From Lytechinus pictus (Eukaryota): 64,000 bases of DNA. Each line of letters starts with the position of its first letter. Positions within the stretch are counted from its first letter, which is position 1. The stretch spans positions 310,001-374,000 of the forward strand of contig NW_026974154.1 in assembly GCF_037042905.1 (NCBI RefSeq), written 5' to 3'. Made by a program: the position numbers and the translations under genes. Below are positions 1 to 64,000 of the stretch, in pieces. The notes beneath the pieces are model-generated. The model had not been told where the DNA came from, did no database searches, and saw only the letters and a program-made list of their open reading frames with translations.

Positions 1-501
1 CCAAAAACAACATTCGAATATTATCCTTTCCCCCTTTGTAAAGATTTTTGGTATTCAAGGTGATAATTTTCTAACATTCATTTTCCTTGCTTTCAAATAC
101 TATGATCACTTTTGTAAATTTAATAAAAAAAACCCCAATATTGTGGAATTCAAAGCTCGTATCAAAGGTACTAAGGATATTGAATATGTTTTGGCGAAGA
201 AAAATGGTAAATTACCTGTACATTTTAAAAAGTGGAGATTTGATATCTAATTTGTTTTATGTATCTGTCTTGACAAGTATATACCTACATGTACGTAAGT
301 GCTGCTCTGTTTAATCATGTAAATAGCTTGTTGATTTGTTTGATTTGTACTGTGATTTATTTTTTGATCAATAAAGATTGAAAGAAAAAAAAAATCTGTA
401 TATAGGCCTATACAGCATGTACATGAAAATTGAATGATAATATATAAACCTGGATTGGTGATGTATTCCAAATGATTCATGATGTAGTATCATTGTATAT
501 A

Positions 502-1250
502 CAGAAGCGTCGATCCTGGGGGGGGGGGGGGGGGGGCAGGGGGGGGCGATCGCCCCACCAATGAAAATATTGGGGGGGCAAACATATTGTTGTGCCCCCC
601 CCCCCCCCCCCATGATTCCGCATGTGCAAAAATAAAATAAGATGGTAATGTTACACAGAAATCAGCAAGCGAAATTGAGCTACACGACTCGCTTTTTATT
701 TAAAATCATGCTCAAATTGTCCGCTTTTCAGATTGGAATATACAAAATTTCAGCTCGCGCTTTGCGCTTGCATCATTTCTGTAGCAAAACCCCATACTTT
801 TCATGATTAAATAGGTAAATAGAATGTTCCGTTTTCAGTTCTAAACCTCAAAAGAACTCCCGCTTCGATTTGCAATAATCTTTTGTTGGATATAATCCTG
901 TTCTTTATTAAAAACTTCAATTAAACTTTTTTTTCAGATCGAAATATCAAAATTTTAACCTCACGCTTCGCGCTCGCATCTATTGTTTTTTTAGATACCC
1001 ATCTTAATCATTGGTACCAAAAATGCTTAGAATATCAAGCCTTCTGGTCAGAATATAAAGAAATTTCAGCTCGCCCTCGGCACTCGCATTATCTGTGTAG
1101 TGAGATATGTATCCTCCTCATGAGTTACTACAAACAGTCCTAAACAGGCACCTTTTTCCTGTTTTCAGGTCAGTATACTAACAAATTTCAGCTCGCGCTC
1201 GCATTAATTTGTTGGTGAGATATGTGTCTCTATCTCATGCGTCATATAAA
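502..1250. repeat. Truncated non-autonomous DNA-transposon-like repeat (G/C-run terminus, repeated CAGCTCGCGCTTCGCGCTCGCA-type motifs)
   Basis: Starts CAGAAGCGTCGATCC followed by poly-G/poly-C tracts. Internal GCTCGCGCTT(C/T)GCGCT motifs recur at about 29.5, 33.1-33.3 and 47.5 kb. No second terminus found; boundaries approximate. Confidence 0.45.
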
Positions 1251-1267
1251 TAAATAAATATTATATA

Positions 1268-1906
1268 CAGTTCGTCCCACAAAAAACGAAACCGATATTT
1301 ATCGATGATTTATCATAACTTAATCGCAAATATAATTGACAAATGACCTACCCTTTTAAAGCTTAGAATCTCCTCTTTCATATGAAATTACTTAGATTAT
1401 TTCTCATTCACGCATGAGTGAGCAAAAACAATTTGAAAAGGGGATACCAAAAAGTCACTTGGCGGGCCGTATCTGGGTTTTAAAAAGAAAACCACATTTT
1501 TAAAAAGTTCAATATCTGCTTTTTAATTTGATACCTCAATTACAGAAAATGGTTAAGAAATAACAAAGTTCTGGTTATTTTAAATAAGCCTTGAATTTCA
1601 ATAATTTCATAAAATGAAGAGGTTTTACAGGCTAGCGTTCAAACTCACTCGACACTCCGTTTTGTTGACGATCAGCCATGCATTAAGTCTTTTGTTACCC
1701 GAGCGATAGCTTCTGTGGGAAACCGGTGAAAACATGTTTATTTAATGAAATTATGGAAATACAAGCATTGTTTCGAGGGATCATAACTTTTTTACTACTT
1801 GACCATTTTCTGTCATTTAGGTATCAAAGAAAAGAGAAGATATTGAACTTTTTAGTCATGTGATTTTCTTTTTGAAATTCATATACCCCCCGCCAAATGA
1901 TTTTTT
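1268..1906. mobile_element. Tc1/mariner-like MITE, right end deleted
   Basis: TA|CAGTTCGTCCCACAAAAAACGAAACCGA terminus. It is the reverse-complement homologue of 63239-64000; homology stops at about 1906, 15 nt before the dispanin exon. Confidence 0.75.
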
Positions 1907-1920
1907 GTCCAAGAGCAAGT

Positions 1921-3013
1921 GTCGCAGGTCAGCAGACGATGGTGCATGTTGCCGCCGGGCCTATCCCGAAGGATTACTTTGGATTTGCGCTCTTCGTTAC
2001 AATCCTCTGCTGCCTACCATTTGGTGTTGTTGGCCTCGTCAAATCAAGCGAGGTAATTAAGTTATGTCTGACCAACAAACGTAGAGGGCAGCAGCAACAT
2101 CAGTTGAAGCTTGGCGGAAAACGTATATATAAATTATATATATATATATAATTCTTTTTATACCCCGAAAAAAGAATACTGTCAAAATGACTTGGCCATC
2201 CAGGGGTATCATTTATAAAATCCTTTATTCTGATTGGCTGCTGTGTCATACCAGTTATCATTGGATGACAAACTTACGATAATAGTAATTTTTGTACAAC
2301 GGAGCTCTAACTATGCTCATCAGGTTCTTGAGTATTTAAATTATTCCTTAACCGGGAATATTTTAAAAATATGATCACGTGGTACTGGATTGATTATGCT
2401 ATTATTCAACACGATTTTTGTAAAATATGAATGTCCAATATTTATGATAATTTGTTTAAACTTGAATGATTATTTCTTAATTTGTCAAATATGGATATTT
2501 AATACTCATAGGTATGTTTGTAAAGCAAAAAAAAAAAAAAAAAAAAAAAGATATTTGTGCTATTTAAAAAAAATCATAATAATGATAATTTTGATATACT
2601 TTTTTATTTTGGTAAAATATTAATGGGTCAATTTTTTAGTTATTTTATTTTTGTTTTAAACGTTATATATTTACTATGGAATTATTATATTCATGCGGAT
2701 TTTTTTGGTAAAAAGTAAACGAAAGATTTACTTCATATGAGTGTGAAAATTTTATTCTATTTTTCTTAAGTTGGATATTCAATATTTTATTTTTTAGAAG
2801 TTGATTTTATTTATTATTATTTTACAGGTGAAGAATCGTGCGGCAGGAGGAGATTATAGCGGAGCAACCATCTCGTCATCTGAGGCTCGACGCTGGTCAT
2901 GGGCTGGCTGTATTATCGGAGGGATTACGTGGGGTATTGCTCTCATTGTGACGTGTGTCTACATAGGTCTTGCTGTAGCTGCCTGTAACGCTGGAGATTG
3001 CTATAATTACTAA
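1921..3013 (+). CDS. CD225/dispanin family membrane protein (IFITM/PRRT-like), copy 1; exons ~1921-2052 and 2828-3013, 5' part missing or outside the window
   Basis: Spliced translation ...PIPKDYFGFALFVTILCCLPFGVVGLVKSSE|VKNRAAGGDYSGATISSSEARRWSWAGCIIG... fits the CD225 pattern (PxDY, CC-P-G, GD---A---S--AR, then a TM helix). Phase-0 intron GTAATT...TTTACAG. Confidence 0.8.
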
Positions 3014-3860
3014 ACATGGGAGGGGCTACAGAATGGCGATCGCCCTGAATGATTTCCAGTTGAAAGATAAGAAGAAAACAGAAAGGAACAGACAATTTTT
3101 GAAATAGATAAATTACCCATCAATTTAATGGCATTTCTTTAATTGCTATTTTTGAACCAATAACCAGACTCGCATTTTAATAAAAAATAGATTTATCACA
3201 TTTTGTCTATTCATGATTATTTTTACCTTTACGTCATTACCATGAAACTAAACATAGAAGAAGAATACCTCGGAAAGAAGGCATTTGTTAAAAACACACA
3301 CACACACACAAACAAAAAAGAAGAGCGAGGGTCCATAGAGGGGGGGGGGGGGTCCCTTCACCCCTGTGGATCCGGTACTGGTAACATAAAGTGATAGGCT
3401 TTATTCTACATGATTGATTCAATACGGAAATAGTCAAGCTTGATAATATCACAATGAAATATTTTGCTGAAATCAAATGAAGTTTGTTTTGCTAATACAA
3501 AATTGGCTGTGTCCAAATAAACCGTAGTCTACAAGTATTACACAAGTTTAAACATTATTGTTTCGGTCATCTGCTATATTTGCTCCATTTTTATCAGTTT
3601 AGGCATAGATTATGCTTGAGATCATCATGAGTTTTGTTACTTGTTCTAGAAATTGTTCATTTATTAATATAACAAGTCTTGAAGCGGGTCGGGACTCTGA
3701 TTTGTTTATTCTTATTTGTTTATTTTTTAAGGAATTGCCTTTATTTTGCTCATCTTTGAAAATAATCAATAACTTTGTTCAATGAAATGCTTTATTTGCA
3801 TGGTATTCTCGACCTCTTTCATAACACCTATATATTATTTACGATGATTGCTATGCAGCG

Positions 3861-6800
3861 CGGCCCTAATCTGGCAAAAGGGTCTATCTGCAAAATTTTG
3901 GAAATTTTTTTTTTTTCCTAATTAGGGTTTATGAGGCCAAAATTTTCATCTGGCCAACTCTCAGTGGTGCTCGAGCTTTCGTTTTCGAGATACCAGAGGA
4001 CACCAATATCAAATTCCATCATTTTACTGGTATCTAATCTGGCAGAAGGGTCTATCTGCACATATACCCTATAAAAAGTGGTAGTAATCTGGCAAAGGGG
4101 TTTATCTGCACATAGACCCTTTTGCCAGATTACATGGTGGAGAAGACGTATCTATTTAATCAGGCAAAAGGGTCTATCTAGTCCAGTAGATATGTGAAAA
4201 AGATGCTCGAATCTGGCAGAAAGTGTAAAATTTGGCATACAGGGGTATTTTGGGGCGCTGATTTCAAAAATTGCCGGCCCCAAGCGATTTTACCATCGGG
4301 TTGGCTGCCATTTTGAAATCCAAGATGGCCGCCATGAAAAATCATTAAATGTCATTTTCTTGAGTTTTACATGGCATGTGACACTGAAATTTGGCATATA
4401 GGGGTATTTTGAGGCACTGATTTCAAATATTGCCGGCCCCCAGCAATTTGACCATTCGGCCGGCGGCAAAATGACCGCCATTTTGAAATCCAAGATGGCC
4501 GCCATGATATATTATTGCAATCATTTTCTCGACTTTTATATGAACTGCGGTATTGATATTTGGCATATAGGCTTAATTTGGGGTGCTAATTTCGAATATT
4601 GCCGGCCCCAAGTGATTTGACCATCAGGTTGGCTGCCATTTTGAAATCCAAGATGGCCGCCATGAGAAATCATTAAATGTCATTTTCTTGAGTTTTACAC
4701 GACATGTGACACTGAAATTTGGCATATAGGGGTATTTTGAGGCACTGATTTCAAATATTGCCGGCCCCCAGCAATTTGACCATTTGGTTGGCAGCAAAAT
4801 GGCCGCCATCTTGAAATCCATGATGGCCGCCATGAAATATCGTTGCAATCATTTTCTCGAGTTTTATATGAACTGCGGTATTGAAATTTGGGATATAGGC
4901 TTAATTTTGGGCGCTGATTTCAAATATTGCCGGCCTCAAGCGATTTGACCATCGGGTCAGCCGCCATTTGAAATCAAAGATGGCCGCCATGAAAAATCAT
5001 TGAACTCATTTTCTTGAATTTTACATATGTGCCACTAAAATTTGTAGTATATGGGTATCTGGGTGCGTTAATAAAAAAATTGCTGGCTCCAAGGAATCTG
5101 ACAATTGGTCAGCGGAAAAATGGCCGTCATCTTGAAATCCAAGCTTGCTGCCATAGAAATTTTGCAATTATTTCGTTGAGTTTTATATGATCTGCGGCAT
5201 TGCACTTTGACATATAGAAGTAGTGTGGGGAGCTTATTTCAAATATTGCCGGCCCTCAGCGATCTGATCCCCTGAGTCAGGGTTATACGGGCGTAATTAC
5301 AACTGGCAGGCCAAAGATATTCATTCGAGCAAACCCACCCTAAATTTTTAATTTTGATATTGCTGATTTTCAAAAATGAATATGATTGATAATCTTACAC
5401 TAGCTGATTCTAGGGAGGGTAACTTTACTGAACTTGCTTTTTTCAAATTGGGAAGAATATCACCACTTTGGAACTATTTTTATACTGGCGGAAGAAGTAT
5501 TGCCATTTTACTGTCTCAAGCCATGAATTTGATCCTGTCAGGTGTAGTCTTCATAAATGCCGATTTATTTTTAAAATGAGCTGCTCGAGGTACCCTTTTC
5601 TTAAGATGGCTGCCATGAAAACAAAATACATACATGTACATAATACCAATTTACAGTGTCACATGTAATGTATAGCTCAGGAAAGATATTTCATAAAAGC
5701 CATCCTAGATTTCAAAGTGGCGGCCATTTTCAGCTGACCTGGTGGATCAATCAATGGGGCAGCAATATTCTAAAACCAGCAGGCCAAAACCTGCCTGTAC
5801 ATGTATGTCTAAAATGCAGTGCCTCAAATTATTTAAAACTCAAGAAAATAATTTGGATTTTCATGACAGTCGATCCTCTCTAGATTTCAAGATGGTGGCC
5901 ATTTTGCAGCCTATCTATTGGACAGACTACTGGGGGAAATTTCAATACCCCAAGTGTCAAATTTCAAAATAATATCTACGTTATAATTATAATACCTGAT
6001 TTTTTTTTTGATTTTTTTTTCATGGCAGCCATCTTGGATTTCAAGATGGCTGCCAGTTTGCAGCTGAGGTATCACGGGCCTAAAACATTTCCCATAGTCT
6101 CGTGTGTTAAAGAGGCGCTCAAAAAAAGGATGAAATTCGAGAATTGAATGTTTACTACCAGTGGATAGGATACATGTCTGACATTCCATATCTGACCAGA
6201 AAAGGGTACCTCAAGTAGCTCATTTTAAAAATAAATCAGCATTTATGAAGACTACACCTGACAGGATCAAATTCATGACTTGAGATAGTAAAATGGCAAT
6301 ACTTCTTCCGCCAGTATAAAAATAGTTCCAAAGTGGTGATATATCATCCCAATTTGAAAAAAGAAAGTTAATTCAGTAAAGTTACCCTCCCTAGAATCAG
6401 TGTAAGATTATCAATCATATTCATTCATTTTTGAAAATCAGCAATATCAAAATTAAAGATTTAAAATGGGTTTTCTCGAATGAATATCTTTGGCCTGCCA
6501 GTTGTAATTACGCCCGTATAACCCTGACTCAGGGGATCAGATCGCTGAGGGCCAGCAATATTTGAAATAAGCTCCCCACACTACTTCTATATGTCAAAGT
6601 GCAATGCCGCAGAACATTGCAAAAGGTGAATACAGATTTAAGAAAAGAAGGATAGCACGAAAGAAGAAGAGTAGAGATAAAGAACAGGAGATCAAGGGAA
6701 AGAGGAGAAAAAGGCAAAAAACAGAAGAAATGAAAAAACACAATTGGTAGATGTTAGACTGCCATATAAAAAATAAAATCATAGATTTTAGAAGAAAACA

Positions 6801-8323
6801 GATAGCTCTTAAAGAATGAAAGGCAAAGAAAAACTCTTCGTCAGTCTGTGGCATGAGAAAGAGAAATCAAAATACAACTGGTTATAATTAATGAAGATCT
6901 TATACGATGGATTAAATTAAAAAAAAAATATTGTTATGCCCAACTTTATAATTGATTAATTTTGTATAATCAACAATATCCTAGCCAATTAAGTGTAAAA
7001 TCTTGGATAGTGTCATCATTATTATGATTATTTTATTCATTTATTTATTTATGTATTTTTTGTTGGGGGGGTTAGGTTTTACATTTTCCAATCGCTAAGA
7101 CACCCTGTGCATCCAACCAATTGCTTTCAGAACAAAGTCAAGTAGTTATAAACGCCTAGTGAATCAAATGGTTTTTGTAACATTCCTGGTAGACCAAATG
7201 GCTGGCTGTGGACCAAATGCCTACTTAGACCAATTAGTTACGGACCAAACGCCTAGTAGATCAAATAATTTTTGTTACATTCCTGGTCGACCAAATGCCT
7301 ACTTAGACCAATTAGTTACGGACCAAATGCCTAGTAGACCAAATGGTTTTTGTAACATTCCTCGTAGACCAAATGGTTGTGGACCAAATGAAATGACTAC
7401 TTAGACCAAATGGTTGTGGACCAGACGCCTAGAAGACCAAATGCTTGTGGACCAAACGCATAGTAGACCAAATAGTTTTTTTTGTATCAATGCCTAGTAG
7501 ACCGAATGGTCGTGGACTAAACGCCTAGTAGACCAGTGGTTTTGTAACAACGTCTAGTAGACCAAACACCTAGTAGACCAAATGGTTGTGGACCAAACGC
7601 CTAGTAGACCAAATGGTTGTGGACCAAACGCCTATTAGACCAAATGGTTTTGTAACAACGCCTATAGTTGTGGACCAAACGCCTAGTAGACCAAATGGTT
7701 TTGTAACAAATGCCTAGTAGACCAAACGGTCAGTAGACCAAATGGTTTTGGACAAAATGGATAGTAAACCAAGTGGTTGTAGACCATGAAGTTGAGAGTC
7801 CTGCGCAGCCTGTCCAATATTATAATAGTTTACCAACCGTGCAGATATACCTTTCTGCCTGGTTAAATTAACACAATTTCCCTCTGTAACAGGGTGTATC
7901 TGCAGATAGACCCCGTTTGCCTGATAAAATAAACATATTATCTGCCATCATTTAATCTGGCAAAAAGGTCTATGTGCAGATAGACCCTTTTGCCAGATTA
8001 CAGCCAATTTTTATAGGGTCTATGTGCAGATAGACCCTTTTGCCAGATAAATATCACTGTCTTTGCTCCCGAGATTAATCTGGCAAAAGGGTCTATCTGC
8101 ATTAAATCGGATCTTACAAGAAAAGTAAAGGGATTAAAATAATAAAAAGGGACTAAAAATAATTTTTCAAAGATAAACTAAGTGATAGAATAGAGTCCAC
8201 CAGCGAAAATTAACTCTCAAGTATTCTACAAGTAAATTAAATGCTCAAACTTCAAAGCTGATTTTCTCAGAAAGTTTTTCGAGGGCGAATGTGCAGATAG
8301 ACCCTTTTGCCAGATTAGGGCCG
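3861..8323. mobile_element. 4.46-kb non-autonomous TIR DNA transposon, superfamily unassigned
   Basis: Perfect 32-bp TIRs CGGCCCTAATCTGGCAAAAGGGTCTATCTGCA, flanked by a 4-bp direct repeat AGCG (3857-3860, 8324-8327). The TIR core is repeated subterminally in both orientations. No transposase ORF. Confidence 0.85.
7150..7786. repeat. Minisatellite built from 15-16 bp subunits (GCCTAGTAGACCAAAT / GGTTGTGGACCAAAC)
   Basis: Directly visible degenerate tandem array inside the TIR element. Confidence 0.85.
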
Positions 8324-8655
8324 AGCGGACTGATGCAAAATCAAAGAAAAAAAAGGGCTTTCCAGTTTGTATTAAACATGAGAATAATAACATAAATAAT
8401 ATTAATGATAATAACAATAATAATGATGATGATAATAATACAAACAAAATGATATTATTAATTACCAAAATATTAATATGCAACATTTAGGCCTATATAT
8501 CGCTTGATAAAAATATTTATAAGCGAAATTTCAACAATTGCAATCATCTCTTAAATATGAATGTGAATCAAAACGCTTCTTCTCACTTCGCTTTCCAATT
8601 AAAATGAAATGAAATCATCCTGAATGTGGTCCGATGCTTCTTGTTATTGTCTTTA

Positions 8656-8900
8656 CAGTGCAAAATCTCCGGTGTTGATTTAACACCAGCCCGGAATCTA
8701 TATTAAGTCCACAACAGAGAAGTATTGAAACAACTTCGGTTTGGAATCAAACCGATGCTGTTTTGACACCAATTAGTGTTGTATAAACACCTATCTGGTG
8801 TGAGACCGAAACGAAACTGGTGTTGTTTAACACTTGTCTGGTGTGGACATATAATACAGATTCGGGGCTGGTGTTAAATCAACACCAGAGTTTTGCAGTG
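8656..8900. mobile_element. ~245-bp MITE with TA flanks
   Basis: TA|CAGTGCAAAATCTCCGGTGTTGATTTAACACCAGCCC ... GGGCTGGTGTTAAATCAACACCAGAGTTTTGCAGTG|TA inverted termini. Confidence 0.7.
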
Positions 8901-9854
8901 TAGTGTATTAAAAGATGTTCATAACATATTTAATTCTAGCTAGTTGAGGGGATGGATGAGTGAGGGTGTGCTTGCGTGTGTATATTATTGCGTGAATGTG
9001 GATGTGCATGTGTTGGGAGCGGTCGTAACGTTATTAGCGGTTTTAATGTCATTTTGTGATAAATCAACATTTGCTGGATAGGGGGTCGAATGAAAGCCCA
9101 ACTCGCGCAAATCGTACTCTAAACACGTAGTGTTGACTTCGTGGTCAAAAAGCACATCCTTTTTAAGACATTTTAGTCTTGATTTTTTATACCCTTGCAA
9201 ATTTGACCCTAAATACGTATTTTCCTAGCAAGATAGATCCCCCTTTTTTTTAATTATTTTAGTGTTTTTTTACACCCTTATTACGTTACGTACGTAACGT
9301 GGACTATCTTGAAAAAGACATCATTTTACGCGTTTTTTTGGTCGCGCATGGTATCCACTCGTCAATGTAAGTGGCCCCCGGGGGTTTTAATAATTTTGAT
9401 CAATTCAACTTAGTTTTTACTGTGTGTGATTCGGATAGGTTTTGACTTGTTATTCTAATTTCTTTGCTATGCTTAATATTTTTGTTTCTTTCTAATAGGT
9501 GATCAATTGTATGTTTTGTGTAACTTTGATACAAGACTTATTAGTGCATCAATAACCAATGTTGTTACATACATAGACACATTCCAGTCATTTTTTTTTA
9601 ATGATATGAATGATTCCCAAGTATTTTGATAGATGTATGAATTTAAAATTATCTGAGTTTTGTCTTAAACCTCGCAATATTCTCCTTTTTAATGAATTGA
9701 AAAAACAATTTGATCTGAGATGACTTTTGTATGTATGATTCTAAATATTCCTGATGCAGTGACCTTGGTTCGTTGACTTGAAAGAAAAATCGGTCTAAGA
9801 AAAATCAGAAAAATTTAGAGAAATAATGAAGGTTTGTAACAAAAATCTATTTAA

Positions 9855-10422
9855 AGGTCAAGTCCACCTCAGAAAAATGTTGATTTTAATCATTAGAGAA
9901 AAATCAGACTAGCACAATGCTGAAAATTTCATCAAAATCGGATGTAAAATAAGAAAACTATGACGTTTCAAAGTTTCGCTTATTTTTAACAAAATAGTTA
10001 TATATACGAGCCGGTTCATCCAAATGAGAGAGTCGATGATGTCACTCACTCACTATTTCTTTTGTTTTTTATTGTTTGAATTAAACAATATTTCAATTTT
10101 TACGAATTTGAAGATTAGGACCTCCTTGTATGAACCACAAAATGTTAAAATAGTGGAATTCCACGTGTTCAAGGAGGAATGAAACTTCATTTCACATGAA
10201 AATGACGAGAAAGTAAAAATATTTCATATTTCATATAATAAAATACAAAAGAAATAGTGAGTGAGTGATGTCATCAGTTCCCTCATTTGCATACTGACCG
10301 AGATGTGCATATAACTGTTTTGTGAAATGAAGCGAAACTTTTAAATGTCATAAGTTTCTTATTTTACATCCGATTTTGATGTTTTGATTCAAAACAACAT
10401 TTTTCTGGGATGGACTTGACCT
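9855..10422. mobile_element. TTAA-target MITE (Kolobok-like AGG...CCT ends)
   Basis: TTAA|AGGTCAAGTCCA ... TGGACTTGACCT|TTAA, largely palindromic. Related copies at 30278 and 53941, and a degraded one near 28 kb. Confidence 0.75.
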
Positions 10423-10826
10423 TTAAGAATTAAAGATTTGTGAATTGTTAAAGTTTAGTTCTCTTATGCAAGCAGTTTTCCATTTATATTTGTGTAGCAA
10501 ACGTGCAACTTACAGGCAGAGGTTAAGCTGTGTATTTGTGCAAATAATTCATCATCCATTCACCATGCAATTATAGTTGTCGTCATTCTTAAAAGCAACG
10601 CTATAGAAATACATATTGAGAACATTGTTTAGAGCTATGCATTTTCTACCCAATTTCTATTTGATTATTGATTGCACTTGAATATCTTTGTTTATTGTGA
10701 TTATTTTATGAGGAAGAGAAAGAGAGAGAGAGAGAGCGAGAGAAAGAGAGAGTAGAGGAACCTTGATGTACTGGTTCTGATTCTTGCCCTTTAAGCAGAG
10801 GATCGTGTGTTTGAATCCCACCACGG

Positions 10827-12427
10827 TGTAGCGGCATGAATATAATTTGGTATATTTGCCATTATTATGTACTGTTTACATGTATGTATCTTGTATACAG
10901 AGTTAGTGGAAAAAGAAAGTAAAAAATGTCAATGCAAGATTGTACACAGCGCATTGCTTATTGTGCTCCTTGATTCCAAGAAGTCCAGGAGAAGATGAGT
11001 CATGTGGGTGAAGCATCACCCAAACTATAGAACAAAGAAAGTAAGATTCAGAAGTTGCAAAGATTCAGAAGAAGAGAGTCAAGAAATTATATTTATTCCT
11101 GTAAATTGTGAAATTCCCCAGGATTGCAAACAGTTGGTAAGTTTAAATTGCATTATTATCAAAGTTTATATATGTGCTGTCAATTATACCATAATACTGG
11201 GTTTAATAAGTCATTCACATTTATGTAATTTTGGCTCAAATTTGAGTGATGGAATTTGGCATTTTGCTCTCTATCGAGCATTACTTCATAATGTATACTT
11301 GTACACACAGACCGATAGAAAGTGATTGGTGTTCAGTCAGATTTAATTATTATTAATATGTTATAAAGATCAGTATGCTTCGTATTATTGTGTGCTATTA
11401 TGTTCACATGAACTTATTCTTTGATTATACAAGAAGATTATATTGCATTTATTTTTCTGAGAGTGATATATAATGCGCACTTCATTTAGTTGTAAGTAGT
11501 CAACTGGTGTTATATATTGTGTAGGGTGGTAGGGTCTCCTAGCTTAGGCATGAGATCATTGGGTTATTACTCTATTACTATATTATGTTATCATAAACAT
11601 ATCTAAGTACTGTTTGGTTTAGTTTAGGAATCACATATATTATGATTCATCATGGTTTATTAGTATTTAACCAGTTATTAGTAAGTGTTTGTTATATATT
11701 TTCTGTTTGCCTATATTAATTTCAGTATTATTTGCTTTAAGATAATAAGGGTATTAAAGGGATGAAGATGTTTATTAACTATAATTACAATTATTAGGCC
11801 AACAAGATAATGAGTTTATATTGCACATATTCAGATTTAATCTGATATTGATTACAGTTATTGATTACCAATTTATTATTGTTTACCAAACAATTATTCA
11901 ACTCAAATAATATGATCAATTATTGAGGTTTCCTTTAATCACGTTAATATCCTTGACCGTTGTATATTGCATCAGTATCATTGAGACTTATTCCCTGTGG
12001 GTATATAAGAAGTTATTTACAAGTTATTCAGTCATGTTTGAATTATGTTACTGTTGGTAAATGAATATTAACACTGTGTTTATATGTTTATTTGTTTATT
12101 CAGCGAACCGCTCAATTACCGCTCAATTACCGCTCAATTACCGCTCAATCGCTCAAACGCTTATGCAATTGTTGACGTACTGGTTGTTGACAGTTGATGC
12201 TGGTTAAAGGTTTCTTCGCTGGTCGTTGGTTATGTCGACCTAGAAACTTCATTACAAGGCCGTATTTGATGTCAAGTTGTTGATTTATGTGTCGTCATTA
12301 TTACGGAAGAAGTTGAAGAAGGAATAAACAGACAAGTAACTGTAAAGCCGCTGTTTGAGTCTTCAATTAGCGTGTTCGAACTAAGCAATTAAGAATTTCC
12401 ACGTGTAGTTTAAGAAAGGCAGCTACA
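10827..12427 (+). repeat. 5' LTR (1601 bp)
   Basis: Direct repeat of 18240-19829; TG...CA ends; AATAAA at 12323-12328; four ACCGCTCAAT(T) units. Confidence 0.97.
11137..12103 (+). other. Predicted 967-nt GT-AG intron inside the LTR (3' LTR copy at 18550-19516)
   Basis: Consensus donor TTG|GTAAGT, AT-rich body, branch-like TATTAAC (12066-12072), pyrimidine-rich tract ending TTATTCAG|. The joined junction is exactly complementary to the PBS position. Confidence 0.75.
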
Positions 12428-12447
12428 CGACAGTTCGCAACTGTTTT
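12428..12447 (+). promoter_or_regulatory. Non-canonical primer-binding-site region CGACAGTTCGCAACTGTTTT
   Basis: The only 20 nt between the LTR end and the gag ATG. No TGG. 12433-12446 is the reverse complement of the predicted LTR splice junction. Confidence 0.7.
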
Positions 12448-15400
12448 ATGGATCCCTCAAATAAACCAAATTCAGAAGCCCTTGCTGGAGTTGGACCTGG
12501 AGCTGGAGACGAGGATGATGTAAAGTCTACCACATCTCGGGGGAGCGCCATGTCCAGAGTGTCTTGTGTAAGCGATACATCAAGCGTGAAACTAAGAGCA
12601 GCGAGGGTGAAGGAGGAGCTGGTGAATAAGAAAAGGGAGCAGTTCTTACAGGAACAAAGACTAAGACGAGAACAGTTTAAATTACAACAGGAACAATTTG
12701 AACTGAATGAAAGAATAGAACTTCTCAAGATCGACCATGACAAGGAAAATGCCAAGGTTGAAGCCACCATGTGGCAAGAACAAGTAAATGAAGAAAGGGC
12801 AGAAGCAGGATTTCCGCCCTTACCTAAGAAGGACTTGGACAATGTACAAATTACAGAAAGTTGGTTCTCCACCCAGGGAGAATCAAATCATCAGGGTAAT
12901 GTACCAAATGTTCAAAAGGATAATGTATATGTTAAAGGTAATGAACATGTAAGTACTGGTGTAGTAGGTGAAGGTACTACAACAATTCATAAGCCGAGTA
13001 ATGAAGGAGTAGGGTTAAGCAGGGGATACAATGGTAATCACCAAGTTAATAGCCAAGCGCAAGAACAGAAACCCTTCATACCCAATCCATTTCAGACCCC
13101 AGTTAATAACATGTATAATCATAATATGATGGCAATGGCTCTAAGTTTGCCAAAGCCAGACATGCCAACTTTCTCAGGCAATCCGATTGATTATTGGAAT
13201 TTCGTGAATAGTTTTGAAGTTAATATTGCTGACAGAATTCATGACAGTAGGTTAAAATTGTCTTACTTAATTCAGTTTACCTCAGACAAGGCCAGAGAGG
13301 CCATAGAAAATTGTGTATTATTAGATCCCGATACAGGTTATTCCCGAGCTAGGATAATACTACAGGACCAGTTCGGACGGAACTACATAGTGGCTAGAGC
13401 TCACCTGGAGAAGGTCATCAATAGATCACCACTTAGGGCCACGGACAGCCAAGGTCTGTGGGATCTAGCCAGAGACATGAGGAGGTGTCAGATGACAACT
13501 TCTCAGATGGGGTACTCGGCTGATATGAGTACAACGGATACCCTACTGAAGATTCAACATCTTCTCCCAGTCCACATTCAATCCAAGTGGGCCAGCCGAG
13601 CACATTCACTGATGGAGCAATCAGTGATGCCCAACTTCTCCCATCTGACAGACTTCATCGAAGAGTCTGCTAAGGTGGCGAGTAATGTGTTCGGTAAGAG
13701 CGTAGGGCGTCCAGCCGTGCAAGACAAGAAGGCATCTGCGGGAAAGCCTAGGCCAAAGGTTTCGACCTTTAATACTACAACAAGCAAGTTTGAGAAACCT
13801 AAGGAATCGAGCTCATGCCCATGCTGCTCAGAGAAGCATGAGCTTGATAAGTGCCGCAAATTTAAAGGTCAGTCAGTAGATGAAAGGTTTGCCTTTGTCA
13901 AGTCTAAGGGGCTATGTTTCAATTGCCTCAAATGGTCGCACATGGCAAAGGGCTGTACAGCTAACCCTAAGTGCAGCAAGGATGGGTGCAAGAAAAGACA
14001 CCACACCCTTCTTCACATGGAGTGGTCCACCAAGGGCAAAGATAAAGGGCAAGAAACAGGTAAGCAAACTGGGGCCGGGCAAGGATCTGACTTAGATAAA
14101 CAGGCCGACACTAATGCTGTTGGTGGTCAGAAAGAGGTTTGTCTCCGAGTTTTACCTGTCAAGGTTAGAGGCAATCGCAGGGAGGTGACAACATGGGCTT
14201 TGCTGGACCATGGCAGCGATGTTTCCCTCTGCGAACAGCGTCTTGCAGATGACCTCGGCATCCAAGGTAAGGAGACAAACTTCCGACTGACCACGGTGAA
14301 CAACACTAATACCCAAAGGGGAGGACAGGAGGTTAGTTTCTCCATTCAAGGAATTAAGGACAGGGATGTAATTGATATGCCCAGGGTGTGGACGGTAGAA
14401 TCACTACCAACAACCCATAGAAGTATACCAAGGCAACAGGACGTAGATAGATGGTCCCATCTGAAGGGAATAGAGCTTCCAACAGCTCCCAAGAAGGATA
14501 TCACCTTGCTCATAGTGAGTGACACCCCAGAGGCCTTCTGGGTCCAGGAAGAAAGGAGGGGAAAGAAGAAAGAACCTTATGCTATCCGTTCTCCACTGGG
14601 ATGGACAGTCATGGGCCCCACTGGACGCAGAAGGAAAGGAGCATTTGAGGTGAACAACATCTCCTCAATGGATGACCATTTGCAAGAGCAAGTCCAGAGA
14701 TTCTGGAAACTGGACTATGCTCCTGGTGATGAGAGTGAAAGATTAGGTGACTCGGTAGAAGACAGGAAGGCTCGTGCCATGATGGAAGACACAATCCGTC
14801 TTATGGATGGCCATTATGAGATGGGTTTACCTTGGCGTCAATTCCCTCCGTCTCTACCAAACAACCACAAGATGGCAGAGTCACGTTTACGATCTCTAAA
14901 GAGAAGACTGGAGAAGGATGACAGCCTTCACCAGAAGTACACAGAAACTATGACAAATTATTTGTCGAAGGGGTTTGCAAGGGAGGTGGACGAGGACCCT
15001 CAAGAGGAGGGCTCTATCTGGTATCTACCTCACCACCCAGTGACTCATCCCTTCAAGCCGGAAAAGGTGCGTGTAGTATTTGACTGTGCTGCCAAATACC
15101 AAGGAATCTCCCTTAACAGCCAGTTATTGAGTGGACCGGATTACACAAATAAGCTTGTTGGTGTGCTTCTTCGCTTCAGACAAGAGGAGATAGCACTGGT
15201 GGCAGATGTGGAGGGTATGTTCCACCAAGTGAGGGTCACACCCGCCCACACTGATGCGCTCAGATTCTTGTGGTGGGAGAACGGCAACACGGACACGACG
15301 CCTAAGACGTACAAGATGCAAGTCCATCTGTTTGGAGCGACTTCGTCTCCAAGCTGTGCAGGCTTTGCACTCCAAAGGACTGAGGAAGACAACAGGCAGG

Positions 15401-18006
15401 ACTTTGAGCCAGAAGTTTGTCAGATAGTCAAGGACAATTTCTATGTCGATGACTGCCTGAAGTCTGTTCGCTCTACAGAGGAAGCGATAAGGCTCATTCC
15501 TCAGTTATGCAGCCTACTAAGAAAAGGAGGATTCAGACTAACAAAGTGGGTCAGCAATGACAAGGAAGTGTTGGAAACAGTCCCTCTTACAGAAAGGGCT
15601 GCATCGGTAGTTGATCTAGATTTGGATCATCTTCCAATAGAGAGAACACTTGGAGTCTTATGGAACATGGACTCTGACATGTTTAGCTTCAAGGTTTCTC
15701 CCAAGGACGTACCAGCAACAAGAAGGGGTATACTGTCCGCCACAAGCTCCTTGTATGATCCACTTGGATTTGTGGCACCTTTCACAGTAAATGCAAAGCT
15801 TCTTTTGCAGGATCTTTGCGCCCAAGGTCTTGGCTGGGACGAGAAGATCAAGGACCAGGACTTGCAACGCTGGCGAGCCTGGCTGGCTGAGTTACCAGAG
15901 TTAACCTCAGTACACATCCCCAGATGTTTCAAGCCATCTGACTTCAAGGACCCTGTCTATGATCTCCATGTGTTCTGTGATGCGTCAGAAAGAGCATATG
16001 CAGCATGTGCCTATCTACGGATAGAGGATTCTGGTCGCACCCACAGTGCACTTGTGATGGGGAAGACAAGACTTTGTCCTCTGAAGAAGATGACAATTCC
16101 CAGATTGGAGCTGTCAGCAGCAGTACTAGCGGTAAAGCTGGGTCGAACCATCATGGAAGAACTCAGGCTACCAGTGAGGAGCGTCACATACTGGACTGAC
16201 TCTACCTCAGTGCTGCTGTACATAAGGAATACCAGTAGGAGATTCCGTACATTTGTGGCAAACAGAGTAGCTGTCATTCAAGAAAAGAGTGACACTTCAC
16301 AGTGGCGCTACGTTGATACCAAGAGCAATCCAGCAGATGATGGCTCAAGAGGATTGCATGCAGGACAGCTATCAAGATGGATCCAAGGACCAAACTTCCT
16401 TCTGAAGCAAGAAGAAGACTGGCCGGAAGCATTCCTAACTCCGACTGACCAGAGAGTATTGCCCGCTCAGGACCTCAAGGATGATCCTGAGATGAAGAGG
16501 ACTAATGCCATATCAATCAAGCCTCAAGACAGCATTAGTAATCTGATCAGTCGCTATTCATCCTGGAATAGATTAAAGAGAGGAGTAGCTTGGATCCTTC
16601 GCTTCAAGGCACACTTGATAGCCCGCACAAAGAAAGGTACATCTCAGAAGACTACAGATTTGACACCCTCCGAGTTGTCGGAAGCTGAGCTGGAAATAGT
16701 GAAGTACATTCAGAAGGATGCCTTTCCAGCTGAGTTTGAGAAGAACAAGAAGTCAAGGGTTGAACAGTCCTCCATGAAGAAATTGAACCCTACCCTAGTT
16801 GATGATGTCCTTAGGGTAGGAGGGAGATTGGACAGATCACCTATTGACTTTGATGCCAAACACCCCATGATATTGCCAAGCAACCATCATGTGACCAGAC
16901 TGCTCATTGAGCACCACCATCATGAAGTTGGTCACTCTGGTGCAGGCATGACATGGACGGCACTAAGGTCGAAATATTGGATCCTGAAGGGGGGTTCCAC
17001 TGTTCGACGGATCATAGGGAAATGCATTCAATGTAGGAAGAGGAATGCACCAAGAGGAAGGCAAATGATGGCTGACTTGCCGAAAGAAAGAGTGACACCT
17101 GGCAGGCCGCCATTTACCTTCACCGGAGTCGACTACTTCGGGCCATTCAGTGTTAAGCAAGGACGGAGCCAGCCAAAGAGGTATGGCTGTATATTCACTT
17201 GTTTGACAACTAGGGCTGTACATCTGGAGATAGCCAACTCCTTGGATACAGATTCATTCATTAACGCTCTTAGAAGATTTGTAAATCGCAGGGGGCTACC
17301 TGAGAAAATCTTTAGCGACAATGGCACAAACTTCAGAGCAGGACATAAAGAACTAAAGCAGAGCCTAGCAGAGCTCAACTCAACAAAGGTGGGTCGCTTT
17401 CTAACTCAGCGAGGGATTGAATGGGCGTTTAATCCTCCGGGTGCAAGCCACATGGGTGGTGTTTGGGAAAGAGTAATCCGGTCAGTTAGGAAGATATTGG
17501 GAAATCTTCTCAAGCTTCAGACTGTAACCGACGAAACTCTAAGCACACTCATGTCTGAAGTAGAAGCAATCCTAAATGCTAGACCATTGACACCCTTAAG
17601 CGCGGATCCTAAAGACGAGGAACCGCTAACTCCAAACCATCTTCTTCTCATGAGAAGAAATCAGTCACTTTCACCAGGGGTATTTGATAAGAGTGACTGC
17701 TATACTCGAAGAAGATGGAGACAAACCCAATATCTGGCCGGACAGTTCTGGAGGCGTTGGACAAAGGAATACCTTCCCTTGCTCCAAGAACGCCAAAGGT
17801 GGCTTAAACCACAAAGAAACTTCCAGACTGATGACCTTGTACTCATAGCTGATGACACTGCTCCTCGTGGGCACTGGCCACTAGGTAGAGTGACTATGAC
17901 CTACCCAGACAGACACGGACTAGTTAGACAAGTTGAAGTTAGGGTAGGATCTAAATACTATAAACGACCAATTTCTAAATTATGTCTTTTAGAGAGCAAC
18001 GATTAG
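12448..18006 (+). CDS. BEL/Pao gag-pol polyprotein (1852 aa), no env
   Basis: Gag with three Cys/His knuckles (CPCCSEKHELDKC, CFNCLKWSHMAKGC, CSKDGCKKRHHTLLH); protease ALLDHGS; RT KVRVVFDCAA, ADVEGMFHQV, FYVDD; RNase H FCDAS, RLELSAA, WTDST, NPAD; integrase HH-CC, GVDYFGP, SDNGTNF, GGVWE. Confidence 0.97.
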   Translation: MDPSNKPNSEALAGVGPGAGDEDDVKSTTSRGSAMSRVSCVSDTSSVKLRAARVKEELVNKKREQFLQEQRLRREQFKLQQEQFELNERIELLKIDHDKENAKVEATMWQEQVNEERAEAGFPPLPKKDLDNVQITESWFSTQGESNHQGNVPNVQKDNVYVKGNEHVSTGVVGEGTTTIHKPSNEGVGLSRGYNGNHQVNSQAQEQKPFIPNPFQTPVNNMYNHNMMAMALSLPKPDMPTFSGNPIDYWNFVNSFEVNIADRIHDSRLKLSYLIQFTSDKAREAIENCVLLDPDTGYSRARIILQDQFGRNYIVARAHLEKVINRSPLRATDSQGLWDLARDMRRCQMTTSQMGYSADMSTTDTLLKIQHLLPVHIQSKWASRAHSLMEQSVMPNFSHLTDFIEESAKVASNVFGKSVGRPAVQDKKASAGKPRPKVSTFNTTTSKFEKPKESSSCPCCSEKHELDKCRKFKGQSVDERFAFVKSKGLCFNCLKWSHMAKGCTANPKCSKDGCKKRHHTLLHMEWSTKGKDKGQETGKQTGAGQGSDLDKQADTNAVGGQKEVCLRVLPVKVRGNRREVTTWALLDHGSDVSLCEQRLADDLGIQGKETNFRLTTVNNTNTQRGGQEVSFSIQGIKDRDVIDMPRVWTVESLPTTHRSIPRQQDVDRWSHLKGIELPTAPKKDITLLIVSDTPEAFWVQEERRGKKKEPYAIRSPLGWTVMGPTGRRRKGAFEVNNISSMDDHLQEQVQRFWKLDYAPGDESERLGDSVEDRKARAMMEDTIRLMDGHYEMGLPWRQFPPSLPNNHKMAESRLRSLKRRLEKDDSLHQKYTETMTNYLSKGFAREVDEDPQEEGSIWYLPHHPVTHPFKPEKVRVVFDCAAKYQGISLNSQLLSGPDYTNKLVGVLLRFRQEEIALVADVEGMFHQVRVTPAHTDALRFLWWENGNTDTTPKTYKMQVHLFGATSSPSCAGFALQRTEEDNRQDFEPEVCQIVKDNFYVDDCLKSVRSTEEAIRLIPQLCSLLRKGGFRLTKWVSNDKEVLETVPLTERAASVVDLDLDHLPIERTLGVLWNMDSDMFSFKVSPKDVPATRRGILSATSSLYDPLGFVAPFTVNAKLLLQDLCAQGLGWDEKIKDQDLQRWRAWLAELPELTSVHIPRCFKPSDFKDPVYDLHVFCDASERAYAACAYLRIEDSGRTHSALVMGKTRLCPLKKMTIPRLELSAAVLAVKLGRTIMEELRLPVRSVTYWTDSTSVLLYIRNTSRRFRTFVANRVAVIQEKSDTSQWRYVDTKSNPADDGSRGLHAGQLSRWIQGPNFLLKQEEDWPEAFLTPTDQRVLPAQDLKDDPEMKRTNAISIKPQDSISNLISRYSSWNRLKRGVAWILRFKAHLIARTKKGTSQKTTDLTPSELSEAELEIVKYIQKDAFPAEFEKNKKSRVEQSSMKKLNPTLVDDVLRVGGRLDRSPIDFDAKHPMILPSNHHVTRLLIEHHHHEVGHSGAGMTWTALRSKYWILKGGSTVRRIIGKCIQCRKRNAPRGRQMMADLPKERVTPGRPPFTFTGVDYFGPFSVKQGRSQPKRYGCIFTCLTTRAVHLEIANSLDTDSFINALRRFVNRRGLPEKIFSDNGTNFRAGHKELKQSLAELNSTKVGRFLTQRGIEWAFNPPGASHMGGVWERVIRSVRKILGNLLKLQTVTDETLSTLMSEVEAILNARPLTPLSADPKDEEPLTPNHLLLMRRNQSLSPGVFDKSDCYTRRRWRQTQYLAGQFWRRWTKEYLPLLQERQRWLKPQRNFQTDDLVLIADDTAPRGHWPLGRVTMTYPDRHGLVRQVEVRVGSKYYKRPISKLCLLESND

Positions 18007-18228
18007 GCTACTTTGACATATGACCGACATAAGACTTGTAGGGACCACACCCTCTTTATTATTGTTACATTAATGATTGTTGTAAGATTGATTTGATGTA
18101 TTCTTAATCTCATTGTTATTTTCATTACTATGTTTATGTTTATATCGTTAAGTATGGTATATTGGTTAATGATGCCGCTTTACATGTTTACGGTTTAATG
18201 AAATGAGTAACTGGTGGTTGCCTCATTT

Positions 18229-18239
18229 GGGGCCGGGTA
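18229..18239 (+). promoter_or_regulatory. Polypurine tract GGGGCCGGGTA
   Basis: G-rich tract abutting the 3' LTR start. Confidence 0.75.
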
Positions 18240-19829
18240 TGTAGCGGCATGAATATAATTTGGTATATTTGCCATTATTATGTACTGTTTACATGTATGT
18301 ATCTTGTATACAGAGTTAGTGGAAAAAGAAAGTAAAAAATGTCAATGCAAGATTGTACACAGCGCATTGCTTATTGTGCTCCTTGATTCCAAGAAGTCCA
18401 GGAGAAGATGAGTCATGTGGGTGAAGCATCACCCAAACTATAGAACAAAGAAAGTAAGATTCAGAAGTTGCAAAGATTCAGAAGAAGAGAGTCAAGAAAT
18501 TATATTTATTCCTGTAAATTGTGAAATTCCCCAGGATTGCAAACAGTTGGTAAGTTTAAATTGCATTATTATCAAAGTTTATATATGTGCTGTCAATTAT
18601 ACCATAATACTGGGTTTAATAAGTCATTCACATTTATGTAATTTTGGCTCAAATTTGAGTGATGGAATTTGGCATTTTGCTCTCTATCGAGCATTACTTC
18701 ATAATGTATACTTGTACACACAGACCGATAGAAAGTGATTGGTGTTCAGTCAGATTTAATTATTATTAATATGTTATAAAGATCAGTATGCTTCGTATTA
18801 TTGTGTGCTATTATGTTCACATGAACTTATTCTTTGATTATACAAGAAGATTATATTGCATTTATTTTTCTGAGAGTGATATATAATGCGCACTTCATTT
18901 AGTTGTAAGTAGTCAACTGGTGTTATATATTGTGTAGGGTGGTAGGGTCTCCTAGCTTAGGCATGAGATCATTGGGTTATTACTCTATTACTATATTATG
19001 TTATTATAAACATATCTAAGTACTGTTTGGTTTAGTTTAGGAATCACATATATTATGATTCATCATGGTTTATTAGTATTTAACCAGTTATTAGTAAGTG
19101 TTTGTTATATATTTTCTGTTTGCCTATATTAATTTCAGTATTATTTGCTTTAAGATAATAAGGGTATTAAAGGGATGAAGATGTTTATTAACTATAATTA
19201 CAATTATTAGGCCAACAAGATAATGAGTTTATATTGCACATATTCAGATTTAATCTGATATTGATTACAGTTATTGATTACCAATTTATTATTGTTTACC
19301 AAACAATTATTCAACTCAAATAATATGATCAATTATTGAGGTTTCCTTTAATCACGTTAATATCCTTGACCGTTGTATATTGCATCAGTATCATTGAGAC
19401 TTATTCCCTGTGGGTATATAAGAAGTTATTTACAAGTTATTCAGTCATGTTTGAATTATGTTACTGTTGGTAAATGAATATTAACACTGTGTTTATATGT
19501 TTATTTGTTTATTCAGCGAACCGCTCAATTACCGCTCAATTACCGCTCAATCGCTCAAACGCTTATGCAATTGTTGACGTACTGGTTGTTGACAGTTGAT
19601 GCTGGTTAAAGGTTTCTTCGCTGGTCGTTGGTTATGTCGACCTAGAAACTTCATTACAAGGCCGTATTTGATGTCAAGTTGTTGATTTATGTGTCGTCAT
19701 TATTACGGAAGAAGTTGAAGAAGGAATAAACAGACAAGTAACTGTAAAGCCGCTGTTTGAGTCTTCAATTAGCGTGTTCGAACTAAGCAATTAAGAATTT
19801 CCACGTGTAGTTTAAGAAAGGCAGCTACA
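18240..19829 (+). repeat. 3' LTR (1590 bp)
   Basis: Same as the 5' LTR except one fewer 11-bp ACCGCTCAATT unit and one C/T difference noticed (11592 vs 19005). Confidence 0.97.
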
Positions 19830-19860
19830 CACGGTCTGGCGTCCTTTGGCTAGGCGTTAA

Positions 19861-20621
19861 CCCTAAAAAGACTGGGGGGGGGGGGCTGATTCAGCCCCCC
19901 CCCCCCTCGACATTTTTTGTAAATAAATCCGCCGCGCAAATTTTTTTAACCGCGTCACTCACTGACTTTTTACTCTCAAGTCTCGCACAACTTTTGAGAC
20001 CAAAATTGTGACCCCCGGGTACGCGGTTCCGAAATTACACAACATTTCGTAAGTGCATGCAGACCCAAAATTACTCAAAAACGTGAATTTATGTACAAAT
20101 CCAGTGCAAATGGTGTTTTTAGCCAAAATTCATTAATGTATCATTATTTTTCCTTTTACTGCTTAAAATCAATTAATTTTATCTTTTTTATGGTCAAAAT
20201 AAAGGCCCTGACGATTTCCATTGAAAAAACAATAAAAAACAAAAAGTCGAAAAACAAATACATAAGAAATTTAGAAAACAATAGAATACATAAGAAAATA
20301 AATGTGATGTTTAAATTTTTGAAAAATAAATTTGATCAGATGCCTATATAGAGTATGTGAAACCAAAATTAGCATTTTAGAGGCATTATTTTATTAATTA
20401 GAGCAAACTTATGATTTTACGCATAAACTTAGCATAATTAATGAGCAATGAGATTTTTCGCAAAATTTGATATTATAGTTTTGTAGATAATGCCATGGGT
20501 AACGCGCGTGCCAATTTTCGTCGCGATCGCGCGATCGACGGCCGAGATCATAAGGGGGGGCTGAATCAGCCCCCCCCCCCCCAGTCTTCTTAGGTGTCGA
20601 AATAGCCCCGTCTATTTTGGG
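19861..20621. mobile_element. piggyBac-like non-autonomous element
   Basis: TTAA|CCCTAAAAAGAC ... GTCTATTTTGGG|TTAA, with subterminal GGGGGCTGA(T/A)TCAGCCCCC palindromes at both ends. Confidence 0.8.
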
Positions 20622-21703
20622 TTAATCCACACTGCCATTCTCGACCCAAGTGCTAAAAGGGTACCCGGTAGGATGCGAAGGTCATTGTAGCTTGTCCAGT
20701 AATGTGTGTACCTCACCGGCGACTGACTGGAATACTCCCCAGGGAGTGGATGATGTGCTCACATTGTGTTAGGGAATAACTGATTGAATCCGATGCCCGG
20801 GGTAATAATATATCTGTAAAGCGCGTAGACACGTCGTTCAGATGTATTTAGCGCTATCTAAATTCGGATTATTATCATTATTATAGATAGAATAAAAGCA
20901 GAAGGGTTGACAACAATTGATACAGATGGTAAGGAGGAGGAAGAGAAAGGAGAAATGGAAAGAGGGCATGAGAGAGAAATATTGATGGGAAGGTATGAAC
21001 AGACAGACAATAAATAGGCGTGACGAAGGAGGGGGGAGTTAAAAAAAATGGGGAGAAAAGACTGAACAAGAGGGGGGAAGGGGCGGGGAAATGTGGATAA
21101 AGTGATAATGATCAGATCAGAAAGAAATGGAGTGAGAAAGGATATAAAGAGAAGGAGAGGACGGTTTAAGATGAGGGAGAAAAATGCCGGATATATAATA
21201 GATAATGTACGTACGTAGGAGTGATGTGGGTGACAGACTCCAGACTGAAAGAGAAGGAGAGGGGAGGGGGCGTTCTTGCTCTCTTTATCCCTCATTATCT
21301 CCTGAGCTCTGTCATTTATGTTGATGGCTTATTTTTCGGCTATTCCCTCACCCACATCATGTATTGCCTTTCATTGAATCATGTTAAGTCATGACGAAGA
21401 AACACTTGTGATCAGTTAAAATGGTAAATAAAGGTTGGCACGATGTCTCATGACGCTTTCTGAACATACAATCTCTGAATTATGCGAGTGGGGCAATAAC
21501 AGAATGTCTAAAGTCTAAAAATCGAGAAAAAAACCCCCATATATTCTATGTACGGGTTGCTGATTGGCTGATAGACCTACGTGATCTCATAAGTAATAAA
21601 CTTGCATTTCCGTTTATTATTCGCTCGATATCAGAGTATATATATATATATATATATAAAAATCGTTTTGAACATGAAGTCACTCCTGACTCCTGGCTCC
21701 TTA

Positions 21704-21829
21704 CACCTCGGTCACATTTGCCCTACGGTGGCCGTACGGCGAGTCGAAACACAGCCGTTTTAACATTTTTTTTTAAATACCAGATACGGGCTACATAACG
21801 GCCGCCGTAGACCAAATATGACCGATGAA
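21704..21829. mobile_element. Small MITE, PIF/Harbinger-like (TTA flanks)
   Basis: TCGGTCACATTTGCCCTACGG ... CCGTAGACCAAATATGACCGA imperfect inverted ends, TTA on both sides. Confidence 0.5.
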
Positions 21830-23595
21830 TTACCAAGATTTTAGATGATCCACTTTTATAAAGCGATCACGTGGTATGGTCTGAATAGAAGAGAACATAA
21901 TATAACAGGACTTTGAACGCAAAATATCAATAATTGAAATCCCCAATGACGGTGCAAGCTTATGCTACGTACACTCACATTGACAAATAACTGCTTCAGA
22001 CCGATTAAAGTTAATGCACTGTATCTAATGGCCTACCATTGATCGAATTGGAGTCGGTTTTCAAAGTATGACTGGGTACATCCGGAACTTACTTTACTAC
22101 ACACTTGATATAAAATGATATTCATCATCGGAGACATCGTTTCCTGTCTATAACTTGTTAAGGTGCGGTTGGAATACTACATCATGTCGTCCGGTACGAT
22201 CTTATATATTCGGTGATTTCAAGTTCAGTGTTGACCTCTCGGTATAGATGTTAGGTCAGAGTATAACACCATACATAAAGTGACCCACTATGTGTTAAGT
22301 TGGCAATGTTGTGATCTGAATTATTTGTTTTAACTCAGAATGTTTTGTTCTTGGTGCTAATTAGAGACGTAATCCCGGCAAAATGTGGCTTCAACACCAA
22401 CGCCGAACTTGAATCAACCATGGATAGATTTATAAAATGTGACTTGAGTTAAAATCATTACCATCCGTCAAACTTAACAGCCTGCATATGTGCAACACGT
22501 TTTATTTTTTCTCGTAATCTCTCTTGATTATGGACTGTTGGTGTTGGTTTATTTGAGCTTCAAGCATCTGGAATTAATTATTAATCAGAATGATAATGAG
22601 GAGCGTCATTGTTTTCCCTTTTTTTCATTCAACTACTTCCCTAAACTTGCCTCATGAGGAGATCCACCACGGCACTAAGTTTATTCCAAAACTGTACAGT
22701 TAACAGACAAACTTGAATATGTTTGCATAAGAACTGTGCAAAGTAATGTTTTTTCTACAATTTTAAAATTTCATATGCCAGCGGCTAACCATACCCCTGA
22801 GCAATATCAGGCGACGATATTAAAATTCTAACGATTCCCATTTTGTTAAATAATTACCGGGATAATTACAGGCTAAATTATTTTTGTGTTTGGTATTCCA
22901 TATACTACAAACTTTTAGTTTTCTATAAATGGGCCATTTGTACACCGCTTTCAATATATTGTTTTCTCCATTGAAATGGTAAAAGCAAAACAACTCTTTA
23001 GTTAGTACAGTGGCGTAAAGAGTAAACAGTTTTCAGGGAGCAGAGTCTGTTTCTGATATGGTAACTCCCGTAGGAACCCGGTGGAACGGCCTTTTAATTG
23101 CTGGTATACTCAATAACGCCAAGCTAGCATAGGAACATTTTCTCTTTTTTCGAAGTTAATAAGGCATTATGGCCGAGGTTAAAGACAAAAGTCTCTGTTG
23201 CTAAGTAGTGCAGCCTACGTCCATCCATGGAGCTATTAACTGAGAATATATGTTAATAGCTCTATGCCCATCTCAGAACCTTTCCCGGTCACAAATGATG
23301 TGAAACAAGGCCGTGTCAAACCACGACTCAAACCATTTTATCTCATAGATCCATCACTACAGAAGCAGGGGCTTGATTTGAATGGATTTTCATCTCTATT
23401 GACACAGACAAAAGAATCATGTTTAATTAGTTCTGTATTGACCCTTCATGACCATTTCTTTAGTTTTGCAGCTTTTCAATTCAGACCTCATCTAACACTT
23501 TTGAATCCTGCTCTGGTACAAATAAGTTGCATTTTTGCATAAGAATAAGTCTTATGCAGAAAGTCCAAACTAGTGTTAATTGACCCATTATTCAG

Positions 23596-23766
23596 GATAC
23601 GAGAGATTCAACAACGAGGACGTAGAGAAGACTGGTGAGGTTCTCAACGCTCCTGCATATCCTGTTCAACAGTTCCCTCCGCAGTATACGGGACAGCAAC
23701 CTGCGACACTTGCTCTTGGACAAATTCCTCAGGTAGGAGAACTATGTTACCCCCCCCCCCAAAAAA

Positions 23767-23800
<34 letters not shown>

Positions 23801-26800
23801 TATGATGTGTAATGATATGTATGATCTCCTTGTTAATTATCTTCAAGTGCATTTGCCTATTTACACTCCTTGGTAGAAAAGGGACAGAATTAAGAGGTTG
23901 TTGCCAGCTTAGGCAAAAAAAATTGTAAAATTGGTATTTGCACCTATTGTCTTCAACATCAATTAATTCGGTCATGTGTGATACAAATGGTACCAATAAG
24001 GTATCACTAGAAAGCAGATGAGATTATATTTAATTCCCAAGCATATTGATTTAACATACTATTATTTCGAATATAGGCCCTTTAGATTTGGATTGCTTTT
24101 TTCTGAAACTCACTGTATAATACTATATACTTTATATGAAATCAACTGCCAATCAGAATAAGCAATGATCATTTGAATTGAACTGAATTGAAAGAAAGAA
24201 CAAAAATTGTAATTGATGACAGGTCCCTGGTCAGCAGACGATAATACATGTTGCCGCCGGGCCTATCCCGAATGATTACTTTGGATTTGCACTCTTCGTT
24301 ACAATCTGCTGCTGCCTACCATTTGGTATTGTTGGCCTCATCAAATCAAGCGAGGTAATTAAGTTATGTCTGACCAACAAACGTAGAGGGCAGCAATAGC
24401 AGTTGATGTTTTGGGGAAAACTTTTATATATTTTTTTTATCTGTTTATACCAGGCGCGTAGCCAGGGGGGGGGGGGGGGCGGTGGGGGCGGTCGCCCCCC
24501 AAAAAAAACGTCCCCAAAAAGAAAAAAAAAGGGGAAAAAGAGGGGAGAAAAGGAAAAGGGAAGGGAGGAAAGGGAAGAAAGGTAGCTTTGTGTTTTTTTT
24601 TCTTTTTATTCTTTATTTTTTTCTCAAAAGAGAAACTCCTTCTCTCTTGCTCTAAATTTATATATGAATTTTGCTTCCGCGCGGCGCGCGGTTAAATGAT
24701 AAATTTGAAGTTCTCCATTGTTTCCCCCATCCTTTCTCTAACCCTGCTTTTCCACCTCAGCTATATGTGTTTCTTGCCAGTTAATGTTCAAATGTATACA
24801 TTAGGGCATATAATTAGAGTAAGGTTAGGCCGAAGTATATGAAGTTATCTTTTTTTTTAATTGATTGCGCAACTTCTGGACGGGTCGGCCATGGGCGGGT
24901 AAAATCTTTATTATAATTTCTGCCGTCACCTCCATAAAGTCAACTTCTCCTGCTTTTCAGCTCATTACTAATCAACCATAATTTTGGGGCAAACAGGTTC
25001 CTAATTTAAAAAAAGGAAGGTATAAAATTCGTGTCGTATTAGATAAAAAAGTACAATATTTATTATCAAATTCTATTAAACTTCATGTCATTTCCCTGCA
25101 CATTCATCTTTTGTCCTGTTTTGCGCACTCAGTTTGAAATTTTGAATGACACTTAGGGTTCTTTATAATTCAAAATGAAGCGCTTCAGGATAAGTCAAAG
25201 AAATTAGGCATCCTTTTTTATATAATTTCAATGAATCACAGAAGTTTCAACTTTTTGCGCACTATTTTCCTTGTAATGAAGTTCAATAATCTTAGAAAAT
25301 CAATCGAATTAGACCCGATGGGGTATTAGAGATATCTGAATTTGATGAAACGTCCGCCCTTTGAAACTTCAGAGTTTCATTGCTCTGCGCGGGGAGGAAT
25401 ATCTTCCTCCCGGCATATACACTTCTTCTCCTCTGTTTTGCGAGTTATGCACTGTCGCTAAATTGTTTGTAATCAAATATGATCTTTCCAAGGGAAGTAT
25501 TCAATATATCTTTGAAAATACCCTTTTATCGGGACCCTTTTCATGGCAGAAAAAAATTGAAAAAACGCTTTAGCTTCCGCGCTTCGCGCGGGGTTATTAT
25601 TTTAATTTCCTCCATTGTATTCCCCTTTTATGCGTTCGCTCACAATCACTTTTGAAAACAAGGTTCATGAAAAAAAGGTTCAAAATCACAATATTGTCAA
25701 CTGAACTGGAGGTGATATAGGTACTAGAGACAAGAGAGACGGCTCCTTTTCATTTTAATTTATGAAACACCAAAAGCTTCGCGCTTCGCGCGGGAGGGGC
25801 AAACTCCCCCTCCCTGCACCCACCCCCCTAGGGAGCGCGCTTCGCGCGCTCTGTAAGTGTTGGCACGCTTCGCGTGCGATTACCGCCCCCTCCAAAATGA
25901 AATCCTGGCTACGCGGTTGGTTTATACCCCCATCCTCTCTTACCCGTCTTCTCTATAAAGGATACTGTTATAATGACTTGGCCATTCAGTGGTATCTTCT
26001 AAAATAAAATATTTTATTCTGATTGGCTGCTGGGTCATATCAGGGAGTCATATCCTGGTTACCACTGGATCACAAAATTACCATAATAGAAATGTTTGTG
26101 CAACTATGCTCATCGGGCTCGCGAGTATTTCAATTAATCCTAAACCTTGAATATTTTAACAAATTATGTTCACGTGGTACTGGCTTTTCAAACATGATTG
26201 ATTATGCTTTTATTCATCATGATTTTTGTAAAATATGAATATCCAATTTTTATGATAATTTGTTTAAACTTGATTAATTATTACTTATGGTAATATTTGT
26301 CAAATATAAATATTTAATATTCATGGTATGTTTGTAAAGCATAATTTTAAAGATTTATTGTGGTATTAAAAAAATCATAATGATTAAAATTTTGATATAA
26401 TTTTCTTTTTTAAATTGTGGTAAAATATTAATTGGCCTATTTATTAGTTGTTTTAATTTTGTTTTAAACGTTTTATATTTACTATGGAATTATTATATTC
26501 ATGCTGACTTTTTTTTCAAAAGTAAATTAAAAATGTACTTCTTTGGAGTATGAAGATTTTATTTTATTTTTTATTAAGTTGGATATTCAATATTTTATTT
26601 TTAGAATTTGATATTCATTATTTTTCACAGGTGAAGAATCGTGCGGCAGGAGGAGATTATAACGGAGCAACCATCTCGTCATCTGAGGCTCGACGCTGGT
26701 CATGGGCTGGCTGTATTATCGGAGGGATTACGTGGGGTATTGCTCTCCTTGTGACGTGTGTCTACATAGGTCTTGCTGTAGCTGCCTGTAACGCTGGAGA

Positions 26801-26816
26801 TTGCTATAATTACTAA
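23596..26816 (+). CDS. CD225/dispanin family membrane protein, copy 2; exons 23596-23732, 24223-24354, 26631-26816 (start exon not identified)
   Basis: In-frame splicing gives a Pro/Gln/Tyr-rich N-terminus (APAYPVQQFPPQY), then PIPNDYFGFALFVTICCCLPFGIVGLIKSSE|VKNRAAGGDYNGA...; GT-AG boundaries have matching phases. Confidence 0.85.
24451..25919. mobile_element. hAT-like non-autonomous element in the dispanin copy 2 intron
   Basis: Imperfect TIRs CAGGCGCGTAGCCAGG / CCTGGCTACGCGGTTG and an 8-bp TSD GTTTATAC (24443-24450, 25920-25927). The paralogous intron in copy 1 is the empty site (about 2156-2163). Confidence 0.85.
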
Positions 26817-29800
26817 ACATGGGAGGGGCTACAGAATGGCGATCGCCCTGAATGATTTCCAGTTGAAAGACAAGAAGAAAACAGAAAGGAACAGACAATT
26901 TTTGAAATAGATAAATTACCCATCAATTTAATGGCATTTCTTTAATTGCTATTTTTGAACCAATAACCAGACTCGCATTTTAATAAAAAATAGATTTATC
27001 ACATTTTGTCTATTCATGATTATTTTTACCTTTACGTCATTACCATGAAACTAAACATAGAAGAAGAATACCTCGGAAAGAAGGCATTTGTTAAAAACAC
27101 ACACACACACACAAACAAAAAAGAAGAGCGAGGGTCCATAGAGGGGGGGGGGTCCCTTCACCCCTGTGGATCCGGTACTGGTAACATAAAGTGATAGGCT
27201 TTATTCTACATGATTGATTCAATACGGAAATAGTCAAGCTTAATAATATCACAATGAAAGATTTCGGTGAAATCAAATGAAGTTTGTTTTGCTCATAAAA
27301 AACGACTGTGTCCAAATAAACCGTAGTCTACAATTATTACACAAGTTTAAACATTATTATTTCGGTCATATCTGCTATATTTGCTCCATTTTAGTTTAGG
27401 AATAGATTATGCTTGAGATCAACATGAGTGTTGTTACTTGTTCTAGAAATTGTTCATTTATTACTATAACAAGTCTAGAAACGGGACCCTGATTTGTTTA
27501 TTTTTATTTGTTTATTTTTAAGGAATTGCCTTTATTTTGCTCATCTTTGTGAACATGATGTAAATGTTGAGATTTCAGTGATTTCAAAATGAGATGCACC
27601 ATTATTTTAACAGTTTTCAGTAAAAATAATCGACGACTTTGTTTAATGAAATGCTTTGTTTGCAATCGAGAGCATGGTATACTAGTCTCTGTCAGTAGAA
27701 AAATAATAATGCTAGCCCTAAGCGTACGCTGATTTTTTTAATAGGGGCCCTACTCTACTGACCTACAAATTGTCATTCTAAGATATCAATGAAAGATTCG
27801 TTACTCACTAATGCGACCCTTTTTCTGCTTTCAACAGCTGATTTCCGAACTTTAGTTCCACCTCCCCAGATGTGGACCCCATTCCACTTTCCCAGGATGT
27901 GCACCTATCCCCGTGCTTAAACCAGCCTACGCTTTGTATGCCTGTAAGGAACATTTCCACTCCAACAAAAGGTTGATTTTAATAGAAAGATAAATATCAC
28001 ACAATCATAACACGGAAAATTTCATCAAAATCAGATGTAAAATAGAAAAGTTATGACATTTTCAAAAAGTTTATAATTATGTTCGCACCCTCATCGGTAT
28101 TTGAAGTTACCATAATATGGACCTGTCCACCCCAAACAAAATGTAGATTTGAATAAAAGAGACTAAAAAGGCAGACAGCACAGACAATTCACCAATTTGA
28201 CGTAAGTAAAAAAAAAGACATTTTAAAGTTTCGCTTGACTGGCTTGACTTTACAAAACAATTATCCACATCCCAGTCAGTATGCCATCGTCTAATTTGAT
28301 AATATTATGATGTTTTCGTTTACTTTAAATTCTGGCTACGATTCTTTGTAGCAAAATGATAACGATATTAAAGCTTACATATACGTGCTCAAGGGCGCTG
28401 GAAGCGGGGGCGCAGGGGGGCACTTGCCCCCCAAAATAAAATTTAGGGGGGGGGGGGGCAAAACGAGATTTTGCCCCCCCCCCAATGTGCCCCCCTAATA
28501 TGATAAAATATTTAAGGACAAAAGTAAACGATGAAGGCACTTTTCTGCCTAAAAATTGTCATTTCCATTGTCAAAAAAAAAAAATTTCGCCCCTGACGGG
28601 GCAATTACATATCATAGTAAGCCTCGCGTCTTTTGACGAACATGTCCCTCTGTGAAACATACCTTAGATAGGCCCCTTTTCCATCTTATTACAGTGTGAT
28701 AACGTTTAACCATAGAGCTGTTAATATGTTAATAGCTATATGGTATTAACCTTTTAATGAATACATTTCAAATTAAAGCCGAATGGCAAATTGAAAGTGG
28801 TTCACCATTGCACGCGCGGTCGCCCCGACACATAAATCGAGTAATGTTTTAAACTTTAATGATTTTCGGAAAAGTTTTAAATTGTTAGAAAATAAAGCTT
28901 GTCATATTTCTTTTTTCTCCAGTTACAAAACATGAAACGTATTGCCCAGTGGAGTAACTACGGGGAGGGGCATGGGGGCACGTGCCTCCCCCCAATCGGC
29001 TGACCCCCCCCCCCCCCCCAAAAAAAAAAAAAAAAAAAAAAAAAAAACGGGGAAAATGAGAAAAAGAGGGAGAAGGGAAGAGAATCGTAGCAGGAAAGGA
29101 GAAATTATTGTTCATTATAATAATAATAATAATAATGTTATGTTGCATAATTTTTTTTTTCATAATTTATGAAACATGATTTACTCAGGCCCTATGTCTT
29201 CATTGTTCCTGGTGCTTGCATTGTCTGTTTAACGAGATATATAATCCTGCTGTACTAAAACCTCCCGTTTTCAAGTCAATATACATGTACACCAAATATA
29301 TTTCCTCGCACGTTGAGTTATTATTGTTTCATGTAGTGATATATGCTTCTTTTTCATGACTACTTATAGTGATTGCCCCATTTTCAGGTGTTAATATAAA
29401 ACATTTCCTGTCCGTGCTGACGTTCGCATTAGTGGATTGGTGATATATGCCTGCTCTCCGTGAATTTCTAAAATCAGTCATTATAAAGTTAAATCTGAAT
29501 ATAAAAAGTTTTCAGCACGCGCTTCGCGCTCTGATCGTTCGGTTAGTGAAATACGTACGGTCTTAGTGAATTCCTACAAACAAGCCTTAAGGCCCGTTTA
29601 CACCGCATCCGGCACGGCGACCGTGCACGGCATTCCGGCACGGCATACGGCACGTCGTGCCGTTTTCCAGTTTCCACTGCCCCACGGCACGGCAATAAAG
29701 CCGTGCTCGGATGCCGTCCGGCAGGCAAAAACCGTCCGATGTACCCAGGAAAACCCAAGGCAAAGAAGCCTGCTTCAGGCGTGGCAAGAAGTCATTTTAA

Positions 29801-30277
29801 GGGTTTTCGTGTATATATGTATAAATTAATCTTGTCTTGAATTCCACCAAGAAGCCTGAATCAATCTGACGGACTGCTCATTGGACAGACACAATATTCT
29901 TTCTTTTATTCACTCGGCTATACGGGAATGGATCGTTTCATTTAAATGTTCAATTTTGTCATGATTAATCTTTTTATCTTACCCTTTTTTTTATACTTCT
30001 TTTTCCATTCTCTGCCATTCTTACCTGTTATCTCATTCCTTAGTTTATACATCACATTCTATTGCCATTCCAACTCCACATGTTTCTATTGTCTTCTCAT
30101 TTATATTCAGAACATTCTTCTTCATTCATATCATCCTACCTCATGCTCATTGGTTCACTTTTCACCCTTAGTTCTTCCACTTTTCTGGATTCTTCTATTC
30201 TCACCGTTTCTATTAGTCAAATTTATTATACGAAACTATTTCTGATTATATTCGAATACGGTATATTATTTGTTTAA

Positions 30278-30844
30278 ATGTCAAATCCACCCAAGAAAAC
30301 TGTTGATTTGGATAAATAGAAGAAAAAAGTCAAACTATAGCATAATACTGAAAAATTTCATGCATAATCGGATGTAAAATAAGAAAGTTATGACATTTTA
30401 AAGTTCGCTTATTTTCACAATAGAGTGATATGCACACCTCAGTGACATGCAAATAGACGGTTCATGATGTCCCTCACTATTTCTTTTTTTTTTATTGTTT
30501 GAAAAATACAATTTTTCATTTATTTGACAAGGACCAACTTGACTGAACCAATGCTAATTCTATATGTTCAGGGAGGAATTGATTGTTGTTTCTCTTGACA
30601 ATAAGAAGAAAATTACATTTCATATAATAAAATACAAAATAAATAGTGAAGGGATGACGTCATCAGTCTCCTAATTTGCATACCGATCAGGATGTGTATA
30701 TAACTGTTTTTTTTTAATCAAGCGAAACTTTAAAATATCATAACTTTCTTATTTTACATCGGACTTTGATATTTTCAGTGTTATGCTTGTTGGATATTTA
30801 TTTTTTTATTTAAATCAATTTTTTCGTTGGGGTGGACTTGTTCT
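30278..30844. mobile_element. TTAA-target MITE, same family as 9855-10422
   Basis: TTAA flanks, GTCAAATCCAC...GTGGACTTG ends, internal similarity. Confidence 0.7.
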
Positions 30845-32348
30845 TTAAAATCAATGCCAAGTGAGGTCTGGCCCAATAAATCAGAGCAACACTGGACTTC
30901 ATTTTGTCGACATCTTTACTTTGAGTTTAGTTCAGCTCCAATTAAATGTTAGGTTCTTCTTCTCCTAGCTGTTTGCTTGTTAATGACTGATTGCTCGAGG
31001 TCTATCTGTGAACAATCAGCACTCTACATTATATTTGTTGTTGAAAATAAAAGTGATGCTCATGAATTTATTACAGAAAAAAATAAAACGATATATATAT
31101 ATATATAAACCAAAAAAAATGCATGGGGCGGCAAAAACTTTCTTGAAGATAAATGTATTCTTTTTATTTCACCATCAACTTTCTTTTGTCAGTATTCTTC
31201 ATGTCCAGGGACCCATTTCAAATGTGTTTAACATTATGGCAACTACCATGGAAACCACAATTATAATTGGATGTTGCGCCATATTATAATGGTAGTTGCC
31301 ATATTAAAGAAAAAGTTGTGATAGTTGTACCTCTCTATGAAACAGGCCCCAGGAGTGTCATTGCCATTCTGTTTAGAGATAAAATTTAGTTGGTAACATT
31401 TTGTCATATTTCAAACAATCCTAGATCTATTATTTTCCAAAAAAAAAAACATTAGTCCAGAAATTACCTGTACCACGTTCCGTCCAGTACCCATCATTTT
31501 TTTTTCACAGTAACTGGTTGCATGTGTTGATATTTGATAGTGCATTATTAATAATCATGTTAATATTTGCATGAACCAAATTTCTGTGAAGTGCAAAATG
31601 TTCATCTTCTCTTATCTGTGAACAAATCCTGATTTTAAATTCAAGTATAATTTAAGAAATAAATATATTTTTAATAAATGGTGAACATATTCGGCCGATA
31701 TTTCCCAGATCTAAAAAAGAGGAAGATCATAATCCTTTACAATCGTAATTTCTGCAAATTGAGACTGACTTGCAACTGTAACAATGAGAGACGTTAAAGT
31801 GAAAAATTCAAGTGGAAATTAGAATAGCACATTTTATGATTTATTTCATATGGATTTATCATAAGTCATTCAGATGTAATCATATATACATCGCTTTCCA
31901 TTTGTTGGTGATGCTGCATGTCTGACATTGCATCTTTTATGTTGAGACTATTAACAGGTTGTTAGCTCTGGCAAACTGCAAACCACTGTCCCTTTGTTAG
32001 CTAACAATCAGATGAATATTGAGTGATGTCAGAGGGAATAAGATATCAGCTCTCTTTTTAGCGGTGGAGCATAGCAAGTTAGAACATTTTCTGTTAACTT
32101 TTTTTTTAATCTACGAAACATATTTGGATTCTTAAATTGTAACATGTGAGACGTTTATCACATCAATAGGAATCGACTTAGATTTAGAAGACACAGAACT
32201 TTTAATTCCTATAGTAGTATGTTCAATGTTCAGAAGACCAAAATTTAACCGCATTGCAATGGAGCTGGCATTGAGGTAACTTTTACAGTGTGGGACAATG
32301 GGGGACAAGCTGGAACAAAATGGATCTACAGTTATGTTGTCACCATGA

Positions 32349-32583
32349 CTATCGCTGCTTTGAAAATACTGCAACATTGTCTCCTCGATTTGAAGTGAAT
32401 TTGGGACTTGAAGACTGGACTGATGTTGCGGACGTGCCTGAGGACGATGACGATGAGGCCTGACCCACGTTGTGGACAGGGGGTGGACAGATGTCACCAT
32501 TCTCCTGCTCAGTTTCTTCCTGTTTGGTACAGGCTTCTCCTGGTGTGTCCACATCAAACACAGGATCCAAGATTGAACTTGTT
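32349..32583 (-). other. Candidate terminal coding exon (acidic/Ser-rich, unknown product)
   Basis: GC-richer island following a good acceptor TTTTTCTGTCAACAG; reads TSSILDPVFDVDTPGEAC...KQR*. No family recognised. Confidence 0.3.
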
Positions 32584-35500
32584 CTGTTGACAGAAAAATC
32601 ATATGTTCAAATTTATTTCATATGTTTTACTCATAATAATGAATACTAAAAAATCGACTCTCATGTACCAAGTCGATACAGTTTGTCTGTTCTTTACTTC
32701 ATTAATATTCGAAACATCTTAAGTTTTATTTTATTATATTATATTATATTTCTTTAAGGGTACTTTTCTGAAGGCAAATGGCTCTCACTTCAAGGAAATG
32801 CAACACCCATTAACCTGTACTATTTTACACAGGTAGTCAAGTACAAATATGATAAATCATATTGAATGAAAATGTGGATGTATAATTACAGGAAACGGGT
32901 TAATGTAAACATGAGAGAATGAGCCAATCATCAATGTATAATTCAAAATGATTTGTATAGTTTGTATGACAGCGCTCATATCCACCCTGCGGAGTGCACA
33001 AAGTGCAAATTAATACCATAGCTGTTGCCCGACCGTTTCCTGTTGCAAGGAATTCCTGTCAGAACCCAGAAACTAAGAATGCCCCTATTCAGCTCGCACT
33101 TCGCGCTCGCAATATATGATTAGTGAGATGCGTATGATAATCATGATTACGACTACGTACAAAAGTGCTTCGTGTGTTTAGATGTAATTTTAACAAAATC
33201 AACAGGCGCTTGACACTCGCATTAGATGACTTTGGTGAGATATGTATACTCTTAATTGATTCCCTAAAAAGTTCCTTTAAATATCCCTGTATGGGGTCAA
33301 AATATACACAAATTTTAGCTCGCGCTTCGCGCTCACATTGTTTGTTTAGTGAGAAAGGTACATATCATGATTACAAAAAATTGCTTATAACGTGCATGGA
33401 TAATCAGGGACTGTTTCCAGTGCTGATGTCAGAAATAATTTGCATAGAATGGGGATTTAAGTGCTTATCGACGTCTGCCACGTCAGAACAGTATGACATT
33501 TTGCCATTTGAAAAGACATTCATGAGAATTTCTTGTTTATGTTTTTACGCTCTTCTGCTTAATACACTCCTTTGTTCTGAAAGGAATTACTTGAAACTTA
33601 TGATGATTGTGCTCTCTCGCGTCGTCCGTGTATGAAAATGTACATAAATAAATGTTAATTTCTGAAAGGATATTGCATGAAAAATTCAATTTCTGGTATT
33701 TTGAGTCAATTTAAGCATAATACGTAATTAAATTGATCAGACATGAAAACCACATTCCGGAGCGAGCGTTTTGTGCGTAGATTTCATAAATTATGAGTAT
33801 AGTCTTTTGTAGTGAATTCTATGTATAACTCTTAAGAAATTTATTTTTGAATGCTCTGAGAAACGCAACTTTTATACTCCATTTTTACACAAAGTCCTTA
33901 CAGTGGGGGTCCCACACCCTCTCCCGCTCGATCGCTTCGGTATCTCACGCTGTCAAAAATATTGTGCCCCCTTTGGGATTTTGCCCCCCTAAAACTAAAA
34001 GTGTTCCGGCGCGCCTGTACGTGCTCAATATTACTTTTACCACATCTAGCATTGCTTGTTTTCAGTGGGAATAGTTGTTTTATCCCATTTTGGTATAATC
34101 GTTTAATTGCTAATTCCATGCTTATACATGTACAGCCAGAAATCATTTAATCAATCATTAGATTTATGATATCTCTCATTTCCTTGTAAGCCAGGTGAAA
34201 TATACCTATCTCATTGAATTATTCTACTCTTCTCCCTTCTTAACTTTCAACATATAACATTTATTTTATTACTTTTACATGTCATCATAGTCACTGTTAT
34301 TGTATATATTTTGTATTTTACCTTGTACAGAATTTCGCAATTCAGCCTTCGGCTGCGATGAAGTTTTCTTAATAAATCATTTCAATTTCAATTTCAATTT
34401 TCAGTATAGAAATGAGGTGACGATCAATGCCATCACCGTACTATTTCTTTTGCATTTTATCGTTCTATTTTTTCTCCTCCCTGAACGTGTGGAAATAGCA
34501 ATCTTTGGTTCATTCAAGAGGGTCTTTATTGTAAAATATGTAAAAAAAAAAAGAAGATATCATCTGCTGTAATCTCCGGGCTCTGCAGCCTGTCTCGAAG
34601 ATAATAACCATTACTATTACTATACTATACAAGTAATTCAAACTATATAAAAAAACTGAGAGAGGAAGTGAGTGATTTTATTGACTCTCTCATTGCATAT
34701 CAATGAGTAGTGAGTTGTGCAAAACTGTTTTGCGAAAAATAGGCAATCATGACTTTCTTATTTTGCATCCGTTTTCTATGATTTTTTTAAAAACCTGTTT
34801 AAGGTTTAACGTAACCCTAGAAAGTTCGATCACTGCGCATACGTGTGTCACCGAAGTCTATCGCGTGATCAAATTTTGACGGATCCATATCCCCAGGGGC
34901 GGATCAAGGGGCACATGTTCCCGAGGAAAAAATTGACAAGCAAAAAAAACAACAACAAACAGGGTTTTAACAAAAAAATTAAGAACATTTGTCAACGAAA
35001 AAATTTGACAAGCAAGCAAAAAAAGGAGAAGAAGAAGAAAAAAGTCTTTACTTTCAAAAATCAAGGGTGGGGGTGCACACTTCTGTTTTAACGGCATTTT
35101 TACATTACAAATTTTAATTTTACCTCTCAACTCCGCCAAAAAAAATGTTCAGTTATTCCTTATTAGTTTATACATATGGCGTTCCACAGTTTACTGAGAG
35201 AACAACAGAACTTCAGAAGAAGCGGTGAGTTTCGCCACTACTACACTAGCCATAAAATCAGCATTTATGGACAAATCTTTTGCCTTAATTGTTCCTATTC
35301 AATTTGCACAAATCGCCAGGTAGGTTGACATCTCATATGATATATTCATAGAATGTTAATTAGTAATTAAGACGCTTTTGCCCGAATGAAACAATAATGT
35401 AGTCCCACATCTTGACTTTCATGTATGATGGGGGGACCTAAAAGCTACGCACTTTGTTTTCAAACAATAGAAACTATCCCAATTTTAATATTTCAACAAA

Positions 35501-35653
35501 TTACCTTCCACTTATTTGTGGCAAACTGTTTTCAGAACATTAACCAAGAAGAAAATGTGCAAAACTCACTAATACGAAAATCCCGCCGCGTTTTCCGAAC
35601 ATCTCTTGATTTCGCCGCCCGATGTAGACCACTCTAGGACTAGGACTAGGAGT

Positions 35654-36526
35654 CTAGGCGACACCCCAATACTTACCCGTGCTAATAAACTGGGACTCCA
35701 CTCACGCGCGTTTGGGCCTCCCTAGCTTAGAACTAAGCACTAATATCACCTTAAAAACTAAATCTACAAGGTATGTATAATCTATTTACAACTTTAATAA
35801 TGTTTAATCGGTACTCACCGGTTCTTTTGTTGCATTTTCAGACCATTTCTCACAATTCTTCGTAAATATTTGCGGCAAATTTTGTCGCCATAGACAGCTT
35901 ATCATCCATCTTTATTGATAAATGGAGCGCCCTTTACGATAGTTGTTAATGCCGCGGAGAAATCGTTAGGCATTTTGGCCTGTGTTCAAGGCGTTCTTTC
36001 TGTTTTATTTTTTATATTGAAGATTGTGCATTTGTTGAATAGCGCCGTCTACGTCAGGTATGAGATCGAGTGTATAAATACACTCTTCCAAAATAATTAT
36101 GATTCCGACCTGGCGCTGTTTAACTTCAATCTCTTTCACCTAAATTAGCGATGAATGCTAGCATTATAAAATATATATTATTAACGTCTGACGAAAAGAA
36201 TAACCAACCGATCAGCTGACGAGAACGCGAATCACGTGATCTTCATATCAGCTTCGATCGCGAGTCAGAAGAGAAGAGCAGCTGCCCAGAAAATCAGGAA
36301 AAAGCCGTGAAAATGTAAGTTCCCCTTCATTTCTTTCATTTTTTGTTGTTGCTAACGATGCATTTACACTATAAAATTATAATTTAAATAAGAGAAAGGA
36401 ATATAGCTTGTACTTGTGATATAATATATAAATATCCTGTTCTCAGAGATTTCTAACCAAAAATACTACTGATGTCGCCTATGAGGTCCATACATGTAAT
36501 GTTGGACCTCGTTGGTACTAGGAGTG
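35654..36526 (-). repeat. Inverted duplicate of a promoter/first-exon-like cassette (partner: 46402-46819 plus 49747-50164)
   Basis: Reverse-complement matches, e.g. 36474-36526 with 46402-46457, 36113-36150 with 46780-46819, and 35654-35993 with 49824-50164. Includes TCACGTGA and two outward-facing splice donors. Confidence 0.85.
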
Positions 36527-37879
36527 ATGTAGACTAACGTTCACTCAAGGGTTCATTTCTATCCTGCCTGTGGGGAATCTACAGGTAGGACTATGGTATG
36601 CCAATGCTGTACACAACACACACTTTAAAAAGTCATTAAAAAATCACTTTTGTGACCAAAAATACTAGTTTCCTTACAGTTGCAATTTATTTATCATTAG
36701 TAACTTGGGGGTAATTTTGTTATTCACCCCTACGCTAAAAAAGTTGAATTTTGGGCATATTTTTGTATACGCCCTCTATTGGTGGAAAGTAATATGGCTC
36801 TACAATTTTGGTTTTTCAATCTCTATTTTTAATTAAGAAAAAATAATCTAAAGATTCAAATTTACTTAATAGCCAAGTTATATGATGAATAGCTGTACTG
36901 GAACCTGACAGTGTAAAAAAATCAAGCATTTGTCTCAAAGGAAAATAGAAAATAAGCCAAACATTGCCAACCTTATTTCACCACACAGGGAGGAGTACCA
37001 GAGAACAAGGTTATATCATAACCTTGTTCATAGAATAAGTGACTAACGTTAGAACACTCCCACTCACACTATTGCGAGGTTCGTATATGCTATACGAATC
37101 TCGCACAACCACCGTGTTTATGTAGTGGATTTTGGAATTGTCGTTAGCATCGCTTCATAACGTGAATGCTGTTAGCAGAAACCCATTCCGCTACTCACCA
37201 GGGCTTATTCTTGTTTAAAGTGTTGCATTTTCAATTTTTAACATATTTTTTTAGGCCTAATTAAAAATGACCCAAAAAAAGCAAAATCGCTTACCTCCGC
37301 CTGGAAAGTGGCTTCGCATGTCTCTTCCACGGAAATAAAAGGAAGGTCGTTGGTGGCGGGGGGGGGGGGGGGTTCTTATTTTTATTTGGCAACCAGTCAA
37401 ATTTGACTATTTTTGCCATCATAAATATTGTATTATTAACATTTGTTTTCTTTGAAAATATAAAAAATATATGAGTAAAGTAAAATTCAAATATTTGTTT
37501 CTTTTCCTTTCCTTTTTTTCTTTTTCTTTTCTATGTCTTTTAATTTTAATAGGATATCTACTAGGATTTAAAGTCGAGTAGGTGCATAGAGATGTGTCTC
37601 TCAATTTAAAATCAGGGCTTTTATTGAAAATATTTTATATGAACGTACTAAGTATGCAAGTAAAAACCTAGGATGGAGATGACAGAGGAAGAAATTAGGA
37701 AAATCACAGCTCCAATCCTACACCCGTACCGGAGTATGGGGATACGTCTGTCCCGTTGATGTGAACATCAACGTCAGTGAAGTCTCGATCTTTCCCGGAG
37801 ACAAGACGCCTTTAAATCCTACCTACTTTGGGAGACAAGCCCTTGTAGGATGGAATGTGATTTTGGGTGAGTTTGGGCG

Positions 37880-37911
<32 letters not shown>

Positions 37912-40900
37912 CACACACATACATATCCATATACGTATTCATCATTTAAGTATAAGTAAACTGTAAGGCAATTATCTGAAGGCTATACATGTTTGGTTAG
38001 TCATGATCATATAAAGATGTAATTTCAAAATAAACAGTAGGCCTACTTGGCTATAATATAAAGTAATTAAAAGTAATCAAGAGCAGTCCAACTTGTACAT
38101 AAAACTTTGTCTATTTTTTGTATTCTTCTTTCTCAATTGGCTCTCTTGTAATTCTTTTTTCCCTTTCTTCCTCTTCTCCCCTTCTTCTCTTTTTTTTCCT
38201 GGTCGTGAGTTAAAAAATCCCCCATGAAGCTTGGCATATGGTTATGGCAGAACTAAACAAAAAAGCTCAATTTTTTTAACTGCTCCTCGAATAGCTGGGT
38301 AACTGATGAACTAGATCGACATGGTGCTTTCATCGCCCGTTTTCCTCGAGTCACCTATATATGACTAATCATCAGCCGAGAAGGAGACTTTCTCCAACCG
38401 TTGACCAACATAAAAACATTGGCCCCAGTATCCGATTTACAGAATTAATTGAGGAAAGCATCCGGGCTTTCTGCGCATATATTGCAATGTTTTCCAAAGC
38501 ATTATAATATATATTTAAAAACAAACTAGCTGAAAAGGCATGCAAATACATATTTTATATATATATATATATATAAAACATTCTTCCTTTGATATTTTTC
38601 TTTTGTATTTTAGGTAAATTTTGAGAAAATCGAAAATACCATAATTCATGCCATTCTTTAAAGGGGTTTATAATGTTTGTTTCAGGATTGTTAATATACG
38701 CATAATTCAACGAGTTGTACAATTTAAACTGTTCTAAGAAGAAGATATATGTTTTACTGTTTGTTATATATTCGTTTCGTTCTAAGGACGAAACGTACGA
38801 GTGATTTTTGTTTGTCGATGTCTATGCTTTTTAGCAGGGAGGGAATCTCTATAGGTTCCGTCAAATCTGTTTCAGCGAGCAGCATAGCTCTTTGAATGAT
38901 ATAACGTGGGCATTTCACAAGAAAATGGTCAACAGTTTCCAATATTTTGCAGGAATCACAAAAACCAGTGGGATGTAGTTTTAATCGGAAGAGATCGAAG
39001 TTAAGACCTATTATTCCGAAACGAAGTTTATGTAGTAGACTTTCGGCAAATCTGTTCAGGTGGCATTCGTATAAAGAAAGATTCACTTGTGGTTGTATCT
39101 GTCTCATATTACAAATGGAATACTTCCATCTGTTTTGCCATTCCTGTGTATATTTTTTTGTTATCAATGTTTTTGCTTCATCGGAACCTAAACTATTTTG
39201 AATTTCGATTCTCTTTGTTAAAGCTACTTTTGCATGAAAATCTGCTGTTTCGTTTCCACTTATACCACAATGGCTTGGTATCCATTCTAGAAAGATTTCT
39301 TTACCCTGGTATTGAAGCTTAGTAGTTAAAGTTAGTATTTCAGTTACAAATGATATGTTTTTCATATTTTGTATAGCTAACAGCGCACTTTGTGAGTCAC
39401 TTAAGATAACTGTTCCTACATAAACATTAATATTTTCTAACCACTCTAAAGCAAGTACTATTGCAGCCAACTCAGCTCGGAAAACTGAAGTATTATCATT
39501 TAGTCGTTTTGATTGGTGGTAAGACCATGTGGGTACGAAGAATGAAGCCGCAGAAGCACCTGTATTGGGTGCTTTTGATCCATCTGTATATATGTGTAGT
39601 TGATGAGACCATTTCTTGTTAATTCGTCTGAGACTTTCTTGATAGAGAAATGAGGGGTTTTCGTTTTTATTTAAAGAGTAACTAAGTTCAGTGGATACTA
39701 CAGGGGGTATGAAGAACCAGGGTGGAAAATTACTCATATTTGTTTCAATATGGGGGCCCTGGTTTTCCGTTCTACAGCCAAATGGTTTGTTTATTTTTTG
39801 TAGTTTGGAAAGTTCCAACTGCCAACATGGTTCGATACTTTTTAATACAGGGTGGTCTTTATGTGTTTCAATCTTTTGACGAAAATTATCAGACAACATC
39901 TGTCTACGTAAATCGAGTGGAAGTTCTCCTAGTTCCACCTGGAGAGCTTCCAAAGAAGTGAGTGGTAATGCACCTGCACATATTCTTAGGGCTTGATACT
40001 GAATCGAATCTAGTTGTTTTTAATAGAGGGTGCCGCGCTGTCATAGGCTTCACAGCCATAGTCAATTAAAGATCGTATATAGGGTCTATAGACCATTAAA
40101 AGAGATTTCGTTGAGCTTCCCCATGTGGTTCCTGTTAGATTGCGGATGATATTCAATTTTCTTTTGCATCTAATTATAATATCAGCAATATGTTGTTGCC
40201 ACGTAAGCTTCTGATCAAAAATCACTCCCAGAAATCGTTTAGAACTTTGGAAAGTAAGGTCCTTGCCATTTAGTTCTAATTTTGGGTATTGTATTTTATG
40301 TTTTTTTGTGAAGAGTACTGGGTTTGATTTATTTTGAGATAGATGGAATCCCCATTTTGCAAACCAATCACCTAGTCTATTTATATATTTTTGCAATTTT
40401 CCTGTGATCTGGTCAAGGTTATTACCTGATATCCATATTGCACAATCGTCTGCATAAGTGGAAATAGAAATTGATTCTTCAGATGGAATATCACTTAACA
40501 TGATGTTTAATAAAATGGGACTAAGGACACTCCCTTGCGGTAGACCATTGTGCATAGTGTATATTTCAGATTTTGTTTTTCCCACAGCCACTTGGAAGGT
40601 TCTATTTTTCAAATAGTTTTGAAGAAAAATTATTATTTTTCCATTGATATTATTTTTTAATAGTTTGTAAACAAGTCCATCTATGTTGAGCCTATCATAG
40701 GCTTTCTCAATATCTAAGAAGAAGGCAAGGGTGTATTCTCCATTATTGATGCTCTTTTGAATATCATTTTCTAGATTAATGATATTATCTGTTGTACTTC
40801 TTCCTTTGCGGAAGCCGCCCATATGCATAGGCAATATATTGGATTTTTCTATGAACCAGTCAAGTCTGTCTTTAATCATACGCTCAAATATTTTTATGAA

Positions 40901-42232
40901 ACACGAAGTAAGTGCAATGGGTCTGTATGAGGACAGAAAACTTAAGTCTTTGTTTTGTTTCGGGATAGGGATGAGAATAGAGTGTTTCAGTTCAGTGGGA
41001 ATCTTTCCAGTGTCCCACATTGAGTTTAATATTTTTAGCATGGTTTCTTTTGTTGAAAATGGAAGTTTTTTATATACTTCGTAGGGTATTTTATCCTCTC
41101 CTGGAGCAGAATTTTTGCAGGAGTTTAGAGCCTTTTCCAATTCGAAGGATTTGTATGGCTCATCGAGGATATTTCCATGTATTTGAGTTAGATTCAAACT
41201 TAGACTGATTTTATTTTTACTTATTGATTGGAAAAAATTACCAAAGGCTTCTGCCTTTTCTTGGTCTGTAATAAATTCCTTTTCTTTTTCTATTATGATT
41301 GGTATTTTATTTCCTCTTTTAATCTGAATTCCATTCATCTGTTTTATAATCGACCATACTACCGATTCTGGCACGAAGCGATTTAGTTTGATGCAGAAAT
41401 TGTGCCAGTAAGTACGTTCCGCTTGACGGAGCGTCTTTTGGGCTTGGGCTTTTTTCTTTTTGAATGTATTCAGGTTTTCTATTGAGATGTGTCTTTTTAA
41501 TTTGTTACTAGCTTTATTTCTATCCTTAATTGTTTTGGAACATTCTTTTGTCCACCAGGGGATAGGCTTGTGATGTTTCTTGCATCTTTTAGGTATTGTT
41601 TCATTGATAACATTTAAAACACATTGTTTGAAGAGAGCGTAGTCCTCTTGTAAATCAGACCAAGTCATATCCTTGAAAATTTCTTCACATCTTTCGGAGA
41701 ATTTTACCCAGTCCATGTTCTTGAAGGACCAAAAATTTTCTGGAGTGTGGTTTTCAACTTCAGAACATATGCTTGTAGTCTTTTCCATTAGCACCTTTAT
41801 TGCTATTGGAAAGTGATCACTCCCGAGTGAGGTGTCGAGTACTTCCCATGAACATTTGTTCGATATATCTGGGGATGCTATACTTAGATCTAAACACGAC
41901 ATCTTTCCAGTCACTGGGTCCAATCTAGTACCTGTTGCATGATTAAGTATAACAAAATTATTTGAAGCAATGAAATGTTCAACAGCCCGACCGTTAGCGT
42001 CGTTTTTCTCACTACCCCATAAAGTGTTATGAGCGTTGAAATCTCCTACGTAGATGAGATTATTCGTCTTTACGAATTCAGTTAATTTCTTGAGAATATG
42101 GTCATCTATTTTTTTACATGGGTTATAATAATTTACTACAGATACTCTAGATTGCAAGGTATGTATTTCCACCGATTGAAGTTCAAGCTCTTCATCATAT
42201 CGAGGATAGTAAAGTTATAAAGTCAAAAAGGG

Positions 42233-42271
42233 GCCTAAGCTTTCGATCCTAGCAGAATCTTCGTCGGAGGC
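42233..42271 (-). ncRNA. Minimal type I hammerhead ribozyme-like motif
   Basis: Minus strand GCCT-CCGACGA-A-GATTCT(GCT)AGGATC-GAAA-GC-TT-AGGC: stem I, a core variant of CUGANGA, stem II, GAAA, palindromic stem III. Confidence 0.65.
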
Positions 42272-43198
42272 AAAATGACAAACATATAAAGTGGAACAAC
42301 CATAATATAGACCACAAACAAGCTACAGCAACACTAGAAACAAGGAGACAAAAGGGGCATTAGTGAGTAGAGAAGACCAATCAGGTTAGTGAAGGGGATG
42401 AAAGAAAAGGAGTAGGCAGACACAAAGGGAAGTTAGTGTAAGTAAGGCCAAGAGGGATTAAGATAATGAGGCAGGCAACATCAAACAGGATCTGGAACAA
42501 AACAGTGATAGAGGGATGAATAACTAGAGAATTAGTGAGAGGTGGGTCAAACAGGTTACAAAGAAATGCTTAATAAACTGGTGCATAAGAGTGGGGGGGG
42601 GGGGGGGGAAAAAAAGAAGAAAAAGAATGGGGAACAACTGATAATGTGCAAAAGACATATAAGTATATATGATAAAGCATTAAACAAACTAAGAGAAGAA
42701 GGTAAGTGTAAATATGTATCTATAAGTGATATGTATATAAATATATCCAAAAAAGAAATGTATATGAAAAAATATATAAATATATACACATATGGTGTAA
42801 CTGATATGGTAATCCGCTAGGTGTGACGGGAAAAAACATAAGACTATATAGCAGGAAAGAAAAAAAAACCTGTATATGTGAAAAGGAGGAAGCAAATTGC
42901 CTAAAAAGGTAAAAGCAAATATAGAAGAGAGGGGGTGTATTATGAAGAAACCATAGTATACATGTAAATAAGCAAATGTGGTAAATCTAAAAGAGGTGAG
43001 TGGAGAAAAAACAAATATATATATAATATGTATATATAATAATTATTATATCGCCTGAATAAGGAAGGAAAAATTGGAGCTGAGCTTGTATGAGATATGG
43101 GAGGAAAGTAGAGTAAGAAACTATAATGTAACTATTCAAAAGAGCTGAGGGGAAAAATTATATGTATATATAAATTGAAAGTGGATAGGAAAGAAAAA

Positions 43199-43765
43199 TC
43201 AGTCGTTCCCCTCTTGGATGTTCAGGCCATGAGGTTGGGTGGTGCGAAGTCGTCTCATCCAGAGCTTCTCCCTGCTAGTACGGACTGAGTCAGGACGGGT
43301 ACTTAAAGATTCGATGCCCTGTAGCATCATGTCAGTGATGGAGTGGTTGGGGAGGTTAAAATGGCGGCCAACTGGAGTGTCCAGCTTTGCTGTGTTGACG
43401 GTGGATCTGTGCCCGTAGAATCGTTTCTTGAGTGTGGTCTTGGTTTCCCCTATGTATTGTACCCTACAAACTCTGCAAGTGATGAGATATACAACATTAG
43501 TGGTAGTGCATGTGATTTTGCCCTTGATTTGGTGAGACAGGCTGGTAGAGTTGCTGGTGAAAGTATCGCCCTCGTGAAGGTGTATTTCACATATGATGCA
43601 CCTGTTGCTGGTGCATTTGAAGGTGCCATGCTGTATGGGAGAAGAATGGTTAGTGAGGGAGGGCACTTCAGCACGAACAATGAGGTCCCTGAGATTCGGT
43701 GGGCGTCGGTATGCTAGAAGGGGAGTATCGGGAACGGCCTGTTGGAGACGATCAGAAGTGTGTAA
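43199..43765 (-). pseudogene. PLE GIY-YIG endonuclease fragment
   Basis: AYRRPPNLRDLIVRA, C-x4-CxxC, NVVYLITCRVCRVQYIGET, RFYGHR, HFN, REKLW...L-T--PHGLN: the typical Penelope C-terminus. Confidence 0.9.
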
Positions 43766-44037
43766 AATGTTAATAGTAAAAGTTAATAGAATGGTGCACA
43801 TAAATTGCACATCCACCCCTACTTTGTCCACCCTGGTTGGTTCTATTCCTGGGGAAACATGTGTATTCAGGAATGTGAAAAATCTTATCATCCGTAAACC
43901 ATGTCTCCTGTACACAAATTATATGGTAAATTTTGCTATTTTTTGAAGAAATAAATTTTACTAATTCTTCACCATGCTTACACATGCCCTGCGCATTCCA
44001 TTGTAAAATGGTGAGTGCTGATAGTATTGTCATAAGT

Positions 44038-45426
44038 TTACTGCCCTTCATTGTTTGTATTTGCTTTGATGTTCAAAAGCCTTTGGGCAGTAGCTTCAAC
44101 AATGTTTATTACGTCTTTTTTAGAGTATCTGTCCGTAAAAAGGAAAATGAGATGAGAGATAAGCTCTATAATCTGTTCATAATTTGCATTTGCTAAGTTA
44201 TTTTCGGTTCTCCTCGACTCGTCATTATTGTGTTCTTCTATTGGTATTTCCCGAGAAGGACCTGGTAGCTGTGATGGCTGGTTGTTCTGGGTTTGGATAC
44301 TAGGAAGGGTATCACTGGGACGGTTTTGAACGGGGTTTCTTATTTCACTTTGAGGGGTTTTAGTTTTAGTCATAGGAGTTGCGGTATTAGTAGGGGGGAT
44401 TGAGGGATGGTTGTCTATTACCGGAATGGGTTTATTTACATTATTCTCTTTCGCTTGATCATTCTCTACAAAAAATTTTGTAGCTTGGGCATAGGTTAGG
44501 TTGTTTTGAATTTTCAGTTGTTGAATTTTCTTAGCATTTTTGGCAGCAATACATCCGTTATACGCTGCTGAGTGTTTGCCTCCGCAATTTACACACGTTC
44601 GGTCTTCTTTTCGTTTACATTCTTCAAAGGTGTGATTTTCTCCGCAACGGACACATCTAACTTTTGACCTGCATTGTGAAATTCCATGTCCGTAACGCTG
44701 GCATTTAAAGCACCTCGTTACCCGGGGTATGTACTGTTTTACCATAAAGAATTGAAAGTACATCGTAATTTTATCTGGTAGGGATGCTCTATTGAAAGTC
44801 AGTAGAACCGAACGGAGGGGTGTGGTTACACGTGCATTATTTCCATTGTCTGGGTCATCATTTTTAACAGTCTTACTCATTCTTTTAGCCGATGTTACAC
44901 CCTGCAATTTGAGCTCATCTACAATCTCCTTTTCCGTCATTTCGAGAGGTACATTAGAAATAACTCCTTTTAGGCCTGTTGTTTTCTTTTCTACCTTTAC
45001 ATGGATATTCCCTATGTTATTTAATTGTAGAATAGCCCTCAGTTGTTTGATGTTCTTGCATTTAACAAGAATCGCTTTACCTTGTTGTATTGGTAAAATA
45101 CGTTCTACAGGATTAATGGCAACTGCCTTTATTGCATTAGCTAGAATGGCCGGACTCACATCCTTGAAACTCTTATGTTTTTCAATAGGGGTAATTATCA
45201 GGTCTAAATTCCTATTCTGGTATGGCGATGAGATACTGGGGTCTGATTCGTATGATGACGATTTATCCGTATTTTTCATATCTGCTCCCAAATTACTGGC
45301 AAGTCTCGGTCTTTTCCCAGGTCGTTTTTTGGGACGAGAGTAAGAGACAGTCATAAAATCGTCATCATCCAAATCAGGTCCATGATCTTCAATAATCTCC
45401 GGCGCTGATACCGACGCTTGGGCCAT
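44038..45426 (-). CDS. LINE ORF1 (gag-like nucleic-acid-binding protein)
   Basis: KGVISNVPLEM motif; CFKCQRYGHGISQC, CVRCGENHTFEEC, CVNCGGKHSAAYNGC; open from MAQASV. Confidence 0.9.
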   Translation of the reverse strand: MAQASVSAPEIIEDHGPDLDDDDFMTVSYSRPKKRPGKRPRLASNLGADMKNTDKSSSYESDPSISSPYQNRNLDLIITPIEKHKSFKDVSPAILANAIKAVAINPVERILPIQQGKAILVKCKNIKQLRAILQLNNIGNIHVKVEKKTTGLKGVISNVPLEMTEKEIVDELKLQGVTSAKRMSKTVKNDDPDNGNNARVTTPLRSVLLTFNRASLPDKITMYFQFFMVKQYIPRVTRCFKCQRYGHGISQCRSKVRCVRCGENHTFEECKRKEDRTCVNCGGKHSAAYNGCIAAKNAKKIQQLKIQNNLTYAQATKFFVENDQAKENNVNKPIPVIDNHPSIPPTNTATPMTKTKTPQSEIRNPVQNRPSDTLPSIQTQNNQPSQLPGPSREIPIEEHNNDESRRTENNLANANYEQIIELISHLIFLFTDRYSKKDVINIVEATAQRLLNIKANTNNEGQ

Positions 45427-48026
45427 TATTGATGGGGACCAATAAGGCGGGAAATACAAAATAAAGAGGAGTGCGTTGTGTTAGTAGTATATGTATAGCC
45501 TTCAAGAAAAATGCCTTACCTTATTTTCTTTTGCCCGTTGAGACAAAACTCCTACATATATCTCTAAATCCAAGTATAGATATCCTCGATTAAAGAAAAC
45601 AGCAGTTTAAAGCTCAAAATTAGGGTAAAAAAGCAGATTAAGGCGGATTTTGAATCGAAACAGGTGCCTGGATAGACGTGCGACGTGCGTAGCGTATCGT
45701 TCGCCGAGATTGTGTGTACCTAAAACAGTTCACAACCTTATTTCAGCTTGGTGGTATTTTTTAAAACTAGATTTGTGATTAATTTTATCCGCAATTCCAA
45801 TAATTGTTTGATAAAATAGAGACCCCAATAAATGCAATAACTAAAAAAAATTACATTTTAATTATTTTTGCTGACGATGATACTTTTTGGAAAATATTCA
45901 AAACGATGACAAATCAAACAAAAAATATAGAAAATTCTATGTACCTTGAACAAAGCCCCGCGAGTGCTACCGTTCGTTTGTCAATTAACGTTCCACTAAA
46001 GTCTTTACAATAAAAAGACTAAACACTTGGCCGTCTTTGCGTAACGCTTTGCATCGATTTACGTGTAAGATAATTTTTGTGTCTAGTCTTTCCCTTGTAG
46101 TGTCTTTGATATGAAGATAAATCGCGCGCCCTCTTTCGCTCATTAGACGAAAAATTTGAGATCCAGAAAGGCGACCACAGTATTTTGTCAACGGGAAGAA
46201 AAATCAACGCTTAAATGACGCATTTTGAGGGATATTCATCGAATTATGAGGAATTGACTTCACATCGTTCGGTAAGTTTCGTAGGAGGACTTCATTCTGT
46301 AAGTCCTCATATTCATTTTTCAGAAAATATCGTTAGGCCTACATGTCGAATGCGCCGTGCTTATTCTGTAGTCGGCGGCAGAGATGTAGCCATGGGTGGA
46401 ACACTCCTAGTACCAATGAGGTCCAAACATTACATGTATGGACCTCATAGGCGACATCATTGGTATTTTGGGTTAGAAATCTTTGAGTACAGGATATTTC
46501 TATATTATATCACAAGTAGAAGCTATAATTCCTTTCTTTTTACTTAAATTTAAATCTTCGTGTGTAAATGCATTGTTAGCAACAACAAAAAATGAAAGAA
46601 ATTAAGGGAAACTTACATTTTGACGGCTTTTTCTTGATTTTCTTGGCAGTTGCTCTTCACGTCTGCCTCGCGATCGGAGCTGATATGCAGATCACGTGAT
46701 ACGCGTTCTCGTCAGGTGATCGGTTGGTTATTCTTTTCGCCAGACGTTGATAGTTATATATTTCATAACGCTATCATTCATCGTAAATTTAGGTGAAAGA
46801 GATTGAAGTTAAACAGCGCAAGCTTTAATTTTTTTTAAAATAACGTTTAATTGATTGCACAAGTTTCGCCTCTGACATGTAGGATAATTTGGTCCAATAA
46901 TGGCGTAACGCGTAACTACGGGGGGGGGGGGGGGGGGGAGGGGTGTCCCTACCACTACCGTCCACAAGCCAGTAATTATCTTTTTTCTCTCTTTTTTTAA
47001 CCAAAATACTCCCCCCCCCCCAGAAAAAAGGAACCAGAGTTGAAGAGAAAGAGAATTATGATAGAGGAACACAAAATGCTTTATTTTTTTCTTCAGCTTT
47101 TACTGTTTTATTCGACTTATAATCAAATATTAAGTTGGGCTTAGAACATTTTTTTTTTAAAGTCAATTAATAGAAAATATTCCTCCTCGGGATTTGAGCT
47201 TTCATGAAAAATCAATCTTTTTCATGATTACCGAAAATACTTAAATGTAAAAAAAAAATTATCGGTGTATAAAGCTTTAGCTGATGCGTTGCGCCCGCCT
47301 TATTTTAATGTTGAGATACAACTTTATGCTTTTACTGAATTCCTAAAAACACTAATTCTCAGATCATTTGTCGCAATCGAATGACTCGATTGGTAAATAA
47401 GCTTATGAATGATTATTATGTTTCATGAATTATTTAAAATGTGTCTCTCTATCATTTTTTAATACCAAAAACAAATGTCAGCTCGTGCTTTTTGCTCGCA
47501 ACATTTTGATTAGTAAGAAGTTCTTGTATATGCGAGTTTGATATAGATAAATAACTAGAGAGAAAGGGGGGAATCCCTCAGCCAACTTGTCCTCGCTTAT
47601 TCCAAATTTATTTTTATTATCCTCGTGTTGTGAGTGTTTCAAATTTTTTTTTTCACCCTTTTTATTGTCTCGGAGCTTCCCTCTATTTCTTTTAACTATG
47701 ATGTAGCCCTTTCAGTTACTTGTTTTTTATGTTCTATTTCATCGAAAACATAATTATTAAACTGACGTAGAAGACTTTACAACGAAATTTTGATATTGTT
47801 TTTTCTTGTTTGTTTGGCTTTCTTTTTTCTTCTCCTCAGTCCTTCTTCTTCTTCTTAGTTTCCCTTTCCTTTCTCTTTTATTTCATTTCATGAGGAATCC
47901 GCCAACTTATAAACAACAACAAACATATTTAGAGGCGGATATCCAGTGAGGGGGCGTGGTGGTGTGCCCCTCTAAAAAAGGAGGAAAATAGGAAGGAAAA
48001 AAAGAAGGGAAGGGGGAAAAATAAGA

Positions 48027-48159
48027 NNNNNNNNNNNNNNNNNNNNNNNNNNNNNNNNNNNNNNNNNNNNNNNNNNNNNNNNNNNNNNNNNNNNNNNNNN
48101 NNNNNNNNNNNNNNNNNNNNNNNNNNNNNNNNNNNNNNNNNNNNNNNNNNNNNNNNNNN
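48027..48159. other. Assembly gap (N run)
   Basis: 133 Ns. Confidence 1.
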
Positions 48160-51113
48160 GTTGGTGACGATGATGATGACTAGATGTAATTTTGTTATTT
48201 TGTATTTAAACAAATTAAGTAGTGCAAAGGCGAATTCATTTAAAATTTATTATGAATATAACAAAAAATCCATCCCCACCAAAAAAAAAAAAAATTAAAG
48301 GTGAGATATTTTGAAAATTATTTGTGACTGCGCAGGTCTATGCGAGCAGCTATGGGATATAATTATGGTAAAAAAAGTAAATGAAATGTCAAGAAATACA
48401 TGATAATGACTTTTATTGTACATTCAGTATATCAATAGATAACTTCATACTCGTTCCAAAAAAGAAAAAAGTGGGTAATTACGGACCATTAAAAATGGGA
48501 AATTTTGGCATTTTATATTACATAGAATATAGAGCAACTGCTCGTTTATGACGTCACAAATCAAGCATTCGAAATTCTATTAACTCCTATTTTTTTTAAA
48601 ATAACACCTTCACCGATATTTTGAAATTATTTTTCTTATATTTTCACAATATCAAGGTGAAATTCCCCTTTAATTTACAAAACAGTATTAGCATGATCAG
48701 TGTGTAGCGGTAAGTTATTAACCTGATATAGACCTATCTATAATTCATGCGGCGCGCAGCGCGTGTGCAATGTTTAATAATATATTGCTGTGACTAGAAT
48801 GAATGTCATTAAAAACATAATCTCACAGATCAAATAATGCCAGCTCGAGGCGCAAAATCAGAAAAAAATATATTTTCTGCCCTGATAATTTGATAACCCT
48901 AACCTAACCCAATATCTAAGTATTTTTATCATAAACAGGATAACTATAGACAATTGATTGAAAACTTTATATTCTTTTGCGAAAATGAATATGAAGGACA
49001 ACTTTTTAATAAAGAACACAGTTTTAGAGCGTGATTTATACCTACAACCGCTTAATCCTGTCACTGTCGGTATGACATGAAGCAGTTGGAACTTTCTGAT
49101 TCCATCAGCTCAATAATTTTTGCAACAGGTGCCACTCCAACAAACAGACAGACATTTGCCCAAACAGACAACATGTAGCTCAACCTCTGCTCATTTCTTT
49201 TTGCACGGGCACATAATATCTCGACCTATACCCATCACTTTTCTCACTATTTTCTCCTCCCTTTTATTTTCCATTAATTTTTCTTTCATTCACTTTTTTC
49301 TGTCCTCTTTTCCCTTCTAGTTTTTTTTCTCGTCTCACTGATTTTCTTCACCCCCAGCCCCCGACGCCCGTGCAGATTCGCAAATAATTTTAAGAGTATG
49401 TCTACTTGGCAAGGGTGGAAATCTCTCCCCAAAGGTAGGGGGACCAGGGGCTGGAAATTTGACAAGCATAAAACAAACAAACAAAAACAAAAAAGAAGGT
49501 TTATCACCCCAAAAAGAAGGTAATCTTGACCAAAAGAAATTTGATAAGCAAACAAGCAAAAAAAGGGCACCCCATAAGTAAGATCGTCTCTTCCAAAATA
49601 CATATTTTATTTCGATTTTGAATGAAAAGACCAAAAATAGTAGGGGGATGACATTTCATAATGTGCCCCCCTTACTATTTTAGGTGAGGGGGACATGTCC
49701 CCCTGGAATTTGCGCCCATGTGGGTGGGGGGTGTTGCGCCTCCCTTTCGGAATCATTATGGAAGAGTGTAAATACTCGCTGTGATTTCGATCTAATACCT
49801 ATAAAAAAAAAATTGAACAGCTACGCCTTGAACACAGGCCAAAATGCCTAACGATTTCTCCGCGGCATTAACAACTATCGTAACGGGCGCTCTATTTATA
49901 AATAAAGATGAACATGTAGCTGTCTATGGCGACAGGATTTGCCGCGAATATTTCCCAAGAATTGTGAGAATTGGGCTGAAAATGCAACAAAAGAACTGGT
50001 GAGTACCTATCAAACAGTATCAAGCTATTTATTAAAGTGTGTTTTAGTAGTATAGTTTAACAATATCTAGATTATAAACTTTAGTTCTAAGCTAGGGCGG
50101 CCCAAATGCGCGTGAGTGGAGTCCCAGTTTATTAACACGGGTAAGTATTGCGGTGTCGCCTAGAGTGCGTTAGAAGGGGTCCTAAAGCTACGCACTTGAT
50201 TTATCATGCAAAAAAATAGTATTTCCTGTGCCTCAATAACTAAAATATATTCATATTATCATAGGATAAAATGAAATTAAAGCGAATATAACTCTAAAAT
50301 TCCAAACAGTTGTTGGTTTTCTCTGCATTTAGAGATTTACTGCAGTCTCTGTAGAAAAAATTGAATAGGAATCGCTTGTCATTCTGCAGTCAAAGTTCCA
50401 CACACAAAGTGCGCATTTGCCATAAAAACTGCATGCGCGATGAGTGGTGCGTAGCTTTAGGACCCGTGCAGCTTTAGGACCCCCTACCATACTGTAGGCC
50501 TAGACCAAAAGCTTCAGTCTCTGCTCACTCATGGGTTAAATGTAGTCTTGAGGACGCAATGATGATGACTTTTTAAATCCTGTCATATACTTCTCCATCA
50601 TTGACGTCTTGAACAGGCCTTAATAGACACGTAAGAGAACCAGGTAAATAAAGAATAAAAGATGGATTTCCCTTGGAAATCCATCTTTTGATGAAATAGT
50701 CACGTAAAATGTTTTTATTTTATTAATTTCTACACCTAATGCGTAGGAAGGTTTTAAAAAAAAGACTTGGGTAAAAATGATACAAAATGAAGGTTTCTTA
50801 CCAGATTGATGTCGCGTAGACCCCTCGATCCACATGTAAACAACGCAAATACAATGGCGTCGACCCTTGAACCGCTTATGTATTAATACGCATTTCCGAT
50901 AAGCGATGCCGTTCTGAAGAACAATTTATAGATAAAAAAATTATTTCACGAATATTAAAATTCATTATGTGATTATAAATAATTAGCGATTTTTTCAAAG
51001 AATCTAAAGCCTGATTGGCAAAACCTACCTCTCACCTCTGAGATTTGTGCTTGCGTGTGAGCCAGGCTTAACAAGTTCAATAATGAATTATATCTTTTTT
51101 TTGTCTACGGCAG

Positions 51114-54100
51114 GAAACATCTTGAAGCAGACAGTTTCTGGGACGATGACAGACGTCTGATGAGGGTTGATCATGATCACATAGCCATCCCTGTTAATAC
51201 GCGGTGTACAGAGACGTTGCTGAAGAGAGATAGATTGGAAGGAAGGGTATCATTTCTTAATGCATCAGATAGTAACAGTGAAGCTAATGAAACATTTAAG
51301 ACAGGAGCACACCAGTCTCTTCTGAAGAGAGATGGATTGGAAGGAAAGGTGTCACTTCTTAATACATCAGATAGTAACAGTGAAGCTAATGAAACATTGA
51401 AGACAGGAGGACGCCAGTCTCTCTTGAAGCCATCCTCATCTATGGAGAGTGGTGTAAAATCAGGTCTTCGAACACAAGGTAGTTCATCATTCTGCAGTAG
51501 TTCCCAAGAGAAAGAACAGTCTACCACTCTGTCATGTGTAACACCTGTTGGACATACACATATGTCAGAGACTGGTAGCAGAACCCTTCTTCATTCAACC
51601 TCTGAGTATACAAGTGAGCCATCATGTCAGAAGGATGGTTTTCACCACTCTCCCACCAACCCATCAGGACATTCACCTGCGTTATGGAGTGGGAAAATAT
51701 CCAACATGGAAGCAAAGCTGGTCTGCATGTATCTATCACCCTCAAAGAAAACTAAAATCACCACTCCTTACGGTAGACTGAAAGCGATGATAGAAGGATG
51801 GACCAAAGAAGGAAGGTTAGATTGGAAAGAGGAGTTGAGAGATGAGATTCCTAGGAATTGGGAGAGACATGGAGATTTAGTTTTACTACCATCGTCATCC
51901 TTCAGAGATCCAGCATGGGATAATGTGTAGGTATACAGTGGCAGCACAAGGAATTTTGAAATAGGGGGGCAAGTCAGTGTCTCCACTCTTCCCGAAATTC
52001 AGGAAATTTTACTTTTTCCAGGAACTGTTTGGGAAATGAAAAATTTCCAGGATATTCATTGAAATACGAAAGTTACAATCTAACCACAATGAAGCGTTGC
52101 AATTTGTTATATTTATGTTATATTGGTATTGTTTTCCTATAAACGTAGCTCAAAATTTTCCGTTGCATGTCATATTTTTAAAGAGGGTGTGAAAAAAAAG
52201 TTAGATTCCTATTTTGGTTACTTGGACCAAATTTTATTATTTATTATTGCCTGATTTTTGTTAAAAATCAAACTTGAAAATTCCAGGAAATGTCTATGAA
52301 ATTCAGAAAATTTGTTTTGGATCTGAGGAAACACTGGGACAAGTGGAAGTAAAAGATAATTTTTACTCGCCTGCATAGCAGAGTGAGACTATAGGTGGTG
52401 CGTCGTCAACATTGAAATCTTAACCAAGGCTAAGTTTTGACATGTCATCATAATTTGTTTATGGGGGTGAAGGAGAGGCAGAGAAGCATTTGCTTTTCCA
52501 CCACTATAAAGAACCTATCATCAAGGCCATAAGAAAGAAGTATAGACATGATATAAAGTACCTCTGCAATCATTTTAACATGCTCAAGGCAGAGGCAAGG
52601 GTGTTTGGACTGACTCAAAAGTAATGTGTGTGGGTAATTCCAATTCTCAAGCAAAAAAGTATTTTGAAATGGTGATGTTAATTGATCAACCATCCTTGTC
52701 TCAAGACCATGACAAAGCATAGTCAGGTTTTTGATTTTTCGGAAAATATTTCAAGTTTGATTTGTGTTTGACCCATCAAAGTCAACTCTTGCACACTCTT
52801 TTCGTAATAATGAACGTCCATTGCGAGACCACAGTAAAAGCCGTTCAAAGGCTAATTTGTGTTCATTATTACATTTTATTGTGATGCTGAAGGTCGTAAA
52901 ATCAAAACGTCATCTTTCAGAATGCTTTTTCTGTGTTTATACTGTGTTTATATTTTTCTCCAAATTCAATTCTAAAACAAATTTACTATTTACATGTAAC
53001 CAGGAAAATGGGACAATGATTGCACACTTTGGTTTCTGTAAGGTTTGTGTTTTGTAATTGCATTTGTATCATGATTCATTTTGCTGTTTATCTTTGAAAG
53101 TCAACATTTAACAAGCCATAACCCTAAGATAATTCATGCCTGAAATTTATTTGCTTCAATAGAGCTTGGTCAATCTAATTTTTCTGAATTATTTCAATCA
53201 TTCAGGCGAGACTTCTGGTCGTTGGTAGCCAAGGCTTTAAACTGTACAAGGATTGCCAAGAGAGGCCGAATTCAATCTGATGACTTTAGATCTCCGCACA
53301 CAGAGATGGTTTTAGGATCAGACCCATTGGTTGAACACAGAGATAATGGAATCATGTAAGTTTCTTGAACTTAAGAGTGATCTGCTACTACTACTTTTAC
53401 AGGTAGATCGACTCCACCACCATCATCATCATCTTCATGATCTTCATTATCATCACCGCCATCATCGTCATCATTATTATCATCATTATCATCAGCATCA
53501 TAATCATCATTATCATCATCGTCACCACCATCATCACCTATACCATCATTGTCATCATCATGATCATCATCACCACTATTATCATCATCATCACTCCCAA
53601 CACTGACTGTGATCTCTCCTTGTGTGTTATAAATAGCTAGCCTATAACTATAACTATTGATAATAAAGAATGAATTAGTCTATCAATATTTGTAAAGAGG
53701 AACTTGAATGTTCTACAGAGGTAATATGACAGTTATGCTCATTGTCAATATGATAATTGTGCAATTAATGTACTGATTACTGAATTAGTGTAACTTTCAT
53801 TTGAGTGGGCATCTATTGCTAGACAACTCTGCCCAATAGGTTGCATTATGGTTTATGAACGTGATTACTTGAGGTGACCACTGCCTGCTGCTTTGTATAT
53901 CAATGTTTCTATTTTGTTTTCAGCTGTTCCTTTCATTTGAAGGTCAAGTCCACCCATAAAATTGTTGCTTTTAATCGATATAGAAAAATCAAACAAGCAT
54001 AACGCTGCAAATTTTATCGAAATCGGGTGTAAAATGAGAAAGTTATGACATTTTTGAATTTCGCTTTAATATTTTTCACAAAACAGTTAAACGACCAACT

Positions 54101-57100
54101 CAGCAATACGCAAATGAGAGAGTCGGCAATGTCCTTCACTCACTTTTTTTTTTTTTTTAATTGTTTGAATTATACAATACATATTTGACAATAGGACCAA
54201 CTTGACTTAACCATAAACTGTTAATAAATGGTAATTCCACGTGTTTAGGGAGGAATAAAATTTTGTTTCACATGACAATGAGGAGAAAATTCGAATATTT
54301 CTCTTTTTTATTTCATATAATAAAATATAAATGAAATATTGAGTGGAAGACATCAGTGCGCAAATTTGTAACAACCAGGATGTGCATATAATCTTAAAAT
54401 GTCATAACTTTCTTATTTTACATCCGATTTTGATGAAATTTTCAGTGTTTTGCTTGTTGGCTTTTTCTCCTTTTATTCAAATTAGCTTTTTGTTGGGTGG
54501 ACTTGTCCTTTAATAGATTGTATTGGTGAACTTGGTCTTTGATATCAATGATTTTTTTTTATTTTCAGCTATTCCTTTGACATACGTTATAGCATGTTTT
54601 CTTCTGGTAACATCACTGAAAAGCTCAGAGTGGCTAATCTTGATTGCTCCAATGAGACAGTTGTTGATTTATATGCAGGTAAGAAAGGCCTCATCTTTTA
54701 ATGAGTTACAGTTGATCCAATCAAGATCAACTGTAAGGAAATCCATCTATGCTGTCATTTTTTCTACAAGAAATTTTCACAATCTCTTTAGTAAACAAAG
54801 AGAATCACACTGAATCTTCAAGAGAAATGAGGAATGTATGAATAATGCATTCCTAGATTATATTTTGAACAAATTTCCATTTTATATTTTGACGTTGCTG
54901 GCCATCCATACGCTATTTCTACTAGTCTAATTTCTACGATATGTTTTGAAAAAAATTATATTTCAGATGTTGACTTTGCTGGCCATCCATCATCATTTCT
55001 AGAATATGTTTTGAACAAATTTCTCTTTCAGATGTTGACGTTGCTGGCCTTCCATACGTCATTTCTAGAATATGTTTTGAACAAATTTACATTTTAGATA
55101 TTGATGTTGCTGGTCATTCATAGTTGTGGTTGATCAATCGCAACTCTTTGTAAGACGGGGTGAAGATCAAGGATTATTTGGTATTTCTTCTCAAATAATT
55201 GGATCCCCATGATTATTGATGTATTATAAGAACACATCCAGTAATGATTGCAGGCTTTTTCTACACAGAACTAAATTGGGCCCTGTCTTACAAAGTGTTA
55301 TGATCGATCCGATCAGCTACAACTATGGAAAGCCAATAACGTCATCATCTAAAATGATTGTTCGTTCAAAATATTTCTTACATATATGTTGTATATTCGT
55401 ACATTCATAGTTTTCTTGAAAATTCAGGGTGTTTTTCTGTGCTTACAAAGGACATTGTGCATATTTCCTGGAGGAAAAAAATTATGACATTGATGCATTT
55501 CCATAAACTTGAGGTTGATTGGATCAATCATAACTCTTTGTAAGATGAGGCCCTGATGTTTGTTACTAAGGTTTATAGCTGAATCTATTGTTTATGTAAA
55601 TTAATCAAAACAACAGTGGGCTTATTAATGCTCAAACCTTTGCAATCATCGATTGAACGCAATGTCATAAATGAATGCCTTAATTATTGGACCACCAGCG
55701 GATCCAGGGGGGGGGGCACATCCGGCCCCTCCCCCTTTGAGAGGCATAATCAAAATGTGTAATCAAGTTTCCTGTTGATGAAATGACCTTAAACTCTGGA
55801 TGAAAACATTTTTTTTTCTGGATCCACCCCTGATTGGACCCTTTTTAAATGTACCTTTTTAAATGTAATAATGTATGCACTGCATCATTAAGTGCAATCA
55901 ATGCAAAAATATCTGCATAAAAATAGATTCAAAGTCATCTATGCTTGCTAAACAGGCTATATTGGCAGATTTTCTTAATAGATTTATGTCATTGGATCTT
56001 GCTTTGATTTGTACTGTATTTATGTTTAAATTCATATTTGTTGGCCTGAAATATGGCATTTTCTGTGAAATGTGTGTTTTTCCTAAATGTTGTATTTTTC
56101 TGTATTGCAAAAAACCTTGATGTCTCCTCAATAAGTAAATGCACCATGTATTTTTATACTGTCATCTTATAGGTATAGGCTACTTCACACTGCCATACTT
56201 GGTGCATGCCAAAGCGAAACTACTCTATGCATGTGAATGGAATCCTCATGCTGTAAATGCATTGCAAAGAAACCTGGAGCTGAACAGTGTGAACGAGAGA
56301 TGTGTAGTGCTAGAGGGAGATAATAGGAAGGTAAGACAATGTGCAGCATTTGTATAGCACCATATATCTGTCAAAGAAATTCAAAGGCGCATTTTTGGAG
56401 TAGCCAGCCAATCTGGGTCACCTGTAAGGGCATGCACACAGAACTGTGACCTGCGGGTCTCTACTTCTAATTTAACTAGTTGAGGGAATGCAGGTGGACC
56501 ACTACACCGGATTCCCCCTACTCTTTTTTTAATAGGACAGTTGTTTCTTAACGTGCAAAGATGGTGACTCTCCTCTACGGAGGGCCTCTATTTAACATTC
56601 TATTCGAGGGACGGAGTGTTTTCCATTGTAACATAGCCTGCATCTATGAAACATGGGAGAGACGTTTACACACAACGCACTGGCTTCAGTCATCCGCCCG
56701 GGGTGGACTCGAACCCACGATCTTTAGTTCGACGGGCCAACACTCTACCTACTGAGCCAACTTTGCTCTCACTATAGAAAGGATTTGAGATTAATTGGGA
56801 TGAATGAATCAATTGAGATTAGTGAAATAATCAGGATTATCATGATTTATTGGTTTAATGGGGACTGATAAATAAATCAGTAGGCTATTATTAATCATGG
56901 CTGTATGCAGGGGTTAGGAAGGGGATAGTTTCCCCCAGATATTTTGAAGACTTTTATCGTTTTACTGAAAATTTTCACGAAAAAGCTCACCAAAGATGAG
57001 TATTAAAGAAACTGTTCAGTTTCACTTCAGAAAATGCAAAAGTGCCCCATTAAGCTGGCCGCTAGCTATTAACCATTAAAAATAAACAAAAAGAGTTGAT

Positions 57101-57924
57101 CACGTCACATTATTTTTCTAGATTTGACAATGTTGGCTGCATACATTTCAACAGGTATGTATTTTTTTGTGTGTGTTGCATTTCAGGTATGTCCAGTAGG
57201 TGTTGCTAACAGAGTAAACCTAGGGCTTATACCATCCTCAGAGCAGGGGTGGCCAGTGGCCTGTGCTGCATTGAACCCTATTACTGGAGGTATACTGCAC
57301 ATCCATGGTAATGTGGATTCCTACCCCCACCAGGAATGGAATAATCCAAGCAGTAAGAAGGATGATAGCTATCCGTCAGTGGGTTGCTTTTTGGATGATT
57401 CAGAAGTCACATCTAATCATTGTCAGCCTGTAGCACAAAGGAGGATTCAAGACACTGTGCTTCCTGAGAACAAGACATGCCAAGACTGGGAGATTGGTAA
57501 CACTTCTCAGAGTGAAATATTCGAGAATGGTAACACTTCTTGGAGTGTATCAGGAAGTAAGGTATCAGAGAGTGGTAACACATCTCATAGTGTATCTGGT
57601 AGTAAGGTATCAGAGAGTGGTAACACTTCTCAGAATGAATCGGGTAGTATAAATGTAGAGACCGGTAACATTTCTCAAAGCAAAACTAATGGATTACATC
57701 CCACATGTTTATTCAACAAGAAAGTATCATCTAGTTGTTCCCATTACAAGCAAGCTAAATGGATTGAATGGGGTAGTGATGTAGCTAGGCAGATTAGAGG
57801 TCTTCTCCATGATCTACATGGTAGTCATTGGAATGTGGAGATGGTGCACATTGAGCATGTCAAGTCTTATGCACCTCATATTGATCACTTGGTTTTGGAT
57901 ATTGAATGTCGGCCGGTCTTATGA
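51114..57924 (+). CDS. TRMT12: tRNA wybutosine-synthesizing protein 2 homologue; exons 51114-51926, 53206-53355, 54569-54678, 56173-56330, 57187-57924; candidate first exon ends at 49998 (or 49963)
   Basis: Phase-consistent GT-AG splicing gives IPRNWERHGDLVLL, MFSSGNITEKLRVA, VVDLYAGIGYFTLPYLVHA, ACEWNPHAV, RVNLGLIPSSEQGWPVAC, GGILHIHGNV, HVKSYAPHIDHLVLDIECRP, all recognisable TYW2/TRMT12 motifs. Confidence 0.95.
53414..53595. repeat. Degenerate (CAT)n microsatellite, intronic
   Basis: Directly visible; source of the spurious poly-His and poly-Ile ORFs. Confidence 0.95.
53941..54509. mobile_element. TTAA-target MITE, same family as 9855-10422, in a TRMT12 intron
   Basis: TTGA|AGGTCAAGTCCACCCA ... 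TGGGTGGACTTGTCCT|TTAA. Confidence 0.75.
54850..55122. repeat. Intronic tandem repeat, ~60-75 bp x4
   Basis: Repeated CTAGAATATGTTTTGAACAAATTT...GATGTTGACGTTGCTGGCCATCCATAC. Confidence 0.8.
55278..55553. mobile_element. MITE
   Basis: GGGCCCTGTCTTACAAAGTGTTATGATCGATCC ... GGATCAATCATAACTCTTTGTAAGATGAGGCCC inverted ends. Confidence 0.6.
56360..56765 (-). mobile_element. tRNA-derived SINE, antisense in a TRMT12 intron
   Basis: Minus strand TTGGCTCAGTAGGTAGAG (A box) ... GGGTTCGAGTCC (B box), followed by ~330 nt of non-tRNA body. Confidence 0.7.
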
Positions 57925-59061
57925 CATTTACACTAGTAGCCTATATTATTTTGAAGTTAAAAGAATCAAATCAGAGAACATTATATTTTTTTATTTACCT
58001 CTTTAATAAAAACCTTGCGAAGTTTGGTTGGTTGGTTACTTTCACCTTCAACAAACTGTTTAGGCCTTTGCCCCGGATTGCCAAGAGAGGGCTCATTTGT
58101 ATTCATGTCAACATTGATGCTTACTATGTTTATTGCATTTCTGGAAATGAAGCAAGATGAAGTAAAAGGGAACTCATCAAAGTAAAGCACTTGAAAGAAT
58201 GTCATTGAAAAAATAGGATAGAGATAGAGATAGAGAAAATGTCTATAACCAATCTTTGTACAGATTAAGATAAATAAAATAAATTCCACCTGCTACTGAA
58301 TCAGGTATTGAATAAGATTGGTGGTCTGGGTAAACTTGAGGAAAATTGTTTATTGCTCTCCTTAACTTCTAGAATTCACCCGTTTTTTTTTTTCTTTTTC
58401 TTTCCTTTGCTGAATGATTTTCTTTGAAAAGTCATCACTGACATAGATCTAGCTTTGTTTGAATGGTTCAGACACGCTTTTCGTACCCGTTCCTTGGTAG
58501 GGTACGAAAAGAAGGCTACGTAAATCATGCTTGTAGGTGACTTCGTCTGATTCTGACTGGCACTAAGAGGAGAGCTATGGGTTGGATGATTATTATTATT
58601 ATTTCAGTCTTATTTAAAAAAAACAGGGTAATCCTTTCAGAGCCAAGAGGCCTGCTTTTCAAAAGAGCCTTGTTACATGAATATTTCATATAAATGAGAA
58701 CTTGTGATGTCTGTCAATCTTGAAATCCTGCTTGTCTAGGCCAACTTTCCCTGTCTTCCACTACTTTATGACAAGTCTCCCTCTCACTAGCGTAGCTACG
58801 GGGGGGGGGGGGGGACCTGTTTTGCCCCCCCCCTGACGAACTTGAAGACCTTGGATTTTGGATTAGTGTTATGTCAGTTTGTCCAATTATATTGTGGCAT
58901 TACTTTCCACAACTATGGCAAGGATCATCCCTTACAATGGTGTTGTGGAGCTTGATTTGTTCCTGTCGGTCCTGTAATATAAAAAATGGGGAAATAAGAA
59001 TTCTGAAAGCGAAATAGCGCATACAAAATACTTGCTCAACTAACATAAAGAAATGCAAACC

Positions 59062-59340
59062 CTATTCGCAGCACCAGTATAGCAAATGTCGCAGAACACC
59101 AGTCTTATTGATGACTTGCTTGGAATACAAGTTCGTTTCTCTAGCTACCAAAGAAAACAACTCATCTGTAAAGAATTTCATGAACAAGTCTACCTGCTTG
59201 GTGTTTTCATTTACGTTAAAAAGCTTTGTCAAACCACCATTGGTATTGTACATGTCATCCAGCCATTCAGTTTTCCACTCGTCTCCTTCACCAAGTTGTA
59301 TCCATTCCCGAGGCGCCTCATCGACCGAAGCCATGGACAC
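59062..59340 (-). pseudogene. piggyBac-type transposase N-terminal relic
   Basis: DLFMKFFTDELFSLVARETNLYSKQ resembles the F-LFF-D-L---IV--TN-YA-Q motif of piggyBac transposases. Confidence 0.7.
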
Positions 59341-60099
59341 ATCATCCTCCTTGACTTCGCTGTCCTAGTCGGCTCCTGGTACATGATGTGCAGTATAGCT
59401 GACTCTCCAAGTGAAGATGAGATCCCTTGGATGGCCTGACTATGTAGCATATATGAGTCATGCATTACTGCATCATGTAATTACACACACATTCTTCTTC
59501 CAAGATTTTGGAGTAGATTCTGGAAAAAGTGTTTTTTTACGTTGGTTTGTCAAATGACAAGCCCATCAATACAATAGTGTTGTTTTCTCTACAATTGTAG
59601 CAAGAATAGTCCCTTCTTATGGTGTTGGAGTCAGCTTGTGATGGGAGCACTAATGACACAACTGAAGCTGTAGCTTGTATTCTACCAAATGTTTTGAACA
59701 TTGCTGATAATAAGTCGGCTCTTCTGGACTGATACATTGACAGCCTGGTTATTGAATCATAATTCATTCATTTTCCACAGGATCAATTCCGTCCTAGTCA
59801 TCATTCCAACCGTTTCTCCTGTTTGACATCACGCATTGAGTCACTCAAGTTAAATACTTGGACAGGAATGATAATCCTCTTCTGGCTGCTAGAAGATCCT
59901 ATGATGTGATTCTTCCTTCTGGTTCTACACCTTCTACAATTGCCATTCCTACTACGGACAATTTTGTTGCTATCAGGAATGGACCTTTCCCGAGTAGCTG
60001 GAGTTTCAGAGAGATGCCTTTATTTTTGGATGGAGAGCTTCATGTCCAGCAGACACTATTGTAGTAGTGTCTGTAGTAGTACTTCAACTCGACCAACAA

Positions 60100-60831
60100 A
60101 CGGTTCTTCAAGCTGTGAAGTGCATGTATTCTCACTTCAACATGTGAAGAATGCCACATGTTGGGAGGAGAGAATTCATTCCAATTATACCTTGACATTT
60201 AATGTCTGCAATAAATGGCCTTCAGAGATTGAGTAGTTGTACCAATACCAAAATCCTAGCTTCAAGCAGAATAACTGTATGTTTTTACACACAGCTGTTC
60301 ATACGAGTCCATCCACTCTTCTGCACTCTGATCAATGCGTCCCTCAAAAAATGGGGGTCGGATACTAGGCTTGTTATTAGCCATAATTGTTCAGTTTACA
60401 AGAAATCACAGCCAATATTTAACAATGAATTGTTCAACGACTCTGTCAGCGAAGTCTCTGTCATCGCGAAATTGTCAAGTCTGTGCATGTAAATTCAATC
60501 TGGACACAAAACTATCAGCAGTTTCACTCTCTTGCTGGCAAAATCTCTGTAAGTAGAGACGAGCGACTCTGAAATTGGACTTTGGTTTAAGCTGCTTTTC
60601 AAACCGATTCCACACAACTGCGACATTCTTTCTGTCTCTTTCTGCTAAGTCCCATGAATTATACATGCGGAGGCCAGGGGTGCCCATGAAAAGCAGAATG
60701 TGATCCACCTGTTTCTCCTCTCTGACATTTTTCATGGAGAAGTACAATTCACACTGCTTTTTGAATATTTGTATGGTTCCTGGGAGATCTTCATCATCCC
60801 AGAATAATTTTGGCACGATGGAGTCATTCAT
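60100..60831 (-). pseudogene. Ty3/Gypsy gag relic
   Basis: FKKQCELYF...ILLFMG--GL-MYNSW...F-KQLKPKSNFRVAR...QQESETADSFVSRL; decays with stops and frameshifts downstream. Confidence 0.7.
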
Positions 60832-61259
60832 ATTGACGTTTTAGTTCACCAGTCACACACAGCTGCACAAATTCACTAAGCTGCAAGCACAGAGAATGAG
60901 GCTGTAAGTACAGTGAAAACTCACCGCGATCCGTATATGTGGGACTACAGGCTTGCAGCGATTGCTCAGGCAGACATCGCAAAGTTCCTTCCCTATCATT
61001 TCAGATCTCCGTAAGGCATCATCTCAGTCTAATGTCACCACTAGCGGGATTATCCCACCCATGCGGTTCATCTGCACACAACCGTTGCAGCGCAGTCTTC
61101 ACAATACCATGATACCTCTCCACTAACCTGTTGCAAATGGAATGATACCTAGAACTAGTGGCCTGTCTAATTGACAACAGTCTTGACACCTCTGTCATCA
61201 GACTTTAAAACAAACTGCAGACGTAAATTTGACATGACCTCATTTGGTATTCCTACCCT

Positions 61260-61721
61260 ACTATATATGCTAAGAGGTAAATTTCTACTTGCTCCTTTGT
61301 CAACTAGAGGACCCAGTCGATGACATCGTACAATGTCGGTTGAAGTCACGTTGACCCCCATCCTCCTGCCAATGTCAATGACAGCCTCCTCTGGATCTTC
61401 ATCTCTCAATTTAAGCACTCCTTGGATTTTGATGTTGTGCAATCTGGATTTTTGCTCCAGGTCATCATTTTTTTGCTCCAAGACTACCATCTTTTCAACA
61501 GATTTCTTTTCCGCCTCCTTATGTAGTTGTTTCTCTGACTCCTGGCCCTTTATTCTGCCCTCAAGCTCCATTATCCGGCCATCCTGCATCTCTAGCTGGG
61601 TGACGATTGCAGACATCGCCTCCGTAACTGCATTTTGTACAAACCTTTTTAATTGACTACTTTTTTCTTGCTTGTCAATGACAAGCTGGGGGATTTCGTC
61701 GGATTCCCTTTTTGTTGGCAT
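61260..61721 (-). pseudogene. LINE ORF1-like relic (coiled coil plus RRM-type, CR1/L2-group style)
   Basis: LEQKNDDLEQKSRLHNIKIQGV...DIVRCHRLG motif. Confidence 0.65.
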
Positions 61722-63238
61722 ATTAAAATATGGGTTTATAATGAGGAAAAAAAATGGGAATAGTCCAAAACAAATTAATGCGAGTGAAGGCTGCAGAGAA
61801 GGAAAAGACCCAAATGAGAAGACATGTTTATGTACAAGATATAAATATGTTTGCACAAAGAACAATGGTTTATTATAACTATAGATGGCTTTGGAATGAA
61901 TGCAAGAGCCCATCTAGCTGATTTTGTCTATTAGGTTCTGATTGGATGTTCTTGTTTGTGCTAATCCCTTTGTTAGTTCACAGGTCTTTGAGCAGTGAAT
62001 TTAGCTCTCATGAATGCCATTTTTTGTCTTTTGTTTGTAAGAGTGACCTTTTTTTAGTTTTCTCAAACACACATTCTGCTGTTCCATCTGTTCCTTTAAT
62101 TTGTGTTTGTATGTCAGCTTCCTCAGCCCTTTAATTTCTTCTCCGTGTCTTTTTGAAGTTGAGCAACTGTAAGAGATTGGTGCATTCAGAGCAAGTGTAT
62201 GATCCATCTTTCATCTCCCCCTTACATTCAACGCTTCACACGGTTCCTTTTTATGTATATGTATCCTTGTGACTATTAATAACAACAGTCTCCTGAGGTA
62301 CCAAGTACCAAAGTGCTTCCCCGACTTGTCTTTGCCTTTGTGATATGATGTAATTGATTGGTCAAAGGAAAACAGATTCTTTCCCAACCTTGTCTGACAG
62401 TGATAGGGTCCAGAACACAGATGATATTGTAGTCAGCTGCTTTCTCAAACATTTTTGGATGCAAGCTTTGGTTTCTTACTCAAAGAGAAAAAGGAGTCAA
62501 ATGAGCTTTGTTTACCTTTTGTTGAACGTTGATGGGTGGTCATGTAGGCAACAATATTCTGAGTCACCCTGTCTCTCTCTGGAAAGAGCTTGAGGAGATC
62601 AGTGCATACAGTGCAGCAAATCCTTGCAGCCTTACAAGATTTGGAAGCTTTGGCGTTTGGAAAGTACAGTGTATACTGGCCAAGGCATTCTATTTCCACA
62701 AGGGCCATTTGTGTCTCGATGACATCATGTGCAGTCTTTATCATGAGGAGGGTCTGTTTCCTGAGTTGACATACATACATACATACACACATACATACAT
62801 ACTCACATACATACATACTCATCAAAATTTGACATACATGTAAGAGTAAACAAGTATCACTGAATATCCTGCCTTAGAGTTAGGTATCATGATCAAGGTC
62901 AAATGCCATTTAGGGTAAATGAACCCATGTTTGGGGAATCACTATCGAAATGCTAAGCTATAATTTTTTGAAATGCCATCATATCTTTCAAAGTATATAG
63001 AGGACACGATAGAAATCTAGTATGACTGAGCTTCTTGCACAAATTTCAGGTCACATGATCTCGGTCAAAGGTCATTTGAGGTCCACAAAATTATTTGTGA
63101 ATAATTATTCTTTTCAAGTCGTTTTCTTGGTCGTGACTATTTGGGGGTCCATTCCCCCCCTCTATCTGTATTTCAGTGTCATTAGTATCTCATTGTACAT
63201 TCCTCCTCCCCAAAGGTGCCGGTTGGAAAGTAGATATA

Positions 63239-64000
63239 CAGTGCGTCCCAGAAAAAACGAAACCGAGATTTAGCGATGATTTATCATAACTTAATCATAA
63301 ATAAAATAGACAAATGACCTACCAATGTAAAGCTTAGAATCTCCTCTTTCATCTGGTATTACTTAGATTATTCCTCATTCACGCATGATTGAGCAAAAAC
63401 AATTCGAAGAAAGGATGCCAAAAACTCATTTGGCGGGGGGTATCTGAATTTTAAAAAGAAAATCACATTACTAAAAAGTTCAATATCTTCTCTTTTCTTT
63501 GATACCTAAATCACAGAAAATGGTCAAGTAGTAAAAAAGTTATGATCCCTCGAAACAATGCTTGTATTTCCATAATTTCATTAAATAAACGTGTTTTCAC
63601 CGGTTTCCTACTGAAGCTATCGCACGGTAACAAAAGACTTAATGCATGGCTGATCGTCAACAAAACGGAGTGTCGAGTGAGTTTGATCGCTAGCCTGTAA
63701 AACCTCTTCATTTTATGAAATTATTGAAATTCAAGCCCTATTTCAAATAACCAGAACTTTGTTATTTCTTGACCATTTTCTGTAATTGAGGTATCAAATT
63801 AAAGAGCAGATATTGAACTTTTAAAAAATGTGGTTTTTTTTTTAAAACCCAGATACGGCCCGCCAAGGGACTTTTTGGTATCCCCTTTTCAAATTGTTTT
63901 TGCTCACTCATGCCTGAATGAGAAATAATCTAAGTAATTTCATATGAAAGAGGAGATTCTAAGCTTTAAAAGGGTAGGTCATTTGTCTATTGTATTTGCG
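63239..64000. mobile_element. Tc1/mariner-like MITE with long TIRs, running off the window end
   Basis: TA|CAGTGCGTCCCAGAAAAAACGAAACCGAG start; long internal inverted arms; same family as 1268-1906. Confidence 0.8.

Follow-up and report, generated by a model that had tools for sequence, protein, structure and literature searches.

A candidate primer-binding site complementary to the spliced LTR leader of a BEL/Pao retrotransposon from Lytechinus pictus

Anatomy of the element and its leader

The window analysed here, i.e. the whole 64-kb stretch (64,000 nucleotides) of Lytechinus pictus DNA, contains a complete, young BEL/Pao LTR retrotransposon that extends from flanking duplication to flanking duplication over positions 10822-19834 (Table 1). 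Its two LTRs are distinguished by 1 mismatch and one 11-bp repeat unit, and the polyprotein encoded between them carries, in order, the Pfam domains Asp_protease_2, RVT_1, Peptidase_A17, Integrase_H2C2 and DUF5641, the match to Peptidase_A17 (Pao, PF05380) being full-length (residues 1091-1252, E = 1.2e-50). The closest protein match to this polyprotein is a Lytechinus pictus protein (98% identity), and the proteins most closely related to it are Pao-type ones from echinoderms and corals. Taken together, the Pao-type peptidase, the domain set, the TG..CA LTRs and the 5-bp duplication, whose length falls within the 4-6 bp expected of the group, identify the element, as judged from its sequence, as a member of BEL/Pao. 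The purine-rich tract that adjoins the 3' LTR is also present upstream of 3' LTRs in other copies.

Table 1. Features of the element, with positions given in the window
Feature	Position	Strand	Basis or remark
Target-site duplication CACGG	10822..10826 and 19830-19834	+	Identical 5 nt flank both element ends
5' LTR, 1601 nt, TGTAGC...GCTACA	10827..12427	+	99.9% identical to 18240-19829
TATA-like box TGTAAAT, putative promoter element	11100..11106	+	37 nt upstream of donor
Exon 1 end, 5' part of predicted primer, AAACAGTTG	11128..11136	+	Pairs with 12438-12446
Spliceosomal-type intron in LTR, 967 nt, donor GTAAGT, pyrimidine tract and CAG acceptor	11137..12103	+	Sequence; intronless copies
Exon 2 start, 3' part of predicted primer, CGAAC	12104..12108	+	Complementarity to primer site
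Short tandem repeat, CGCTCAATTAC units, start of remaining leader	12109..12157	+	Unit number unequal between the two LTRs
AATAAA, candidate poly(A) signal in exon 2	12323..12328	+	105 nt upstream of LTR end
Spacer CGACA, LTR end to primer site; predicted unprocessed tip of linear cDNA	12428..12432	+	Same 5 nt retained at three LTRs
Candidate primer-binding site, exact spliced-junction complement, 14 nt	12433..12446	+	Complementarity, decoy test, covariation
Gag-Pol ORF, 1852 aa, BEL/Pao type	12448..18006	+	Pfam domains; single ORF
Purine-rich tract GGGGCCGGGTA, candidate plus-strand primer	18229..18239	+	Read from sequence; adjoins 3' LTR
3' LTR, TGTAGC...GCTACA, with same intron	18240..19829	+	LTR pair comparison

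The intron predicted within each LTR is bounded by a GTAAGT donor and a TTTGTTTATTCAG acceptor, which conform to the GT..AG consensus and have equivalents in all relatives examined. Upstream of it, the TATA-like box reads TATAAAT in most other copies and lies 37-39 nt before the donor across elements, and a motif, TGTAAATT.T.GAAATTC, is common to this element and a sea-cucumber element at the same distance from the donor. The end of exon 1 (11128..11136) is kept in 20/20 LTR copies of the family, its last 2 nt being missing in two. Downstream of the intron, exon 2 contains the candidate poly(A) signal, which is found 82-120 nt upstream of the LTR end in 8/10 elements; the intron should therefore lie inside R and be present at both ends of the RNA. 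Repeats similar to those of the short tandem array at the start of the remaining leader sit at the same place in other families.

Immediately downstream of the 5' LTR, the 20 nt that separate it from the ATG (12428-12447, CGACAGTTCGCAACTGTTTT) contain no TGG, as the first-pass annotation of this DNA had stated on the basis of an LTR end at 12427 and an ATG at 12448, both of which we confirm from the sequence. The same annotation had proposed that joining the donor (CAGTTG/GTAAGT, 11136/11137; a slash within sequence letters marks the splice site) to the acceptor (TTTGTTTATTCAG/CGAAC, 12103/12104) creates a complement to these nucleotides. Recomputation gave the same result: the joined exons, AAACAGTTGCGAAC, are an exact 14/14 reverse complement of 12433-12446, to which exon 1 contributes 9 nt and exon 2 contributes 5 nt, with a mismatch on either side and with the site beginning 5 nt past the LTR end. 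The length of 14 nt holds for this copy, but not for the other five full-length copies, which read ...CAACTGCAT... instead of ...CAACTGTTT..., so that their complement is 11 nt. Copy-to-copy variation within families occurs only at this far end of the site (14 vs 11 nt here, and 14 vs 11 in the C2 family of this genome); one might speculate that such length variants would fit re-copying of the site from primers of unequal length.

As a control, all pairs of the 11 strong donors and 25 acceptors of the LTR were compared with 2000 windows from the element interior, whereby 0/2000 of these decoys reached 14 nt and 0.35% reached 10 nt. Fold prediction of the spliced leader has all 14 nt paired with the site, at a probability of ~1.0 if the RNA starts at 11128, and the predicted duplex energy is -20.1 kcal/mol, vs -8.8 when only the exon 1 half is paired and -3.8 when only the exon 2 half is. 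The primer site itself is predicted to form a small hairpin (ACAGTT-CGC-AACTGT, -5 kcal/mol). Additional TGCA/GTGCA pairing after a bulge, present in this element and in that of Oculina, was considered too irregular and was not counted.

Conservation and covariation in relatives

Other BEL/Pao families of this genome (Gag 25-54% identical), together with relatives from public assemblies, were surveyed for the same arrangement, which was found in 15 BEL/Pao elements, i.e. in every element with a fully readable LTR. These comprise eight families of this genome, two of S. purpuratus, and elements of the sea cucumber Apostichopus japonicus, the starfish Patiria miniata, Diadema setosum and the corals Oculina patagonica and Dendronephthya gigantea (Table 2). 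One rule describes all of them (15/15): a strong donor and acceptor internal to the LTR give a junction complementary to 10-15 nt that begin 3-7 nt past the LTR, the complement being made up of 4-10 nt from the end of exon 1 and 5-7 nt from the start of exon 2, and the introns measuring 129 to 967 nt.

Table 2. Spliced junctions complementary to the post-LTR site in related elements
Element	Junction (exon 1/exon 2)	Complement	Intron (nt)
C20, this genome	CCAAAAGTTG/TAAAC	15 nt	
C5, this genome	ACAGTTG/TTAAAC	13 nt	244
C2, this genome	CAATGTT/ATTGAAC	14 nt	
C11, this genome	AGTTG/TCAAAC	11 nt	
C17 (L077), this genome	CGTT/ATTGAAC	11 nt	
C17/C9 (L082, L083), this genome	TGAC/ATTGAAC	11 nt	
S. 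purpuratus family 1	AGTTG/TAAAC	10 nt	
S. purpuratus family 2	AGTTG/TGAAC	10 nt	
Apostichopus japonicus	AGTTG/TAAACCT	12 nt	
Patiria miniata, Diadema setosum	AATCG/TGAAC	10 nt	
Oculina patagonica, Dendronephthya gigantea	CAAA/TTCGAAC	11 nt	405 and 129

All elements put through the decoy test were positive (11/11), four further positives standing outside that test. Covariation between the junction and the post-LTR sequence of related TGG-less BEL families, which the first-pass annotation had named as a check on its reading, is present: when 11 elements are aligned from the 3' end of the primer, the first 10 positions form 110/110 Watson-Crick pairs, and compensatory changes are found at seven core positions (2-4 pair types each). 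Past position 10 the pairing in these 11 elements drops to about half; it ends at ..AAC in all aligned elements, the next base of the leader being C in 10/11. The complementarity between junction and site is neither a product of chance nor private to this copy. Covariation proves pairing, not priming.

The start of exon 2 (5-7 nt) could be predicted from the primer site alone, and this prediction was confirmed at seven further loci with a pyrimidine-tract CAG acceptor; in a control of acceptor prediction, families with a 5-nt exon-2 share gave 6/6 observed vs 0.011 expected by chance. Similarly, the donor of the C17 element, predicted from its sister at ~31235977, was found at 31235976. A compensating G had been expected in this donor, which proved to be unchanged, leaving one mismatch in the 15-nt pairing. 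Pattern searches returned no TCGAGTTG/GTRAGT donor near the L070 copy and no SCAATTG/GTRAGT donor near the L064 and L065-67 copies; these patterns required 7-8 paired exon-1 bases, whereas the universal core requires 3-5. The L076 family has the same leader without an intron, its complement being contiguous. A fish relative (P0002) was set aside because its gene model is chimeric and an LTR pair was not within reach. The distance from site to AUG is 17-111 nt in other families and 1 nt in this copy.

A host RNA complementary to the site, another check that the first-pass annotation had named, was sought in the 812-Mb genome with the 16-mer complementary to 12428-12443 (<=1 mismatch), which matched only at six elements' own sites. 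Rfam yielded chance-level matches only, none to a relevant family, and ARAGORN detected no tRNA in the window. The 18-nt site for tRNA-Arg or tRNA-Gly is absent here, where a 20-nt gap without TGG takes its place, and in all 15 relatives examined. The site of each family is matched by the junction of its own LTR, not by one common host RNA.

Intron loss and the start of minus-strand DNA

Approximately 20 LTRs of the family are present in the genome, 15 with the intron and 5 without. The latter comprise both LTRs of the C6 element, which has the duplication CCCTC, both LTRs of the C7 element, which has the duplication GTAAT, and the C143 LTR, and in 2/3 of these cases the junction is exactly that predicted: the LTRs of C6 and that of C143 read GCAAACAGTTG/CGAACC, which agrees with the prediction to the base, and in C7 the intron is absent together with 7 further nt (TG+CGAAC). 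A tree of the exonic parts of the LTRs does not place the intronless copies in one group, so that intron loss must have recurred (at least two separate events). Since reverse transcription of spliced RNA yields integrated, duplication-flanked copies from which the intron is precisely absent, these copies with their target duplications indicate that the intron is precisely removed in vivo. The possibility that the intron is a recent insertion was considered and ruled out, because its ends carry no duplication and the same split position is found in two phyla.

RNA reads mapped to the element gave a depth of 0-5, with no junction in three or more reads. Sense reads of run X19, at very thin depth, lie over 10969-11136 and 12103-12354 and leave the intron uncovered, and the bin 11095-11157 has a depth of 1.33, the value that two reads stopping at 11136 would give; this pattern fits splicing at 11136, and is only suggestive. 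The junction is also present in run X1, but this run has the appearance of DNA, and intronless copies exist in the genome.

At three LTRs that lack an adjoining internal region downstream, exactly the 5-nt spacer is retained (...GCTACA+CGACA), and one of these LTRs (C3) is a true 3' LTR with a purine tract before it. The target duplication is absent at both spacer-retaining LTRs with a readable left flank, whilst a 5-bp duplication is present at all copies ending in ACA. In linear retroelement cDNA, the first base to be copied beside the primer determines the right end, and the simplest reading of the retained CGACA is that it represents unprocessed cDNA ends that were inserted without normal integrase trimming. 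If so, synthesis would start at 12432, with the last base of the primer paired with G12433, which is the first base of the junction complement; a primer whose last base lies opposite G12433 would in turn exclude a ...CCA tRNA end. The additional gap in the C7 element ends at 12108/12109, i.e. at the cut predicted below and hence at the run-off end expected of strong-stop DNA; no microhomology that might otherwise explain this gap was found, and we take it as a second, weaker hint at the position of the cut. Retroviral integrases remove 2 nt. The spacers of 3-7 nt exceed this, and their length was counted against the self-priming model.

Splicing-dependent self-priming, its alternatives and known systems

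We consider it probable that the element primes its own reverse transcription in a Tf1-like manner that depends on splicing, with the leader RNA, and not a host tRNA, as the primer. The notion of a primer that exists only after splicing was put forward in the first-pass annotation, and is supported by conservation with covariation, by the intronless copies, by the retained spacer and by the lack of any other complement in the genome. According to this model, the intron in R would interrupt the primer sequence, and its removal would join the exon 1 and exon 2 parts into a stretch of 10-15 nt. The spliced leader would pair with the site that begins 3-7 nt past the 5' LTR and, by analogy with Tf1, would be cut after ..AAC (here between 12108 and 12109), whereupon DNA synthesis could proceed from its 3'-OH, beginning at 12432 and running across U5 and then across that portion of R which belongs to exon 2. 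Within R, the strong-stop DNA made in this way would share homology with exon 2 only and, once transferred to the RNA 3' end, would copy whatever lies upstream: an unspliced 3' copy would restore the intron to both new LTRs, and a spliced 3' copy would give rise to intronless progeny. The same RNA molecule would probably serve as primer and template (i.e. in cis), which we favour over the use of a second spliced RNA, and splicing may act as a licence for reverse transcription.

The position of the TATA-like box, 37-39 nt before the donor, would place the RNA start within a few nt of the complement, which would then lie near the 5' end of the RNA. Two points about this start speak against the model: as set by the TATA-like box, it gives a first exon of <10 nt, which the spliceosome may or may not accept, and a more upstream start would leave the primer with a 5' tail, unlike Tf1. 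The arrangement has been kept in echinoderms and corals despite recurrent loss, which argues that intron-bearing lineages do better. For the broader proposition, that an old BEL/Pao clade common to echinoderms and cnidarians requires spliced genomic RNA for priming and rewrites its intron from the unspliced 3' R, we judge the case to be evenly balanced.

Priming might instead take place in trans, an unspliced full-length template receiving its primer from another molecule, either a short spliced LTR RNA polyadenylated in the 5' LTR or a further genomic RNA that has been spliced; direct copying of the 5' R would then carry the intron over, no restoration being needed. We regard this as unlikely, even though the pairing, covariation and start-site data fit it equally well, being compatible with priming either in cis or in trans. 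It would dispense with a single RNA that is spliced at its 5' end yet unspliced at its 3' end, and the presence of AATAAA in the 5' LTR also makes short LTR transcripts plausible. The cut after ..AAC would still be required, however, and the unspliced leader, a 967-nt AT-rich insert with many upstream AUGs, would make a poor messenger.

It is also conceivable, but in our view quite improbable, that the pairing is real and serves another role, e.g. as a translation or packaging switch, in RNA dimerisation, or as an exon-end splint that acts on the 5' intron copy only, with the true primer being different. Such a role would suit the end of the site 1 nt before the AUG in this copy, and the ability of the site to form a small hairpin by itself; because the site lies downstream of the 5' LTR only, a splint could moreover explain unequal splicing of the two intron copies. 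Nevertheless, in other families the site is 17-111 nt from the AUG; its location 3-7 nt past the LTR is the required position of a primer site, and no other candidate is present there; DNA synthesis, as judged from the retained CGACA ends, begins precisely at the border of the duplex; and the genome contains no host complement. Disfavoured to the point of being scarcely credible is the suggestion, made in the first-pass annotation, that free exon 1 from the first splicing step primes with its own 3'-OH: whilst two families of this genome draw 9-10 nt of the pairing from this exon, most elements draw just 4-5 nt from it, covariation with the site extends to the exon-2 half, and synthesis would start at 12437 rather than at the 12432 given by the retained ends. 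A chance match, or a host tRNA or tRNA fragment as primer, is in our view extremely unlikely, for although short complements are common in AT-rich LTRs and the ICTV profile gives tRNA-Arg or tRNA-Gly priming for Belpaoviridae (PMC8742986), the decoy rate is 0.35% per element against 11/11 positives plus four outside the test, the site contains no TGG and matches the element's own LTR in each family, and the genome contains no further copy of the complement.

The evidence thus points to a large, active BEL/Pao clade in echinoderms and corals that primes itself, in contrast to the published description of tRNA priming (PMC8742986). Self-primed reverse transcription is already known; what would be new is a primer assembled by the spliceosome from two pieces of the LTR, along with the placing of an intron in R. 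With two copies of R in the RNA, the intron is able to survive, and the model offers a concrete, testable answer to the question of how an LTR element holds an intron, and may connect RNA processing with the decision whether to translate or to replicate. It also suggests a reason for recurrent intron loss without replacement of the intron-bearing form (5/20 LTRs are intronless, and the arrangement is kept in two phyla). Annotation tools that seek primer sites of the tRNA type will miss or misjudge these elements, and the rule described here (a junction complement, a 3-7 nt spacer and an ..AAC end) could be added to such tools. If the model is true, a retroelement with priming licensed by splicing would be described here for the first time, and with it a general route for an intron through the retroelement life cycle.

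Members of the Belpaoviridae (Tas, Cer, Pao, BEL) are described as tRNA-primed from an 18-nt site that pairs with the 3' end of tRNA-Arg or tRNA-Gly, their replication being termed 'poorly understood' (PMC8742986). The main surveys of BEL/Pao do not discuss primer sites (PMC3118150, PMC554778), and the full-text literature searched, with subscription journals outside its scope, held no description of self-priming or of a junction-type primer site in BEL/Pao, in keeping with the first-pass annotation, which knew of none. The present element resembles canonical Belpaoviridae in having a Pao-type protease, RT, integrase and DUF5641 in one polyprotein, TG..CA LTRs and a 5-bp duplication, and differs from them in the absence of their 18-nt tRNA site. 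Deltaretroviruses and foamy viruses have a splice donor in R and are tRNA-primed; they too have a splice site within the LTR, but their introns run into the body of the element and their spliced RNAs are not genomes, whereas here the whole intron lies in R and splicing would make the primer. Copia and Ty5 are primed by an internal fragment of initiator tRNA-Met, and are similar to the present element in that the site has no TGG and that the 3' end of the primer is, or here would be, made by cleavage; their primer is a host tRNA common to all families, in contrast to the own LTR of each family here.

The closest parallel is provided by Tf1 and Tf2 of Schizosaccharomyces pombe, elements of the Tf1/sushi group of Ty3/gypsy for which self-primed reverse transcription is known from Levin's work. 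As in these elements, there is no tRNA primer site, and a 10-11 nt core of the element's own leader pairs just past the 5' LTR; a cut in the paired leader would supply the 3'-OH, and the part upstream of the cut would be regained from the 3' R. The complement in Tf1 is formed by the first 11 nt of the transcript, and the TATA-like box would here place the start near the complement. An own-leader complement of the Tf1 type is present in 15/15 elements, in the spliced leader only, and is contiguous in L076 and in the intronless copies. Unlike Tf1 and Tf2, the element described here is BEL/Pao and not Ty3/gypsy, its primer is split by an intron and would exist only in spliced RNA, and its self-priming is proposed from sequence comparison. 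Its polyprotein being of BEL/Pao type, the element appears to work like Tf1 without membership of the Tf1/sushi lineage of Ty3/gypsy.

Intronless and spacer-retaining copies

An element on contig C7 of the host genome, which lacks the LTR intron, reads GCAAACAGT/CGCTCAAT in both of its LTRs. Seven nucleotides (TG+CGAAC) have been lost in addition to the intron. The gap terminates at the predicted cleavage site, and the match between this element's leader and its primer site has been lost.

Three LTRs of the window element's family keep the 5-nt spacer CGACA past ...GCTACA, and no target duplication is present in the two for which the left flank was read. These appear to be cDNA termini that were inserted unprocessed, bypassing the usual trimming by integrase. 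The left edge of the C2 copy also bears TA, as on the purine-tract side.

Leader repeats, primer site and donor

Several unrelated families carry a short tandem repeat in exon 2 just past the primer, and the number of repeat units is unequal between the two LTRs of the window element. Because this repeat would form the 3' end of strong-stop DNA under the proposed model, such repeats might aid first strand transfer. In L070, another BEL/Pao copy of the host genome, the primer-site motif occurs as two tandem copies (GTCAGTTAGCAACTCG... and GTCAGTTAACAACTCG...); a pattern search near the element did not find the donor predicted from the first.

Insertion site and related repeats

The window element is inserted within a tRNA-derived SINE-like repeat, at which ARAGORN called no tRNA. 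Over 10780-10842 there is a pile-up of RNA reads whose overhanging ends run on into the SINE rather than the LTR; other SINE copies are therefore transcribed. In L088, the relative from the coral Oculina patagonica, a 429-nt block immediately past the 3' LTR recurs on the upstream side of the 5' LTR, at a distance of approximately 930 nt, and this element may lie within a larger repeat or tandem array.

Short Gag-like ORFs (412-542 aa) lie between pairs of CCAATTG/GTAAGT donors on host contigs C1, C3, C13 and C4, of which the 3.27-kb pairs (C1, C3, C13) probably represent a small BEL-derived, non-autonomous family whose LTRs carry the same donor.

Coordinates of the features discussed (G000, host genome)
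Feature	Location	Details
Intronless element	G000:C7:7886181-7893172	L006, L012, L030, L033
LTR with retained CGACA	G000:C3:13369797-13370136	L009
LTR with retained CGACA	G000:C2:5125375-5125708	L008
LTR with retained CGACA	G000:C8:32138262-32138565	L017
Short tandem repeat	window 12109-12157; L060 1124-1175; L084 LTR about 1130-1220; L091 4801-4900	first exon-2 bases after primer
L070	G000:C4:2669427-2672939	primer-site motif in last 60 nt ahead of ATG
(GA)n microsatellite	window 10712-10755	directly upstream of SINE
tRNA-derived SINE-like repeat	window 10757-10826, 19830-19865	...GGATCGTGTGTTTGAATCCCACCACGG / CACGGTCTGGCGTCCTTTGGCTAGG...
133-N run	window 48027-48159	gap or masked stretch
429-nt repeated block	L088 2515-2943, 12096-12523	
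Donor pairs	G000:C1:40736561/40739830, C3:40209433/40212704, C13:27856914/27860190	3.27 kb apart
Donor pair	G000:C4:1545745/1554876	9.1 kb apart
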